Assembly: GCA_018052475.1 (NCBI GenBank)
Contig: JAGPNG010000008.1
Location: forward strand, 11,885 to 75,884
DNA from: Candidatus Fermentithermobacillaceae bacterium
GTDB lineage: Bacteria > Bacillota > Sulfobacillia > Fermentithermobacillales > Fermentithermobacillaceae
DNA length: 64,000 bases
Reading direction: 5' to 3'
A program made the position numbers and the translations under genes. Positions 1 through 64,000 of this stretch are shown piece by piece. The first letter of the stretch is position 1. Each line of letters starts with the position of its first letter. Below the pieces are notes generated by a model. The model worked only from the letters and a program-made list of their open reading frames with translations, was not told the DNA's origin and searched no databases.

Positions 1-1
1 G

Positions 2-145
2 GATATGCTCAGAGATGCGCAGAAGAACCCCGACAAATATCGGGACTTGATAGTTCGTGTTGCAGGGTATAGTGATTACTTCTGCGATCTGACGAAAGCA
101 CTGCAAGATGAGATAATCGCTCGAACTGAACATTCGAGCTTCTAG
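2..145 (+). CDS. Glycyl-radical enzyme (PFL superfamily), C-terminal fragment; the 5' part lies outside the window.
   Basis: Frame 2 translates to ...[47 protein letters not shown]. The RVAGYS glycine-radical motif and the DEII(A)RT tail are typical of pyruvate formate-lyase-family C-termini. Stop codon at 143-145. Confidence 0.7.
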
Positions 146-182
146 TTTGTGTGACAGATCGACCTTTGGTTGATCGCTACCA

Positions 183-230
183 AGAGCCTTCCATACGAGA
201 CTGCCGGTCTTGGCGGAAGGCTCTAGTTTT
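183..230 (+). terminator. Candidate intrinsic terminator downstream of the glycyl-radical enzyme gene.
   Basis: Inverted repeat AGAGCCTTCC (183-192) / GGAAGGCTCT (215-224) followed by AGTTTT. The loop is large (22 nt), so this is a weak call. Confidence 0.4.
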
Positions 231-342
231 GAGATACACCTTTTGTGCCTACGCAAAGAGCGACCTTTGCAGGTTAACCAGAGCGTAGGTAGAACTTAAA
301 TGTCTGACGGTTGCGAAAACACATATCAGGGGGAGGAGACAT

Positions 343-1062
343 TTGATAGATAATTTGAGTCCGTTGAGGAAGCCAAATAAGATCACGGAGATAATCACAG
401 ATAAGATTCGGCAGATGATCGAAGAGGGCGTGCTTAAGCCCGGGGACAAACTTCCGACAGAGAAGGAGCTGTGCGAGGGTTTTGGAGTAGGGCGTTCGTC
501 TGTTAGGGAAGCGTTACAAGGTCTCGAGTACATGGGACTAATCGAATCAAGACCGGGGGTAGGCCGTTTCTTGTCATCTGATTCCGATGTCCTTCTCAAA
601 TCCGAGAATTGGAGGTTTACTTTGGACAAAGCCTCGGCCTTTGAGCTTATGGAGGCAAGGCGTATATTGGAAGTTAGCGCTGTCGAGTTGGCCGCGGAAA
701 GAGCTTCAGATGAAGTAATCAAAAGACTCAAGGAACTTTTAGGCGTAATGGAAAAAGTCATGGATAGCGACATGGATCTTTTTTTCGATAAAGAGCTGCA
801 ATTTCACCTTACTCTTGCGGGCGCCTGTCAAAACAGCGTATTGGTAGACCTTATTAACGGAGTGATACACCGAGTCACAAAAGATAGTGAGAGATTCCTA
901 AGGACTTTACCGTACACTTTTTCCCGGACCGTCGAGCAGTTCCAAACTATAGTCCGCGCACTTGAAGAAGGTGACCCGGTTCTTGCAGGACAGAAGATGG
1001 ATGAGCACCTGGATTTGGTGAGATATGCCTTGGGCAAAGACGAAGAAGGCGTAAGCGAGTAA
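343..1062 (+). CDS. GntR-family transcriptional regulator of the FadR/FCD subfamily.
   Basis: N-terminal winged-HTH block KLPTEKELCEGFGVGRSSVREALQGLEYMGLIESRPGVGRF, followed by an alpha-helical FCD-like C-terminal domain. TTG start preceded by the GGGGGAGGAG SD. Confidence 0.85.
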   Translation: MIDNLSPLRKPNKITEIITDKIRQMIEEGVLKPGDKLPTEKELCEGFGVGRSSVREALQGLEYMGLIESRPGVGRFLSSDSDVLLKSENWRFTLDKASAFELMEARRILEVSAVELAAERASDEVIKRLKELLGVMEKVMDSDMDLFFDKELQFHLTLAGACQNSVLVDLINGVIHRVTKDSERFLRTLPYTFSRTVEQFQTIVRALEEGDPVLAGQKMDEHLDLVRYALGKDEEGVSE

Positions 1063-1089
1063 TCCGGGTTCTCTAAAGGAGGGCTTGCA

Positions 1090-2094
1090 ATGAAGTTTTC
1101 GAAGATGATTACCGCGATAGATACGCATACATGCGGTGAGCCCACTCGGATTGTAACCGGCGGAATTGGCCCTATTCCCGGAAGTACGGTGTCTGAAAAG
1201 ATGCTTTACTTCAGGGAAAACATGGACTCTTTGCGCACCATGCTAATGCATGAGCCAAGGGGACACAGCGTCATGTCGGGGGCGATACTGACTGAGCCGT
1301 GCCATAGCGATGCTGATATTGGAGTAATATATCTGGAAACAGGCGGTTATCTTCCCATGTGCGGGCATGATACCATTGGCGTGTGCACAGCCCTTGTGGA
1401 AACGGGAATGGTGAATGTTTCAGAGCCTGTGACCTCTATAACATTGGAGACTCCTGCGGGGTTAGTCCGGGCCAAGGTCAAGGTGAAAGACGGTTCCGCA
1501 GAATCCGTGACTTTTAAGAATACCGAGTCTTTTTTGTATAAGAAAGGACTATGCGTTCACATAGACGGTATCGGAAACGTAGTTACGGATATAGCGTATG
1601 GTGGGAACTTCTATGCAATAGTGGACGCCGGAGATGTTGGGATCAAGATATCGCCTGAGTATTCGGCTGAGATAAAAAGGATTGGCAGCGAGATTAAGAA
1701 ACGTGTGAACCAGGAGATTGAAGTAATACATCCCGAGAAACCCTTTATCAGACAGGTTACCCATGTTTGCTTTAGCGAAAGGATGCACGCGCCTCGGCTT
1801 GGCAGGAAGAATGCGGTGGTCATAACTAACGGTGATATAGATAGGTCGCCATGCGGGACCGGCACATGTGCAGTGCTTTCTAAGATGTATTCTGAAAAAG
1901 AGATCGCGAAAGGGGACGTTTTTCTCAGCGAGAGCATAATTGGCACAAGGTTTTTTGCGTCGGTTGTCGAAGAGTCTTTGATAGGTGGTATCCCTGGAGT
2001 TTTATGCGAAGTGGAAGGCAGGGCTTTCATTACAGGTTTTCATACGTTTGTAGTGGATCCGCAAGATTCCTTGCGGGATGGATTCATGCTCTAG
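1090..2094 (+). CDS. Proline racemase / 4-hydroxyproline 2-epimerase family enzyme with the Cys/Cys catalytic pair.
   Basis: AIDTHTCGEPTRIVTGG N-terminus; catalytic Cys motifs MCGHDTIG and SPCGTGTCA; length 334 aa; AAGGAGGG SD. Confidence 0.85.
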   Translation: MKFSKMITAIDTHTCGEPTRIVTGGIGPIPGSTVSEKMLYFRENMDSLRTMLMHEPRGHSVMSGAILTEPCHSDADIGVIYLETGGYLPMCGHDTIGVCTALVETGMVNVSEPVTSITLETPAGLVRAKVKVKDGSAESVTFKNTESFLYKKGLCVHIDGIGNVVTDIAYGGNFYAIVDAGDVGIKISPEYSAEIKRIGSEIKKRVNQEIEVIHPEKPFIRQVTHVCFSERMHAPRLGRKNAVVITNGDIDRSPCGTGTCAVLSKMYSEKEIAKGDVFLSESIIGTRFFASVVEESLIGGIPGVLCEVEGRAFITGFHTFVVDPQDSLRDGFML

Positions 2095-2135
2095 GAGGCT
2101 CAAGGCTATCTGCAGTACGGAGAGAGGGATAAGAC

Positions 2136-2441
2136 ATGCGAGTAATATCCCATCCTGTGCTTGAAGACATGCAAGGCGCTAAATGGGTAGAGATTACCGT
2201 AGACGGTAGGAAAATAGTGGCACGGCAAGGGGAGAGCATTGCAGCGGCTCTTATGGCGGAAGGCATAAGGACAATGAGGTATACACCAGTAAGGTCCGAG
2301 CCCAGAGGAGTATTTTGCGGGATCGGACAATGTAGTGACTGCATGGTCACGGTAAATGGCGTTCCAAATGTGAGAGCATGTATTACCCCGGTTGAAGAGG
2401 GCATGGTCGTGGAAACCGGAACAGTTCAGCATCGAGGTTAG
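2136..2441 (+). CDS. Small (2Fe-2S)-binding subunit, like the gamma subunit of opine oxidase or D-hydroxyproline dehydrogenase.
   Basis: 101 aa; Cys cluster FCGIGQCSDCMVTVNG...RAC; immediately upstream of the FAD/NAD oxidoreductase gene. Confidence 0.7.
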   Translation: MRVISHPVLEDMQGAKWVEITVDGRKIVARQGESIAAALMAEGIRTMRYTPVRSEPRGVFCGIGQCSDCMVTVNGVPNVRACITPVEEGMVVETGTVQHRG

Positions 2442-2445
2442 AGAG

Positions 2446-3588
2446 ATGTCTCATCAGGTCGATGTTTGTGTGGTAGGTTCGGGCCCCTCTGGTCTTGGGG
2501 CCGCAATAGAATGCGCGAGATACGGTCTTAGCGTCATCGTTTTGGATTCCAATCTTCAAGCAGGCGGTCAGTTGAACAAGCAAATCCACAAGTTTTTCGG
2601 TTCTAGCGCCCACCGAGCGGGTACAAGGGGAATTCTGATAGCCCAAGAGCTTTTGGAGGAAGCCCTAAGTCTCGGCGTTAGGGTATGGCTTGACTCTGAA
2701 GTATACTCCGTTTCAAACGATCTATCCCTTCAGATACTAAAAGGCGTAAGAGCTTCTAAAGTAACGGCTGACCGCGCCGCGCATCCTTGTACCCTTATGT
2801 GCAGATACCTGGTCATAGCAACGGGAGCTTCAGAAAAACCGGCACTGTTCCCCGGTTGGACTCTTCCGGGGGTTATGAGCGCGGGGGCTGTTCAAACCAT
2901 GATGAACTTGGAAAGGGTTTTGCCGGGAAGGAATTTCATCGTTGTAGGCGCAGGGAATGTTGGGCTCATAGTTGCCTATCAACTTCTGCAGGCAGGAGCC
3001 CAAGTGTCATGTGTTGTTGAATCTAATAAAGAGATAGGTGGATATGCCGTACATGCTGCCAAGATAAGGCGGTGTGGAGTTCCTATTCTGACTGAAACTA
3101 CTGTAATACGAGTTTTGGGCATAGACCAGGTAGAAGCAGCAGAAATAGGTAGGATCGGTGCCGATTGGAATGGGAAAGACTCCGCTAGGAAGCGGATTTG
3201 TGTAGACACGGTGTGTATGGCAGTAGGCCTCAAACCGTATGCCAGGCTTGCTTCTTTAGCAGGGTGTGCGTTTGGATATTACCCTCAACTCGGTGGTTGG
3301 GTTCCCCTGCACGACGAGTACATGATGACTACGAAACAAAACGTGTACGTGGTCGGTGATGCTTCCGGCATTGAAGAAGGAGGAATAGCTGAGGATGAAG
3401 GTCGTCTAGCTGGTCTTGATATAGCTCTTAGGGAAAACCCTTGGGAAAGAAACCTGGATTTGAATCGTAACAGGGTGAGAGAAAGACTATGGGAGAATAG
3501 ATCCGGAAAATATATGAGTGATAAAGGTGATGCTAAACGAGATGTAATATCCCGCTGGCACAATCTGTCCGATCCATCGGGACCATAA
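2446..3588 (+). CDS. FAD/NAD(P)-binding pyridine-nucleotide-disulfide-type oxidoreductase, like the alpha subunit of heteromeric proline / D-hydroxyproline dehydrogenase or opine oxidase subunit A.
   Basis: Two Rossmann GxGxxG motifs (VCVVGSGPSGLGAA and FIVVGAGNVGL) and VVGDASG. The start was moved to the ATG at 2446, just after the upstream stop at 2441; the ORF track begins at 2392 inside the previous gene. Confidence 0.75.
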   Translation: MSHQVDVCVVGSGPSGLGAAIECARYGLSVIVLDSNLQAGGQLNKQIHKFFGSSAHRAGTRGILIAQELLEEALSLGVRVWLDSEVYSVSNDLSLQILKGVRASKVTADRAAHPCTLMCRYLVIATGASEKPALFPGWTLPGVMSAGAVQTMMNLERVLPGRNFIVVGAGNVGLIVAYQLLQAGAQVSCVVESNKEIGGYAVHAAKIRRCGVPILTETTVIRVLGIDQVEAAEIGRIGADWNGKDSARKRICVDTVCMAVGLKPYARLASLAGCAFGYYPQLGGWVPLHDEYMMTTKQNVYVVGDASGIEEGGIAEDEGRLAGLDIALRENPWERNLDLNRNRVRERLWENRSGKYMSDKGDAKRDVISRWHNLSDPSGP

Positions 3589-3618
3589 GACGCATTTTGA
3601 CGTTCCCAGTCTGCCATA

Positions 3619-3930
3619 TTGCCCTTTTCTCGTGGGAAAGGAGAGTTGTTTCATTTGGATGATGACGTGGTTGTCTGCAGATGTGAAGAAGTGACCGTTC
3701 GGGATGTGAAAAAGGCAATAGCCGAAGGGGCATTTGATATCGCCGGAGTAAAGCGACGCACAAGAGCGGGAATGGGGATTTGCCAGGGTAGAACATGTGA
3801 AGACCTGATCAGGCAGATTTTGGTTTCTGAACTTGGGATAGAACCCGAAGCGGTATTACCGGATAAGGTCAGGACACCTATATCCCCTGTTACTTTCGAG
3901 ATCCTATCCGGTGGTGGAGCCCATGAATGA
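3619..3930 (+). CDS. BFD-like [2Fe-2S]-binding domain protein.
   Basis: VVCRCEEVTVRDVKKAI ... GICQGRTCEDLI, the classic BFD-like CxC...CxxC pattern. The exact start is uncertain because no good SD precedes the 3619 ATG. Confidence 0.65.
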   Translation: MPFSRGKGELFHLDDDVVVCRCEEVTVRDVKKAIAEGAFDIAGVKRRTRAGMGICQGRTCEDLIRQILVSELGIEPEAVLPDKVRTPISPVTFEILSGGGAHE

Positions 3931-5092
3931 GGTTTGCGACGTCGTGGTAGTCGGCTGTGGCGTGATAGGTGCAGCCATAACATATTACTTATCGGCAGCC
4001 GGTATGAAAGTGATCGCCGTGGACAGGTCGGACATAGCTTCCGGTACGTCATCGGCTTGTGACGGGAATATACTTGCAATAGACAAAGAGCCTGGTTTTG
4101 ACTCAAGAATGGCTCTTGAAAGCCAAAAACTCTTCGAGACGCTTGAAAAGGAGCTTTCGTTTGATTTGGAATACAGGCATCTTGGGAGCACTTTGGCTGT
4201 AGAGGACGAATATCAAGTAGAGCAAGCTGCCGAATGGGAAAAAGCCATGAGGGAGTCAGGGCTTGATGTCAGATTGATAGGCCCGTCAGACGTGCACTCA
4301 TACGAACCTATGATAGCCGAGGATGTCCTTGGACTTTTGGAGTGTGCTTCTGACGCTTCACTAAACCCCATAGCGTTGGTCCGCGCTTATGTACTTGCAG
4401 CTAGAGGAAATGGGGCGGTCATAGAGGAGTTTACCGGGGTTAAGGACATCTTGGTTACCGCTGACGGTCGTGTTGCGGGAGTTGAGACTGATTTGGGCAA
4501 AATACTTGCGCCATTCGTGGTATTGGCCGCAGGGGTCTGGACTCCCGAGATAGCTAAAAGGTGCGGCATTTGCATTCCGATCCTGCCTCGAAAGGGCCAT
4601 ATTATTGTATCCGAAAGGACTTTTAGAGTTGGCAGTAGGAAGATCCAGGAATTTGGGTATCTGATGGCAAAATTCGGAACAAGAGATAGACGCGGCGTAG
4701 ATAGTGAAACAGAGCAATACGGCATAGCCATGGTATTTGAACCTACCCCCCACGGCAACTTCCTTATAGGCTCAAGTAGAGAGTTTGTGGGATTTGATAC
4801 TTCCTGTAACACGAAAGTTGTAGCGCTCATGGCAAAACGAGCCATGAGGTTCTTCCCTTGCATCAAGGACATTAGAGTTATAAGGACATATGCAGGGCTC
4901 AGGCCCTACACACCTGATCATCGCCCTATAATCTCCGAGGTAGACGGCATTTCAGGTTTGTATGTTGCTTCGGGTCACGAAGGCGATGGGATAGGGTTAG
5001 CTCCTATCACAGGTGTTTTGGTGCGTGACATGGTTCTTAAGCGACCTTCGCAGATACCCCTAGAACCCCTTAGTTTGAGAAGATTTGCATAG
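3923..5092 (+). CDS. FAD-dependent oxidoreductase of the DAO family, like the beta subunit of D-proline / D-hydroxyproline dehydrogenase or sarcosine oxidase beta.
   Basis: N-terminal dinucleotide-binding motif CDVVVVGCGVIGAAITYYLSAAGMKVIAVDR, and a C-terminal SGHEGDGIGLAP motif typical of the DAO family. Overlaps the upstream gene's end, suggesting translational coupling. Confidence 0.8.
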   Translation: MNEVCDVVVVGCGVIGAAITYYLSAAGMKVIAVDRSDIASGTSSACDGNILAIDKEPGFDSRMALESQKLFETLEKELSFDLEYRHLGSTLAVEDEYQVEQAAEWEKAMRESGLDVRLIGPSDVHSYEPMIAEDVLGLLECASDASLNPIALVRAYVLAARGNGAVIEEFTGVKDILVTADGRVAGVETDLGKILAPFVVLAAGVWTPEIAKRCGICIPILPRKGHIIVSERTFRVGSRKIQEFGYLMAKFGTRDRRGVDSETEQYGIAMVFEPTPHGNFLIGSSREFVGFDTSCNTKVVALMAKRAMRFFPCIKDIRVIRTYAGLRPYTPDHRPIISEVDGISGLYVASGHEGDGIGLAPITGVLVRDMVLKRPSQIPLEPLSLRRFA

Positions 5093-5259
5093 AAACAAAT
5101 CTCGTAGAACTTCTGAGATAACATTTCACAAAAGCAGGAGTTTTCTTGGCTATGGAGAACCTCCTTAATATGTATAGACATCAGACAATCTGATCGGAAT
5201 CGGAATGGGTGTACTTCTGCCCTCGTTGCGCATTAGCTCAATCAAGGAGGCGGTTGGAA

Positions 5260-6918
5260 ATGGGTGAGAGAGATAGCGTTAAGCTGGTCCAATTGTACAG
5301 AGATTTTGACGAAAGATGTGCTACTTGTCTTGATCAGATAAAAAGCACCAGAAGATACGAAAAGCAGTTGTATGTACCTTCTGAGGAAACTCGAAAAAAG
5401 GCCGAGAGGGCCCTACAAGAACTCTTGGCTGAGGCCGGCGAACTAGAGGCGCCTGATGTTGTTTTTGAGATACTCAAGAACCATTTTGACGAGTTCATTC
5501 GCGAGCAAATGTCCCATCTCAGGAGAATGTTTGCCGGACCCAGTTCTTTTATCAGCGGAATATCGAACACAATTGACTACTACTCAAGGAAAGACTCACG
5601 TAGCAGTTCAGAAAGAGCAGAGATCCTTCTAAGTAGGTTGAACAACATAGACGCGGTTTGGTCGGGCGTAAGAAAACTTCTTCCCTCTACTGCGATAGAT
5701 GAAGTATCACAGATGTCAGATGTATGTGACACTCTTTCCACAGTAGCAAAAAAGATGGTCTCTAGGGTTCCCGAACTATATAGCGGTATGTCAGAAAAAC
5801 TCGTTCAGGAAGTACAGTCAGAGTTAGAACGGGTATCTGAACGGGCAAAGGGCTGGGAACAAGAGGTAAAGGAATTTGTGGAATCAAGAAAGAGTGGTTC
5901 CGGACACAAGGAAGTAGTATCGGAGAGGGATCCCATTGAAGAATACAGGTACCTACTCTTAAATCAGTTTGGAGTGGACCTAGACCAGATCTTATCCTGG
6001 CATGAGGAAGAAATCGAAAAGACCAGATCTGAGATGTTCGAAATCGCTAATCGTATTAACGTTCCGGGGTTGCCAAAGGTAGATTCAGTAGAAGATGTGG
6101 TAGATATATTGAACAAGTTCGAGGGCCCGTGTGACGAGCCCGACGAGATGTTCGTTAGGATGAGAGATTATCTAGACAGGGCTCAAAAGGCTACGCGCGA
6201 GTTTGTGAAGCTCCCGGAAGAAAGTGTCGTGGTGGTTCCTACGCCGGATACCCTCGTCAAGCACTATCCTTGGGGAGGATACGGAGGAGGCTGTCCCAGG
6301 AGAAGGCCTCTTCAGGGCGAAACATTCCTTAACGTTGAGAACTACAAAGCTGTAACCGACGGCTGGATCAGGATGAATTCGGTACATGAATGCTATCCAG
6401 GGCATCACGTTCAGTGGGTACGATCGGTGCTAGATCCTCTTCCTGAGACCGTTAAGGTCGGTGCTCGCGGGGTTCCGACTTTGGAGGGCAGCGCACATAG
6501 GTCGGAACGTCTCATGGAATTCATCTATCCAGACGATCCATTCTATCCGCTATTTGTGGCCTATAGGCGTCACCATACCTCGGTGCGGATAAAAGCAGAT
6601 TTGTGGCTCAGGTACTTTGGGCGTCCCTTTGACGATGTGGTCGATCTATATGTCCAAGAGCTTGGCTTTGAAAGGAAAGTTGCATCGGGTCAAGTGTTGG
6701 CTCAAAACCTCATGAAGGGCTATTTCACCTGTTATTACTATGGAATGAAACGTTTGACAGACCTTGAGCGGCAACTGGGATACAACCAGAAAGATTTCAC
6801 CGAACTGATTTTTTCCTTGCCAAGGGTTAGCCTCAAGACTATGGAAGAATTCTTGAAACTAAGCGAGCCTGATAAGTCTAGATTGCTAACTGAGTTTCCT
6901 AGCAAGGTAACACTCTAG
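5260..6918 (+). CDS. Uncharacterised conserved protein, paralog A; a putative metal-dependent hydrolase.
   Basis: 552 aa from the ATG at 5260, which has a strong AGGAGG SD 12 nt upstream. Conserved blocks shared with the 8289-9968 paralog: YPWGGYGGGCPRRRPL, HECYPGHHVQWVR, DDPFYPL, YRRHHTSVRIKADL, GYFTCYYYGMK. Confidence 0.8.
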   Translation: MGERDSVKLVQLYRDFDERCATCLDQIKSTRRYEKQLYVPSEETRKKAERALQELLAEAGELEAPDVVFEILKNHFDEFIREQMSHLRRMFAGPSSFISGISNTIDYYSRKDSRSSSERAEILLSRLNNIDAVWSGVRKLLPSTAIDEVSQMSDVCDTLSTVAKKMVSRVPELYSGMSEKLVQEVQSELERVSERAKGWEQEVKEFVESRKSGSGHKEVVSERDPIEEYRYLLLNQFGVDLDQILSWHEEEIEKTRSEMFEIANRINVPGLPKVDSVEDVVDILNKFEGPCDEPDEMFVRMRDYLDRAQKATREFVKLPEESVVVVPTPDTLVKHYPWGGYGGGCPRRRPLQGETFLNVENYKAVTDGWIRMNSVHECYPGHHVQWVRSVLDPLPETVKVGARGVPTLEGSAHRSERLMEFIYPDDPFYPLFVAYRRHHTSVRIKADLWLRYFGRPFDDVVDLYVQELGFERKVASGQVLAQNLMKGYFTCYYYGMKRLTDLERQLGYNQKDFTELIFSLPRVSLKTMEEFLKLSEPDKSRLLTEFPSKVTL

Positions 6919-7017
6919 GGAACGAAGGTGAATTCTCTTTCAAAGAAGAATGTATTTGATGGTACCTGATGGATGTTGGCCAAGTTCTTGCTCAAAGAAA
7001 GGAGACTGAACGTAACT

Positions 7018-8211
7018 ATGCGCAAGTTTCGTGTTTCTCCGGAGGAATTCAAGAGGCGGACTGACGTTGTACTCGAAGAAATGAAGGGTAAGGATATTAA
7101 GGGCTTTGTGTTTTGGAGTTCGGTCAGTATTTTTTATCTTTCCGGGTTTGCGTTTATACCGACAGAAAGACCGCTTTGCCTCATCTTGTCGCAAGATGGC
7201 AAAAAAACGATTTTTGGGCCCAGATTGGAGCTTGAGCATGCCCGAGAATGCCCTGAGGTAGCGGATATAAAGACATATCCCGACTATCCGGGTAAAACGC
7301 ATCCAATGAAGCAGTTGGGAAAACTTTTAGAAGAGATGGGTTTAGGTACGGGTAAAATCGGAAGCGACGGAGGCGGATATGCATCGTCTTCGGGCTATCG
7401 GGGACCCAAGCTGTCTGAAGTCTTGCCTTCGGCGGAGATACTCATAGATCCCTATCTTATAGAGAATATGAGAATGGTTAAGTCCAAAGAGGAGATCTTA
7501 CTCATCAAGGAAAGCTGCAGATGGGGGAATCTTGCTCACAAGTTCCTACAGCTTTACTCAAAACCCGGAGCCTACGAGAACGAGATTTCGGCCAGAGCTT
7601 CCCTAGAAGCCACGCTAGCCATGATTAACACCTTGGGGCCGCTGTATGATCCGACCACCATAGGGCGCGGCGGCGCTAGCGCCGGTTTTAGAGGGCAAAT
7701 TGGGCCTAACTCGGCTTTGCCTCACGCCATGTCGATAAATGCGGTCCTTAAGCCCGGGGATGTTTTGGTTACAGGTGCGGGTGCGGGAGTTTTTGGATAT
7801 AACAGTGAGCTGGAAAGGACTATGTTTGTAGGTGAACCCGACGATGAGAAGAAAAAGTACTTTGACTTGATGATGCAGGCACAACAAGTGGCTTTTGATA
7901 ACATAAAGCCGGGCCGCAAGTGCTCTGAGGTTGATGCGGCTGTGTCCGCTTTCTATGAGAAGCACAGTCTTTGGGACTACTGGAGACATCACACGGGCCA
8001 CGCTCTTGGCTTACTTGGTCATGAGGCACCTTTCTTCGATGTAGCAGATGACACCGTAATCAAGCCCGGAATGGTGTTTAGCGTTGAACCGGGGCTTTAC
8101 GTGATGGGTCTTGGAGGCTTTAGGCATTCCGACACTATATTGGTTACCGAAACCGGTATCGAAATGCTCACCTACTATCCGAGAGATTTGGAGTCTCTTA
8201 TCTGCGGATGA
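7018..8211 (+). CDS. Xaa-Pro aminopeptidase/dipeptidase, peptidase family M24B.
   Basis: M24 pita-bread signature HHTGHALGLLGHEAPF plus metal ligands (D..D..H..E..E pattern). The start was set at the ATG at 7018 (MRKFRVSPEEF), which has an AAGGAG SD. Confidence 0.85.
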   Translation: MRKFRVSPEEFKRRTDVVLEEMKGKDIKGFVFWSSVSIFYLSGFAFIPTERPLCLILSQDGKKTIFGPRLELEHARECPEVADIKTYPDYPGKTHPMKQLGKLLEEMGLGTGKIGSDGGGYASSSGYRGPKLSEVLPSAEILIDPYLIENMRMVKSKEEILLIKESCRWGNLAHKFLQLYSKPGAYENEISARASLEATLAMINTLGPLYDPTTIGRGGASAGFRGQIGPNSALPHAMSINAVLKPGDVLVTGAGAGVFGYNSELERTMFVGEPDDEKKKYFDLMMQAQQVAFDNIKPGRKCSEVDAAVSAFYEKHSLWDYWRHHTGHALGLLGHEAPFFDVADDTVIKPGMVFSVEPGLYVMGLGGFRHSDTILVTETGIEMLTYYPRDLESLICG

Positions 8212-8235
8212 TTCAGTAACTGTGGCAAGAACGAA

Positions 8236-8278
8236 GGAGCAGGGGCTATCAGACAGAAAAGGTCCCTGCTCCTTTTTT
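8236..8278. terminator. Bidirectional intrinsic terminator between convergent genes.
   Basis: GGAGCAGGGG (8236-8245) / CCCTGCTCC (8264-8272) stem followed by TTTTTT (8273-8278). It lies between the 3' ends of the M24 peptidase (+) and paralog B (-). Confidence 0.7.
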
Positions 8279-8288
8279 GGAATGTGGA

Positions 8289-9968
8289 TTACCTATATTC
8301 AAGTTTGCTTGGAAAACCAGTCAGCAGTCTTGTTTTGTCTTGGTCGCTTAGAGTCAGAAACGCCTCGAAGTTGGATAGGCTCACATATGGCAAAGAGAAT
8401 AAGTATTCGGTGAAGGTTTTCCTATCATATCCATATCGTAGCTCCATATCCTCGAGTTTTTTCATCCCATAGTAATAACAGGTGAAGTAACCGATTCTGT
8501 TTTGAGGAAGTTGAGATACGGCTTGCCCTTTGGCGGTTTGATAATCGAAACCTAACTCGTCCATATATAACTTTATGGCATCTTCTAGTGGGCGGCCGAA
8601 ATACTGCATGTAAAGGTCGGCTTTGATCCTGACGGAAGTATGGTGACGCCTATAGGTCACCGCGAGCGGATAGAAAGGATCGTCATCATATATGTACTCC
8701 ATGAGTCTTTCTGTTCGATGACACATGCCTTCTTCCATTGGCACTCTCTTTGCGCCTAACTTCATGGTTTCGGGAAGCGGATCAAGGGTTGTGCGGACCC
8801 ACTGTACATGGTGGCCGGGGTAACATTCGTGCACTGCGTTTATCTTAATCCACCCGTCTGTGACTGCACGGTAGTTTGTGTCATTTAGAAACACTTCGCC
8901 GAGAAGAGGCCTTCTTCTTGGGCACCCGCCGCCATAGCCTCCCCAAGGGTACGTCTCCCTGCATTGTTCATACACAGGGACAACCCTGCAATCTTCTTCA
9001 GGCATGTTAACCCAGTCCCGACACGCTTTCTTGGCTCTGGCTAAATACTTCTTCATCCGGTCGAACATCTCAGTAGGGGAGGCAGCCGGTCCGGCGTACT
9101 TATTCATGATTTCAACTGCGTCAAGGGGCCCTTTTACCACAACGCCCGGAAGATCAAGGTGTGCGGCCGTTTCCACAAACTCCGCCCGGGTCTTTTCCAC
9201 TTCTTCCTCGTACCAATTTAACAATTCGTCTAGACTGACCCCTAGTTCTGTCTCCAAAACAGATCTATACCGTTCGGGACCGGCAGTAGCTATTTTGCCC
9301 TTGTCTTCTTTGTCGGGACGGTTTTCCAAGAGACTTTCTATCTCTTGCGCCCATCTGGAGCTTTTGGCTGCAAAGGTATCCAGCGCGTAAAGGATCTTTT
9401 CCATATCGCCTGCCGATAGACCTTGATACTCTTCTTTAGCCTTAGACTTTTCGATGCTTGCGACTCGAGCCAATAGCGAAGAAGCCGAGCTTGCTTCAAC
9501 AAGTTGAGCGCGCGGACTCGTTTCAAGGATATCTCGAAGCGCAGACCATAACTCGTCCAATAGATCGATTCTTGCCAGCAAGATCTCTAATCGGATTTGT
9601 GGTGGTCTTGAATCTTGACTTCCGAGGAACGTTAGCGAGTGAGTAAGCGACGATATGAACGCAGACGGATACTCGTACATGCCATCTAGATTAGATTTCT
9701 GCCCCTCTATGAAGTCTATTATGTGGCTCCTGAGAAGAGCAAAAACAGGGTCGGGCGCGGCACAGAGGTATGCTTCATGCAATATGTTATCCAATTCCTT
9801 CTCCTCGCGCTGTTTGGCTTCTTTCGTTGGAATGAACAGGTTCATTTCATAGTCGCGGTTATTGCGCAGTCTATCAGATTGAAGGCCGCACCGGTAATCC
9901 AGGTCAATATAGCTTTGGCGAAGATTAGACATGTCCTGGGAACTGTTCTTTCGGTTCAAATGCATCAT
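8289..9968 (-). CDS. Uncharacterised conserved protein, paralog B of 5260-6918.
   Basis: 559 aa; it aligns along its whole length with paralog A, including ETYPWGGYGGGCPRRRPL, AVHECYPGHHVQWVRT, YRRHHTSVRIKADL and GYFTCYYYGMKKL. The start could be one of the adjacent ATGs at 9968 or 9965, downstream of a GAGGTGG SD. Confidence 0.8.
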   Translation of the reverse strand: MMHLNRKNSSQDMSNLRQSYIDLDYRCGLQSDRLRNNRDYEMNLFIPTKEAKQREEKELDNILHEAYLCAAPDPVFALLRSHIIDFIEGQKSNLDGMYEYPSAFISSLTHSLTFLGSQDSRPPQIRLEILLARIDLLDELWSALRDILETSPRAQLVEASSASSLLARVASIEKSKAKEEYQGLSAGDMEKILYALDTFAAKSSRWAQEIESLLENRPDKEDKGKIATAGPERYRSVLETELGVSLDELLNWYEEEVEKTRAEFVETAAHLDLPGVVVKGPLDAVEIMNKYAGPAASPTEMFDRMKKYLARAKKACRDWVNMPEEDCRVVPVYEQCRETYPWGGYGGGCPRRRPLLGEVFLNDTNYRAVTDGWIKINAVHECYPGHHVQWVRTTLDPLPETMKLGAKRVPMEEGMCHRTERLMEYIYDDDPFYPLAVTYRRHHTSVRIKADLYMQYFGRPLEDAIKLYMDELGFDYQTAKGQAVSQLPQNRIGYFTCYYYGMKKLEDMELRYGYDRKTFTEYLFSLPYVSLSNFEAFLTLSDQDKTRLLTGFPSKLEYR

Positions 9969-10148
9969 CCCACCTCAGATTAGTTTTTCTGTCTCTTGCG
10001 ATGAAGTCTTTTGTATGACGAATATGAGAACTTTGTCATATCATCAGACATCAATCTACGAATTCTACATTGAGATTCGGAACCCTCTTTTGAGGAGTAA
10101 ACTCTTGCAAAGTTATATGTTTTATCGCTAGATGGTAGAATAGAGGAG

Positions 10149-11708
10149 ATGACGAATCCGGGGGTGAGACTAGCGTTGGATACAGTCGTTTACAAGGTAG
10201 ACCCTTTGCACCCTGATGAAGAGATAATCTCCAAATGCGCAGAGGTGATTTTGCGGGGGGGCCTGGTAGCGTTTCCCACTGAGACAGTCTATGGGATCGG
10301 CGGAAACGGTCTCGATCCGGTTGCTGTAGCAAAGATATTCGAGGCTAAAGGGAGGCCCCCAGATAACCCGCTGATACTGCACGTTTCGCGGCCCGAAAGC
10401 GTTGAGGCGTTAGTCGAGGAGATTCCGCCGGAAGCGGTCAGATTAATGGAGATGTTCTGGCCCGGTCCTCTTACGCTTATTCTTCCTAAATCTCATCTGG
10501 TGCCTTCAATAGTTACCGGAGGTTTGCCTACTGTGGCAGTCAGGATGCCGGATCATCCTGTAGCGCAGAAACTCATTGATGCTTGCGGCGTACCATTGGC
10601 AGCTCCCTCTGCGAATATATCGGGAAGACCCAGCGCTACGTCTGCTGAAGACGTGTTGGCGGATTTAAACGGCAAAGTGGATATCATTCTTGATGCAGGA
10701 CCTACTGAAATTGGCATAGAGTCGACGTTGGTGGATCTTTCTGGCGATGTTCCCAGAGTGAACAGACCCGGTGGATTGAACCTACAGAGCATTAGGGAGG
10801 TTCTTGAGACTGCCGATGTCGCTCCTCAGCCAAAATATAGACATTATGTTCCTGACAGTGACCTTTATCTTGTCACCGGTGATTTGATGCAACAGAGAAG
10901 AAAGTCGATATTCCATGCGATAAGGTTCATTGGTTCAGGTAAGAAAGTAGTCATTTTGGCGTCTGACGAAAATGCGCCGTTTTATGTTCCGTTCCAGAAG
11001 GTATTTGGCGATGACCGTATGCAGGTGATACCGCTGGGTTCCAGATGCGATCTTTCACCTGTAGCCGCAAAACTGTATTCAAGCCTTAGGCGCGCTTCAA
11101 ATGAATTGGGCGCAGATGTAATCTTATCGGAAACATTTCCCGAAGAAGGCATCGGTTTTGCCATTTCCAACAGATTAGAAATGGCAAGCGAAGGCAGGGT
11201 AGTCCCTTGGTTCGACTCGGCGTCAGACTATCAGCCCGCGCCACTTGCGATACTCATGGTCTGCTCCGGAAATACATGCAGAAGCCCAATGGCGGAAGGG
11301 CTTCTTAGGCGTCTGTGGAAAGATATAGGTGAGCCATATCCCATTCATGTTGCATCTGCCGGTGTATCGGCTATACCGGGGCTTCCGGCGTCGAGAGAGG
11401 CGATAGAAGTTATGGCCAAAAGAGGGGTAGACCTTTCATACCATAGGTCTAAGGCTTTAGAAATTGAAGATGTAAAAAGGGCAGATCTGGTTATAACGAT
11501 GACAAAGGCGCACAAAGCGGTCTTGGTATTGAGTTACCCTGAATTCTCTCACAAAGTGTTTACCCTATCGGAGATGATTTCTGATAGGGATTTAAGCGAT
11601 GTCCCTGATCCTTTTGGACAAGATTTGGAGATGTATGAGCGTACGGCAGATCTTCTCGAACAAAGCCTCCTGGTATTGGCAAAGAGGTTGGCGGGGTTGG
11701 ACGTTTGA
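10149..11708 (+). CDS. Fusion protein: L-threonylcarbamoyladenylate synthase (TsaC/Sua5/YwlC type) fused to a low-molecular-weight protein (Tyr/Arg) phosphatase (YwlE-like).
   Basis: N-terminal YrdC domain (GGLVAFPTETVYGIGGN, ILHVS) and a Sua5-type middle domain. The C-terminal approximately 160 aa begin ILMVCSGNTCRSPMAEGL, which is the CX4CR(S/T) P-loop of LMW-PTP / arginine phosphatase. A single uninterrupted 519-aa ORF. Confidence 0.8.
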   Translation: MTNPGVRLALDTVVYKVDPLHPDEEIISKCAEVILRGGLVAFPTETVYGIGGNGLDPVAVAKIFEAKGRPPDNPLILHVSRPESVEALVEEIPPEAVRLMEMFWPGPLTLILPKSHLVPSIVTGGLPTVAVRMPDHPVAQKLIDACGVPLAAPSANISGRPSATSAEDVLADLNGKVDIILDAGPTEIGIESTLVDLSGDVPRVNRPGGLNLQSIREVLETADVAPQPKYRHYVPDSDLYLVTGDLMQQRRKSIFHAIRFIGSGKKVVILASDENAPFYVPFQKVFGDDRMQVIPLGSRCDLSPVAAKLYSSLRRASNELGADVILSETFPEEGIGFAISNRLEMASEGRVVPWFDSASDYQPAPLAILMVCSGNTCRSPMAEGLLRRLWKDIGEPYPIHVASAGVSAIPGLPASREAIEVMAKRGVDLSYHRSKALEIEDVKRADLVITMTKAHKAVLVLSYPEFSHKVFTLSEMISDRDLSDVPDPFGQDLEMYERTADLLEQSLLVLAKRLAGLDV

Positions 11709-11727
11709 GAACAAAGGGTGTGAGGGT

Positions 11728-12882
11728 ATGAGACAGTTAAATGAGAGAGATCTCGTTGCTGCGGTTTGGGGCGGGGCGGTTTTGGGGGGCGGCGGAGGTG
11801 GTTCGCCTGAAGCAGGTTACCGCCTTGGGAAAAAAGGTTTGGAGATTGGGCGCGTGCTTTTGGCCGACGTAGACGAACTAGATGCTGATGACCTAGTCGT
11901 AACAGCGGGTTTGGTAGGTTCTCCAAAGAAAGGCGGCCTTGGACCTGCAGCCGAATCTTACGTAGATGCCTTTTCTTTTTTCCGACATGTCACAGGGGCA
12001 AGGATTTCTGCTATAAACTCTAACGAGTGCGGAGGTCTTGCAACTGTGAACGGGTGGCTTCAAGCTGCAGGTCTGGGCGTTCCGGTTCTGGATGCCCCGT
12101 GCAATGGGCGCGCTCATCCTACTGCCCTTATGGGAGCTATGGGATTGCACAAAGATCCGTCATATGTATCGAAGCAGGTGGCAATAGGAGATGGATCTCG
12201 GATGTATGTAGAGGGTCCGCTTGGGGATGCGTCTTCAATGGTTAGAGAGTTTTCCAAAAAAGACGGTCTTGTGGCAGTAGCCAGAAATCCTGTTAGCATC
12301 GGCTATGTGAAGCGAAATGCAGCATGTGGCGGAATATCAAAATGCATTGACCTTGGCTATGCAATGGCAGCTCATGTTCAAGAAGAACTAGGTTTTGATC
12401 CGCTTAAGCCTCAATACGTTGGAGGGTCACGAGAGTACCCTTTGGCCGGGTATTTTGCGTCGAGCATGGCTGCGATGGTGCTCGGTGGGGTGATTACCCT
12501 GATGGGCCAGGTAAAGGCGGTAGACATATCTACAAGAGGCGGTTTTGACGTAGGAGAGGTTGAGGTGGCATCTTTCGAGACTAAAAACGGCAACGGAACT
12601 ACTGCGCATTTAACTTTCATGAACGAGTATCTATCATATGGCCTAAAGGGGCATGTCATATTCAGTTTCCCTGACTTGGTTGCAGTGATGGATATGCATA
12701 CGGGGTGGCCTATATCCTCTGCGGACATAAAAGAGGGTATGGAGGTCATCGTTTTCGGTGTCCCATCAGATAATTTGATACTTGGGGCAGGCATGTATGA
12801 TAAAGAACTTTACAAGCCTCTTGAGGAGGCGACAGCCTTAACTTTTAACCTTCCTGTTTCAAAGAGGAGGTCAGACACATGA
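11728..12882 (+). CDS. Conserved hypothetical protein of unknown function, with a Gly-rich motif; possibly a DUF917 / S-Me-THD-like fold.
   Basis: 384 aa from the ATG at 11728, which has an SD GAGGGT; MRQLNERDLVAAVWGGAVLGGGGGGSPEAGY... I do not recognise a characterised family. The stop overlaps the rpiB start (ATGA). Confidence 0.7.
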   Translation: MRQLNERDLVAAVWGGAVLGGGGGGSPEAGYRLGKKGLEIGRVLLADVDELDADDLVVTAGLVGSPKKGGLGPAAESYVDAFSFFRHVTGARISAINSNECGGLATVNGWLQAAGLGVPVLDAPCNGRAHPTALMGAMGLHKDPSYVSKQVAIGDGSRMYVEGPLGDASSMVREFSKKDGLVAVARNPVSIGYVKRNAACGGISKCIDLGYAMAAHVQEELGFDPLKPQYVGGSREYPLAGYFASSMAAMVLGGVITLMGQVKAVDISTRGGFDVGEVEVASFETKNGNGTTAHLTFMNEYLSYGLKGHVIFSFPDLVAVMDMHTGWPISSADIKEGMEVIVFGVPSDNLILGAGMYDKELYKPLEEATALTFNLPVSKRRSDT

Positions 12883-13322
12883 AAATCGCGTTGGGAAGTG
12901 ACCATGCCGGTTACGCTCTCAAAAGAAAGATCAAGGAATTTGCAGAAGATTTGGGCCATGAAATAGTTGACTTGGGGCCCTATGATGAAGAATCAGTCGA
13001 TTACCCTGACTACGCAGCGAAAGTTGCACGAGCCGTAAGGGATGGTGAATTTGACCGCGGTATTTTAGTCTGTGGTACCGGGCTGGGAATGGCCATTGCG
13101 GCTAACAAGGTCAAGGGGATACGGGCTGTTACATGCGGTGACACGTTTTCGGCTAGGGCATCTAGAGAACACAACGATGCAAATGTTCTTTGCCTTGGCG
13201 CCAGAGTAATCGGCGAAGGTTTGGCGATGGATATCGTCGCTACGTGGCTCGAATCTTGCTTTGCAGGCGGGCGACACAAGAGGCGTGTTGATAAAATTAT
13301 CGAACTGGAAGAGGTAATGTAA
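12879..13322 (+). CDS. rpiB: Ribose-5-phosphate isomerase B (RpiB/LacAB family).
   Basis: MKIALGSDHAGYALKRKI... VCGTGLGMAIAANK, the canonical RpiB motifs; 147 aa. Confidence 0.9.
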   Translation: MKIALGSDHAGYALKRKIKEFAEDLGHEIVDLGPYDEESVDYPDYAAKVARAVRDGEFDRGILVCGTGLGMAIAANKVKGIRAVTCGDTFSARASREHNDANVLCLGARVIGEGLAMDIVATWLESCFAGGRHKRRVDKIIELEEVM

Positions 13323-13323
13323 G

Positions 13324-14001
13324 GTGAGCGAGAATTTCAAAGATTGGCCCGATGGTAAAGTATACGCAAAAGATGCAGAAGAAAGGCTTACTTACCAAGA
13401 AGCTTTTCTGGAGGAGAACATCAGTCTAGAAAGTATCCATGATGATACGAAAAAACTTGTAGGCGAGCTTTTGGATTCGGCCAACCTAAAACCCGGCAAT
13501 ATCTTGGTTTTGGGTTGCTCGACGAGTGAAGTTCAGGGCAAGAGAATTGGCTCTTACGGCAATACCGATGTCGCTAAGGCGATCTTAGAAGCAGTGCGCG
13601 CTTTATTATCCGAATCGGGCGTGTTCTTAGCGGTCCAGTGTTGTGAGCATCTTAACAGGTCTTTGGTAGTTGAAAGAAAGGTACTCGACAAGTACGGTCT
13701 TACTGAAGTCACCGTGCTTCCTGTGCCCCACGCGGGAGGAGCCGCGGCTTTTACCGCGATGCGGTTGTTTGAAGATCCCGTTGTAGTCGAATCCATCCAG
13801 GCACATGCCGGGGTTGATATTGGAGATACCTTTATAGGTATGCATCTAAAGCCTGTGGTTGTTCCTGTTCGGTTGTCAGTTAAGTCGATTGGTTTTGCTC
13901 ACGTTACTGCGGCGAGGACGAGACCCAAGCTTGTAGGTGGCAAGCGCGCTGTGTACGATCGAGAAGAATTTGAAAAGTGGGTTAAGGGGGAGCGCCGGTA
14001 G
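13324..14001 (+). CDS. ywlG: UPF0340 / DUF436 family protein (YwlG-like).
   Basis: Position directly after rpiB, as in B. subtilis ywlF-ywlG. It has the conserved [10 protein letters not shown] and VQCCEHLNR blocks typical of the DUF436 family. Confidence 0.65.
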
Positions 14002-14060
14002 TAATAGATAGGCTCTCATATCGTGCGGTGATGCCGGATAAGGAACTTGGAGGAATGTTT

Positions 14061-14546
14061 ATGAGTCAAAGTAAAGACACCCGCAGATCAAACAGACCCG
14101 GGTGGGATGAGTACTTTATGCAGGTAGCAGATGTTGTATCTAGGCGTTCTACCTGCATACGGCGAAACGTAGGAGCGGTCATAGTGAAAGACAAGCGGAT
14201 CCTTGCGACAGGGTATAACGGTGCTCCAAGCGGTCTGGCGCACTGTGCTGATGTGGGGTGTCTTCGCGAGGAATTGGGAATTCCATCAGGTGAGAGGCAT
14301 GAGATTTGCCGAGGGCTTCACGCTGAACAAAATGCTATTATCCAGGCAGCGAAGTATGGGATAGCTATTGAGGGCTCAACTATTTACTGCACAGTTGAAC
14401 CGTGCAGTTTGTGCACAAAGATGCTCATAAACTCTAAAATAGTGCGAATCGTCTACAAGGAACCGTATCCTGATGATCTTGCGCGGAGGCTTCTGGCTGA
14501 GTCGAAAGTGACTGTAGAACATTTCGTGGTGCCCGATATCAATTGA
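14061..14546 (+). CDS. dCMP (deoxycytidylate) deaminase, ComEB-like.
   Basis: WDEYFM N-terminus, Zn-binding HAEQNAI and PCSLC motifs. The start was set at the ATG at 14061, 7 nt after a GGAGG SD. Confidence 0.8.
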
Positions 14547-14629
14547 CTTGCGTACATTGGTTTGGTTAGAATTAATGACGGTTAGTTGGCACTGAAAAGG
14601 CGAATCCGGAAGTTGAAAGGGGTAGGCAA

Positions 14630-15781
14630 GTGAATGTCTTTTTTAGCTTCGTGATAGCGTTTGTGTTGGCGCTTACCCTTACGCCGCTTTTTCGAAGCCT
14701 GGCGCACAGATTGGGCGTTTTATCATATCCGAATGAGCGAAGCGTGCACAAAAAACCCATACCGTACTTTGGCGGGATAGCGATATACATTTCGTCTGTT
14801 GTAGCCATCTTAGCTATTGGCCCTCAAGACAAGTCTACCCAACAAGGCATAATATGGGGCGGACTCATCATACTTATAGTGGGAATACTAGACGATCTTT
14901 ATACACTCAAACCATGGCAAAAAGTCCTAGGGCAATTGGCATCTGCAATATGTGTAGTTGCCTTGGGGGTTGATATAACCTTCATAAAAGATCCTTTTAC
15001 AGGAATGTTCCGATTCTTGGGCATCCTCGCAGTTCCTGTAACTATTATGTGGGTGATATGTTTTGAAAATGTGATAAATCTCTCTGATGGACTCGATGGT
15101 CTCGCGGCCGGGCTATCGGGCATTGCCGCATTGGTGACAGTCTTTGCGTCGACTAAGGCTGGTCTGCCTGCGGTTAGTCTTGCTGCGGCTGCGGTGGCAG
15201 GCAGCGTGTTTGGGTTTTTGCCATATAATTTCCATCCCGCGTCTATTTTCATGGGGGACGCTGGGGCGATGTACCTTGGATTGGTACTATCAGTGATCTC
15301 TGTTCAGGGTCTGGTCAAGTCCACAATCGTTCTATCGGTCTTGGGGCCGATTCTTGCGCTTTTGGTGCCCATATCAGATGCTGCATTTGCGATAGTGAGG
15401 AGGCGGGCTTCGGGAAAACCTGTTTCCAGCGCAGACCATGATCACATACATCACCGCCTGCTCGATTTAGGGCTAGATCATCGCCAAGCCGTGCTTGCCA
15501 TATACTTGGTATCAGGGGTCTTCGGAGTGCTTGGCCTGTCCTCAACATTTCTTCCGGTCAAAAGCAGCACCACCATTGCAGGGCTTGCAGTAGTAGGGCT
15601 GTTTATTGTAGCTCAAAAAATCGGTATTTTATCTGTTCCTGGGTCTAAACGCAAAGCCAAAGGATCCTGTGCTGAGCTGAAGTCGGGCCGTGGGCAGAGT
15701 GCTGCTTCGGCAAACAAGCAATCGCCGAGCAAATCTGTTGCGTCGCCCGATGTCCTAGGCGTCAAGTCGCCTCGGAAGTGA
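14630..15781 (+). CDS. tagO: UDP-GlcNAc:undecaprenyl-phosphate GlcNAc-1-phosphate transferase (TagO/WecA, MraY-like glycosyltransferase family 4).
   Basis: Polytopic membrane protein with NVINLSDGLDGLAAG and YFGGIAIY motifs characteristic of WecA/TagO. GTG start after an AAAGGGG SD. Confidence 0.85.
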   Translation: MNVFFSFVIAFVLALTLTPLFRSLAHRLGVLSYPNERSVHKKPIPYFGGIAIYISSVVAILAIGPQDKSTQQGIIWGGLIILIVGILDDLYTLKPWQKVLGQLASAICVVALGVDITFIKDPFTGMFRFLGILAVPVTIMWVICFENVINLSDGLDGLAAGLSGIAALVTVFASTKAGLPAVSLAAAAVAGSVFGFLPYNFHPASIFMGDAGAMYLGLVLSVISVQGLVKSTIVLSVLGPILALLVPISDAAFAIVRRRASGKPVSSADHDHIHHRLLDLGLDHRQAVLAIYLVSGVFGVLGLSSTFLPVKSSTTIAGLAVVGLFIVAQKIGILSVPGSKRKAKGSCAELKSGRGQSAASANKQSPSKSVASPDVLGVKSPRK

Positions 15782-15841
15782 AAGCAAGAGAGTGGATTTG
15801 ACTTACGGTATTCGGAACCGTCTGAAAGGTGCGAGTGGGTT

Positions 15842-17032
15842 TTGTCTTTGAAGCAGATTAAGGTTTTGTCGGTGTTTGGTACGCGTCCGGAGGCAATCAA
15901 GATGGCGCCGGTAGTGCTCGAACTATCGCAAAAATCCCCTCTTATCGTCTCTAAAGTTCTGGTTACCGCGCAGCATCGTGAAATGCTGGACCAAGTCATA
16001 GAACACTTCGGGATAAAGACAGACTATGATCTGGATATTATGCATGAACGCCAAACCTTACAGGAAACTACAACTCGGGTACTCGAGAGGCTCACCCCCA
16101 TCTTGAAGAAAGAAAGCCCCGATATCATACTAGTGCACGGTGATACAACTACCACCGCGGCTAGCGCGCTTACTGCGTATTATGAGAGAATTGCCTGTGG
16201 TCATGTAGAGGCAGGACTTAGGACTGGAGACAAATATGCTCCTTTTCCAGAGGAGATCAATAGAAGAATCGCAGGGATAATATCTGACGTCCATTTTGCC
16301 CCTACAAAACGTGCGAAAGAGAATCTACTGAGGGAAGGGGTAAAAGAAGAGTCAGTGTTTGTAACAGGAAATACCGCCATCGATGCCCTTTTCATGACAG
16401 TCAGAGATGATTACGTTTTCAAGAATGCAAAACTCGGTTCGATTTATGATAATACAAATGCAGAATATGGAGAATCTATTCGTGATATAGTGATTGAAGT
16501 GCATCGCAGAGAGAATTTTGGGGAAGGCATGGAAAACATTTGCCAAGCTCTTGCGGATATAGCGAAAAAAAGAAATGGGGATGTACGTCTTTTGGTCTCG
16601 GTACATAAAAACCAACAGGCCCGAGAGCCTGTTTTGCGCTATTTGCGCGGAATAGATAATGTAGTCTTGTTTGAGCCTTTGAACTACGCGGATTACGTCA
16701 ATCTTGTAAATCGTGCGTATTTGGTGGTTTCAGATTCCGGTGGTATTCAAGAAGAGGCTCCTGCTCTTGGAGTTCCGGTTATCGTGTGTCGCGAGAAGAC
16801 TGAGCGTCCTGAAGCCGTGGAGGCCGGAACTGTGGCGCTTGTCGGGACTTCAAAGAGTCTTATTGCAGATACAATTGAGGAACTGTTAGAGGATAATGAA
16901 AAGTACACCCAAATGGCTACGGCCAAGAGTCCTTTTGGCGACGGGCAAGCTTCGCGTAGGATTGTCGAGGCTTTGATGTATCATTTTGGTCTTTCCGACG
17001 AGAGGCCAGACGAATTCGAGACTTTTTTGTAA
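15842..17032 (+). CDS. mnaA: UDP-N-acetylglucosamine 2-epimerase, non-hydrolysing (MnaA/WecB).
   Basis: VLSVFGTRPEAIKMAPV N-terminus, HVEAGLRT and DSGGIQEEAP motifs. Confidence 0.85.
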   Translation: MSLKQIKVLSVFGTRPEAIKMAPVVLELSQKSPLIVSKVLVTAQHREMLDQVIEHFGIKTDYDLDIMHERQTLQETTTRVLERLTPILKKESPDIILVHGDTTTTAASALTAYYERIACGHVEAGLRTGDKYAPFPEEINRRIAGIISDVHFAPTKRAKENLLREGVKEESVFVTGNTAIDALFMTVRDDYVFKNAKLGSIYDNTNAEYGESIRDIVIEVHRRENFGEGMENICQALADIAKKRNGDVRLLVSVHKNQQAREPVLRYLRGIDNVVLFEPLNYADYVNLVNRAYLVVSDSGGIQEEAPALGVPVIVCREKTERPEAVEAGTVALVGTSKSLIADTIEELLEDNEKYTQMATAKSPFGDGQASRRIVEALMYHFGLSDERPDEFETFL

Positions 17033-17072
17033 GGGAGGGAACCGCGCAGTAGCGTAGATTGCGCGGGATTTC

Positions 17073-17390
17073 GTGGCCAGGAAAGAATTTGATCTCATAC
17101 TTGAAGCGGAGAAAAAGGCAGAAGACGAGATTGAACAAGCTAAGAAAACTGCCCAGCAAATATTAGAAGATGCGACTGCGAAGGCGGAAGAAATAATAGC
17201 CAATGCAACAAAAGATGCCGAAAGCAAGGCTAATGCGATCATTGAGAAAGCTAAGAGGAACGCAGACCTTATCGCTGATTCTGCGGCAAAGAATGCAGAC
17301 GCTGAAATCGAGGAGATGAAGGCTGAGGCTATGAGCCGATTTGAAAAGGCAGTTAGCTTCGTCATAGAGCAGGTAAAGAAAGCGGTTTGA
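17073..17390 (+). CDS. V/A-type ATPase small peripheral-stalk subunit (G/H, Enterococcus NtpF-like).
   Basis: 105-aa, highly charged Ala/Lys/Glu-rich helical protein placed first in the V-ATPase operon. Confidence 0.6.
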   Translation: MARKEFDLILEAEKKAEDEIEQAKKTAQQILEDATAKAEEIIANATKDAESKANAIIEKAKRNADLIADSAAKNADAEIEEMKAEAMSRFEKAVSFVIEQVKKAV

Positions 17391-17435
17391 AGGGAGGGAA
17401 CTGTAGGCTCGTATGTGTAAGCTTGCAGTGCGATT

Positions 17436-19418
17436 ATGGCTGTTGCCAAAATGCGGAAAGTAACGATATTTGCTTACGAAGAGATTGGTGAATCCATCTT
17501 TGAGACTCTAAGAGACTTGGAGATCCTTCATGTTATTAAGAGCGAATCCTATGGTCATAGGGAGCGCGGAGATGCAGAGGGACCGGAGGTAGATGAGGCC
17601 AAGTACAATGAGACACTTTCCCAATTATCGGCTATTAAGTCTTACTTTGAACGTTACACGAGTATCAAGAAGAGCTTCATAGATATGTTTACAGGCGCAA
17701 AGCCTCAGATGTCATATGAGGACTTTCAGAAGGTCGTCGCCAGATATGATGTGGCAGAGACTTTCGACAAGGTACAGTCCCACGAAAAGCGTTTAAGAGA
17801 GATAGACAAGGAAATCGAGGAACTCAGCCAGAGAACCCAGGTCCTTGAGCCTTGGGTTGACTTCGATATCCCGATTTCCCATATGGGTCCAACAAAAACC
17901 TGTGACATGCAGTTGGCAATAGTCCCTACTCGGTCTTTGAGCGAGGCAGTGAAGGAAATTCCTTTGGAGCATGTGCACTTTAAAGTTATATGGCAGGAGC
18001 ACGGAAATTCGGGCGTGTGGCTGGTTGGTCTTTCGGACGAGGAGCCTTCGCTTAGCGCAGTGGTGTCTGCCTTCGGAGGCGTAATCGTAAACTTAGGCAG
18101 AGAAGTGGCAGGGTATTCCGAAACCGGACTGGTTAGCGATGCGCTCGCGAATATCGAAAAGAAAAAGGAAGAACTTTTGAACGAACGCAATGCGATTCTA
18201 GTTGAAGATTCTGAGGTGGCTCAGAATCTCATGGATATACTTGCGCTAATAGACTATTACCTTGACAAGAAGAATCTGTTCGAGATCCACCAAGAAGTAG
18301 CCAAGACTAGATTCACTCTGGTCATAGAGGGCTATGCTAGGGCAAAAGAGATCGATAAGCTCAGAAACGGTCTCGGCATGTACAAAGATATTGAGGTCAT
18401 AGATGAGGAACCGGGGCAAGACGAGGACATTCCAGTGCTCCTTGAGAATAACGCTTTGGTGAGGCCATTTGAGTTCGTTACGAATATCTATGGGTATCCT
18501 CAATACAATGAAATGGATCCTACTCCTTTCTTGGCCCCGTTCTTCTGGGTGTTCTTTGCTATGTGTCTAGGCGACGCTATCTACGGGATCATTCTTTCTA
18601 TATTTTCCATCGTGTTTCTTAGGACGCAAAACCTTGAGGATGATAAGCTCATCAAGCTGCTGGGCTATTGCGGAATATCTACTGTGTTTGCGGGCGCACT
18701 CATGGGCAGTTGGCTAGGGGATTTGCCGAAGACCTTTTTGGCAGGAACTGCTTTTGAGAAATTCACGTCAAGCATCGCTATTTTGGATCCGGTTAATGAT
18801 CCTATCACGCTTCTTATCGTATCTTTGGGGCTAGGCATTCTTCATATCTGGGTTGGCATAATTGTGAAAATGATTGGCACCATAAGGCAAGGGGCGGTCG
18901 TCGATGGGATACTGAGCCACGGTTCGTGGGTTGTGTTCTTGCCGGGTCTCATCCTTTGGGCAGTTTCTCAGATGGGGATCATACAAAGCAGCGTTCCACT
19001 CTACATCATGATTGCAGGTGCAGTAGGGATAATGTGGTCCGGTGCTAGGAATCAGAAGAATATCCTCATGAAGCCGATATCGGCAATTGGCGGCTTTTAT
19101 TCAATGCTCTCTTATTTCTCAGATACGCTATCTTATGCCAGAATTCTTGCGTTAGGATTGGCCAGCGCCATAATAGGGGTCGTGGTGAACATGGTTTCAG
19201 CACTGGTTGTTGATATGGTACCTGGAGTCGGATGGGTCTTTGTCCCTGTGATATTGATCGTAGGACATCTTTTCAACCTTTTGATAAACGCGTTGGGTAG
19301 TTTTATTCACTCGGGCCGTTTGCAATATGTTGAGTTTTTCAGTAAGTTTTTCGAAGGAGGTGGAACTCCCTTTAGGCCTCTGAAACGGGTAAGGAAAAAC
19401 GTGTGGGTCGTAGAATAG
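17436..19418 (+). CDS. V/A-type ATPase subunit I (membrane a-subunit).
   Basis: 660 aa with a hydrophilic N-terminal half and a C-terminal polytopic membrane domain; operon position before the proteolipid. Confidence 0.8.
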   Translation: MAVAKMRKVTIFAYEEIGESIFETLRDLEILHVIKSESYGHRERGDAEGPEVDEAKYNETLSQLSAIKSYFERYTSIKKSFIDMFTGAKPQMSYEDFQKVVARYDVAETFDKVQSHEKRLREIDKEIEELSQRTQVLEPWVDFDIPISHMGPTKTCDMQLAIVPTRSLSEAVKEIPLEHVHFKVIWQEHGNSGVWLVGLSDEEPSLSAVVSAFGGVIVNLGREVAGYSETGLVSDALANIEKKKEELLNERNAILVEDSEVAQNLMDILALIDYYLDKKNLFEIHQEVAKTRFTLVIEGYARAKEIDKLRNGLGMYKDIEVIDEEPGQDEDIPVLLENNALVRPFEFVTNIYGYPQYNEMDPTPFLAPFFWVFFAMCLGDAIYGIILSIFSIVFLRTQNLEDDKLIKLLGYCGISTVFAGALMGSWLGDLPKTFLAGTAFEKFTSSIAILDPVNDPITLLIVSLGLGILHIWVGIIVKMIGTIRQGAVVDGILSHGSWVVFLPGLILWAVSQMGIIQSSVPLYIMIAGAVGIMWSGARNQKNILMKPISAIGGFYSMLSYFSDTLSYARILALGLASAIIGVVVNMVSALVVDMVPGVGWVFVPVILIVGHLFNLLINALGSFIHSGRLQYVEFFSKFFEGGGTPFRPLKRVRKNVWVVE

Positions 19419-19477
19419 TTGCTTTTGACTGAAAAGAGCAAGTAAAAAGAGCAAGGCGATACTGGGAGGGGTTTAGT

Positions 19478-20038
19478 GTGTTTGAAGGAATGATAGGAAA
19501 GTGGGTTTTGATAGGTTGTGTATTGCTTTTTGGAATGCTCATTGTGGGTTTGATTTTTGGACCGCTTCTTGGCGGCAACGTTTTGGCTCTCATGGGCGCA
19601 GGGTTAGCAGTGTTTCTCGGAGGGATCGGTTCTATTGTGGCAGTAGGAGCTACGGGAGAAAAAGCTGCTGGGATGACTGCCGAAAACCCCGAAAATTTCG
19701 GACGTCTTTTGCCACTGCAGGCTCTTCCGGGAACTCAGGGCATCTACGGTTTCTTGGTAGGCTTCCTTGCTTTGGTCAAAATAGGTGCGTTTGGCGGAGT
19801 TATGGATCTTGACCTCGCGCAGGGCTGGCAGGTTTTCTTCGCGTGCGTACCGGTTGCCGTCACTTGCTTGGTGTCAGCTTTGTACCAGGGGAAGGTTTGT
19901 CTGGCTGGTATGGATATCGTGGCAAAGAAGCCTGAAGAATCAGGAAAGTCCCTTATTCTTCCGGCTATGGTTGAAACCTATGCTGTTTTGGGACTCTTGG
20001 CTTCAGTCCTGATGATAATGTTTGCAGTCAAAATCTAG
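19478..20038 (+). CDS. V/A-type ATPase proteolipid subunit K (c-ring).
   Basis: Duplicated two-hairpin proteolipid with Gly/Ala-rich TM helices and the conserved carboxylate in the last helix (AMVETYAVLGL). The start may be downstream of 19478. Confidence 0.75.
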   Translation: MFEGMIGKWVLIGCVLLFGMLIVGLIFGPLLGGNVLALMGAGLAVFLGGIGSIVAVGATGEKAAGMTAENPENFGRLLPLQALPGTQGIYGFLVGFLALVKIGAFGGVMDLDLAQGWQVFFACVPVAVTCLVSALYQGKVCLAGMDIVAKKPEESGKSLILPAMVETYAVLGLLASVLMIMFAVKI

Positions 20039-20050
20039 GGGGAAAATCAT

Positions 20051-20671
20051 ATGCCCTTAGAGGACATTTTAAGAAAAATAGACGAGAAAGCGGATCATCT
20101 CAAGGAAGAGATTATTTCCGCCGCACAAACGCAAGCCGAGTCTAAGCTCAAATCTGCAGCTGAAACGGCATCTATGCTTGAAGCCAGTATTTTGGAAGAA
20201 GCACGCGAACGTGCGGCTCGAATTGAGAGCATTGCCGTATCTCGAGCTGAAATGAATAAGAAGCAGATGCTTCTGGAAGCCAAACAACAGCTGATCTCCG
20301 ACACTCTCAGGGAAGTGTTGGAAGAGTTTCGGAACATGCCGCAGGAACAATACAGGGGATTGCTTCTGGACTGGATTTCTCTCAGGGCCCAAGGCACAGA
20401 GATGGTAATAGTTAGTGAATGGGAAAGAGAGAGCCTGGGCGAGGATTTTTTGGAAGCGGCAAATGAGAGACTCCGGGAAATCGGCAAAGAAGGCAGTCTC
20501 ACTATCTCATATTCCCCGGAGTATCTAGGCGGTGGACTCATTCTGAAAAAGGGCGGAATATCAGATAACCTGACATTTCCTGCTATCCTGAATTTCATGA
20601 AAGAGGATCTTGAGCTCGAAGTGGCCACGATACTTTTTGGGAAAACTCAGGAGAAGGAGAGTGCGTCTTGA
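20051..20671 (+). CDS. V/A-type ATPase subunit E.
   Basis: 206-aa charged helical protein in the operon position after K. Confidence 0.7.
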   Translation: MPLEDILRKIDEKADHLKEEIISAAQTQAESKLKSAAETASMLEASILEEARERAARIESIAVSRAEMNKKQMLLEAKQQLISDTLREVLEEFRNMPQEQYRGLLLDWISLRAQGTEMVIVSEWERESLGEDFLEAANERLREIGKEGSLTISYSPEYLGGGLILKKGGISDNLTFPAILNFMKEDLELEVATILFGKTQEKESAS

Positions 20672-21747
20672 ACGACTATCTTTGGGCAAATCCGGTGGGA
20701 AGGATAAGGTTTATCGAAAAGACGCTTCTCACTCGAAGCGATCTAATGCGGGTCTTAGAGGCGCCCACGCTCGAAAGCGCCCAATCGGCGCTGAGGGATT
20801 CTTACTATGGGCCTTATGTATCAAAACTTGATAATTCCAATGACTTTGAGCCCGCGCTTGAAGCGGCCATGAAGGGGATTTACGAGGGTATTCTCGAAAT
20901 CGCACCTGAGCCCATAATAATTGATGCGTATAGGGCGCGGTATGACTTTCACAATCTCAAGGTCATTCTAAAGGCAGAGGTTTTGGATGTAGCGCCGGAC
21001 GACAGCGCTTTTTCGCAACTGGGTAACTTTGACCTTGTTGCGCTTGATAACTTGATTGCTCAAGCGCGCAAAGAAGATGATGCTACGTTGAGAGCAAAAA
21101 AGAAAAAGCGTCTTCAAACAGACGATCCCAGAGAAAAGAGCCTTTATGCTATAGGTTTGGAGATCGAAGAAGTCTATCGTGACATCCGCAATGTATCTCT
21201 TACCAGATCACTGTCACCTTTTGAGGTAGACAGTCACATTGATAAATCATACTACTCCTGGATCGGAAACCTCTACAGGAGACATGGTTATTACTTCCTT
21301 ATCGAGTTCATACAGCGGGAGATCGACATACTTAACATGAAGATGCTAATGAGAAGCTATCGTCTGAAAATTTCTCCTGACGATTTTGCCAAAGCGGTCC
21401 TCGAAGGGGGGACCATCAAATCTGACCTCTTGGTGAGTGCTTTTGCCCAGGGTCCAAAAGGTGTATACGCAGTATATCAAGGTTCTGAACTAGAGAAACT
21501 GGCAGGGCGCGGCCTCTCCTTTGTGGAGAAGAATGAGCCGTTGACTCGTTGGGAGAAGGATTGCGATGATGCAATCTCAGAGATTGTCAAGGAAGCAGGC
21601 AAGGTGGCGTTGGGCCCAGAGCCTGTTTTCGGATATGTGTTTGGGAGAGAAATCGAAACGAAGAATCTAAGGATCATATTCTCAGGGAAGCAATCTTCCG
21701 TTCCCGAGAGCAAGATTAGAGAGAGGTTGCGTGAGAGTTATGCCTAA
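20668..21747 (+). CDS. V/A-type ATPase subunit C (d-subunit family).
   Basis: 359 aa; operon position between E and F; overlaps both neighbours. Confidence 0.7.
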   Translation: MNDYLWANPVGRIRFIEKTLLTRSDLMRVLEAPTLESAQSALRDSYYGPYVSKLDNSNDFEPALEAAMKGIYEGILEIAPEPIIIDAYRARYDFHNLKVILKAEVLDVAPDDSAFSQLGNFDLVALDNLIAQARKEDDATLRAKKKKRLQTDDPREKSLYAIGLEIEEVYRDIRNVSLTRSLSPFEVDSHIDKSYYSWIGNLYRRHGYYFLIEFIQREIDILNMKMLMRSYRLKISPDDFAKAVLEGGTIKSDLLVSAFAQGPKGVYAVYQGSELEKLAGRGLSFVEKNEPLTRWEKDCDDAISEIVKEAGKVALGPEPVFGYVFGREIETKNLRIIFSGKQSSVPESKIRERLRESYA

Positions 21748-22063
21748 GGTTGCGGTATTAGGGCAAAGGGATGCGGTGTTAGGGTTCAAGGCAAGTGGAG
21801 CTGTTGCCTTCCCAGCTGACAGCCCCGAAGAAGCTCGCAAGCGTTTGAGCGAGATACTCGAAAACGATTACGCTATTGTGCTGGTCACGGAAGAGATAGC
21901 CGAGGTTCTAGAAAAGGAATTGGAACCCTTATACAGCATGCCCAAACCGGTGATTACGGTTTTGCCTGATTCTAAGAAACCCAGAGGTATGGGAATGGAA
22001 CTTTTGCGCAGGCGAGTTGAAAGAGCTGTCGGAGCGAACATATTGTTCAAGAGAGAGGAATGA
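21731..22063 (+). CDS. V/A-type ATPase subunit F.
   Basis: KVAVLGQRDAVLGFKASG N-terminus typical of subunit F; 110 aa. The ATG at 21740 is an alternative start. Confidence 0.75.
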   Translation: MRVMPKVAVLGQRDAVLGFKASGAVAFPADSPEEARKRLSEILENDYAIVLVTEEIAEVLEKELEPLYSMPKPVITVLPDSKKPRGMGMELLRRRVERAVGANILFKREE

Positions 22064-22069
22064 TGCGGC

Positions 22070-23839
22070 GTGGCGGAAAGCCAGGTTATAGGTCGGATAG
22101 TAAAGGTGTCCGGCCCTTTGGTGGTAGCTTCTGGGATGGCCGGCTGCCGCATGTTCGACGTTGTGAGGGTCGGTAACAACAAGGTTATAGGCGAGGTTAT
22201 CGAGCTTAAAGGTGATACCGCTTCAATTCAGGTATATGAGGAAACATCGGGTCTAGGCCCTGGCGAACCTGTTGTGTCTACCGGTGCTCCTCTAAGCGTC
22301 GAACTAGGGCCAGGACTTATCGGGTCGATCTATGACGGTATTCAAAGACCTCTTAATGTTTTGGCCGATATGGCCGGAGACTATATTTCCCGGGGGCTGG
22401 AGGCTCCTGGTCTCGATAGAGAGAAGAAGTGGCACTTTGTGCCTTATGTCGATGTTGGCGATGAGGTATTTGCAGGGGATATTCTGGGAACTGTACGAGA
22501 AACCCCATTGGTTTTGCATAGGATAATGGTGCCCCCCAAAATAGCTAAGGGGACCGTAAAAGCGATTGAAGAAGGAGACTTTACGGTTACGGAAGTTGTG
22601 TGCGAACTAGAAACTCAGGAAGGACCAGAGGAAATTTCTATGCTTCAAAAGTGGCCGGTTCGTCTCCCTAGACCGGTAAAGCAGAAACTTCCTCCTGTGG
22701 AACAGCTGGTTACAGGCCAGAGAATAATCGATACGTTTTTCCCGATAGCAAAGGGAGGAACAGCATGCGTGCCCGGTCCGTTTGGAAGCGGAAAGACCGT
22801 AATTCAACACCAACTGGCCAAATGGGCAAATGCGGACATAATAGTTTATGTAGGTTGCGGTGAACGCGGCAATGAGATGACCGACGTCTTGCTTGAATTC
22901 CCGGAGCTTTTGGATCCAAGTTCGGGCAGACCCCTTATGGAAAGGACCGTGTTGGTAGCCAATACGTCGAATATGCCGGTAGCAGCCCGTGAAGCCTCTA
23001 TTTACACCGGAATTACTTTGGCTGAGTACTATAGAGACATGGGTTATGATGTTGCCCTTATGGCAGATTCTACATCGCGTTGGGCTGAAGCGCTGAGAGA
23101 AATATCCGGCCGGTTGGAAGAAATGCCCGGTGAAGAAGGGTACCCTGCATATCTTGGTTCAAGGCTCGCAGAATTCTACGAACGGGCAGGTAGGGCGCGT
23201 CTTCTTGGAAATGGCGACAGGCAAGGAGCTTTGAGCGCCATAGGCGCGGTATCCCCTCCGGGCGGTGATTTGTCTGAACCGGTAACCCAGGCTACATTGC
23301 GGTTGGTTAAAGTATTCTGGGGTCTGGATGACCGCCTTGCAGCAAGGAAGCATTTCCCCGCTATCAATTGGCTGGATAGCTATTCGCTTTACACAGACAC
23401 CCTGGATCCTTACTTCCGAGAGTCAGTTGGGAAAGACTTTCCTGAGTTGAGAGACGAGGCAATGGCTCTTTTACAGGAAGAAGACGAGCTTCTCGAAATA
23501 GTTAGGCTGGTCGGTGTAGATTCATTATCCGACAGGCAGAGGATGGTGTTGGAAACGGCCAAGTCCTTGAGAGAGGACTTTCTCTACCAGGTTGCGTTTC
23601 ATGAAGTAGATACGTATTGTTCCCAAAGAAAGCAATATGGCCTCCTCAAGATCGTTCTTGAGTTTCACCGTAATGCCATGGAACTTCTGGATAGGGGCGT
23701 GAAACTGGATAGGATTCTGAGCATGGAAGTAAGAGATCGTATTGCAAGGGCCAGAGTAGTGCCTGAAGACAAATGGACGCAAGAGTATGAGAGCATTATG
23801 GCGGCCATCCGAGATGAGCTTTGGGCCGGAGTCCTTTGA
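22070..23839 (+). CDS. V/A-type ATPase catalytic subunit A.
   Basis: Walker [10 protein letters not shown] and Walker B context; 589 aa; the characteristic non-homologous insert region of A subunits is present. Confidence 0.9.
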
Positions 23840-23884
23840 GCCAATAACAGGCCGGAGTGAAAGTTTTAGCATGGGGGAATCTAA

Positions 23885-25279
23885 ATGCCGTTGGAATACA
23901 CGACGATTACGCAGATAGCAGGGCCGTTGATTATAGTCGATCAAGTTACCGATATACACTATGACGAATTAGTAGAAGTCGAAACTGGCGATGGGCAGAT
24001 TCGACGGGGGCGGGTGCTCGAAGCTAGCGAAGGCTCGGCACTAGTGCAGTTATTCGAGGGCACAACGGGTCTCGATGTTAAGTCATCGAAAGTGAGATTC
24101 TTAGGTAGAGTACTTGAGATCCCTGTCTCACCGGACATAGTTGGGAGAATATTTGACGGGGCCGGGAACCCAATCGATGATGGACCCAGGATTGTGCCGG
24201 ACAAGAAATTGGATATAAACGGTAGCCCGATCAATCCGTACGCGCGGGCTTACCCTTCTGAGTTCATACAGACGGGAATTTCATCCATAGATTGTATGAA
24301 CCCATTGGTACGTGGGCAAAAGCTTCCTATCTTCTCAGGGGCCGGGCTTCCCCACGCTCAAATCGCCGCTCAGATTGCTAGGCAGGCAACGGTTTTAGGT
24401 ACGCAGGAGCCTTTTGCAGTTGTGTTAGGGGCTATGGGCATCACTTTTGAAGAGGCCGATTTCTTCATTACGGATCTGAGAACAAGCGGGGCTTTGGACA
24501 GAGCGGTCTTGTTCATCAATCTAGCTAACGATCCGGTTATCGAAAGGATCGCTACTCCCAGAATGGCGCTCACTGTAGCCGAATATCTAGCATTTGAATT
24601 GGATATGCACGTTTTAACGATACTGACAGATATGACGAACTATGCTGAAGCTTTGCGTGAGATTTCGGCTGCGAGAAAAGAGGTTCCGGGCAGAAGAGGA
24701 TATCCCGGCTACATGTATACAGACCTTGCATCGATATATGAAAGGGCGGGAAGAATTACCGGCAAGAAGGGTTCAATAACGCAGATACCTATTCTGACGA
24801 TGCCCGAAGATGACAAGACTCATCCGATTCCTGACCTGACTGGATACATTACAGAAGGGCAGATAATTTTGTCGAGAGAGCTTCATAAGATGGGGATATA
24901 TCCTCCTACGAACGTTTCGGTGTCATTGTCAAGGCTTAAAGACAAAGGCATTGGGGAAGGGAAAACCAGGGAGGATCACGCCGACGTTTTGAACCAGCTT
25001 TCAGATGCTTACGACCGGGGTAAGGAAGCTGCTGAACTAGCAGTAGTTTTGGGCGAGGCTGCTTTGTCTGAGTCTGATCGGATCTTTCTTAAGTTCTCAG
25101 AAGAGTTCGAGCGGAGATTCGTGAATCAAAGACCCGATGAAAACAGAACGATCCAAGAGACATTGGACATCGGTTGGAGCCTTATGTCGCTTCTGCCCAG
25201 ATCTGAGATTAAGCGTGTATCCCAGGAGAATATGGACAAATACATGCCGAAGGATGCGGAACGAAAAGTCAGCGACTGA
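23885..25279 (+). CDS. V/A-type ATPase subunit B (regulatory).
   Basis: 464 aa; [18 protein letters not shown] and the [15 protein letters not shown] motifs typical of V-ATPase B. Confidence 0.9.
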
Positions 25280-25293
25280 GGGGGTGACAGACC

Positions 25294-25941
25294 ATGCCGA
25301 TCAAGGCAAACGCGACTCGGCAGGAGCTCACACGGCTTAAGGGCAGGTTAAGCATGGCCAAACGTGGTCATACGCTCCTTAAAGATAAAAGAGATCAGCT
25401 TATGAAAGAATTTCTGGCTATTGTGCATGAGAGCCAGAGACTAAGGCTGGAGCTCGAAGAGAAACTTGCAGATGCGTATAGAAGTTTTTCCCTTGCACGA
25501 GCTGTTCTTTCACCATCGATACTTGAGGAGGCGCTTATGGTTGCCGGTGGAGCCGAGGAGGTTTCTATATCCTACCGCAACATCATGAATGTGTCTGTGC
25601 CCCAGATGGAGATCGTTCACGGTGATCATGAAGAGGCGATAGAGACGTCAGGTTTTCATCCAAACTATGGCTTGGCTGTGACTTCATCTGATTTAGATGA
25701 TGCCATAGAAGAATTCCATGGGATTTTGCCTCTCTTGGTCCGCTTGTCTACTGTCGAGCGCACCATCCATCTCTTGGCAGACGAAATAGAAAAGACTAGG
25801 CGAAGGGTAAATGCTTTGGAATATGTCCTTATCCCGGAATTGGAAGAAGCAGTCAAGAGCGTTGAGATGCGCTTAGAAGAAATGGAACGCGAAAACGTAT
25901 CCAGGCTGATGAGGATCAAAGATGTGGTTAGGGCTCGTTGA
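25294..25941 (+). CDS. V/A-type ATPase subunit D.
   Basis: 215 aa; coiled-coil central-stalk protein (MPIKANATRQELTRLKGRLSMAKRGHTLLKDKRDQL); last gene of the operon. Confidence 0.8.
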   Translation: MPIKANATRQELTRLKGRLSMAKRGHTLLKDKRDQLMKEFLAIVHESQRLRLELEEKLADAYRSFSLARAVLSPSILEEALMVAGGAEEVSISYRNIMNVSVPQMEIVHGDHEEAIETSGFHPNYGLAVTSSDLDDAIEEFHGILPLLVRLSTVERTIHLLADEIEKTRRRVNALEYVLIPELEEAVKSVEMRLEEMERENVSRLMRIKDVVRAR

Positions 25942-25986
25942 GGGTAAAAACATGCTTACCTGCTTTGATCGTATAAGGAGATACCT

Positions 25987-27264
25987 ATGAAGGAGTTAGT
26001 TGTTTCTGGCGGAAAGCCACTAAACGGCAGAATAAAGTGCGACGGTGCGAAGAATGCGGCTTTGCCCATTTTGGCAGCAACGCTTCTTACTCATGGGGTC
26101 ACCCACCTAACACAAATACCGTATCTTGCCGATGTAGAGACGATGCTTGCGATTTTGTCATCTGTTGGAGCAAGCACCAAAATGTCATCCGGACAGGTAC
26201 GCGTAAGAGCGGAACACCTTGTGTGTGATGTGCCTTATGAATTAGCTCGCATGATGAGAGCTTCATTTCTGGTTATGGGGCCGCTTTTGGTGCGCTGCGG
26301 CGAGGCGCATGTGCCTTTGCCCGGTGGTTGTGCCATCGGGCGAAGACCCGTGGATCTTCATCTCAAGGGTTTTGAAGCGATGGGAGCTGTCGTGTCTATG
26401 GAGCAGGGAAATATCATTGCCAAGGCGCCGAGGTTGCACGGGGCCGATATCTACCTTGACGTTCCTTCGGTCGGAGCGACAGAGAATATCATGATGGCGG
26501 CTTCATTGGCCGAAGGAGTTACCACCATAGACAACGCCGCTCAAGAGCCGGAGATAGTTGACCTTGCTAATTTCTTAAACGCTGCTGGGGCAAAGATAAG
26601 CGGAGCAGGGACTTCGAGGATAAGAATAAAAGGTGTCAAACAACTCCATGGCGTTGAATATACTATTATCCCTGATAGGATCGAGGCAGCTACCTATCTA
26701 GTGGCAGCGGCAGCTACATTGGGCAACATCTGCGTTGAAAATGTTATTCCTGCGCATCTTACTTCCGTTCTGGCCAAGCTTGAGGAATGCGGGTATGTCG
26801 TTTTGGAGTCAGATAGCGGCGTTGAGATTATCAGTGAATCGCGCCCGAAGCCTGTAAACATCAAAACCATGCCATATCCCGGGTTTCCAACAGATGTTCA
26901 GGCTCCTTTTGCAAGCCTTTGCAGCTTAGGGTTGGGAACCAGCGTCATATCCGAAACTGTTTTTGAGAGCCGGTTTGGCTATGTCGAAGAATTAGAACGC
27001 ATGGGCGCAGATATTAGGGTTGAAGGTCCCAATGCCATTGTCGAGGGTGTTGACTACCTCAAGGGTGCTAATGTCCATGCACGGGACCTGCGAGGGGGCG
27101 CCGGGTTATGTATAGCCGCTCTTTCTGCAGATGGCATAAGCCATATTACCGGAGTGGAGCATCTGGAAAGAGGATATTCAGATTTTTGTGGGAAATTGCG
27201 GTCTTTGGGGGCCGAGATATCTTATGGCTACGATGTGGATCAGCCGTTGCGACTAGTCAAATGA
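25987..27264 (+). CDS. murA: UDP-N-acetylglucosamine 1-carboxyvinyltransferase.
   Basis: KCDGAKNAALPILAATLL N-terminus and active-site Cys context (GGCAIGRRPVDLH); 425 aa. Confidence 0.9.
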   Translation: MKELVVSGGKPLNGRIKCDGAKNAALPILAATLLTHGVTHLTQIPYLADVETMLAILSSVGASTKMSSGQVRVRAEHLVCDVPYELARMMRASFLVMGPLLVRCGEAHVPLPGGCAIGRRPVDLHLKGFEAMGAVVSMEQGNIIAKAPRLHGADIYLDVPSVGATENIMMAASLAEGVTTIDNAAQEPEIVDLANFLNAAGAKISGAGTSRIRIKGVKQLHGVEYTIIPDRIEAATYLVAAAATLGNICVENVIPAHLTSVLAKLEECGYVVLESDSGVEIISESRPKPVNIKTMPYPGFPTDVQAPFASLCSLGLGTSVISETVFESRFGYVEELERMGADIRVEGPNAIVEGVDYLKGANVHARDLRGGAGLCIAALSADGISHITGVEHLERGYSDFCGKLRSLGAEISYGYDVDQPLRLVK

Positions 27265-27285
27265 AAGTGACTTTAATACGAGAAC

Positions 27286-28320
27286 ATGGGTGAGGTGGAA
27301 TGTTTGAGGTTAGGTAAAGACGTAGGGATTGATCTTGGAACCTCATCGGTATTGGTATTCGTCTCCGGCAAGGGGATAGTTCTTCACGAACCGTCAATCA
27401 TATCGATTCATAGAGACTCGAAAGAAGTCTTGGCAGTCGGCGAAGAAGCCAAACGGATGGTAGGCAGAACTCCGGGGAACATAGTTACGGTACGTCCCCT
27501 TATGCAGGGAGTAATAACTGATATCGAAGTTACCGAAACCATGTTGAGATACTTTTTGCGCAAAAGCGTAGGGTCGATGATGATAGCAAAACCTAGGGTC
27601 CTTCTCTGCGTGCCATCTGCAGTAACATCTGTTGAAAGAAGGGCTGTTCTTCAGGCGGGCATTGCTGCCGGTGCCGGCAGTGTGTACCTTATCGAGGAAC
27701 CTTTGGCTGCGGCTCTTGGAGCAGGGTTGAACATAAAGCGTCCCAGAGGGCATATGATAGTAGACATTGGCGGCGGGACTACCGATATTGCGGTATTGTC
27801 CCTAAACGATATCGTAACCGGCGCTACAACTCGGGTAGGCGGCAATGCTTTTGACGATCAAATAGTGAAATACATCCGTAGAGCACACAGACTTCTAATT
27901 GGTGAGTCTACTGCAGAGGATGTAAAGATCGCCATAGGATCTGCCCACGCGGAATCTACTGACGAATTAGAGTATGAAGTTAGAGGGCGAGACGCGCTTA
28001 CCGGTTTGCCCAAGAGCGTGATCGTTCGTTCTTCCGACATAAGAAGCGCTTTGTCTGAGTCCTTGGAAGTTATCGGCATGAATGTGCGGGCGGTTTTGGA
28101 CCGAACTCCGCCTGAACTTGTATGCGATATCATAGACCGCGGCATCATACTTACCGGCGGCGGGGCTTTGTTAAAGGGTATGGATTCCTACATAAGGGAC
28201 TTAACAGGTTTGTCAGTTCACATTGCGGAAGATCCGATTTCTTGTGTCGCCAAAGGTACACAAGTTGCGTTAGAGGACTTTGAAACCTACAAAGACCATA
28301 TGAATAGGTTGTCCAAATAG
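27286..28320 (+). CDS. mbl: MreB-like actin homologue (Mbl/MreB).
   Basis: DVGIDLGTSSVLVFV phosphate-1 motif and DIGGGTTDIAVLS phosphate-2 motif. The real start may be the TTG at 27304, which has a GGTGAGGTGG SD. Confidence 0.85.
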   Translation: MGEVECLRLGKDVGIDLGTSSVLVFVSGKGIVLHEPSIISIHRDSKEVLAVGEEAKRMVGRTPGNIVTVRPLMQGVITDIEVTETMLRYFLRKSVGSMMIAKPRVLLCVPSAVTSVERRAVLQAGIAAGAGSVYLIEEPLAAALGAGLNIKRPRGHMIVDIGGGTTDIAVLSLNDIVTGATTRVGGNAFDDQIVKYIRRAHRLLIGESTAEDVKIAIGSAHAESTDELEYEVRGRDALTGLPKSVIVRSSDIRSALSESLEVIGMNVRAVLDRTPPELVCDIIDRGIILTGGGALLKGMDSYIRDLTGLSVHIAEDPISCVAKGTQVALEDFETYKDHMNRLSK

Positions 28321-28405
28321 AAGCACTTCTCGGGATCTCCTCTTTTTTTGCACAACTCTAATCACTTTCCCTTTTCTTACGATACAAGTTGAGGGGGAGT
28401 TATTC

Positions 28406-29146
28406 GTGATTAGAGGCATCTTGTCAGCAACCACTGCTATGAGAGCGCAACTGGTGAATCAAGAAGTTATAGCTAACAATTTATCCAATGCAGATACGGT
28501 TGCATACCAAAAAGATAAAGCTACTTTTTCGAGTTTCCACGATGTTCTCATGTATAGGGTAGAGCCCTTTAGCCGGCCTGCACTCGTAGGCGGATTGGGC
28601 AACGGAACAGTACTTCAGGACATAGCCACATCGGTTGAGCAAGGACCGCTGAGAAACACTGATAATCCTATGGACATCGCACTGCCCAAAGGGGCATATC
28701 TGGGTTGCGAGACTCCCTCTGGGACTATGTACACGCGAATGGGCGATTTGCGGGTAAGAGATGGGTATCTCACGGTTGCAGGTTACAAAGTTCTGGGCGA
28801 AAACGGTCCCATAGAGGCGGATGACTATACGGTGTGCACGGTTTCTGAAGATGCAACTGTCCATAGCGAAGGGAGCGAGATTGGGCGATTAGCTGTGTAT
28901 TCTTTCCCTTCGGGCACTGCTCTCACAAAGGTTGGCAGCAGTTTGTTTCGACAAGACCAAGGAGTGGCAGATGCCATCGAGATGCCGGCTGTAACTGTTG
29001 GCGCTCTCGAAGGGTCTACAGTAGATCCTGTGTCTGAGATGGTCAGCATGATTTCTTCACTAAGGTCCTACGAAGCGGCTCAGAAAGTCCTTCAGGCTCA
29101 GGATGAGACTTTGGATCAGGCGATAAATAGGGTCGGAAGAGTTTGA
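28406..29146 (+). CDS. flhO: Flagellar basal-body rod protein (FlgF/FlgG family; FlhO-like by synteny with mbl).
   Basis: N-terminal LSNADTVAYQK (Flg_bb_rod) and C-terminal rod/hook conserved segment; GTG start after GAGGGGGAG. Confidence 0.8.
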   Translation: MIRGILSATTAMRAQLVNQEVIANNLSNADTVAYQKDKATFSSFHDVLMYRVEPFSRPALVGGLGNGTVLQDIATSVEQGPLRNTDNPMDIALPKGAYLGCETPSGTMYTRMGDLRVRDGYLTVAGYKVLGENGPIEADDYTVCTVSEDATVHSEGSEIGRLAVYSFPSGTALTKVGSSLFRQDQGVADAIEMPAVTVGALEGSTVDPVSEMVSMISSLRSYEAAQKVLQAQDETLDQAINRVGRV

Positions 29147-29185
29147 TTTGTTTCAACCAATCACGTGCGGAAGGATGAGGTGTAG

Positions 29186-29947
29186 ATGCTTAGAGCGTTA
29201 TGGTCGGGCGCAACAGGAATGGCTGCTCAACAGTTTAACATCGATAACATATCTAACAATTTGTCCAACGTAAACACATCGGGCTACAAAAAACAACGTG
29301 TACAGTTCCAAGATCTGTACTATCAAAACCTCACTATAGGTAATAGCGCCGTAGTTTCGATAGGGAGCGGCGTGCGAGTTTCAGGAACCGACAGGAACTT
29401 TCGGCAAGGACCCCTCGAAAAGACAGATGACCCGTTATCTCTTGCTGTGGAAGGTCAGGGTTTTTTCACAATCGTAGGCCCGAATGGAGAAGATAGATAC
29501 ACGCGAGATGGAGCTTTTAGATTGGACAGCCAGGGCAGACTCGTGACATCACAAGGTTACGCGGTGAAGATAGACGGGGCCGGAGTCATACCTGCAAGCG
29601 CTGAAGAACTTACCGTTGACAAAGACGGGGTGATATATGGCAAGGTCGGTGGGGCTTTTCACCAGTATGGGAAGATAGTTCTGACTATGTTCCCAAATCC
29701 AGCTGGGCTAGAGGCTGTAGGCTCCAATCTATATCGAGAGACTACTCAGTCTGGGACAGGTGTTAACACAGATCCTGGCCAAAAGGGCGCGGGCTTTGTT
29801 TTATCGGGGTATTTGGAAAACTCCAATGTCGAGGTCGTGACCGAGATGGTCAATTTAATCGTCGCGCAGAGAGCCTTTGAACTCAATTCAAAATCGGTTG
29901 AAGCTGCGGACCAAATGTGGGCCATTGCAAACAATATCCGGCGGTAG
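29186..29947 (+). CDS. flhP: Flagellar basal-body rod protein (FlgG family; FlhP-like).
   Basis: NNLSNVNTSGYKK N-terminus and VNLIVAQRAFELNSK C-terminal rod signature. Confidence 0.8.
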   Translation: MLRALWSGATGMAAQQFNIDNISNNLSNVNTSGYKKQRVQFQDLYYQNLTIGNSAVVSIGSGVRVSGTDRNFRQGPLEKTDDPLSLAVEGQGFFTIVGPNGEDRYTRDGAFRLDSQGRLVTSQGYAVKIDGAGVIPASAEELTVDKDGVIYGKVGGAFHQYGKIVLTMFPNPAGLEAVGSNLYRETTQSGTGVNTDPGQKGAGFVLSGYLENSNVEVVTEMVNLIVAQRAFELNSKSVEAADQMWAIANNIRR

Positions 29948-29983
29948 AAAACGAGAGTGTGCCACGCTGAGGGGTGTTTATAA

Positions 29984-30304
29984 ATGTATTCGGATTCAAT
30001 CAGCGGTACCTACTTGAAAGATGTTTCTAAGAACATTGATGCGCACAGAGACGCAAAGACCTTGAAAGCATGTCAGGAATTTGAGTCTGTTTTTTTAAGC
30101 ATGCTGTGGCGCGATATGACTAGTTCGTCAGGGTTAAAAGGCGGCAATTGGGATGTGATGTTATCACAGGTAATGGGAAAGGCCTGGGCGGATGCAGGTG
30201 GTATCGGTTTGGCGAAGGTACTTTACAGCCAGTTGTCGAAGTCATCTTCTGAGAATATCTTGGGAGATGATTATATTGAAGGACCCTTGTCAGACACCTT
30301 GTGA
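29984..30304 (+). CDS. Rod-binding protein (FlgJ N-terminal-domain-like).
   Basis: ACQEFESVFLSMLWRDM ... GGIGLAKVLYSQL matches the Rod_binding domain pattern; 106 aa. Confidence 0.7.
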   Translation: MYSDSISGTYLKDVSKNIDAHRDAKTLKACQEFESVFLSMLWRDMTSSSGLKGGNWDVMLSQVMGKAWADAGGIGLAKVLYSQLSKSSSENILGDDYIEGPLSDTL

Positions 30305-30740
30305 AAGCGTTTCCAAGGATGACTTGGAGAGAATAAAGGAAATCCTACCTCATAGAGATCCTTTTTTATTTCTCACACGGATCATTAGAGTTGAAGAAGG
30401 CAAGTCAGCTATAGCTGAGTATGATGTACCCTATGACCACATTTTCTTCAAAGGACATTTTCCCGAAGAACCCATTTTGCCAGGTGTGATCATTCTCGAG
30501 ATGATGGCTCAGACCGGGGCGCTGGCGGTCTTGTGCGATCCTCGTCGCAAGGGACAAGTCGTCTATCTCGCTGGTATAGATGCTGCTCGTCTCAAGAAAC
30601 CAGTGAGGCCTGGCGATGTATTGCGTGCTGAAGTGACTGTGGAGAGCGTTAAGATGAAAATCGGCAGAGGAATTGGAAGAGCCTTTGTAGGGGCAGATGA
30701 AGTGGCGTCAGCCAAGATCATCTTTGGCCTGCCGGTTTGA
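30267..30740 (+). CDS. fabZ: 3-hydroxyacyl-[ACP] dehydratase.
   Basis: ILPHRDPFLFLTRII ... FFKGHFPEEPILPGVIILEMMAQTGA, a hot-dog fold with the FabZ catalytic His context. The start was chosen at the in-frame ATG at 30267; the ORF track begins at 30192 inside the previous gene. Confidence 0.8.
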   Translation: MIILKDPCQTPCESVSKDDLERIKEILPHRDPFLFLTRIIRVEEGKSAIAEYDVPYDHIFFKGHFPEEPILPGVIILEMMAQTGALAVLCDPRRKGQVVYLAGIDAARLKKPVRPGDVLRAEVTVESVKMKIGRGIGRAFVGADEVASAKIIFGLPV

Positions 30741-30749
30741 CGGGTGGGT

Positions 30750-30774
30750 GTCTAGGTGCTAATATAGCCTAGAC
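30750..30774 (+). terminator. Candidate hairpin after fabZ (weak terminator).
   Basis: GTCTAGG (30750-30756) / CCTAGAC (30768-30774) stem, followed by an interrupted U-rich stretch. Confidence 0.3.
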
Positions 30775-30830
30775 CGCAGATTATTGCTTGGCTTTGTGAT
30801 TATTTATTTCCTCCTGAAGGAGGTTGGGCT

Positions 30831-32018
30831 ATGCCGACTATTGGTAAGGGAACCAAGTTATTCACTTCAGAGTCTGTGACCGAAGGTCACCCAGATAAGG
30901 TAGCCGATCAAATCGTAGATGCCATTTTGGATGCGATATTGGAAAAGGACAAAGAAGCCAGAGTCGCATGTGAGTGTCTTGTCAAGACAGGGTTTGTGCT
31001 TGTTGCAGGTGAAATCAGTACGGAATGCTATGTTGACATGCCATATATAGTCAGGGAGACCTTAAGGAAAATTGGCTATACACGGGCAAAGTTTGGATTT
31101 GACGCAGATACTTGCGCGGTCCTTACGGCAATTGAGGAGCAGTCACCTGATATCGCTTTGGGCGTGGATGAATCGCTTGAATCCAAAGAAGGAACGATGC
31201 CACCAACAATAGGGGCAGGAGATCAAGGCTTAATGTTTGGCTATGCGTGCGACGAGACCGACGTCTTCATGCCTACTCCTATTCACTTGGCACACCTTTT
31301 GGCCAAACGACTGTCCTACGTACGTCACGAGAAAATAATACCCTATCTTAGACCAGACGGAAAAACCCAGGTGACTATGGAATATGAGGACGGTGTTCCC
31401 GTGAGGGTTCACACCGTAGTTATTTCTGCGCAGCATGCAAATGACATATCTCTTGATACGATCCGCAGAGACGTAACTGCTAAGGTAATTAAGCAAGTGA
31501 TTCCGCCCGAACTTATTGACGAGCGGACGCGAATACTCGTGAACGCAACAGGTCGCTTTGTGGTAGGAGGACCGCAAGGAGACAGCGGGCTTTCCGGGCG
31601 CAAGATCATAGCAGATACTTACGGTGGGTTTGCAAGGCATGGAGGAGGCAGTTTCTCCGGTAAGGATCCTACAAAAGTTGATAGGTCCGCAAGCTATGCC
31701 ACACGTTACATTGCTAAAAATGTGGTCGCCGCAGGACTCGCGAAGGAATGTGAAGTACAGGTGGCATATGTTATAGGTGTTGCCGATCCTGTATCTATAT
31801 ACGTAGATACAAAAGGTACTGGTGTTTTGTCGGATGACGCAATACTTTACGCGATCAAGAAGTGTTTTGATTTCAGACCCGCGGGTATTATTGAAAGATT
31901 CGACTTAAGGCGACCGATCTACTCTCAGGTCTCCGTATATGGCCATTTCGGCAGGAGCGATTTAGACCTTCCGTGGGAACGTCTTGATCTCAAAGATGAC
32001 ATCCTAAGGCATGTGTAA
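30831..32018 (+). CDS. metK: S-adenosylmethionine synthetase.
   Basis: [17 protein letters not shown]-terminus and [16 protein letters not shown] motif; 395 aa. Confidence 0.95.
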
Positions 32019-32042
32019 AGTCAGTCGCATATTGTGATTAAG

Positions 32043-32081
32043 CTCCCTCGAGGCGTATGAATCCTCTGAGGGAGTTTTCAT
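32043..32081 (+). terminator. Intrinsic terminator after metK.
   Basis: CTCCCTC (32043-32049) / GAGGGAG (32069-32075) stem followed by TTTTCATT. Confidence 0.7.
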
Positions 32082-32195
32082 TGGTAGGCTAATGGCGTCT
32101 TGCCCCCTAGGGTAAAATGGCATAAACTAATATTAGAGGGAAATTGTGCCATAACTTTTTGACCGAGAAATGTTCCCGGAAAGGGGCAAGGTAAG

Positions 32196-32918
32196 ATGTG
32201 TCGCGTGGGAAGCAGGGCCATATATGGAATCTCCTCGGGAATTATCTATGGCGAGCCGACTTGCTGCTGTCTGTGCGGAAGGCGCATTCTGGTTGGGAAT
32301 GGTATATGCGAAACATGCAGGGAGTTTTTGAAACTCCAAATGGCCAATACCTGTAAAGTATGTGGTATCCCGGTTCCGCCGCCATTTGAACTTTGCGAAA
32401 CATGCAGGAAAAACCTTTACTATTTTGATGCGTGCAAATCGGCGGGGCTTTACGCCGGACTCTTGAAAAACGCCATTGTGAGCATGAAATACCGAGGAGA
32501 AAGGTGGCGGTCCAGGCCTTTGGGCGGATTACTATCAGAGGCCATGAGTTTTCTGGATAGAGCGGACATGTTGGTACCCATACCTCTCGAACCTTCCAGT
32601 ATGGAGAGAAGAGGTTACAATCAGGCGAAAGATCTAGCGAGCGAGGTTTCTAGTAAAACAAAGTTGCCTATGTTCGATATCTTGATTAGGGAACGCAAAA
32701 CAGGACGACAGTCCAAACTCAATCGAGTGAATCGATGGAAGAACCTAAAGGGTACGATGGCCGTACAAAGCGGTTATCAACTGCCAGATGCGACTGTAGT
32801 TTTGGTAGACGATGTGACAACTACCGGTGCTACTCTTGATGAAGGGGCAAGAGCGCTCAAAGAAGCAGGAGCCCAAAAGGTGTTTTGTCTTACCCTTGCA
32901 CGAACTATGAAATACTGA
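32196..32918 (+). CDS. comFC: ComFC-type competence protein (phosphoribosyltransferase-fold).
   Basis: N-terminal double CxxC zinc fingers and a C-terminal PRTase motif VVLVDDVTTTGATL. It lies upstream of yvyF-flgM, as in B. subtilis. Confidence 0.8.
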   Translation: MCRVGSRAIYGISSGIIYGEPTCCCLCGRRILVGNGICETCREFLKLQMANTCKVCGIPVPPPFELCETCRKNLYYFDACKSAGLYAGLLKNAIVSMKYRGERWRSRPLGGLLSEAMSFLDRADMLVPIPLEPSSMERRGYNQAKDLASEVSSKTKLPMFDILIRERKTGRQSKLNRVNRWKNLKGTMAVQSGYQLPDATVVLVDDVTTTGATLDEGARALKEAGAQKVFCLTLARTMKY

Positions 32919-32978
32919 TACAGAAATGTTCGACGCATATCTCGGAAGAAGGACTAATGAATTGCTGAGGAAGAAGGG

Positions 32979-33437
32979 ATGTACGTGCCCATACAAAACT
33001 GCAAGAAGTGCGGGAGACTCTTTGTCAGCTCAGGTTCCATGCTTTGTCCGGAATGTATAGAGAAAGAGGATGAGCAATTTCAGATCGTAAAGCGATATCT
33101 TACCGAAAACCCCGGCTCTTCCGTGATGACGGTTAGCGAAAAAACCGGGGTTGCAGTTGAGACCGTTACCGAGTTCATCCGTCAGGGCCGATTGATGGGA
33201 ATGGAACCGCAAGGGGCGGAAAACCTGTTGGTGTGCATCATCTGTAAGAAACCAATTTCTGCAGGCAGGATATGCGACGAATGCCAGAAAGCTCTTTCGG
33301 GACGTTCTTCAGATGTATCTGGCAAAGAAAATGGTAAAATAGACGTGGAACGACCTAAACTAAGTATAGATGAACAAAATGAAAGAATTGGCGAACGTAT
33401 GTACACTATCGATCTCATCCGAAGGAAAAAACAATAA
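32979..33437 (+). CDS. yvyF: Flagellar-operon zinc-ribbon protein YvyF-like.
   Basis: CKKCGRLF...CPEC and CIICKKPI...CDEC zinc-ribbon pairs; located between comFC and flgM, as B. subtilis yvyF is. Confidence 0.7.
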   Translation: MYVPIQNCKKCGRLFVSSGSMLCPECIEKEDEQFQIVKRYLTENPGSSVMTVSEKTGVAVETVTEFIRQGRLMGMEPQGAENLLVCIICKKPISAGRICDECQKALSGRSSDVSGKENGKIDVERPKLSIDEQNERIGERMYTIDLIRRKKQ

Positions 33438-33529
33438 GTACTGACAGAGATAGCTAAACGCTAAGTTCCAATTAATCGATGATTAATTGTGGACGGTGGC
33501 GCGATCCAAAGAGAGGCGATGTCAAGGTG

Positions 33530-33826
33530 ATGATATCCAAGATACAAGTGGATCAAATACTCAAGGTGTACAAGACCAATAAGTCGCTGGGCGCTCAATC
33601 GGCTGTTGAGAAAGTCTCCTATGACAACAGGCAGGACGAGGTCGGGCTTTCCTTTACCAGAGAAGATATTGAAAAGATAAAGGAACTTGTAAAAAAGATG
33701 CCTGACGTCCGTGAGGACTTGATTGCTCCAATTTCGAAGAAGGTCGAAACTGGTGAGTATTCGGTCGAGTCCGAGGCTATTGCTGAGAAGATGATGGGAA
33801 GGCTTTTGGCCGACAAGATTCGGTGA
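33530..33826 (+). CDS. flgM: Anti-sigma-28 factor FlgM.
   Basis: 99 aa from the ATG at 33530 (MISKIQVDQILKVYK...). The C-terminal VDLIAPISKKVETGEY...EAIAEKMM matches the FlgM family. Synteny yvyF-flgM-flgN-flgK. Confidence 0.7.
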   Translation: MISKIQVDQILKVYKTNKSLGAQSAVEKVSYDNRQDEVGLSFTREDIEKIKELVKKMPDVREDLIAPISKKVETGEYSVESEAIAEKMMGRLLADKIR

Positions 33827-33887
33827 TGACTTGCCTCAGAATGTATAGGCGTTAAGCTCGCTGCCGTCCCTCAAGGGGGCGGACGTA

Positions 33888-34310
33888 ATGGAAGAAAAAT
33901 CCATAGAAGTTGCAAGTTTGATAAATGAGCTGGACTTGGTCATTGAACGGCTTATAGATCTAGCTAGGAAAAAGCAAGACTTTGTGATTGCAGGCGACTG
34001 TAGCGGGTTAGAGACAGTCGTCAGAGAGGAAACAGCTGCCCTTTGGGACCTCAAACACCTGGAAAAACAATTCAGTGATGATGGTCACTCGTGTATTTTG
34101 GAAGATATTCTCCGAAAAGATGAATATCGATCCGCTAAAAATACCCTCGCTAAGAAGGCCTCATTGCTTCGAAGGCTTAACCATCAAAACCAAAGGCTAA
34201 TATCTAAGAGCCTGGAAATTGTGAAATATGAACTGGGATTGTTCTTGCCCAAAGATGACTACTTCAAGACTTCTGAATTGGCGCCTATTGCTTTTGATCA
34301 AAAAGTTTAG
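33888..34310 (+). CDS. FlgN-like flagellar export chaperone (YvyG-like).
   Basis: 140-aa helical protein located between flgM and flgK, as B. subtilis yvyG is. Confidence 0.6.
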   Translation: MEEKSIEVASLINELDLVIERLIDLARKKQDFVIAGDCSGLETVVREETAALWDLKHLEKQFSDDGHSCILEDILRKDEYRSAKNTLAKKASLLRRLNHQNQRLISKSLEIVKYELGLFLPKDDYFKTSELAPIAFDQKV

Positions 34311-34316
34311 CCGGAG

Positions 34317-35747
34317 GTGGCTTTGATGCCTTCTACGTTTACTGCTATCGAAATCGGAAAATCGGCTCTGCTTGCCGCAAGGCGTGCGATGGACACTACA
34401 GGTCACAACATAGCTAACGCTGCTACTCCAGGATATTCGAGACAGCGGGTGGTACAAGAGCCGATCATACAAAGGATTGATGTAAGTTCGGGTACATCCG
34501 GACTTGGCGTTAAGGTTACTGATGTTCAAAGGATAAGAGATCCGTTTATCGACGGGGTTTTGCGTAATGAACAGGCCAAGCAAGCGAGTTTCGAATCTCA
34601 GAAGGATGTTTTGGATCATTTACAGGTCGTTTTTGCCGAACCGTCAGATTCAAGCCTGAGAACATTTGTAGACTCTTTCTGGTCAGCGTGGCACGATCTT
34701 GCATCAGAACCACAATCCCAAGCTGCGCGCGCACAACTCATGGAAACAGGTCAGTCTGTTGCTGATATGTTTCGGCACCTGGGAAGTCAAATAGACTCCC
34801 TGGTAGGGGACGTGGAAGGCGCTATCAATTCGACGATAAATACGGTAAACCTTCTTAGCGAGAAGATTTGTTCTTTGAATACAGAGATTTCAAGGGGACT
34901 GTCTCGAAATGAGCCGGTTGGAGATCTTATGGACCGAAGAGACCTTCTTATCGATCAATTGACCCAGCTCACGGGTGCAACCGTGAGTTATCTTGACGAA
35001 GGCACTGTAAAAGTTAGCATTGGTGGCGTAGCGCTGGTAGACAAATACAAGTCTTACCCCATGTCGAGTTCGATAACCTCGGCGGGCGTAAAATACTTTG
35101 TATCTACAGGGCCTGCGAGCAGCGACAAAATACAGCTAGACTTGGTTTCCGGAACACTAGGAGGGCACAAAGTCGCAAGAGACGAGACCGCACTGAAGTT
35201 TAGACAAGAACTGAACACCATTGCGGCAGAGTTTTTTCAAGGGATCAATGATATCCATCAGACAGATTCTACTACCGGGCAGGTAGATCCATCGTACATT
35301 AAGTTCTTCGAGTTTTCCGGTTCTGATGTGCTTTCAACGCTCAAGGTAAACGATGCGATAGTAAACGATCCGAATAATATACGGGTGTCTGTAGGTAATG
35401 ACCCTTTGGATGGCACTGTCGCCCATGCAATTGCGGACTACATAGATGGCACGCCAAACAGTTTTATAATAGACGACACCGGAGGCAACTTCGCGGAGAA
35501 ATGGATGTCGATCGTGGGCAAAGTGGGGGTTGAAGGGCAAAAAGTAGAGATTGGTCACTCAACTCAGCAATTGCTGGTGAAGGAATTGGCAAACAGGAAG
35601 GACTCAATAAGCGGGGTGTCCCGAGACGAAGAAATTACAGAACTGATACGAGAGCAGCATGCTTTTAATGCGGCTAGCAGAGTTATAACTGTTGCCGATG
35701 AAATGCTCGATACGATAATAAATCGGATGGGAACAGGTGGCAGATAG
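34317..35747 (+). CDS. flgK: Flagellar hook-associated protein 1.
   Basis: N-terminal TGHNIANAATPGYSRQR rod/hook motif and C-terminal FlgK conserved helix; 476 aa. Confidence 0.85.
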   Translation: MALMPSTFTAIEIGKSALLAARRAMDTTGHNIANAATPGYSRQRVVQEPIIQRIDVSSGTSGLGVKVTDVQRIRDPFIDGVLRNEQAKQASFESQKDVLDHLQVVFAEPSDSSLRTFVDSFWSAWHDLASEPQSQAARAQLMETGQSVADMFRHLGSQIDSLVGDVEGAINSTINTVNLLSEKICSLNTEISRGLSRNEPVGDLMDRRDLLIDQLTQLTGATVSYLDEGTVKVSIGGVALVDKYKSYPMSSSITSAGVKYFVSTGPASSDKIQLDLVSGTLGGHKVARDETALKFRQELNTIAAEFFQGINDIHQTDSTTGQVDPSYIKFFEFSGSDVLSTLKVNDAIVNDPNNIRVSVGNDPLDGTVAHAIADYIDGTPNSFIIDDTGGNFAEKWMSIVGKVGVEGQKVEIGHSTQQLLVKELANRKDSISGVSRDEEITELIREQHAFNAASRVITVADEMLDTIINRMGTGGR

Positions 35748-35773
35748 TTTAAGGGCCATGTGCAAAGGGGGCG

Positions 35774-36589
35774 GTGTTTGTGCGCGTAACAGATCTTACG
35801 ATTCAGCGGAACTTTCTTTACAACATTTTTGGCGTGGAAAAGAGACTTGGGGAGCTTCAAGACATGGCTTCTTCAGGGAAATCAATTACCAGACCTCAAG
35901 ATGATCCTGTAGGTTCGGAGAGGTCAATATCTCTTAGACATGACCTTTGTGTGAATGATCAGTATCTGCGTAATATCGACAAGGCCAAGACGTGGATGTC
36001 TCAGACCGAACAAGCGATGGCTCATGTGACGACAGTGCTTTCAAGAGCACACGATTTGGCTCTTACTGGTATGACAGGAACTACACCGGAAGACGCAAGG
36101 GAAGCAATTTCTGCAGAGATCAGCCAACTCAAAGATGAATTATCCGGAGTGTTTGACACCACGGTTGACGGCAGGAACCTTCTTCACGGAACGATGCCTG
36201 TGTGGAGATTAGGCACAGATGTGACCGTTACGTGTAAGGGTGTCGAAACCATCATGACTGAGGTATCTACTTTTATGGACCAATTAGAGCAAGGACTAGA
36301 GACCTCGAATGTCGATGATATCAAAGATGCTGCAGAAGGAATAGACAAATGTTTGGATAAGGTGCTATCTCATAGGGCTGAAAACGGCGCAAAACTTCGG
36401 AGACTAGATACCCTGGAAGAAAAAGCGGGCGAAATGTATGTCGAGTACAAAAGGGTATTGGCAAATGTGGAAGAGGTAGATATTACCGAAGTAGTTGTAA
36501 AACTTATGTCCCAGCAAATGGCTTATCAGACTGCGCTTGCTGTAGGAGCAAGACTCATTCAGCCTAGTCTATTAGACTATTTACATTAG
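35774..36589 (+). CDS. flgL: Flagellar hook-associated protein 3 (flagellin-fold).
   Basis: RVTDLTIQRNFLYNI N-terminus and flagellin-like C-terminal helix; 271 aa. Confidence 0.8.
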   Translation: MFVRVTDLTIQRNFLYNIFGVEKRLGELQDMASSGKSITRPQDDPVGSERSISLRHDLCVNDQYLRNIDKAKTWMSQTEQAMAHVTTVLSRAHDLALTGMTGTTPEDAREAISAEISQLKDELSGVFDTTVDGRNLLHGTMPVWRLGTDVTVTCKGVETIMTEVSTFMDQLEQGLETSNVDDIKDAAEGIDKCLDKVLSHRAENGAKLRRLDTLEEKAGEMYVEYKRVLANVEEVDITEVVVKLMSQQMAYQTALAVGARLIQPSLLDYLH

Positions 36590-36643
36590 GACCTGTACTG
36601 GTTTTTGGGAAAACAGAGGTTATGTCGGGCAGGAGGGATTCGT

Positions 36644-37096
36644 ATGGAATTTCCCACAAGACAGTTTGGGGTACTGCATATACGAGACGACCAGGTCATA
36701 GATTTTCCGGAAGGTCTTATAGGGTTTCAATCATGCAAAAGGTTTTTTGTTTTCGACCTTGACGATTTTGGTGTCTTTAAGTGGCTTCAAAGCCTTGATG
36801 ACCAATCCCTGGGCTTCGTAATATTGGATCCTAGGCTTGTATTCAAAGACTACGATCCTGAGTTTACCCCAAAGGATTTGGAGATTCTGGAAGCCTCAAA
36901 TCCTGGAGATCTTGTGCTCCTTTCAGTAGTGACTCTGCCGGAAGAAGTGAGAGATATGACAGTAAATCTTCAGGCGCCTCTGGTGATTAACCCTTCCAAA
37001 CGTTTGGGTAGGCAGGTAATTACTATTTCCCAGGAGTATAGTACTAGGCACAATGTATTTGTCGAGCTACAGAATCTTATGAAGAGGACGGGCTAG
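36644..37096 (+). CDS. fliW: Flagellar assembly factor FliW.
   Basis: MEFPTRQFGVLHIRDDQVIDFPEGLIGF is a typical FliW N-terminus. The ATG at 36644 lies 6 nt after AGGAGGG. Confidence 0.85.
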   Translation: MEFPTRQFGVLHIRDDQVIDFPEGLIGFQSCKRFFVFDLDDFGVFKWLQSLDDQSLGFVILDPRLVFKDYDPEFTPKDLEILEASNPGDLVLLSVVTLPEEVRDMTVNLQAPLVINPSKRLGRQVITISQEYSTRHNVFVELQNLMKRTG

Positions 37097-37098
37097 AT

Positions 37099-37353
37099 AT
37101 GCTTGTTCTATCGAGAAAGCAGGGCGAAGCAATACTCATAGGTGACGATATCATCATACGGGTCACGGAAATAAGGGGCAAAGGTTCTAAGGCGTTTGTA
37201 AAACTGGGAATCGAAGCTCCTTCTGGGACAAAGATCCTGCGGGAAGAGGTAGAGGTCGAGATCGCCGAAGAGATGACCCTGGCGAAAGATTCCATTTTGG
37301 ATTTGGATCGCTTAAAACGCGAGCTCCTAAAAAAAGAGGATAAAGAAGAATAA
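37099..37353 (+). CDS. csrA: Carbon storage regulator CsrA.
   Basis: MLVLSRKQGEAILIGDDIIIRVTEI... is the canonical CsrA sequence, with a Firmicutes-type C-terminal extension. Confidence 0.95.
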   Translation: MLVLSRKQGEAILIGDDIIIRVTEIRGKGSKAFVKLGIEAPSGTKILREEVEVEIAEEMTLAKDSILDLDRLKRELLKKEDKEE

Positions 37354-37519
37354 GGCTAATCTATACTCCCTTATATACGATTACATTGTTGAAGGATATG
37401 TGAAATAATCCTCAAATCCGGAACCCTTTTTGGGATCTACGCTGGTTGAAAACTAAGTAAGGACTGTGTGTCTGTAGTTATGTGCAGGTGGTGGAAATAT
37501 ACTCTTTGGAGGTGTGAGC

Positions 37520-38866
37520 ATGAGTTCAAAGGTTACCATGAATATGACCGGACTAGATACGCAAAATATCATTGAACAGCTAATGAAAGTAGAGAGAATT
37601 CCCATAGAGAAACTGGAATTGAAAAAACAAGCAGTTGCAGAAAAAAGAGCTGCTTGGAATGCTATTAAGACCAAAGTCGATGCGGTTCTTTCAAAGATAG
37701 GGACGCTTACGAAAGAGAGCCTTTACAATACCAAAACGCCCAAGGTAAGTGACCTGAGCATTGTTTCTGCATCGGCATCTGAATCGGCCGCGGTGGGCAG
37801 ATACGACATTGAAGTGCTAACGCTTGCCCGATCCCATGTTCTTCAATCTAGGGTTTTTTCACAGGGACCTGATGTTTCACTGGGCATGTCAGGAAGCCTG
37901 ACTCTTACCCTTGATGGTTCAGATCCATTTTCAGTTGATATTGTCGAGTCAGATACTCTAAACACGGTTGCCGACAAGATAAACCAGGGTGAAATGGGAA
38001 TCAGGGCTTCTGTCTTGCAGGTTAGACCCAACGAGTACTCTCTTGTGCTTACGGGAGAATCCACTGGCAAAGAAATTGCCATAGTTGAGACTCTTGCAGA
38101 AGGCAACACATTCGATATCTCGCAAGTAGTCTCAGCATCGAATTCAAGTTTCAAGATAAACGGTGTTACGTTTGAAAGAGACTCAAACAAAGTATCCGAT
38201 GCCATTCAAGGAGTCACTCTTGATCTTTTGAAAACAGGGGAAACCTCCTTATCAGTAGCCTACAACGATGATTCAATTGTAAGCGCAGTTAAGTCATTTG
38301 CAGATGAATACAACTCCCTGATTGACCTCACTTCGCGTTACAATTTCTGGGATAATGACACTAAATCCAGCGGACTTCTTTTCGGAGATCCATTGCTCCA
38401 GAGATTGCTTTCCGAAATTCAGAGCACGTTGTTTGCATCTATCGATCTCCCGGGTTTCAAGTTTGTAGGGCAGGTTGGGATAAGCACCGGAGCAATCGGC
38501 GCTTTCTCGCGGGACGGTAAAATATCTATTGATGAGTCAAAATTGAAAGAGGCGCTTTCAACCGACAGAGAATCAGTGGCTTCTCTTTTTGTCGAGGGTA
38601 GCTCAGGCTCCAACGGCGTTTTCAAGACGCTAGAGAGCACCTTGCAGATGTACACTTCGTACAACGGTTTTTTACCGCTGAAAGATGCTCAGTTTGAGTC
38701 AGAGAACAAGGATATATCAAAGCAGATCGACAACGTCCAGAAGCGTCTGGACATGAAACTTGCGGGTCTTCAAAGGAAGTTTACTGCCCTAGAAACGTAT
38801 TTGGCCAGAATGGAAACCCAGTCAATGTGGTTATCTCAGCAAATGTTGTCTATGTTCAGCGGTTAA
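37520..38866 (+). CDS. fliD: Flagellar filament cap protein.
   Basis: N-terminal LDTQNIIEQLMKVERIPI and C-terminal FliD helix; the ATG at 37520 lies 7 nt after GGAGG. Confidence 0.85.
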   Translation: MSSKVTMNMTGLDTQNIIEQLMKVERIPIEKLELKKQAVAEKRAAWNAIKTKVDAVLSKIGTLTKESLYNTKTPKVSDLSIVSASASESAAVGRYDIEVLTLARSHVLQSRVFSQGPDVSLGMSGSLTLTLDGSDPFSVDIVESDTLNTVADKINQGEMGIRASVLQVRPNEYSLVLTGESTGKEIAIVETLAEGNTFDISQVVSASNSSFKINGVTFERDSNKVSDAIQGVTLDLLKTGETSLSVAYNDDSIVSAVKSFADEYNSLIDLTSRYNFWDNDTKSSGLLFGDPLLQRLLSEIQSTLFASIDLPGFKFVGQVGISTGAIGAFSRDGKISIDESKLKEALSTDRESVASLFVEGSSGSNGVFKTLESTLQMYTSYNGFLPLKDAQFESENKDISKQIDNVQKRLDMKLAGLQRKFTALETYLARMETQSMWLSQQMLSMFSG

Positions 38867-38897
38867 GATGAAGTAGAAGAAAGATAGGTGATAGGCT

Positions 38898-39293
38898 TTG
38901 GTGAATGTAGGGTATGTGGGAAATATAGACAAAGCGCTTGAAGTATACAGGCAGTCGAAGGTAGAGACTGCTTCACCAGCTGAACTGGTACTTATGCTGT
39001 ACGATGGTTGTCTCAAGTCCATGCGGAGGGCAATGCAATGCATAGCGGACAAAAATTACAGCGGTGCAAATGAAAGCCTCATACGTGCGCAAGATATCAT
39101 TGACGAACTGAGAGTATCCCTGGATTTCAGCACAGGTGAGATTGCAGACAGTCTTGCATCTGTGTACGATTTTGTTTATTCATCGCTCGTATCCGCAAAC
39201 CTCAAAAAAGATCCAGAGCAAGTAGAAGCCGCGATTACGATTATGACCGAAATTAGAGATGGTTGGGAAGAAGCGATTAGAAGCCATGCTTAA
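38898..39293 (+). CDS. fliS: Flagellin-specific chaperone.
   Basis: VETASPAELVLMLYDG is the FliS signature. Confidence 0.9.
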   Translation: MVNVGYVGNIDKALEVYRQSKVETASPAELVLMLYDGCLKSMRRAMQCIADKNYSGANESLIRAQDIIDELRVSLDFSTGEIADSLASVYDFVYSSLVSANLKKDPEQVEAAITIMTEIRDGWEEAIRSHA

Positions 39294-39627
39294 CATGTTC
39301 AAAGACCTTTTAGAACTGACCAAGAAAGCACTAACTTTTGCGCAGGGTGGAGACTTTTCGAGTCTTGAGTCGATAATATCGGAAAGGGAAGAGATCCTCA
39401 AACGAATAGACTCCTGTGGCAATCCTCAATTAGGAGATAAAGAATTTGAATCAATCAAAGAGATCATCGTTTCAGTAGGCGAGTTGGATAAGGAGATTGC
39501 CTCGCTTCTGCAACAAGAAATGACGAACATCAGTCACGAGATCTCGGATGTCATCACTCAATTAAGGGTCTTATCAGCTTATTCCACCGGTAACTACTCA
39601 GGGGGACGATTTGATACCGTTTTGTAG
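39259..39627 (+). CDS. FliT-like flagellar protein.
   Basis: 122-aa helical protein directly after fliS. The start may be the ATG at 39286, which overlaps the fliS stop (ATGCTTAA). Confidence 0.5.
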   Translation: MVGKKRLEAMLNMFKDLLELTKKALTFAQGGDFSSLESIISEREEILKRIDSCGNPQLGDKEFESIKEIIVSVGELDKEIASLLQQEMTNISHEISDVITQLRVLSAYSTGNYSGGRFDTVL

Positions 39628-39631
39628 AGTA

Positions 39632-39663
39632 GAAATAAAAAAGCCCCGGTTATAGACCGGGGC
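39632..39663 (-). terminator. Intrinsic terminator for cspA; the hairpin is shared with the end of the fliS-fliT unit.
   Basis: GCCCCGGT (39643-39650) / ACCGGGGC (39656-39663) 8-bp stem with a 5-nt loop. On the - strand it is followed by TTTTTATTT, which is the complement of 39632-39641. Confidence 0.8.
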
Positions 39664-39676
39664 GAGTTGGCTTTGC

Positions 39677-39880
39677 TTACTCAGAAATTCTAGTCACTTC
39701 TGCAGCTTGCAGGCCTTTGGGGCCTTCTACGATTTCGAATTCTACAAGATCGCCTTCGTTAAGCGTACGAAACCCGTCAGATTTGATTGCCGAATAGTGT
39801 ACGAATACGTCTGGACCGTCATCACGTTGAATGAAACCGAAGCCTTTTTGCGCGTTAAACCATTTTACTGTACCTTGCAT
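39677..39880 (-). CDS. cspA: Cold-shock protein (CspA family).
   Basis: [17 protein letters not shown] (RNP1) and VFVHYSAI (RNP2); 67 aa. Confidence 0.95.
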
Positions 39881-39954
39881 TGTGGGACATTCCTCCTAAT
39901 TCCCGACGCTGGGCCCCAACCCAACATCTTTTGGAGCTTTTAGCTCGTGTTGCG

Positions 39955-39983
39955 AATATAGCACGATAAGAAGAAAGAGTCAA
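39955..39983 (-). promoter_or_regulatory. Sigma-A-type promoter for cspA.
   Basis: On the - strand: TTGACT (complement of 39978-39983), then a 17-nt spacer, then TATATT (complement of 39955-39960). An A/T-rich UP-like tract lies upstream. Confidence 0.55.
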
Positions 39984-40287
39984 CAAGTATTTTTGATTTT
40001 GTAGTGAACGGTGGGCGAAAACTGCATAATGATATCTGGGGATAGTGTGGATAATTGTGTTGATAACCACTTAGATGCTATCTTCCATTGTGCACAGTTA
40101 TGTGGATTGCAGGTTCACACATGTATGGGTTTAGCGTATTATTGAATTGAGATTGAAGCGTCGTGTAAAGCCATATGAAAGGTATATGGAACGGACCCGG
40201 AGAATTTATTGTATAGTAACAACAGTTCTTTGGTTATTCGCATAATCCAAAGGCAAAAGTAACGGTTATTTCGAGGAGGCATGCCAC

Positions 40288-40803
40288 ATGGAGATCAACG
40301 TAAGAGGTAAGAACATGAATGTAAGCCCCGCACTTCGGGAATATGCAGAGAAGAAATTGTCCAAATTGGATAAGTATGTAAAGCAGGATTCTTGTTTGTG
40401 CCAGGTGATGTTTTCAACTCAGCGGGGCAGGTACGTGGTTGAAGTTACGCTACCTCTCAACGGCATGATTTTGAGGGCAGAAGAGTCGGCCCAGGACGCG
40501 TTTGCCTCAGTAGACCTGGTTGTTGAGAAACTCGAGCGGCAGCTGGACAAATATAAGACGAGGCTTCTTAAGCGCGATAAGCAAGAACCTCGGTTGTCAG
40601 AACATGAGGAAGAACCGGAAACGGGAAGGATCGTAAAAGTCAAGAGATTTGCCATGAAACCTATGATGCCTGAAGAAGCTGCGATGCAGATGGAGCTTTT
40701 GGGTCACGATTTCTTTGTTTTTTCAAACGGGGAAACCGGTTTGGTTAACGTGATCTACAGAAGAAAAGACGGCAACTTTGGTCTCATTGAGCCGGAAATA
40801 TAG
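40288..40803 (+). CDS. hpf: Ribosome hibernation-promoting factor, long form (YvyD/HPF).
   Basis: MEINVRGKNMNVSPALREYAEKKLSKLDKY is a canonical HPF N-terminus; a long linker and C-terminal dimerisation domain are present. Confidence 0.9.
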   Translation: MEINVRGKNMNVSPALREYAEKKLSKLDKYVKQDSCLCQVMFSTQRGRYVVEVTLPLNGMILRAEESAQDAFASVDLVVEKLERQLDKYKTRLLKRDKQEPRLSEHEEEPETGRIVKVKRFAMKPMMPEEAAMQMELLGHDFFVFSNGETGLVNVIYRRKDGNFGLIEPEI

Positions 40804-40809
40804 GGGCTT

Positions 40810-42000
40810 TTGGGAAACTTGTCTATGTTAAGCGGGGGAGCCAGCTTGGAACAACCTAAGGTTACCGCAGTAATGTTTGAAGGTGGTAAACCGAAAACTT
40901 CTCTAGATGCAAAGATCAAAGACATCCGGAAAGAGATTGCCCTAGATACACTGTCTAAGCTGGCATTGGCACCGGAAATTGACGAAATCATACTTGCAAC
41001 CAATTACGAAGACCTCGCGCGCGAAGCGTCAGAGTTCGCGGTAGTTGATTTAGAGCCAGATGATGGCAAGTTCCATTTTGGACGTAGATTAAGGGAGATA
41101 ATCGTCAATTACCGATTAGAAAACGTGTTGTATATGGGGGGGACAGCTGCCCCCCTTGTGTATTTGGAAGAGTTTGACCAGATTGCCCTTACGCTCAAGC
41201 AGACCCGAAATACAGTCATAATGAATAATGTCCAGTCCGCAGACCTGGTTGCCTTTACTCCTGCAAGAGCAATCGATGAGGTTGAACTACCTGAGAATGA
41301 CAACGTCCTTGGCAATTTGCTTCGCGACATTGGAATGCGGCGGCTTCTTGTGCCTAACTCGGGTAGGGTCAATTTCGATATAGATACCCCAACTGATATC
41401 CTGGTACTTGGTCTGCATCCTAACTGTGGACCGAGATCATCAAGGATCATAAGTTCTCTCGATTGGCCTACTCAGAACCTAAATGATGCCTTACGAATAC
41501 TTAGGCAAGATTCACGTGAGATAGCGGTGATAGGACGAGTGGGGCCTGCGGTCATACAATATATAAACTCCAACATGGTGCATAGAATGCGTGTGTTTTC
41601 TGAGGAGAGAGGTATGAAGGCATTGGGTCGAGAAGAAAGAGGAGAAGTTGTATCTCTATTAGGTTTTATGATAAATGAGGTCGGCCCGAAGATGTTTTTT
41701 GAGTATCTGTCTCGTGTCTGCGATCTAGCCTTCATCGATACAAGAGTGATTTTTGCTCATCTTAAGGGTCAAGTTTCCGATTGGGACAGGTTCTACTCAG
41801 ATCTAGGCCAGTACCAATTGATTGAAGATGAGTGGGTAAGGGATTTTACTAAGAGCGCGGTTGAATGCCCTGTCCCGGTTATACTTGGCGGGCACAGTCT
41901 GGTGGCTGCGGGACTGTGGATTATGGCAGAGATGGTTGCTAAGGAGAAAGAAGATTCAGGGTATCGTCATAACACTGCAATTATGGCCCCGTATATGTGA
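40810..42000 (+). CDS. Uncharacterised protein with an N-terminal MobA/CofC-like nucleotidyltransferase-fold domain.
   Basis: 396 aa; VTAVMFEGGKPKTSLD near the N-terminus and the DIDTPTDILVL motif resemble the CofC/MobA family (DxDTPEDL). The C-terminal approximately 180 aa are unrecognised. TTG start at 40810 directly after the hpf stop. Confidence 0.6.
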   Translation: MGNLSMLSGGASLEQPKVTAVMFEGGKPKTSLDAKIKDIRKEIALDTLSKLALAPEIDEIILATNYEDLAREASEFAVVDLEPDDGKFHFGRRLREIIVNYRLENVLYMGGTAAPLVYLEEFDQIALTLKQTRNTVIMNNVQSADLVAFTPARAIDEVELPENDNVLGNLLRDIGMRRLLVPNSGRVNFDIDTPTDILVLGLHPNCGPRSSRIISSLDWPTQNLNDALRILRQDSREIAVIGRVGPAVIQYINSNMVHRMRVFSEERGMKALGREERGEVVSLLGFMINEVGPKMFFEYLSRVCDLAFIDTRVIFAHLKGQVSDWDRFYSDLGQYQLIEDEWVRDFTKSAVECPVPVILGGHSLVAAGLWIMAEMVAKEKEDSGYRHNTAIMAPYM

Positions 42001-42033
42001 TCGAAGCGCTTTTCCAATTGGGAGTGCATAAAA

Positions 42034-42675
42034 ATGGGCATCAAGGATCATTCAGCCAAAGATTATGAGGACATCATCAAGAAGATAAATGACGTGTTGG
42101 ATTGTCGAGTTTCCATTGGCGAGGACAACAATGTCGACGAAATTAATGTCGTGGCGCGAACAGGTCGTTCGCCCAAATATGTAATACGCGATGTAGAATC
42201 TGCCATCTTGGCGGCATCCGGAGAAAAGATCGATAAAGGTAAGATTTCGATCGTTCAGATGACCGACACAGAATTGGCTTTTGTCGCTCGGCCGAAACTG
42301 GTCGGGATAGAGCTCATGGCAAGCGGATCATCTGCTGTTGCTAGAGTAAGACTTGCTTTGGGTGGAGTAGTTTCTCTCGGAGAAAGTGAAGGAATTGCCA
42401 CTGCGACCAGATGGAACTGGTTTTGCGCAGAAGCTACTGTAAACGCTCTTAGTCATTTCTTGAAAGAAAGTGTTAATATTTCTCTTAGAGATGTAAATGT
42501 ATACGAGTCAAGATCTCTGCGAACGGCTCTGGTTGTTCTTGGTGTTATTGAGGATGGCAGGGAACTAACCCTAACGGGTTCTTGTCCTGTTTCATATGAC
42601 GAAAGGGAAGCGGTGGTAAAGGCGACTCTTGATGCGGTTAATCGGCGGTTTCCAAGGCTTATGGCGAATGCATGA
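42034..42675 (+). CDS. Hypothetical protein, 213 aa, family unknown.
   Basis: Clean ORF with a GGGAGTG SD; internally repetitive segments rich in V, R and G; no motif I can assign. Confidence 0.6.
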   Translation: MGIKDHSAKDYEDIIKKINDVLDCRVSIGEDNNVDEINVVARTGRSPKYVIRDVESAILAASGEKIDKGKISIVQMTDTELAFVARPKLVGIELMASGSSAVARVRLALGGVVSLGESEGIATATRWNWFCAEATVNALSHFLKESVNISLRDVNVYESRSLRTALVVLGVIEDGRELTLTGSCPVSYDEREAVVKATLDAVNRRFPRLMANA

Positions 42676-42935
42676 GATCAGACGGATTTGCACTACTTAA
42701 TAGAAGGACTAATCGAAACAGTCGTTGAACAAATTACTATGCCGACAGCCCGGCAACTTTCATCAGCGGAGCTAAATGAATCTGATCTAGCGATTCAGAT
42801 TCAGCCAGTTGACGGGGGGTTTTTAGGTGAATAAGAAGGTTCTCAGGGTGATTTTCGCCATCCTCACGCTCCTTTTGGCTGGAGCGGCGAACTTTCAAGT
42901 AGGTTAGAGTTTCTGCCGGGGCTGTCGGCCTGGTC

Positions 42936-44201
42936 ATGAGGTGTCTACCGTTGAATAAGAGTCTCAAGTCCTTTGATGTGTATTTATGGGGCATAATATG
43001 CCTTGGCATTGCGTTGCTCTGTATGAACATTCCTTCATTCGAGGGTTGGGCTCACTTTCTAGAAGTATGTTTTTTGGGAGCGCTCATAGCTTTTGGCGAA
43101 ACTCTGGCAATTCCTTTCCCAAAGGGGAAAGGTACCGCTTCTGTCGCTGCCCCTCTCATTTTCACGGTTATCGTTCTGCATGGGCCTGCCATAGGCATGT
43201 GGGTGGCAGCGTTGTTTACTTTGCGCAGACGAGACTTAGCAGGGCAGGTTCCTCTCAAGCTAGTTTTATTCAACAGGGGAATGTTAAGCATATGCGCCTA
43301 TGTTTTCTCCGTGGTGTATGCTTTTCTGGGGGGCGAATTTGGATTTTTGGAATTTCCTTCAGGACTTCTGGCTTTTGTATTGGCGGCGCTAGGTTACACG
43401 ATGCTCAATGCCGTCATGACCGGAGAATTTGTGTCCCTTCAAACCGGACTACCTTTTCTAACCATTTGGCGCCAGAACATAGTGTGGATGCTGCCTAATA
43501 TGTTCGCTTTGTTTCCTCTCGGCGCCCTTATGGTTGTTGTAACCAAACAAGCTGGGCCCCTTGTGCTTCTGCTGTTTTATCTGCCTCTAGTCGTGACTAA
43601 GATGTCCCTTCAGAAATATGTGGATCTAAAAGATACCTATGGCGAAATGGCTGAGGCTTTGGGTACGGCTGTAGATGCGAGAGATCCTTATACCCAGGGC
43701 CATTCCATAAGGGTGTCCGAATACTCTGGGTTACTGGGAAAAGAAATGGGACTTGACGACGAAGAGGTGGACTTACTGAAATACGTTGCCCTTTTGCATG
43801 ATGTGGGCAAAGTAGGAATACCTGACAGCATATTAAAGAAAACAGATTATTTTACATACGAAGAATATGAAGAAATGAAAAAGCATGTTGATATAGGGGC
43901 AGACGTTATTGCGGCGATGAAGATACTGGGTAAGGGTGCGGAGTGGGTAAGATACCACCATGAAAGATGGGATGGTACAGGTTTCCCGAGAGGATTACGT
44001 GGCGAAGAGATACCTCTAGAGGCGCGAATTATTGCCTGCGCAGACGCTTTTGATGCTATGACAACAGATCGGCCGTACAAAGAAAGGATGGACTATGAAG
44101 AGGCTAGAGAAGAGATTATAAGGTGCAGTGGAACTCAGTTTGATCCCAAAGTGGTAGAAGCTATGCTAAAAGTAATTGATGAGAAGATTCTAAGGAAGTG
44201 A
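42936..44201 (+). CDS. Membrane-anchored HD-GYP domain phosphodiesterase (cyclic-di-GMP-type).
   Basis: N-terminal approximately 200 aa hold multiple hydrophobic helices. The C-terminus has LLHDVGKVGIP (HD) and HHERWDGTGFP, a GYP motif with Tyr replaced by Phe. Confidence 0.8.
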   Translation: MRCLPLNKSLKSFDVYLWGIICLGIALLCMNIPSFEGWAHFLEVCFLGALIAFGETLAIPFPKGKGTASVAAPLIFTVIVLHGPAIGMWVAALFTLRRRDLAGQVPLKLVLFNRGMLSICAYVFSVVYAFLGGEFGFLEFPSGLLAFVLAALGYTMLNAVMTGEFVSLQTGLPFLTIWRQNIVWMLPNMFALFPLGALMVVVTKQAGPLVLLLFYLPLVVTKMSLQKYVDLKDTYGEMAEALGTAVDARDPYTQGHSIRVSEYSGLLGKEMGLDDEEVDLLKYVALLHDVGKVGIPDSILKKTDYFTYEEYEEMKKHVDIGADVIAAMKILGKGAEWVRYHHERWDGTGFPRGLRGEEIPLEARIIACADAFDAMTTDRPYKERMDYEEAREEIIRCSGTQFDPKVVEAMLKVIDEKILRK

Positions 44202-44205
44202 TCCG

Positions 44206-44790
44206 TTGTTCCTAACCGTAATGGTCGTTTCCCTGGTTGTTGGGCTAGTTTCGGGAGGCAAGATTTCTCGACTTGCAGATGTAGACCTTGATAGAGTGGT
44301 GTGGATTGCGGGTTCATTCTTGGTGAAAATCGCATCGATCAAGTTGCTAAGCGGTAGATTTGAGCCATATCCGCAGGTTTGCCTCGCTTTAAGTTTCGGT
44401 ACTTACCTGATGCTGTTTTACGGCCTTTATCCGAATCTAAAATTGCCTGGTTTTAGGGCGCTTGCGTTCGGAGTATTTTTGAATTTCCTGGTCATAATGG
44501 CCAATGGAGGCAGAATGCCTGTCGATTTGTCTCCTTTGGGTCCCGATGTCTTGGGTAGCCAAATATCAGTGCTATCTTCCAGTTTTACTCACTGCATGTT
44601 AGGGGACAACACAAGGCTTACCTTTCTTGCAGATATATTCTCTTGGAAGTTTCTTTCCAAAGCACCCACCACGTTTAGTCTAGGCGACATATTCATGGCG
44701 GCGGGAATCTTTTTGTTCATAATGAACGCAATGCACGCAAGTTTTTCGCAGAGGCATAAGAATGGTAGAATTAAAGGCAGTGATATATAG
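44206..44790 (+). CDS. Small polytopic membrane protein of unknown function (possibly a DUF5317-like type often found beside c-di-GMP genes).
   Basis: 194 aa with about 5-6 hydrophobic helices; begins 5 nt after the HD-GYP gene stop. Confidence 0.55.
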   Translation: MFLTVMVVSLVVGLVSGGKISRLADVDLDRVVWIAGSFLVKIASIKLLSGRFEPYPQVCLALSFGTYLMLFYGLYPNLKLPGFRALAFGVFLNFLVIMANGGRMPVDLSPLGPDVLGSQISVLSSSFTHCMLGDNTRLTFLADIFSWKFLSKAPTTFSLGDIFMAAGIFLFIMNAMHASFSQRHKNGRIKGSDI

Positions 44791-44840
44791 GCAAAACTGT
44801 CTTATTGTTTGTGAGTTTGCACTCAGAAAAGGAGATATGC

Positions 44841-47600
44841 ATGTCCATTCTAAAGAATCTGTTTAACGCCAATGACCGGGAGCTGCGAAAAATAAGCCCA
44901 ATCGTCGATTCGGTAGGAAGATTTGAGCCGGTTTTGGAGCGAGCTTCCGACGGAGACCTCCAAGGTAAGACCAGAGAGTTCCGGGAACGCATATCCAGAG
45001 GTGAGCCGCTGGATAAAATACTGCCCGAGGCTTTTGCCGTCGTCAGAGAAGTTTCCAAACGCGTGCTCGATATGAGGCACTTTGACGTTCAGATAATAGG
45101 CGGTGTTGTTCTTCATCAGGGACGTATTGCGGAGATGCAAACGGGAGAAGGAAAAACGCTCGTAGCTACTCTCCCGACTTATCTGAACGCCTTAGGAGGC
45201 GCTACCGTCCACGTAGTTACGGTCAACGACTATCTGGCAAAGCGAGATAGAGAGTGGATGGGTCAGATTTACAGGTTCTTGGGCTTAGATGTAGGACTTG
45301 TAATCCCGGGAATGGAAGTTGCTCAGAAGAAGGATTCTTATTCATGCCCTATCATCTATGGTACGAATACGGAATTCGGTTTTGACTATCTTAGAGATAA
45401 CATGGCTTGGCGCAAGGAGGATCTCGTTCAAAGCCCTCTAAACTACGCTGTAATCGATGAGGTTGATTCAATTCTGATAGATGAGGCAAGAACCCCTCTC
45501 ATAATTTCAGGCCGAGGAGAGGGCACTACAGACAAGTATATAAGATTTAGGGATCTGGCTCGCACGCTAAAAAGGGATAACCATTACACAATAGATGAGA
45601 AAGCTAAGACGATCGTATTGACCGATGAAGGGATCAAAAAAACAGAGGAATGGTTGGGCATAGAGGATCTTTCCGATGAAAACAACATAGGGTTGGAGCA
45701 TTATGTTAAGCAGGCCCTAAGGGCAAAAGAGCTAATGCATCGAGATGTTGACTACGTGGTGAAAAACGGAGAGGTTCTAATAGTAGATGAGTTTACCGGT
45801 CGCATTCTTGAAGGTAGGAGATTTTCAGATGGGCTTCATCAGGCAATTGAAGCCAAAGAAGGAGTAAACATAAAAGAAGAAAGCGATACGCTCGCTACTA
45901 TCACAGTGCAAAACTTCTTCAGGATGTATGACAAACTTTCCGGCATGACAGGAACCGCTGCCACTGAAGAACCGGAGTTTGTAGAAATATACGGTTTGGA
46001 TGTTGTGTCTATTCCACCGAATAAGGCTCTGGTAAGGACGAATATGCCCGATTCTATTTGGAAAACAGCAGACGCCAAGTTCAAAGCTGTTGTTGAAGAA
46101 ATTGCTCACATGCATGAAATTGCCAGGCCCGTTCTTGTGGGCACGCGTTCGGTGGAAAAATCAGAGATGCTATCTTCTATGCTCAAAAGAAGAGGGATCG
46201 ACCATGAAGTCCTCAACGCTAAGCATCACGAACGGGAAGCGGAAATAGTGGCCCAGGCAGGAAGAAAAGGTGCGGTGACCATTGCAACCAACATGGCCGG
46301 GCGGGGAACTGACATCCTACTAGGTGGCAATCCTGACTTCATGACGCGTTCGGCTCTTAGAAAAGAAGGCTATGATCCTGAAGTGGTATCTATCGCCTCG
46401 GAGAAGGTGCTGCCCCAAGCAATACTTGCAAAGGTAGACGAGGGCACACAAGATGAGCGCATTAATGTGATTCTTGAGGCGAGAAGCAGATACAAGGAAC
46501 TCTTTGAGCAGTTCAAAAGTCAGACAGATGAAGAGCATGACGAGGTAGTGTCTTTGGGCGGACTCCATGTTCTTGGAACAGAGCGCCACGAAGCTCGGCG
46601 TATAGATAACCAGTTAAGAGGCAGAGCGGGTAGACAAGGAGACCCGGGCTCGTCGAGGTTCTATCTTTCGTTGGATGATGAGCTTATGCGGCTGTTTGGA
46701 GGGGACCTCATAAGTAACGTTATGGAAAAGGTAGGATTCTCAGAGGACGAGCCTATAGAGCACCCATTGATCACCAAGTCTGTGGAAACAGCCCAGAAAC
46801 GCATTGAGGCGCACAACTTTTCTATAAGGAAGAATGTACTCGAATACGACAATGTTCTGAACAAACAGCGTGAAGTCATATACGCTCAGAGACGCCAGGT
46901 ACTTGAACTTGATGATCTTTCTGATATTCTGCGGAGTATGATTACGAGGACAGTAGAAACGGGCTTTGATGCATTTTGGAATCCGGGCGAAAGGAACCAC
47001 GAGGCAGATATAGACGGGCTTGTTTCTTATCTCAAAGAGCTAATGCCTGCCGTAGATTTCAGAAAAGTTCTGGATTCTGCCAGTTCCAGAGTTGCTGCAC
47101 TAGAAGCCGTCATGCAGGTTTTCGACCAAGGATACAAAGAGAAAGCGGAGATGCTGGGGCCGAACTTCAACGAGGTGCAGCGGCTCATCCTTCTTAGGGT
47201 AGTTGATCAAAAGTGGATAGACCAGTTGCGTGCCATGGAGGGTCTTCGGGAAGGGATAGGACTGAGGGCGTATGGTCAGAGAGATCCTTTACTTGAATAT
47301 CAAAAAGAAGGGTATGAGCTGTTTCAGAACATGATTCAAAATATAGAGAAAGATACAGTTTCCTATCTCTACAGAGTAACTGTATCCAAGCAAAAAGGCC
47401 CCGGATCCACAAAAGATGGTCAAGGAGCCTCGGGGCCGGTAAGAGTAATAAGACTTAGCGGGGCTCAATCTCAAGATACAACTGAAGGCGGACAGCCAAG
47501 ATCTGCCCCGCTTAAGTCCGGGAAAAAAGTAGGCCGAAATGATCCCTGTCCGTGCGGTAGCGGAAAAAAGTATAAGAATTGTTGCGGAAAACTTGGATAA
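44841..47600 (+). CDS. secA: Preprotein translocase ATPase SecA.
   Basis: MSILKNLF...; DEAD-like motor motifs (MQTGEGKTLVATL, DEVDSILIDEARTPLIISG); C-terminal Zn finger CPCGSGKKYKNCCG. The ATG at 44841 lies 6 nt after GGAG. Confidence 0.95.
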   Translation: MSILKNLFNANDRELRKISPIVDSVGRFEPVLERASDGDLQGKTREFRERISRGEPLDKILPEAFAVVREVSKRVLDMRHFDVQIIGGVVLHQGRIAEMQTGEGKTLVATLPTYLNALGGATVHVVTVNDYLAKRDREWMGQIYRFLGLDVGLVIPGMEVAQKKDSYSCPIIYGTNTEFGFDYLRDNMAWRKEDLVQSPLNYAVIDEVDSILIDEARTPLIISGRGEGTTDKYIRFRDLARTLKRDNHYTIDEKAKTIVLTDEGIKKTEEWLGIEDLSDENNIGLEHYVKQALRAKELMHRDVDYVVKNGEVLIVDEFTGRILEGRRFSDGLHQAIEAKEGVNIKEESDTLATITVQNFFRMYDKLSGMTGTAATEEPEFVEIYGLDVVSIPPNKALVRTNMPDSIWKTADAKFKAVVEEIAHMHEIARPVLVGTRSVEKSEMLSSMLKRRGIDHEVLNAKHHEREAEIVAQAGRKGAVTIATNMAGRGTDILLGGNPDFMTRSALRKEGYDPEVVSIASEKVLPQAILAKVDEGTQDERINVILEARSRYKELFEQFKSQTDEEHDEVVSLGGLHVLGTERHEARRIDNQLRGRAGRQGDPGSSRFYLSLDDELMRLFGGDLISNVMEKVGFSEDEPIEHPLITKSVETAQKRIEAHNFSIRKNVLEYDNVLNKQREVIYAQRRQVLELDDLSDILRSMITRTVETGFDAFWNPGERNHEADIDGLVSYLKELMPAVDFRKVLDSASSRVAALEAVMQVFDQGYKEKAEMLGPNFNEVQRLILLRVVDQKWIDQLRAMEGLREGIGLRAYGQRDPLLEYQKEGYELFQNMIQNIEKDTVSYLYRVTVSKQKGPGSTKDGQGASGPVRVIRLSGAQSQDTTEGGQPRSAPLKSGKKVGRNDPCPCGSGKKYKNCCGKLG

Positions 47601-47671
47601 CGGCGCAAAATGTCGTATTATTCATGTTTGGGAATAGGTCACAGGTACCGTAACTAGCGGAGGGAATGATT

Positions 47672-48785
47672 ATGTACGAAGAAGTAATAAGTGAATTGGA
47701 GTCTTTAAGAGAAAGACTGGCAAATATCGGGAGGTCTCTTTGACCCTGTTAAGTTATCCATGGAGTTGGCGGATCTAAATGCCAAAATGCAAGACCCTTC
47801 AGTGTGGGAAGATCGTAGGCGAGCGCAATCAATCGGCAGACGAATAAGCCATATCGAAAACAAACTAAACACATTCAACGATCTCAAGACCCAGGTAGAA
47901 GACAGCATTTCCATAGCTGTTTTGGCCGAAGAAGAAGGCGACATATCGCTTCTAGAAGATCTGAAGCAAACGGCGCAGGAATTGTCTGAAAAGATCCACG
48001 ACCTAGAATTTGAAACCTTGTTTTCTGGCCCGTATGATTCGAGAGATGCCATAGTTACCCTGCATGCCGGAGCAGGCGGTACAGAGGCGATGGATTGGGT
48101 TGAGATGCTCTACAGAATGTACTCTAGATGGGTTGAGCGTAAGGGATTCGAACTGGAGACTCTTGATATGTTACCTGGTGAGGAAGCCGGACTGAAAAGC
48201 GTGAGCTTTTCTGTTAGGGGCGACCACGCATATGGTTTTTTGCGCCCCGAAAAGGGCGTGCACAGGCTGGTAAGGATCTCTCCTTTCGATTCAAATCAGA
48301 GGAGGCACACTTCGTTTGCATCTGTGGACGTGTTGCCCGAGATTGAGGCCGAAGAAGAAGTAGACATCGACCCAGATGAGATCAAGATAGACACATATAG
48401 GTCCTCAGGCGCAGGTGGCCAGCACGTTAACAAGACTGATTCCGCGGTTAGGATCACGCATATTCCTACAGGCATTGTCGTTACATGCCAAAACGAGCGT
48501 TCTCAGCACTCTAATAAGCTCGTGGCAATGAGGGTCTTAAAAGCCAAACTTTTGGCCCTCAAAGAGGAAGAAAGACTAAAAGAGATTGAAAACCTTAGGG
48601 GTCCGCAAAAAGAGATTACATGGGGAAGTCAGATTAGGTCATATGTCTTTCAGCCGTACACGCTGGTTAAAGACCACCGCACAGGCTTGGAGATAACCAA
48701 CGTGGAACGTGTTATGGATGGCGATATAGACGACTTCATATATGCCAAACTGCGGCAAGATGCCGAACGGGCGGCAGACGGATAA
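47672..48785 (+). CDS. prfB: Peptide chain release factor 2, made by a programmed +1 ribosomal frameshift: join(47672..47740, 47742..48785).
   Basis: Frame-0 ORF MYEEVISELESLRERLANIGRSL ends at the in-frame UGA at 47741-47743 within CTT TGA C. This is preceded by the internal SD-like GGGAGG. The +1 frame continues DPVKLSMELADLNAK..., with the RF2 motifs SPF and GGQHVNKTDSAVR. Confidence 0.9.
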
Positions 48786-48818
48786 CACACATCAAAACCT
48801 ACGGAAGGTGGTTCTGAA

Positions 48819-49238
48819 ATGCCAAGGAGATACCTGATATGTTTGGTGATATTGGCAGTGCTAGGCGCGTTTTCAGTTGGGTGGTTTGGTAGGGGATTAG
48901 TTTTCGCTGGTAGCACAGTTTTACCCGGGAGCGAGGACGATCCGTTGGTATCAAGGTCCTACGTAGATTCAATGATGAAGATGAACGTAGTTGAACTTTC
49001 TTCCGGGCAGAGCCTTATCGGGTATTCTGGGACAGAGATCATTCTCAGATCAGGAGCTGCTACCGTAATAGATTCCGAACTTGGTGGGTTGTGCGACTTC
49101 ACTGCCGGTTCTGACCTGGCAAAAGGTACCGAAGTGCCAAGAAATCACCTGCTTTTGGTTCCAAGGGATGACGGCAGAGGGATAAAGGTTACTTCCGACG
49201 CGTTTATTATGGTGCGAGGCAAGTTTGACATAAGATAG
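48819..49238 (+). CDS. Hypothetical exported or membrane-anchored protein.
   Basis: 139 aa with an N-terminal hydrophobic segment (YLICLVILAVLGAFSVGWF); no recognisable family. Confidence 0.5.
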   Translation: MPRRYLICLVILAVLGAFSVGWFGRGLVFAGSTVLPGSEDDPLVSRSYVDSMMKMNVVELSSGQSLIGYSGTEIILRSGAATVIDSELGGLCDFTAGSDLAKGTEVPRNHLLLVPRDDGRGIKVTSDAFIMVRGKFDIR

Positions 49239-49296
49239 AAAGTCATCATTAGGTATAAGTTCATGTGATTTTTTCAGGCGGTGGTTACGGGCAGGT

Positions 49297-50391
49297 CTAT
49301 ATGTGGTCTAGGTGACGTAAAACGATGTTTATGTTTTCTTCGGCAAGCGAGGAGAACACCGGTAGTTTTTCATTCAGCGATCTTCTATACATATCGCCAT
49401 CTCGGATTAAGGCAAAAAATTCTTTTACGATGTCGAAGTTGGGGTATTTCGCCGGATATGGGAGAACCGGACAACCCGCTGTCCTGCAAAATGCGCTAAT
49501 CTTAGGGTCTATATCTACCCCAACAAATGGGACTCCCACTCTAGATGATAGTATTAAAGTGTGCAATCGCATCCCTAGGCAGAATTGGCCGACCGCAAGG
49601 ATCCCGAGAGCATCTACGGGCGTGATATTTGAGACAACCGGCAATGGATCCATATTCATGGCTGCGATATCTTGGTTCAATTTTGTGGTCAAAGCCAAAT
49701 CTCTTTCTTGCATCGCAAGAAAGCACGGCGATAGGCCATCTTGTCTCATCTCAGATACTAATGTCGTGATTTGATCGTAAAACCAAGCCGGAGCGTTTAT
49801 ATCTTTTAAGGCAATCCATACGATGTCTTGCTGTCCGTTTACTCCATGAGATTCAAGGATTTTCTTTGCCAGATCGTCTGGCGCAGGCTCCAAAAGAAAA
49901 GCTGGGTCAGCCGTTACCTTTATGTCCCGAGTTACGCCGAGCCTCAATAGTTCCTCTTTGGACTCACTATCTCTTACTGTTATGTCTTTTACTTTCCTCA
50001 TAGCCCGCTTTGTAAGTAACCTGCCAAGACGAGAGTTTATTGGCCCAATCCCGTTTGCGTATACTACCACGGGTTTATTGTAAAAGCATGATAGGTGTAT
50101 TATCGAAAGGTAGTACAAAAGAGATCTGAAAGAAGTAGCGTCTTGTAGCAGACTTCCGCCGCCAAAGATCACTAGATCCGATTTTCGTACGGCCTTTCTT
50201 ACTTCGTTCATGGACATTCTGGGGTAAGATTCTACGCCATATGCCGCGCTAGTCTCCTCAGGATGTTGAGAAAGGACCATGATATCGAGGTCAGGTCTGG
50301 CCTTTCTCAAAGCTTCGACAGTAGACGCTAGAATGGCTTCGTCGCCTATGTTTCCAAAACCGTAATACCCGGAAAGGAGAACTTTTCTCAC
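49297..50391 (-). CDS. csaB: Polysaccharide pyruvyl transferase CsaB.
   Basis: MRKVLLSGYYGFGNIGDEAIL is the canonical CsaB N-terminus; 364 aa. Confidence 0.85.
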   Translation of the reverse strand: MRKVLLSGYYGFGNIGDEAILASTVEALRKARPDLDIMVLSQHPEETSAAYGVESYPRMSMNEVRKAVRKSDLVIFGGGSLLQDATSFRSLLYYLSIIHLSCFYNKPVVVYANGIGPINSRLGRLLTKRAMRKVKDITVRDSESKEELLRLGVTRDIKVTADPAFLLEPAPDDLAKKILESHGVNGQQDIVWIALKDINAPAWFYDQITTLVSEMRQDGLSPCFLAMQERDLALTTKLNQDIAAMNMDPLPVVSNITPVDALGILAVGQFCLGMRLHTLILSSRVGVPFVGVDIDPKISAFCRTAGCPVLPYPAKYPNFDIVKEFFALIRDGDMYRRSLNEKLPVFSSLAEENINIVLRHLDHI

Positions 50392-50593
50392 ACTTCCGCA
50401 CCTCGTTTTCTTGCATGGTCCAGGTTATAATTCATTATTTACAGCACAAATATTAAATCAAGTCTTTTTGAATCATAACAAAAAAGGATACCCTTAAGGA
50501 AGGGTGGTATCTCCAAACAGGTATTGGGCAGAAAGAGTCGAAGTTGGATCACGAAAACTGTCTCCGTGTTACACTGAAAAGGGTGAGGTTAGG

Positions 50594-51313
50594 TTGGCCG
50601 ATATTCTTGGAGTCGAGTTTATTCCTATTACGCTTCAGGGAGCGTTAAGCACTATAGAAGGTATGTTCTCTCAGAACGACGGTCGTACAAAGATCATTGT
50701 CACGGCTAATCCCATAATGGTGATGACTGCTCAAAGGGATGCTGAGTTTATGCAGATACTCCAATCCGCCGATCTAATCGTTCCCGACGGTGTGGGAATC
50801 CTTTGGGCGGCTCGCAGGAAGGGCGTGGATTTGCCTGACAGGGTAACAGGTGTAGAATTGGCTTATGGATTGCTAGGTTCAGAAGTCTCGCCTAAGGTTT
50901 TCTTCCTTGGCGGGAAAGAAGGAGTAGCAGAGAAAGCGGCTCAAAAGGCTAGCGAACTATTCCCCGGAGTTAGGATATCCGGGACCCATCACGGGTATTT
51001 TTCCTCGGATGAGGAGCCTAGAATCGTACGGGATATTAGGGAAACAGAATCTGACCTCTTGCTTTGTGCCATGGGTTCTCCTAAGCAGGAGAAATTTATA
51101 TGGAAGTATAAAAATGAACTGGGTGCCAAAGTAGGCATAGGAGTAGGCGGGGTTTTTGATGTATTGGCAGGCGAGAAGAAGAGAGCACCTGAGATAATAC
51201 AGAATCTAGGTTTGGAATGGTTGTACCGGCTGATTCTGGAACCGGGCAGGATTAAACAGGATGCTTTGCTTTTTGAGTTTGCACTTAGGATCCTTTTGAG
51301 CGGCAAAGAGTAA
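50594..51313 (+). CDS. tagA: WecB/TagA/CpsF-family glycosyltransferase (N-acetylmannosaminyltransferase TagA-like).
   Basis: ILGVEFIPITLQGALSTIEGM ... LIVPDGVGILWAARRKG match TagA-family motifs. The start was set at the TTG at 50594, 5 nt after GGGTGAGG; the ORF track begins at 50504. Confidence 0.75.
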   Translation: MADILGVEFIPITLQGALSTIEGMFSQNDGRTKIIVTANPIMVMTAQRDAEFMQILQSADLIVPDGVGILWAARRKGVDLPDRVTGVELAYGLLGSEVSPKVFFLGGKEGVAEKAAQKASELFPGVRISGTHHGYFSSDEEPRIVRDIRETESDLLLCAMGSPKQEKFIWKYKNELGAKVGIGVGGVFDVLAGEKKRAPEIIQNLGLEWLYRLILEPGRIKQDALLFEFALRILLSGKE

Positions 51314-51345
51314 AAAAGGGAAAAGGCAAGATGGAGGGCTAGACG

Positions 51346-52200
51346 ATGCAGGAATCCCCAATCGAGAGCACAGAGAAGATAGTTCGGTTAGTAAAAGAAA
51401 AGGCAAGAGAAATTAGGGTCAATGTAATACAGATGACATCTAAAGCGGGCTCGGGTCATCCCGGCGGGTCTTTGTCATCGGCAGATATATTGAGCACGCT
51501 GTATTTTGGCGGGGTGCTCAACGTAAAGCCTGATGAGCCTCTATGGCCCGATAGAGACAGGTTCATTCTTTCCAAAGGTCATGCTGCCCCGGCGCTGTAT
51601 GCGGTTTTGGCTGAGAAAGGTTTCTTTTCAAAAGATCTCTTGCCAACACTCAGGCAGTTAGGTTCGCCCCTGCAAGGGCATCCGGACTGCCGCAAAGTGC
51701 CTGGTGTAGAAGTCTCAACAGGTTCCTTGGGTCAGGGCCTGTCGATGGGAGTTGGAATGGCTCTTTCGGGCAAATTGGATAGTAAGGAATACAGAGTTTG
51801 GGTATTGTTAGGAGATGGCGAATGCCAGGAGGGTCAAGTCTGGGAGGCTGCGATGGCAGGTCATCACTACGGACTAGATAATCTTGTGGCAATAGTGGAT
51901 CACAATCACCTTCAGATAGATGGCAGGATTGAGGATGTAATGTGCCCAGAGCCTTTGTCTGAGAAGTTTGAAGCATTTGGTTGGAACGTGCTTTCGGCAG
52001 ACGGACACAATCCTATCGATCTTCTCAATGCTTTTGGCAAGGCCCGAATGACCAAAGGGCGCCCCTCGGTTGTAATTGCCGAGACTGTAAAGGGCAAGGG
52101 AGTGAGTTTCATGGAGAACAAGAAAGAATGGCATGGAAAAGCTCCGAGTCCACAAGAAGCAGCGAAAGCGATTGAAGAATTGATGAGCCGAGAAATCTAA
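51346..52200 (+). CDS. Transketolase, N-terminal (TPP-binding) subunit.
   Basis: GSGHPGGSLSSADIL and LGDGECQEGQVWEA TPP motifs; 284 aa; followed directly by the C-terminal subunit gene. Confidence 0.9.
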   Translation: MQESPIESTEKIVRLVKEKAREIRVNVIQMTSKAGSGHPGGSLSSADILSTLYFGGVLNVKPDEPLWPDRDRFILSKGHAAPALYAVLAEKGFFSKDLLPTLRQLGSPLQGHPDCRKVPGVEVSTGSLGQGLSMGVGMALSGKLDSKEYRVWVLLGDGECQEGQVWEAAMAGHHYGLDNLVAIVDHNHLQIDGRIEDVMCPEPLSEKFEAFGWNVLSADGHNPIDLLNAFGKARMTKGRPSVVIAETVKGKGVSFMENKKEWHGKAPSPQEAAKAIEELMSREI

Positions 52201-52251
52201 CTCGTGCTATGTTGTATCTACCGAATTAATGTTCAAGAGGGTGAAGGGAGA

Positions 52252-53262
52252 ATGTCCGAGGTATCGGAGATGAAAGCAACAAGGGACGCTTACGGTGAAA
52301 CCCTAGTTGAATTGGGCAAGGAGAATCCTGATATTTGTGTTCTTGACGCAGACTTGTCTTCCTCTACAAAAACATCTGAATTTGCAAGAGCGTTTCCTGA
52401 GCGGTTTTTTAACGTGGGAATAGCCGAAGCCAATATGATGGGAATAGCGGCGGGGCTTGCACGGTCGGGGAAGATCCCGTTTGTGTCGACGTTTGCTGTA
52501 TTTGCAAGTGGCAGGGCATACGATCAAGTGCGGCAATCCATCGCCTATCCTGGTTTCAATGTGAAGATAGTGGCGTCTCACGGGGGACTTACTGTAGGCC
52601 CTGATGGGGCATCTCATCAAGCCTTGGAGGATATTGCTCTTATGAGGGTGATCCCCGGTATGGTCGTCATAGTGCCCTGCGACGCCCGGGAAACGCACCT
52701 TGCTGTAAGAGCGGCTGCTGCCTATGAAGGGCCGGTCTATATTAGGCTGGGCAGGGAGAAGGTGTCTCCCATACTTAAGCCAAATCATAGTTTTGAAATC
52801 GGAAAAGGGACAGTCCTATGGCCTCAATTGTCAGAAGGTTCCATCGATGACCTTATAGAGAGGAAACCCCGTTCAAATCCAGATGAGGTACTTTTCGACG
52901 TCTGTTTTGTAGCGTGTGGGGTTACGGTTCTGCCTGCTTTGCAAGCTGCTCAGACTCTTGAAGACGAAGGGATATCATGTCTTTTGATAGATATGGCGTG
53001 CGTAAAACCTATCGACGTAGAGTTGCTAAGGAAAGCGGCTGCTTGCAGTCGGATGATTATAACTTGTGAGGAACATAACATAATCGGCGGTCTAGGCAGC
53101 GCAGTATGCGAAACACTGAGTAGGATCCATCCTATGCCTGTGATGCGTCTGGGTGTAAACGATGAATTTGGGCAGTCGGGTTCGGCTAAGGAACTTATGC
53201 AAGCCTATGGACTTACGGCCGAGAAGTTCTGTGAAGAAGCAAGGGCCTTTCTTCGAACCTGA
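52252..53262 (+). CDS. Transketolase, C-terminal (pyrimidine-binding / C-terminal domain) subunit.
   Basis: MSEVSEMKATRDAYGETLVELG; the ATG at 52252 follows SD GAGGGTGAAGGGAG; 336 aa. Confidence 0.9.
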   Translation: MSEVSEMKATRDAYGETLVELGKENPDICVLDADLSSSTKTSEFARAFPERFFNVGIAEANMMGIAAGLARSGKIPFVSTFAVFASGRAYDQVRQSIAYPGFNVKIVASHGGLTVGPDGASHQALEDIALMRVIPGMVVIVPCDARETHLAVRAAAAYEGPVYIRLGREKVSPILKPNHSFEIGKGTVLWPQLSEGSIDDLIERKPRSNPDEVLFDVCFVACGVTVLPALQAAQTLEDEGISCLLIDMACVKPIDVELLRKAAACSRMIITCEEHNIIGGLGSAVCETLSRIHPMPVMRLGVNDEFGQSGSAKELMQAYGLTAEKFCEEARAFLRT

Positions 53263-53389
53263 TGGCAGTTTTTTTCATAAAGGCGCGTATTAGCCGTTTG
53301 TGGGAACAGGATGTGCCGAAATTGTGTCGAATACTAGTATACAAGCACAGAGGCAGTTTTTGTTGCGGTGTGACGGTAGGTGACTATTT

Positions 53390-54070
53390 TTGATTAGCTT
53401 GAGGAATGTGTCCAAAGATTATGGGGGTAGCACCAAAGCTCTTGAATCGGTAACTCTTGCCATAGAAAAGGGCGAGTTTGTATTTATCGTGGGTCCGAGC
53501 GGCGCAGGTAAGTCTACTCTCATAAAACTATTGTACAGAGAAGAAACACCGTCTACTGGTCAAGTTGTGGTATTGGGAAAAGACTTGGCGAAGCTCCGGC
53601 GAAGGGAGATTCCTTTTCTTAGACGGCGCATAGGTGTGGTATTCCAAGACTTCAAACTGCTTGAGGATAAGACTGTCGGAGAGAACATATCCTTTGCTCT
53701 GGAAGTTACGGGCACACCGACACGCGAGATCAAGAAAAGAGTCGCTCAAGTTCTGAATTTAGTTGGCTTAAAGGATAGGAGAGACGCCTATCCCAATGAG
53801 TTATCCGGGGGAGAGCAGCAGAGAATTGCCATTGCCAGGGCGCTTGTCCGAAATCCCGATGTTCTTTTGGCAGATGAACCTTCCGGCAATTTGGATCCCA
53901 AGACGGCTCATGAGATTTTTAGCCTTCTCGAGCGTGCCAACATGTACGGCACGACTGTTGTAGTCGCGACTCATGCACAGGATATGGTTAACCTCTTGAA
54001 GAAGAGAGTGATCGAACTCAGAAACGGCACAGTTGTACGTGACGAGAGAAGAGGGGCGTATAGTTCTTGA
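53390..54070 (+). CDS. ftsE: Cell-division ABC transporter ATP-binding protein.
   Basis: MISLRNVSKDYGG, Walker A GPSGAGKST, LSGGEQQRIAIARAL signature, and Walker B LLADEP; TTG start. Confidence 0.9.
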   Translation: MISLRNVSKDYGGSTKALESVTLAIEKGEFVFIVGPSGAGKSTLIKLLYREETPSTGQVVVLGKDLAKLRRREIPFLRRRIGVVFQDFKLLEDKTVGENISFALEVTGTPTREIKKRVAQVLNLVGLKDRRDAYPNELSGGEQQRIAIARALVRNPDVLLADEPSGNLDPKTAHEIFSLLERANMYGTTVVVATHAQDMVNLLKKRVIELRNGTVVRDERRGAYSS

Positions 54071-54951
54071 GGTTCATAGGATATGTATTCTCTGAGGCTT
54101 TTAGGAGCCTATGGCGCAGCAAACTTTCGTCATTTCTTTCGTCTTTAACAACAGGTTTTGCGCTATTTCTGCTTGGCATCAGTTTCTTGGTTAGCGTTAA
54201 CTTAGGATACATTTACACCGTGGCGGAGCAGCAAATGGAAATCCAGGCCTATATAATAAAAGATGCCACGGCTGAACAGATTTCTACGGCAGTTGAGCGT
54301 GTGCAAGGAATTCCCGGTGTTAGCACTGTAAAGTATGTGAGCAAAGAAGATGCTCTTGAAGAGTTGAAATTGATGTTCAAAGATAAGGCGTCTGTGCTTG
54401 ATTCTTTGAAGGAAGAGAATCCTTTGCCTGCAAGCATAAGGGTGAAAACTACCGGCGTGGATGAAATCGATGCCGTTGTGGCTGAAATTCAGACTCTTGA
54501 TATCATAGACGATGTTATCTACCAAGAAGAAGTCTCGAGGCGAATGATGTCAATCGGTCGGGCTATTCAGTATGTGTCTCTCGGAGGTATGGTTGCAGTA
54601 GGGGCAGTCTCTATAATGGTTATAGGGAATTCAATCAGACTGACAATCGATTCCAGGCGGCACGAAATTGCGGTGATGAAACTTGTGGGTGCTACCGATG
54701 GATTCGTTGTGGGGCCCTTTATACTCGAAGGAGTAGTAATAGGTATAGTTGGGAGCATTTTGGGTACCTTCTTTGCAGTTGGCATTTACAATTGGCTCTC
54801 TGAGAGACTCTATGAATTCATACCATTTATGCCTATGTATGTGCTGGATACCCAGTCAAAACTGCAGATGTTTGGAATAATGGCGATCACCGGAATTGTA
54901 GTCGGTGCGGCGGGTTCGGTCCTTTCAGTCCGAAGACATTTGAAAGTGTAG
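54067..54951 (+). CDS. ftsX: Cell-division ABC transporter permease.
   Basis: 294 aa; 4-TM FtsX topology with a large extracellular loop; overlaps the ftsE stop. Confidence 0.85.
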   Translation: MRFIGYVFSEAFRSLWRSKLSSFLSSLTTGFALFLLGISFLVSVNLGYIYTVAEQQMEIQAYIIKDATAEQISTAVERVQGIPGVSTVKYVSKEDALEELKLMFKDKASVLDSLKEENPLPASIRVKTTGVDEIDAVVAEIQTLDIIDDVIYQEEVSRRMMSIGRAIQYVSLGGMVAVGAVSIMVIGNSIRLTIDSRRHEIAVMKLVGATDGFVVGPFILEGVVIGIVGSILGTFFAVGIYNWLSERLYEFIPFMPMYVLDTQSKLQMFGIMAITGIVVGAAGSVLSVRRHLKV

Positions 54952-54969
54952 TCGTTAGGGGGTTTTGCG

Positions 54970-56133
54970 ATGGACAAAGGCAGGTACAAATGCAAAAACA
55001 TTATTGCATTCGCTGTGATAGCTGCCTTATGCTTGGCTTTTATCCCATACATCAATGTTGCAAAAGCCGGTATTTTGGACGACAAGTATTCAGAACTTGA
55101 GCAGATGCAAAAGGAGATCGAGGAGTATCAAAAACAGATTGAGTCCAAACGGCGTTCGGAGAGTTCCGTGTTGAAGGAACTGGAAAAGTTAGAAATGGAA
55201 CTAACTTTGTCTGAGAAAGAACTTGCATACATGGTAGCTAGAATTGAATACCTCAATGGAAGAATAGACGAAACAAAAAAAGAAATTGAAGCGATGGAAA
55301 ACAAGATAGCTGAGCAAAAGGGCCTTTTCGACGAGAGATTAGTATCCATGTACAAGGCCGGGAGAATGTCCTACCTTGAAATACTGTTAAACTCAGATAG
55401 CATTTCGGATTTCACGGCTAGGTTGTACTACCTTCGCGAGGTTGCCCAGGACGATGTCCGCCTTATCGAGGAATATGAAGCGATGAAAGTTGCGTTGGAT
55501 GAGAAAAAAGCAACGCTTGAGAAAGACCTTAACGATATAACCTGGTCAAAAAAACAAGAGGAGCAGAAAAGAGCGGCCGTCGCATCTCGAAGCACAGATA
55601 GAGAGAGATATCTTGCGCAACTACAGCAAGACAGGCAAAAGCTTGAAGAAGCTCTCGACGAAATGGAACGCGAGTCCAAAGCTTTGGAACAGGTAATCAT
55701 AGATCTTCAGGCACAAGGTCATCAGCGAGAAAAACCTGAGGGCCTATCCATGATACGGCCGGTTTCGGGGGGATGGATAAGCTCCGAATACGGCAACAGG
55801 TGGCATCCTATTTTGGGGAAGTACAAGTGGCATTCCGGCATAGATATTGCCGTAAATAGCGGTACTCCTATAAAGGCTGCGGAAGATGGGACAGTTATCC
55901 TGTCGGGTTCAAATGGCGGGTATGGCCTCTGTGTGATTATTGACCATGGCGGCAGCATTTCAACCCTCTATGGTCATGCCTCTAAACTGTTAGTAAAAGT
56001 TGGAGATGTGGTCACAAGAGGACAAACGATTGCCTTGGCTGGGAGCACCGGAGTGTCTACGGGTCCTCACCTGCACTTTGAGGTACGTGTCAAGGGTGTT
56101 ACGGACAATCCCAAGAACTGGGTATCTTTTTAG
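54970..56133 (+). CDS. Coiled-coil M23 (LytM) peptidoglycan hydrolase, EnvC-like FtsEX partner.
   Basis: Signal/anchor, long coiled coil (EQMQKEIEEYQKQIE...), and a C-terminal M23 domain with HxxxD ... HLHFEV. Confidence 0.8.
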   Translation: MDKGRYKCKNIIAFAVIAALCLAFIPYINVAKAGILDDKYSELEQMQKEIEEYQKQIESKRRSESSVLKELEKLEMELTLSEKELAYMVARIEYLNGRIDETKKEIEAMENKIAEQKGLFDERLVSMYKAGRMSYLEILLNSDSISDFTARLYYLREVAQDDVRLIEEYEAMKVALDEKKATLEKDLNDITWSKKQEEQKRAAVASRSTDRERYLAQLQQDRQKLEEALDEMERESKALEQVIIDLQAQGHQREKPEGLSMIRPVSGGWISSEYGNRWHPILGKYKWHSGIDIAVNSGTPIKAAEDGTVILSGSNGGYGLCVIIDHGGSISTLYGHASKLLVKVGDVVTRGQTIALAGSTGVSTGPHLHFEVRVKGVTDNPKNWVSF

Positions 56134-56336
56134 GTCATATAGGGTATTTCGACACACAAACGTAAGTGCTGCTTATCTAAGTCGGTGTGCTAGCCTTTTG
56201 TAGAGACTTGCATACCAACCGGGATAAGCAGTTTCGTCTTGAATGTGCTAGACTGAGTATGACACTTCATAAACAGATCCGATTTGAATGCGATGCGTTG
56301 ATTCGATTGAATAAAGGAAAGAACGGCGGTGGCTTT

Positions 56337-57461
56337 ATGGAAGCTAAATCTAATCGAAGAACTCTGAGACTGTGCATTATTACAGCCATTGTATCAATTC
56401 TAGTTACGGTTGGATTATGTTCATATTTTGTGGTCAGATATACTCCTATAGCAAAGGTATACGAGGTGCTAAGAGTCCTAGACCAAGCGTATTACAAGGA
56501 ATTTGACAAAACCAGTCTGATGGAGGGCGCTCCTCGCGGAGTGGTGTCAGCTCTCGGCGACCCATACACCACATACATGACTAAGCAAGAGTGGACTGAA
56601 TTTTACATAACCACTAGCGGCGAGTACTCTGGCGTCGGCGTTACTATAGGGGTAAAGGATGGGAAAGTCACTATCGTAGCGCCAATGAAAGGAACACCTG
56701 CCGATAGAGCCGGCATCAAAGCAAACGATGTTATCCTCAGCGTGGACGGCAAAGATATTTCTACCAGCGACGAAGCCGCGTCACTCATAAGAGGTCCTGC
56801 CGGAACTGAAGTGAGCGTTACCATATATCGTGACGGCGAGATCCTCGAGTTTTTGCTCGTGAGAGAAAACATCGTTATTCCTGCTGTAAACTATGAAATG
56901 AAAGACGAGACCATTGGCTACATAGAACTAATAACTTTTAGCGAGAATGCGGCCGTAGAGACTTCTGATGCACTGAAGGAGCTGAAAGCCCAGGGTGCTC
57001 AGGCCATAGTACTCGATCTACGCTATAACGGCGGAGGCCTTTTGGACAAGTGCATAGATATTGCGAATTTGTTTGTTCCCAAGGGAACCGTTGTTACCAT
57101 AAGTGGAAGGAAGTTTGAAAAGACGAGTTTCAATTCATCGGGCAAGGGATTGGGAATGCCCCTTGTTGTCCTGGTGAACGAGGGTACTGCAAGCGCCTCC
57201 GAAATCCTGGCAGGAGCTATACAGGATCATGAGGTAGGTACTTTAGTAGGCAAGACTACATTCGGCAAAGGTTTGGTACAGAATTCATATGAACTAAGAG
57301 ATGGTTCCTATGTCAAAGTTACCATAGCCGAGTATCTCACTCCCAAGGGACGTTCCATTCACGGAATAGGGCTCGAACCGGATGTAATGGTAGAAGGGGA
57401 CGAAGAGCAGCTTGCAAAAGCACTGGAACTTGCGAAGGCCGAGATCGGAAAAACGTTCTAA
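56337..57461 (+). CDS. Carboxyl-terminal processing protease (S41, CtpA/CtpB type) with a PDZ domain.
   Basis: N-terminal TM; PDZ GDVILSVDGKDI; S41 catalytic-region motifs (GTASASEILAG, TFGKGLVQ). The start was set at the ATG at 56337. Confidence 0.8.
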   Translation: MEAKSNRRTLRLCIITAIVSILVTVGLCSYFVVRYTPIAKVYEVLRVLDQAYYKEFDKTSLMEGAPRGVVSALGDPYTTYMTKQEWTEFYITTSGEYSGVGVTIGVKDGKVTIVAPMKGTPADRAGIKANDVILSVDGKDISTSDEAASLIRGPAGTEVSVTIYRDGEILEFLLVRENIVIPAVNYEMKDETIGYIELITFSENAAVETSDALKELKAQGAQAIVLDLRYNGGGLLDKCIDIANLFVPKGTVVTISGRKFEKTSFNSSGKGLGMPLVVLVNEGTASASEILAGAIQDHEVGTLVGKTTFGKGLVQNSYELRDGSYVKVTIAEYLTPKGRSIHGIGLEPDVMVEGDEEQLAKALELAKAEIGKTF

Positions 57462-57490
57462 CTTGTGTTTGGTTCAAATACGAGAGGGGA

Positions 57491-58789
57491 ATGTGTGTGG
57501 GCCCATTGATTGAGCTGGTCGGTTCAGTTATCCGCTCTTACCCGAGCATATTTGGCAATCCTGTGGTAGACGGTCTGTATCTGGTCGTGTTGGTTCTTGT
57601 GACAGTTCAGTATCACAAGATACAGTCGATCGAAGAGAAACTATATGGTACCGCAAAAAACAAGGCGTTTCGTAATACTCTTTACGCCATCGGCCTTGGA
57701 TTAGTGGGAGGATTGTTTGCAAGCCTCCTTTTGGTCATAGTTGGGGTGTCAGTTAGTGACAGCGGGATAGGTTATCTTTTCCCGCTTGCTCTGCTACTTT
57801 TTCTAGTAAGCCCGAGGTTTGTATGTTACTCATACGCCGGTGGTCTTGCAGGTCTTAGCTACCTTTTGTTTGGATGGCCCAAGATAAACGTGCCGTCAGT
57901 GATGGGCCTTGTTGCATGCCTTCATGCTGCAGAAGCCTTTCTTATAAGGATATCGGGGCATTCATGTTCTACTCCTTTTTATGTTTCGAGCAAGGATGGA
58001 AAAGTAGTCGGCGGCTTTGCGCTTCAGCGGTTTTGGCCCATTCCCCTGATCGTTTTATTCCTTATACAAGCGCCTTTTCTTTCGGACATTCAGGATCTGA
58101 TTTATCTTCCGGATTGGTGGCCTTTGATAAAGACACCAGGCGACTTGAGTACCAAACACATGATTTTTGCAATGATGCCTGTAATTGCTGCCCTAGGCTA
58201 TGGCGATATTGCTGTTGCCTCAAATCCCAAAGATAAGTCTATAAGCACGTCGAAGACGTTGATGCTTTTTAGCGTGGTTCTACTGATTCTCTCTATTATG
58301 GCGTCGCGGTGGCCTTTGTTTGCCTGGGTCGCGGCACTATTTTCGCCGATTGGCCATGAACTCGTGATTAAGAAGGGGCTCAAACAAGAGTTTGAAAATC
58401 CTCCGATCTATGTTCCGCCTGAGAGAGGAGCAATGGTCCTCGATGTTGTCCATGGCAGCCCGGCGGAAAAATCGGGGATAAGGACTGGCGATATAATAGT
58501 CATGGTCGACGGTCGCGAAGTTAATTCCAGGCATGACTTTTTACAAAGTGCCGAGTCTTCGGAATCAGAAGGGCTAGTCGTGACTATTGAGAGACAAGGT
58601 CAAGACGGTCAAGTTGAAACGGTTCACACTGACATCCGAATAGTCCATGGCGAACCCATAGGGATAATCTTTGTTCCGGAGCCGGGAGACGAGCCAATGG
58701 TGAGCCAATACAACGAGGGAATCATGGTTACTTTCATCAAGAAAATGCTAGCGAATAAGCAGGCTAGATCTGCTGACACCAACCAGTAA
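57491..58789 (+). CDS. Polytopic membrane protein with a C-terminal PDZ domain; function unknown.
   Basis: Approximately 8 hydrophobic helices, then a PDZ domain (GSPAEKSGIRTGDIIVMVDGREV). No HExxH site-2-protease motif found. Confidence 0.65.
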   Translation: MCVGPLIELVGSVIRSYPSIFGNPVVDGLYLVVLVLVTVQYHKIQSIEEKLYGTAKNKAFRNTLYAIGLGLVGGLFASLLLVIVGVSVSDSGIGYLFPLALLLFLVSPRFVCYSYAGGLAGLSYLLFGWPKINVPSVMGLVACLHAAEAFLIRISGHSCSTPFYVSSKDGKVVGGFALQRFWPIPLIVLFLIQAPFLSDIQDLIYLPDWWPLIKTPGDLSTKHMIFAMMPVIAALGYGDIAVASNPKDKSISTSKTLMLFSVVLLILSIMASRWPLFAWVAALFSPIGHELVIKKGLKQEFENPPIYVPPERGAMVLDVVHGSPAEKSGIRTGDIIVMVDGREVNSRHDFLQSAESSESEGLVVTIERQGQDGQVETVHTDIRIVHGEPIGIIFVPEPGDEPMVSQYNEGIMVTFIKKMLANKQARSADTNQ

Positions 58790-58870
58790 TTGCTGTGGAA
58801 CCTCTGTCTGTCCCATCGAGACTTGCCTACACGCCAAGTCCATTTTCATATTTAGACCTATATAGAACAT

Positions 58871-58899
58871 TTGATTGCCTACCCCTCGCCGGTTATAAT
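58871..58899 (+). promoter_or_regulatory. Sigma-A-type promoter of uvrB with a possible degenerate LexA (Cheo-box-like) half-site.
   Basis: TTGATT (58871-58876), then a 17-nt spacer, then TATAAT (58894-58899). GAACATTTGATT (58866-58877) partly matches GAAC-N4-GTTC. Confidence 0.5.
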
Positions 58900-58913
58900 A
58901 AATGGACGGGGGA

Positions 58914-60944
58914 ATGCAGTTGCCGGATTTCAAATTAGTTTCTGATTTTAGGCCGGAAGGAGACCAGCCTGAAGCCATAGATGCCCTTGTTTACGGTGTG
59001 GAAAAGGGGTATAAACACCAGGTTTTACTGGGTGTTACAGGCTCAGGCAAGACGTTTACTATTGCCAACGTCGTCGCACGGCTCAATCGCCCTACTTTGG
59101 TGGTGTCTCACAACAAGATTTTGGCCGCTCAGCTGGCTTCAGAGTTCAAAGCCTTTTTCCCTGACAACGCGGTCGAGTACTTCGTCAGCTACTATGATTA
59201 CTATCAGCCGGAGGCATACATTCCTCAGACAGACACCTATATCGAGAAGGATGCCATGATTAACGATGAGATCGACAAACTGAGACACTCAGCTACCTGC
59301 GCCTTGTTTGAACGCAGAGATGTCCTTACGGTGGCTAGTGTGTCCTGCATATATGGTTTGGGATCACCTGAAGACTATAGAGACCTTGTGCTTTCACTGC
59401 GAAAAGGAATGCAGAAAGAAAGGGAAGAGATCTTACGTAGGCTGGTAGATATACAGTACACCCGAAACGACATTGATTTTCAGCGGGGCACCTTCAGGGT
59501 GCGTGGTGATACCATAGAGATCTATCCCGCAGGATCTACTGATACAGCTGTAAGAGTGGAACTCTTTGGGGACGAGGTCGAAAGGATCCTGCAGTTTGAC
59601 GTACTTACAGGGCGAGCCACTTCCGAGATGAATCACGTCATGATTTATCCCGCCAAACACTATGTAGTAAAAGATGATAAAATGGCAATCGCCATAAAGA
59701 CTATAGAGGAAGAGCTGGAGATAAGGCTGAGAGAATTGAGAGACCAAGGCAAAATCCTCGAAGCTTACAGGCTTGAGCAAAGGACCAGATTTGACTTGGA
59801 GATGCTCCAGGAGATGGGATATTGCCCGGGTATCGAGAATTATTCTAGGCACCTTACTCAAAGGCTACCGGGGCAGCCACCTTATACGCTGCTAGATTTC
59901 TTCCCGGAAGATTTCTTAGTTGTAATAGATGAATCTCACGTGACAATACCACAACTTCGGGCGATGTATGAGGGAGATCGTTCTCGAAAAGAGTCTTTGG
60001 TGAAATTCGGGTTCAGGCTTCCTTCGGCTTTCGACAATAGGCCGCTTACCTTCGACGAGTTTATGTCCAAAGTGGGCCAGGTGATTTACGTATCTGCTAC
60101 GCCGGGGCCTTTTGAAATGGAGGTTGCTTCTCAGGTAGTAGAACAGGTTGTACGCCCGACAGGGCTCATCGATCCGGAGATAGAGATTAGACCCACTGCG
60201 AATCAAATAGATGATCTAGTCTCCGAGATCCGGGAAGCGTGTTCTAGAAATGAGAGGGTCTTGGTTACCACCCTTACCAAGCGAATGGCCGAAGACCTTA
60301 CTGAATATCTCAGGGAGTTAGGTATAAAAGTGACTTACATGCACTCTGACGTAAAGACTTTGGAGCGCATGGAGATAATTCGAGATTTGAGACTCGGCGT
60401 TTTTGACGTTTTAGTAGGCATAAACCTTCTGAGAGAAGGACTTGACTTACCTGAAGTTTCACGCGTCTGCATACTTGACGCTGATCGAGAAGGGTTTTTG
60501 AGATCCGAAACTTCATTGATACAAACCACCGGTAGAGCAGCTCGAAACGTAAACGGAAAAGTTATAATGTATGCAGATACTATAACGGGATCTATGGAGA
60601 GAGCCATCCGCGAAACCGAAAGACGCAGATTGAAACAAAAAGCGTATAACGAGAAACACGGAATCGTTCCCAAGACCATAGAAAAGAAGATCCACGACGT
60701 AATCGCACACGAAAGACCTCTGGAAGAAGAGAAAGTGGATTCTCTCCTAAGACAGAAGAATCTGAGAGATATTCCAAAGAAACAAGTCCCGGAGGTTATT
60801 GAGAGTCTAATGAAAGAGATGAAAGAAGCATCTGCAAATCTTGAGTTCGAGAGGGCGGCGATTATAAGAGATATGCTGTTTGAACTCGAACAATACGGAG
60901 GAGAAATCCCATCGTTGAGAGGTAAACGCAATGTCCCACGATAA
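58914..60944 (+). CDS. uvrB: Excinuclease ABC subunit B.
   Basis: [18 protein letters not shown]-terminus, Walker [10 protein letters not shown], helicase motifs and a C-terminal UVR domain. The start could be the ATG at 58902 or 58914, or the TTG at 58920. Confidence 0.95.
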
Positions 60945-63909
60945 GATAGTCATAAGGGGTGCGCGTCAGCACAACCTAAAGAACATAAATCTGGAAATAC
61001 CCAGAGACACCCTGACAGTCATAACTGGGTTGTCGGGTTCAGGGAAAAGTTCATTGGCTTTTGATACCATCTACGCCGAAGGTCAGAGGCGATATGTTGA
61101 ATCACTATCTTCTTATGCCAGGCAGTTTTTGGGCCTTATGGATAAGCCGGACGTAGACTACATCGAAGGACTATCGCCGGCAATCTCTATTGACCAGAAA
61201 TCGGGAGTCAGGAACCCCCGGTCGACTGTGGGGACCGTGACTGAAATATACGACTACCTCAGACTTCTTTATGCGCGCGTGGGTCATCCCCACTGTCCGA
61301 AATGCGGAAAGCCTATCTCTAGGCAAAGCGTAGATCAGATGGCAGACAAAATCCTTGAGCTGCCCGAAGGTACCAGGTTCTCGGTGTTAGCTCCTTTGGT
61401 GCGGGGCAGAAAAGGAGAGTATGAAAAGGTTTTCGACGATATTCAAAGGTTGGGATTTGTGAGAGTCAGGGTCGACGGGGTCACAGGGGAAGTTTCGGAG
61501 TTTTTGGGAAAGCGACTGGCGAAGCACAAAAAGCACAACATAGAGGTGGTCGTCGACAGGCTGATAATCCGAGAGGGCACGAGACAGAGACTGGTGGATT
61601 CGCTCGAGACCGCCCTTTCCTTATCAGGTGATCTAGTATGTATTGAGATTGTTCTCGATGGTGACAAAGAAGATATCCTTTTCAGCCAGTCTTTGGCTTG
61701 TCCTGACTGCGGCATATCCATACCGGAACTGGAGCCAAGGTTGTTTTCATTCAATAGTCCGTTTGGGGCGTGTCCTGCGTGCAATGGATTAGGAGTCAAC
61801 ATGGAAATCGATCCTGAAATGATCATCCCTGATAGGCGAAAATCGATTTCAGATGGTGCGATAGCACCGTGGAATGGAACCCCCGATGGATATTATGCTC
61901 AGCTTTTGGACGCAGTAGCTGGATTTTTAGGGATATCTACTGATGTGGCAATTCAGGATCTTCCGCCTGAACACGTTGAGGCGATTTTATATGGGATTTC
62001 AGACCGAAAAGTGCCTTTTCACTATGAGAGCCCCTACGGTAGGGAATCGGATCGTTTGATTACTTTTGAAGGGGTTATTCCTAACCTCGAGAGACGTTAC
62101 AAACAGGCTACCAGTGACGATGTGAGACAGTGGATAGAGCAGTTTATGGCTGCAGTGCCTTGTCCTGTATGTGACGGCAAGCGACTTAGGCCTGAAGCGC
62201 TTGCTGTAACTGTAGGCGATATCAACATAGCGGACCTTACCGGTATGTCATGTGAAAATGCATTGAAATTCCTAGATGCTTTGACGCTTACCGAAAGAGA
62301 GTCTCTAATTGCAAGCCAAATCTTGAGGCAGCTTCGTTCGAGGCTCACGTTCTTAACTGATGTAGGATTAGGATACATAACTTTGAACCGTCATGCAGGT
62401 ACTTTATCAGGCGGTGAATCTCAAAGGATACGGTTGGCAACGCAGATTGGTTCGGGTTTGGTAGGAGTGTTATATGTACTAGATGAACCGAGTGTTGGCC
62501 TACATGCTCGTGACAATGAGAAACTGTTGGATACGTTGAAGCACCTTCGGGATATTGGCAATACGGTAATCGTAGTAGAACACGATGAAGAGACAATACG
62601 CTCAGCAGACTATGTTGTTGATATCGGGCCCGGCGCCGGTGAAAATGGCGGCTACGTTATATGCGCCGGATCGGTAGAGGATCTCCTTAAATGCGAAGAA
62701 TCAATAACTGGCCAATATCTGTCGGGGAAAAGGCAAATCCCTGTACCGAAAAAGCGAAGGAAACCAGAGAAGTTTATCACGGTAAAAGGTGCCCGAGAGC
62801 ATAACCTAAAGAACATCGATGTAAGAATACCTCTCGGAGTATTTACTTGTATAACAGGGGTTTCAGGTTCGGGCAAAAGTACTTTGGTAGACGATATCCT
62901 CTATAGAAAGCTCGCGTCGTCGCTGCATGGAGCGAGGCTTCGACCAGGCGATCACGATGGGATTGAGGGAATGGAGTTTCTCGATAAAGTCATAAACATA
63001 GACCAATCGCCTATAGGTCGGACTCCGAGGTCCAATCCTGCCACATATACGGGAGTGTTCACTGACATAAGGCAGCTTTTCGCAGGGACTCCTGAGGCCA
63101 AGATGAGGGGGTACAAACCGGGGCGATTCAGTTTCAACGTAAGAGGAGGCAGGTGCGAGGCTTGCAGAGGTGAAGGTATTATCAGGATAGAAATGCAGTT
63201 CCTGTCCGACGTATACGTACCGTGTGAAGTATGCAACGGCAAGCGATACAATAGCCAGACATTAGAAGTTAAGTACCGCGGAAAGAACATTGCAGAAGTC
63301 TTGGATATGACCGTTGAGGAAGCCTTAGAACTTTTCAAAAACGTGCCTTCGGTGAAACGAAAGTTGAAGACACTCTATGATGTGGGCCTGGGGTATATAA
63401 AGTTGGGACAACCTGCTACTACACTATCCGGAGGAGAAGCTCAAAGAGTAAAACTGTCTACCGAGCTTTCGAGAAGAGGCAATGAGCGAACTCTTTACAT
63501 TCTAGACGAGCCGACCACCGGACTTCATTTTGAGGACATACGCAAATTGTTAAACGTGCTTCAGCGTCTAAGAGATGGCGGTAGCACAGTAGTGGTCATT
63601 GAGCACAATATGGACGTCATAAAATCTGCAGACTATGTCATCGATCTGGGTCCCGAAGGGGGCGAAGAAGGCGGTTACGTCGTTGCAGAAGGCACCCCTG
63701 AGGATATTATGAACCATCCGTCTTCTTATACAGGTCAATCATTGAGAAATGTTCTCTTAGCGCCCCGGAGTAAAAGGAAGGAACCGTCATCCAAACAGAC
63801 TAGGTCAGAGGATAACACAGGTTCAAGAAGACTGAAAAAGGCGTCAGGTCAGAACAAGGCCGCTGTTGAGGAAGTCACGCTTGTCGGGGTTGATGATCGT
63901 GAGAGTTAG
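60931..63909 (+). CDS. uvrA: Excinuclease ABC subunit A.
   Basis: Two ABC ATPase modules ([10 protein letters not shown] and [10 protein letters not shown]), LSGGE signatures and Zn-finger Cys clusters; 992 aa with a roughly 45-aa basic C-terminal extension. Confidence 0.95.
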
Positions 63910-64000
63910 CCCGCAGGAACATATATGGGCAGGTATTAGGGGTAATCGTGGAGTTTTAGCAGAAAAGATAAAAGAACTGTCTACTTCTCCGGGGGTATAC

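Follow-up and report, generated by a model that had tools for sequence, protein, structure and literature searches.

The interval between hpf and secA in the window (the whole 64,000-nucleotide stretch of DNA analysed) contains four genes that an earlier note took for one insertion and one possible signaling module. The question raised by this locus is whether the four genes belong together. The open reading frames were found as described, on the + strand at 40810-42000, 42034-42675, 42936-44201 and 44206-44790, all between hpf and secA. The features of the locus are as follows.

40288..40803, + strand: hpf, long-form ribosome hibernation-promoting factor, the upstream anchor outside the insertion (Pfam Ribosomal_S30AE 97 bits, S30AE_C 99 bits; NCBIfam TIGR00741)
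40846..42000, + strand: gene 1, 384 aa from its most likely start, TTG 40846; CofC/FbiD-like nucleotidyltransferase-fold N-domain and family-private Rossmann-like C-domain
42034..42675, + strand: gene 2, cytoplasmic, 213 aa; N-terminal beta-alpha-beta domain and LeuA/citramalate synthase allosteric-domain fold at the C-terminus
42741..42929, + strand: structured leader RNA; helix P1 pairs 42741-42751 with 42919-42929
42765..42771, + strand: box 1, AGCGGAG, one copy of the repeated AGCGRAG motif
42777..42803, + strand: hairpin P2 (TGAATCTGA / TCAGATTCA), with box 2 (TAGCGA, 42788-42793) in the apical loop
42827..42907, + strand: micropeptide gene, 25-26 aa, MNKKVLRVIFAILTLLLAGAANFQVG; GTG start, Shine-Dalgarno (SD) sequence GGGGGG at 42814-42819
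42951..44201, + strand: gene 3, 416 aa from its most likely start, TTG 42951; Pfam HD_5 126.6 bits, HD 92.1 bits, MASE9 26.9 bits
44206..44790, + strand: gene 4, DUF5317 polytopic membrane protein, 194 aa (Pfam PF17248, 107.8 bits)
44805..47600, + strand: secA, the downstream anchor outside the insertion, from the list of open reading frames

The window SecA scores 900-1840 bits (phmmer) against the syntenic open reading frame of related loci, and SecA Pfam domains are annotated on the syntenic gene in L001 and L002. An in-frame ATG at 44841 is a possible alternative start for secA.

Two units between hpf and secA

The comparison set comprised about 90 loci overall; the gene 1 loci examined were the 80 closest of at least 562. 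Related genomes have three arrangements, hpf-g1-g2-g3-g4-secA, hpf-g1-secA and hpf-g2-g3-g4-secA, which supports an insertion relative to hpf-secA synteny. The bare hpf-secA order is, according to the earlier note, that of Bacillus subtilis. The base composition of the region does not differ from that of its flanks, so the insertion is not recent foreign DNA. A search across the region found no convincing intrinsic terminator between hpf and secA.

Of the 59 loci with enough sequence, 48 have all four genes next to one another on one strand. Gene 1 follows hpf in 72/75 loci, and in 58 of these 72 the two are within 150 nt. The gene downstream of gene 1 is gene 2 in 58/70 loci and secA in 8/70, where genes 2-4 are absent. 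L088 has the order hpf-g2-g3-g4-secA without gene 1, and Desulfosporosinus meridiei, Acididesulfobacillus and L089 carry genes 2-4 at unrelated loci, again with no gene 1. Unrelated genes separate gene 1 from gene 2 in L053, L056 and L058. Three loci have genes 2 and 3 without gene 4, and in L090, where the DUF5317 gene adjoins secA, the nearest 4 kb contain no HD-GYP gene.

Gene 1 therefore lies outside the module, since it is tied to hpf, persists without genes 2-4 and is missing from other copies of them. The claim of a single four-gene module stands for genes 2, 3 and 4, which are co-conserved elsewhere, and falls for gene 1. The interval very probably consists of two independent conserved units, A (gene 1) and B (the genes 2-4 module). 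Unit B is, in all likelihood, a real module of five parts (gene 2, leader RNA, micropeptide, MASE9-HD-GYP protein and DUF5317 protein), and the order of the parts is unchanged across genomic contexts. A rearranged architecture in Paenibacillus, type B, consists of DUF5317, micropeptide and a MASE9-like GGDEF-HD-GYP protein, so that micropeptide, DUF5317 and a MASE9-type HD-GYP protein are found together again. The placement among late flagellar genes had been read as a sign of a role in motility; since the module is found in other neighbourhoods, this placement is inherited synteny.

Gene 1 and its link to hpf

Gene 1 is a cytoplasmic two-domain protein, co-transcribed with hpf, with a predicted nucleotidyltransferase fold. 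The gap to hpf is 42 nt in the window and contains no terminator. The most likely start is TTG 40846, with an SD sequence GGGGGAG at 40834-40840, since the resulting 384-aa product fits the MEQPKV... N-termini of homologs; the 396 aa given previously correspond to the whole open reading frame from 40810. Longer alternative starts are present at 40810 and 40825. The N-domain spans approximately residues 1-195 and the C-domain approximately residues 200-375, with the motifs GRVGP, SEERGMKALGR, IDTR and LGGHSL in the latter. The invariant polar residues are E19, R35, N134, N135, S138, D140, D159, N160, D185 and D187. The Rossmann-like C-domain is confined to this architecture and is probably nucleotide-binding. 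A TrkA_C ligand-binding domain is added in 4 of 45 homologs.

The suggestion that gene 1 is nucleotidyltransferase-like holds at the level of the N-domain fold, which resembles CofC/FbiD; no Pfam or NCBIfam profile, including CofC and NTP_transf_3, matches the protein. It differs from the CofC/FbiD guanylyltransferases of F420 biosynthesis (PDB 2I5E, 6BWG, 7P97) in this lack of a family-profile match, in an N-terminal loop reading FEGG instead of the GxGxR or KxRL signature and in an extra 180-aa C-domain. Where those enzymes have the third metal-binding Asp, gene 1 appears to have Ala according to a single sequence alignment, and no cofD/fbiA-type partner is evident among the annotated gene 1 neighbours.

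Gene 1 may act with HPF in ribosome hibernation or stationary phase, for instance as the producer or sensor of a nucleotide-linked metabolite. The close and frequent hpf linkage, the short gap without a terminator, the nucleotidyltransferase fold with its Rossmann-like domain and the occasional TrkA_C domain are consistent with this role. However, the loci sampled are related lineages, so the linkage could be vertically inherited synteny without shared function. Unrelated genes lie between hpf and gene 1 in about 7 loci, and gene 1 stands alone in L044. A shared role with HPF is therefore considered somewhat unlikely.

Components of the phosphodiesterase module

Gene 2 has no Pfam or NCBIfam match, as was noted earlier; Pfam LeuA_dimer reaches 14.2 bits against a threshold of 24.9. 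The fold of its C-domain is that of the amino-acid-binding allosteric regulatory domain of LeuA/citramalate synthase (PDB 3F6G, 3FIG). Unlike those enzymes, gene 2 is stand-alone, has an extra N-terminal beta-alpha-beta domain and lacks the catalytic TIM barrel. Judged by this fold, gene 2 may serve as a ligand sensor or regulator.

For gene 3 the most likely start is TTG 42951, with an SD sequence GAGGTG at 42938-42943, rather than ATG 42936, because that ATG is missing from the 90%-identical relative L006. The identification as an HD-GYP protein with a membrane N-terminus is confirmed by the HD_5/HD (E 1e-36) and MASE9 (cut-off 24.3 bits) matches, and about 7-8 hydrophobic segments fall within the first 220 aa. 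The motifs DARDPYTQGH, LHDVGK, HHERWDGTGFP and DRPYK are present. The metal-ligand set is complete, and thus gene 3 is not a degenerate copy. The E185 position is occupied by D or E in 61/65 orthologs, and RxY[K/R] is canonical in all 40 orthologs where the pattern found it, with the HHE and HD motifs present. In the window clade the GYP tyrosine is Phe (GFP) and KPG reads KTD, KQG or KEG, which suggests that the substrate may not be c-di-GMP; the RxYK guanine-recognition motif is retained. Galperin and Chou (bioRxiv 10.1101/2021.11.05.467447) described MASE9-HD-GYP phosphodiesterases of the Thermotoga maritima TM1467 type and Streptomyces venezuelae HdgA. Gene 3 is alike in its integral-membrane MASE9 sensor followed by HD-GYP, in its metal ligands, in the acidic residue for the third metal and in RxYK. 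It differs from the catalogued proteins in the GFP and KTD/KQG/KEG variants; the protein is stand-alone in that paper, in which the term DUF5317 does not occur.

Gene 4 is a 194-aa membrane protein as previously described, and its start lies 4 nt, not 5 nt, after the HD-GYP stop. Alignment A5 contains invariant N93, N100, D143 and D161 and the motifs LNFLVIxANGGxMP, FLADIF and FSxGD. DUF5317 adjoins HD-GYP genes in three different arrangements, also beyond the clade of the window.

The 26-aa mini-ORF with its own SD sequence, placed by the earlier note in the 260-nt gap before gene 3, is present at 42827-42907. It encodes a single transmembrane helix with a signal-peptide-like layout and is kept in essentially all of about 65 loci, distant ones included. 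Entropy at the three codon positions is 1.05, 0.58 and 1.62, and the synonymous share of codon differences is 36% in frame compared with 6-10% in shifted frames. The micropeptide evolves as coding sequence. Its conserved traits are a basic N-terminus, a LAGGA motif and an [FW]-Q-x-G end, and about 5 residues form a tail after L-A-G-G/A-A. The lipobox +1 Cys is absent from most micropeptides. Type B loci have related micropeptides without gene 2, the boxes or the P1 context. Automated annotation of related genomes calls no gene in the g2-g3 gap.

In the leader RNA, both boxes, hairpin P2 and the entire mini-ORF lie inside P1, and 8 nt separate the end of the P1 3' arm from the gene 3 SD sequence. 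P1 is a perfect, GC-rich helix of 10-16 bp in nearly all loci (median z 4.2). In the minimum free energy (MFE) fold of the window it is longer, about 15 bp (42741-42755 with 42914-42929; fold z -3.3), and P2 is also present. On alignment A4, 92.4% of cells are paired in P1 and compensatory changes occur in 8 of 9 pairs; 0/500 shuffles reach the observed value, and slid registers give 16-51%. In 36/41 leaders box 2 is flanked by a P2 stem of 5 bp or more, and the stem sequences are unrelated between lineages. P1 and P2 both covary. The AGCGRAG motif has 2-5 copies per leader, and the box 1 columns are invariant in alignments A3 and A4 and the same in most leaders. The box-pair pattern has 81 matches in 2.3 Mb, 58 of them in g2-g3 gaps (0.7% of the sequence), and one match only in the 64-kb window. 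The leaders of L005 and L055 keep P1 and the micropeptide without AGCGRAG boxes, and gene 2 is still there. The leader RNA has no match in Rfam.

Proposed regulation and alternatives

In the proposed mechanism, the MASE9 sensor domain would form a membrane complex with the micropeptide and DUF5317, and these two partners would determine how active the HD-GYP domain is in its presumed hydrolysis of c-di-GMP. Such a tripartite complex is quite possible, though short of probable. Small membrane proteins are known to modulate membrane sensors or transporters, as in MgrB-PhoQ, SafA-PhoQ, MgtR-MgtC and KdpF-KdpABC. The locus resembles these cases in having a single-pass peptide of 25-33 aa, overlooked by gene callers, in an operon with a polytopic sensing membrane protein. 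It differs in that the peptide gene lies inside a covarying long-range RNA helix and in the third membrane protein, DUF5317. No example of a small membrane peptide for a c-di-GMP enzyme was found in a generic literature search.

The leader would control production of the gene 3 enzyme and DUF5317 post-transcriptionally. P1 would clamp the stretch that immediately precedes the ribosome-binding site of gene 3. Ribosomes at the end of the micropeptide ORF would halt 11 nt short of the 3' arm of P1 and may open the helix, coupling translation of gene 3 to that of the micropeptide. This coupling is offered tentatively, as the less probable outcome. The AGCGRAG boxes, one of them on the P2 loop, would be binding sites for a trans-acting factor. 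Gene 2 is the most economical candidate, as a sensor with a LeuA-regulatory fold always encoded immediately upstream, analogous to hutP. In hutP-type operons the gene for a ligand-activated RNA-binding regulator directly precedes the leader RNA that this regulator targets, and TRAP and PyrR are similar. The layout here is alike, with a small cytoplasmic regulator-like gene, a boxed structured leader and then the regulated genes. However, gene 2, a candidate RNA binder, has no detectable homology to HutP, TRAP or PyrR, there is no terminator/antiterminator pair, and two lineages lack boxes. By fold, gene 2 matches a domain that binds small molecules rather than any known RNA-binding domain. Box binding is further weakened by L005 and L055, which have gene 2 without boxes, and by type B, which has neither. 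It is doubtful that gene 2 binds the boxes.

Alternatively, the main role of P1 may lie in RNA processing or stability: as an RNase III site or a protective stem, and without any sensing, it would uncouple expression of gene 2 from that of the micropeptide, gene 3 and gene 4. The perfect long-range helix, its extension in the MFE fold and its position between two cistrons possibly needing different stoichiometry are consistent with this. However, the invariant boxes and P2 are left unexplained, and most of the helices are short for RNase III, whose substrates usually need about 20 bp. Processing as the main role is unlikely; it is compatible with the proposed mechanism, not exclusive of it.

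It is improbable that the leader is a metabolite riboswitch or leader-peptide attenuator with a mini-ORF that is only regulatory and a functionless peptide. The conserved structure, the invariant single-stranded or loop nucleotides in boxes 1 and 2, the position immediately before the ribosome-binding site of gene 3 and the enclosure of the ORF by P1 would fit such an element. However, conservation of the micropeptide is at the amino-acid level, type B keeps a related peptide without boxes or P1 context, and the structure has neither a following terminator nor an Rfam match. The variable number of boxes, with none in two leaders, is unlike a ligand pocket.

DUF5317 could also be an intramembrane aspartyl peptidase akin to signal peptidase II (LspA) that cuts the micropeptide into a peptide signal sensed by MASE9. 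The invariant Asp pair and Asn pair in DUF5317 membrane segments, the signal-peptide layout of the micropeptide with its short tail and the occurrence of both proteins in two architectures point in this direction. In hhalign both DUF5317 Asp residues are set opposite the LspA catalytic Asp residues, but at a probability of 1.7%, so that statistical support is absent; the LspA sequence in this alignment was not a database copy. Searched against PDB sequences with E values up to 10, the DUF5317 profile does not match LspA, none of 28 DUF5317 members matches Peptidase_A8, and most micropeptides lack the lipobox Cys. This reading is still less probable than the riboswitch or attenuator.

The original proposal, that the four genes form one module, with gene 1 as the source or modifier of a nucleotide-derived signal, the HD-GYP protein as its degrader and an effect on motility, is very unlikely: adjacency, the gene 1 fold and short intergenic gaps without a terminator speak for it, but the independent distributions of gene 1 and genes 2-4 largely refute it, the reaction of CofC-type enzymes is the activation of small phospho-acids and not the synthesis of cyclic dinucleotides (PMC6450877, PMC8764529), and no flagellar neighbourhood is found where the module has moved. 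A nucleotidyltransferase-phosphodiesterase circuit is not supported.

The best explanation of the locus as a whole, which on balance is probable, is a gene 1 unit plus a five-part membrane phosphodiesterase module. Its most novel parts are the micropeptide gene and the covarying RNA in the 260-nt gap, which were underrated before. The leader RNA appears to be undescribed so far, as do the micropeptide and its partnership with DUF5317.

Organization of the hpf-secA interval

Four open reading frames lie between hpf and secA on the + strand of the window, as the earlier note had observed.

Features of the hpf-secA region
40288-40803, + strand, hpf, confirmed by Pfam
40810-42000, + strand, gene 1 ORF, no Pfam or NCBIfam match
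42034-42675, + strand, gene 2 ORF, no Pfam or NCBIfam match
42936-44201, + strand, gene 3 ORF, Pfam HD_5/HD with an N-terminal MASE9
44206-44790, + strand, gene 4 ORF, Pfam DUF5317
44805-47600, + strand, secA ORF, followed by prfB on the + strand

The GC content and skew of this region are continuous with its flanks, and a terminator scan from hpf to secA gave nothing convincing. Among named relatives, the closest are in Candidatus Fermentithermobacillaceae (class Fermentithermobacillia, Bacillota). PADLOC and PHROGs searches gave no match, so the locus is neither a defence nor a phage element of a known kind. Gene 1 most likely starts at TTG 40846 after the SD GGGGGAG, in agreement with the N-termini of its homologs. 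The most likely start of gene 3 is TTG 42951 after the SD GAGGTG; the ATG at 42936 is not conserved.

Programmed frameshifting in prfB is a known phenomenon. The window gene (47673-48785) has the canonical +1 site CTT TGA C at 47739-47745, preceded by an SD-like GGGAGG, and the real start of RF2 is ATG 47673 rather than the ATG 47760 given as the ORF start. On the other side of the region, the 5'UTR and coding region of a cold-shock gene (39677-39880, - strand) match the Rfam cspA thermoregulator below threshold at 39636-40049 (51 bits against a gathering score of 78, E 4e-11), and a strong terminator lies near this gene at 39663-39643.

The window proteins were mapped onto the 80 closest of at least 562 gene 1 loci. 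The hpf gene is upstream of gene 1 in 72 of the 75 loci with usable sequence, at a distance of at most 150 nt in 58. Gene 2 is next downstream of gene 1 in 58 of 70 loci, and in another 8 of the 70 (mostly Symbiobacteriaceae) secA directly follows gene 1 and genes 2-4 are absent. Loci reached from homologs of genes 2 and 4 revealed the reverse situation. Desulfosporosinus meridiei and Acididesulfobacillus acetoxydans have gene 2, the gene 2-gene 3 gap, the MASE9-HD-GYP gene and the DUF5317 gene at unrelated chromosomal sites, where gene 1, hpf and secA are absent. Genes 2-4 occupy a further independent site in locus L089, and locus L088 reads hpf, gene 2, gene 3, gene 4, secA with gene 1 absent. 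The internal order of genes 2-4 is constant at every site found.

Since gene 1 and genes 2-4 are present or absent independently, the insertion consists of two units, unit A (gene 1) and unit B (genes 2-4 with the gap). The five parts of unit B, which are gene 2, a leader RNA, a micropeptide gene (the mini-ORF), gene 3 and gene 4, are co-inherited. The independent distributions contradict a four-gene circuit of nucleotidyltransferase and phosphodiesterase. The observation in the earlier note holds, and its interpretation is upheld in part.

The hpf-gene 1 and gene 1-gene 2 junctions are insertion hot spots (L061 6641-7996; L053 9172-10575; L077 7150-7740, - strand). The inserts include a B12-binding radical SAM protein, a DUF438-hemerythrin-PAS protein and an opposite-strand ECF-type sigma factor, the last identified by eye from the translation in L077. 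The inserts share no relationship, so they offer no clue to function.

The gene 1 family

Gene 1 belongs to a family with more than 1183 matches in a word-indexed search; in GTDB it covers at least 562 species. An exhaustive phmmer search over 1.84 billion representatives found at least 435 clusters at 50% identity, nearly all of them 360-400 aa long with the C-domain at the same place. The window protein has no match in Pfam or NCBIfam, and the family is without a Pfam model. Some JGI records of the family carry the label MocA.

An AlphaFold model built from 45 sequences is confident (pLDDT 91.4, pTM 0.89), and gene 1 has a MobA-like nucleotidyltransferase fold. In FbiD, three Asp residues (D116, D188 and D190) bind two Mg2+ (PMC6450877), and the invariant D185-x-D187 of gene 1 corresponds to FbiD D188/D190. 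The family has GG(A/T)AAP at the GDEP site of KdsB, in a weak alignment (E 0.07), and its N-terminal loop is FEGG-x(13)-R, unlike the GxGxR-type phosphate-binding loop of the MobA-like NTP_transf_3. The window protein gave no match to NTP_transf_3 (PF12804) at E up to 1, and weak matches occur in 9 of 45 homologs (best E 2.3e-5). No cofD/fbiA-type partner is evident among the annotated neighbours of the loci examined. The number of invariant polar residues speaks for a functional active site, though not for that of a canonical CofC.

The C-domain (about residues 200-375) is a four-stranded alpha/beta, Rossmann-like domain with the conserved loops GRVGP, SEERGMKALGR, IDTR and LGGHSL at strand ends, and no fold or family assignment could be made for it. 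An extra C-terminal TrkA_C (RCK_C) ligand-binding domain is present in 4 of 45 homologs (P0096, P0106, P0110 and P0120; about 449 aa). This addition hints that the Rossmann-like domain before it may act like a KTN/RCK nucleotide-binding module. The neighbours of a stand-alone gene 1 in L044 (methyltransferase, Hsp20, FtsH and TilS) are uninformative on function. The strongest lead is the tight linkage to hpf, with which gene 1 is probably co-transcribed. The two-domain family that gene 1 represents is sizeable, lacks annotation and is closely linked with hpf in deep-branching Bacillota; it is a candidate for studies of ribosome hibernation or stationary-phase biology.

Proteins of unit B

HD-GYP phosphodiesterases are the least understood of the c-di-GMP enzymes. 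Gene 3 matches Pfam HD_5 (126.6 bits) and HD (92.1 bits), and its HD motif and metal-binding His/Asp residues are all in place (LHDVGK, GHS, KKHV, HHERWDG and CADAFDAM). Its match to MASE9 (PF20972) is 26.9 bits against a cut-off of 24.3, and residues 1-220 contain 7-8 hydrophobic segments, compared with the approximately 8 expected of a MASE9 membrane domain. The MASE9-HD-GYP architecture was catalogued by Galperin and Chou, who proposed that the MASE9 ligand is bound inside the membrane (10.1101/2021.11.05.467447).

In the GYP motif, the Tyr contacts c-di-GMP by a hydrogen bond to a non-bridging oxygen of the phosphate (10.1101/2021.11.05.467447). In the window gene 3 the motif reads GFP instead of GYP. 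Among 65 orthologs, GFP occurs in 38 and GYP in 25, and GFP is found only in the clade of the window and close relatives. The acidic residue marking the trinuclear subclass is present in the window (DARDPYTQGH) and is D or E in 61 of the 65 orthologs. The RxY[K/R] motif, used here as specifying guanine 1, is RxYK (DRPYK) in the window and canonical in each of the 40 orthologs that the pattern matched. The KPG site, used as the contact to guanine 2, is KTD in the window, KQG or KEG in close relatives and KPG in distant orthologs. Since the metal ligands, the acidic residue and RxYK are kept but GYP and KPG are altered, the enzyme is not degenerate and its substrate contacts have drifted. By its motifs, gene 3 looks catalytically competent. 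A second, more divergent HD-GYP gene lies between the MASE9-HD-GYP gene and the DUF5317 gene in L005 (11378-12706), L034, L036, L038, L039, L051, L055 and L082.

The micropeptide gene lies in the gene 2-gene 3 gap, which is about 190-330 nt long in nearly all loci. With its own SD, it occurs in essentially all loci and encodes the consensus K-L-L-K-V-L-L-A-I-L-A-L-L-L-A-G-(A/G)-A-N-(F/W)-Q-V-G; gene callers annotated it in none of the loci examined. Across 53 distinct sequences the codon-position entropies are 1.05, 0.58 and 1.62, and synonymous changes make up 36% of codon differences in frame versus 6-10% in shifted frames. By this pattern of substitution, the mini-ORF behaves as a gene whose peptide evolves as coding sequence.

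Gene 4 scores 107.8 bits against DUF5317 (PF17248; cut-off 25), and the match is found in 28 of 28 aligned homologs. Among 8 million papers searched in full text, none matched DUF5317. The membrane segments of the family hold the invariant residues N93, N100, D143 and D161, and an attractive motif resemblance to LspA, together with a micropeptide that looks like a signal peptide, would suggest an LspA-like peptidase. This reading is not supported statistically, as hhalign of LspA (Peptidase_A8) with DUF5317 gave a probability of 1.7%, a PDB profile search of DUF5317 returned no LspA at E up to 10, and Peptidase_A8 matched none of the 28 DUF5317 members.

A distant DUF5317 gene is found beside an HD-GYP gene in L086 5001-7718 (Paenibacillus sp. 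FSL W8-1187, CP150181) and L087 5001-7609 (a metagenome contig). In these rearranged loci (type B) the order is reversed, with DUF5317 first, then a mini-ORF that has a strong SD and encodes a single-TM peptide of 30-33 aa, and then a multi-TM GGDEF-HD-GYP gene. The L086 enzyme has a weak MASE9 match; the public gene call cuts it to 400 aa, whereas the actual ORF encodes 633 aa, including an N-terminal membrane region. Since the type B peptides are related to the micropeptide, the micropeptide, DUF5317 and a membrane HD-GYP protein occur together in two gene orders. In L090 (3953-7263) DUF5317 is directly upstream of secA and follows genes for an unknown protein of 145 aa and a Trp-repressor-like protein; an HD-GYP gene is absent within 4 kb. 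This DUF5317 may be a remnant of the module or may have an HD-GYP-independent use.

Gene 2 has no family in Pfam or NCBIfam. Gene 2 appears to have the fold of a small-molecule (amino-acid) sensor of the LeuA-regulatory type. A comparison of the gene 2 profile with PDB sequences gave only short-chain dehydrogenase matches at chance level, which were rejected.

The leader RNA and a proposed mechanism

The leader contains a long-range helix (P1), a hairpin (P2) and AGCGRAG-type boxes. P1 is a perfect 10-16 bp helix in nearly every locus, with arm sequences that vary by lineage, and it pairs a segment upstream of the boxes with one located 5-25 nt past the stop of the mini-ORF. Of the cells in a 32-sequence alignment, 92.4% pair, and 8 of 9 pairs have compensatory changes; none of 500 shuffles reaches the observed values, and shifted registers give 16-51%. 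P2 has covarying stems with TAGCGG in the loop (box 2) in 36 of 41 leaders, a count from per-locus analysis rather than from a formal alignment. The window leader folds into P1 and P2 (z = -3.3); here 11 nt separate the mini-ORF stop from the P1 3' arm, and 8 nt separate the end of that arm from the gene 3 SD. The helices of the leader are under selection. P1 might also be an RNA-processing element, which is compatible with the main model described below. A pure riboswitch or attenuator is contradicted by the conservation of the peptide at the amino-acid level and by the type B loci.

The window scan with Rfam gave no match for the leader at the gathering threshold, and none at E up to 5 within 42676-42950; the sole nearby match in a scan of 39500-45000 was the sub-threshold cspA 5'UTR.

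An invariant AGCGGAG box (box 1) lies upstream of P2, and Desulfitobacteriaceae leaders have 4-5 tandem AGCGRAG boxes instead. The box pair is enriched more than 400-fold in gene 2-gene 3 gaps and occurs once in the window. The box words have no genome-wide enrichment, and AGCGGAG was rejected as a genome-wide enriched word (7 observed versus 8.4 expected). CsrA was judged an unlikely reader of the boxes because box 2 usually lacks the GGA core. The SD regions of gene 1 (40831-40840) and prfB (47655-47664) have AGCGG(G)GGAG and TAGCGGAGGG strings. Since these strings are like box 1, box 1 resembles an SD with upstream context, and it could bind ribosomes, as a decoy or standby site, instead of a protein.

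Close relatives also keep a AAAAGGAA...CGTAGAAT block (TAGAAT-like) just 5' of the P1 5' arm, at 42676-42740 in the window (columns ~25-70 of the leader alignment). This block could be an internal promoter, with a transcript beginning at P1. The window copy, CGTTGAAC, is weak, a consensus scan reported no promoter there, and distant loci have too little room for such a block.

In the proposed mechanism, the micropeptide, DUF5317 and gene 3 would form a membrane complex in which the first two act on the MASE9 sensor. P1 would limit access to the gene 3 ribosome-binding site, and ribosomes terminating on the mini-ORF would open it, so that gene 3 is coupled to the micropeptide cistron. The AGCGRAG boxes would bind a factor, for which gene 2 is the nearest candidate. 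The reading of the boxes by gene 2 is the weakest point, because L005 and L055 keep gene 2 without the boxes, type B loci lack both, and the apparent fold of gene 2 is that of a small-molecule sensor.

The fullest version of this model goes further and is improbable as a whole. MASE9-HD-GYP would be the catalytic subunit of an unrecognised three-protein membrane sensor with the 25-aa signal-peptide-like micropeptide and DUF5317. DUF5317, with its invariant Asp/Asn tetrad, would act as an enzyme within the membrane, either processing the micropeptide or presenting it, so that the peptide serves as ligand of MASE9. The leader would be a new cis-regulatory RNA class, a helix around a translated small ORF, with AGCGRAG boxes read by gene 2 on a metabolite cue. 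Such a system would amount to a c-di-GMP switch gated by a peptide and a metabolite, with a dedicated RNA-binding regulator.

The enzyme class and domain architecture are known already. The literature and databases searched gave no earlier description of the micropeptide, the partnership with DUF5317, the association with gene 2 or the leader RNA. For one of the MASE membrane sensor domains, the locus offers concrete, testable partners: a micropeptide missed by gene callers, the uncharacterised DUF5317, a cytoplasmic protein with an apparent amino-acid-sensor fold and a covarying leader without an Rfam match. Should the complex prove real, no accessory-subunit system of an HD-GYP enzyme would have been described before it, and the micropeptide gene would be among the few functional small-protein genes embedded in a conserved RNA structure.
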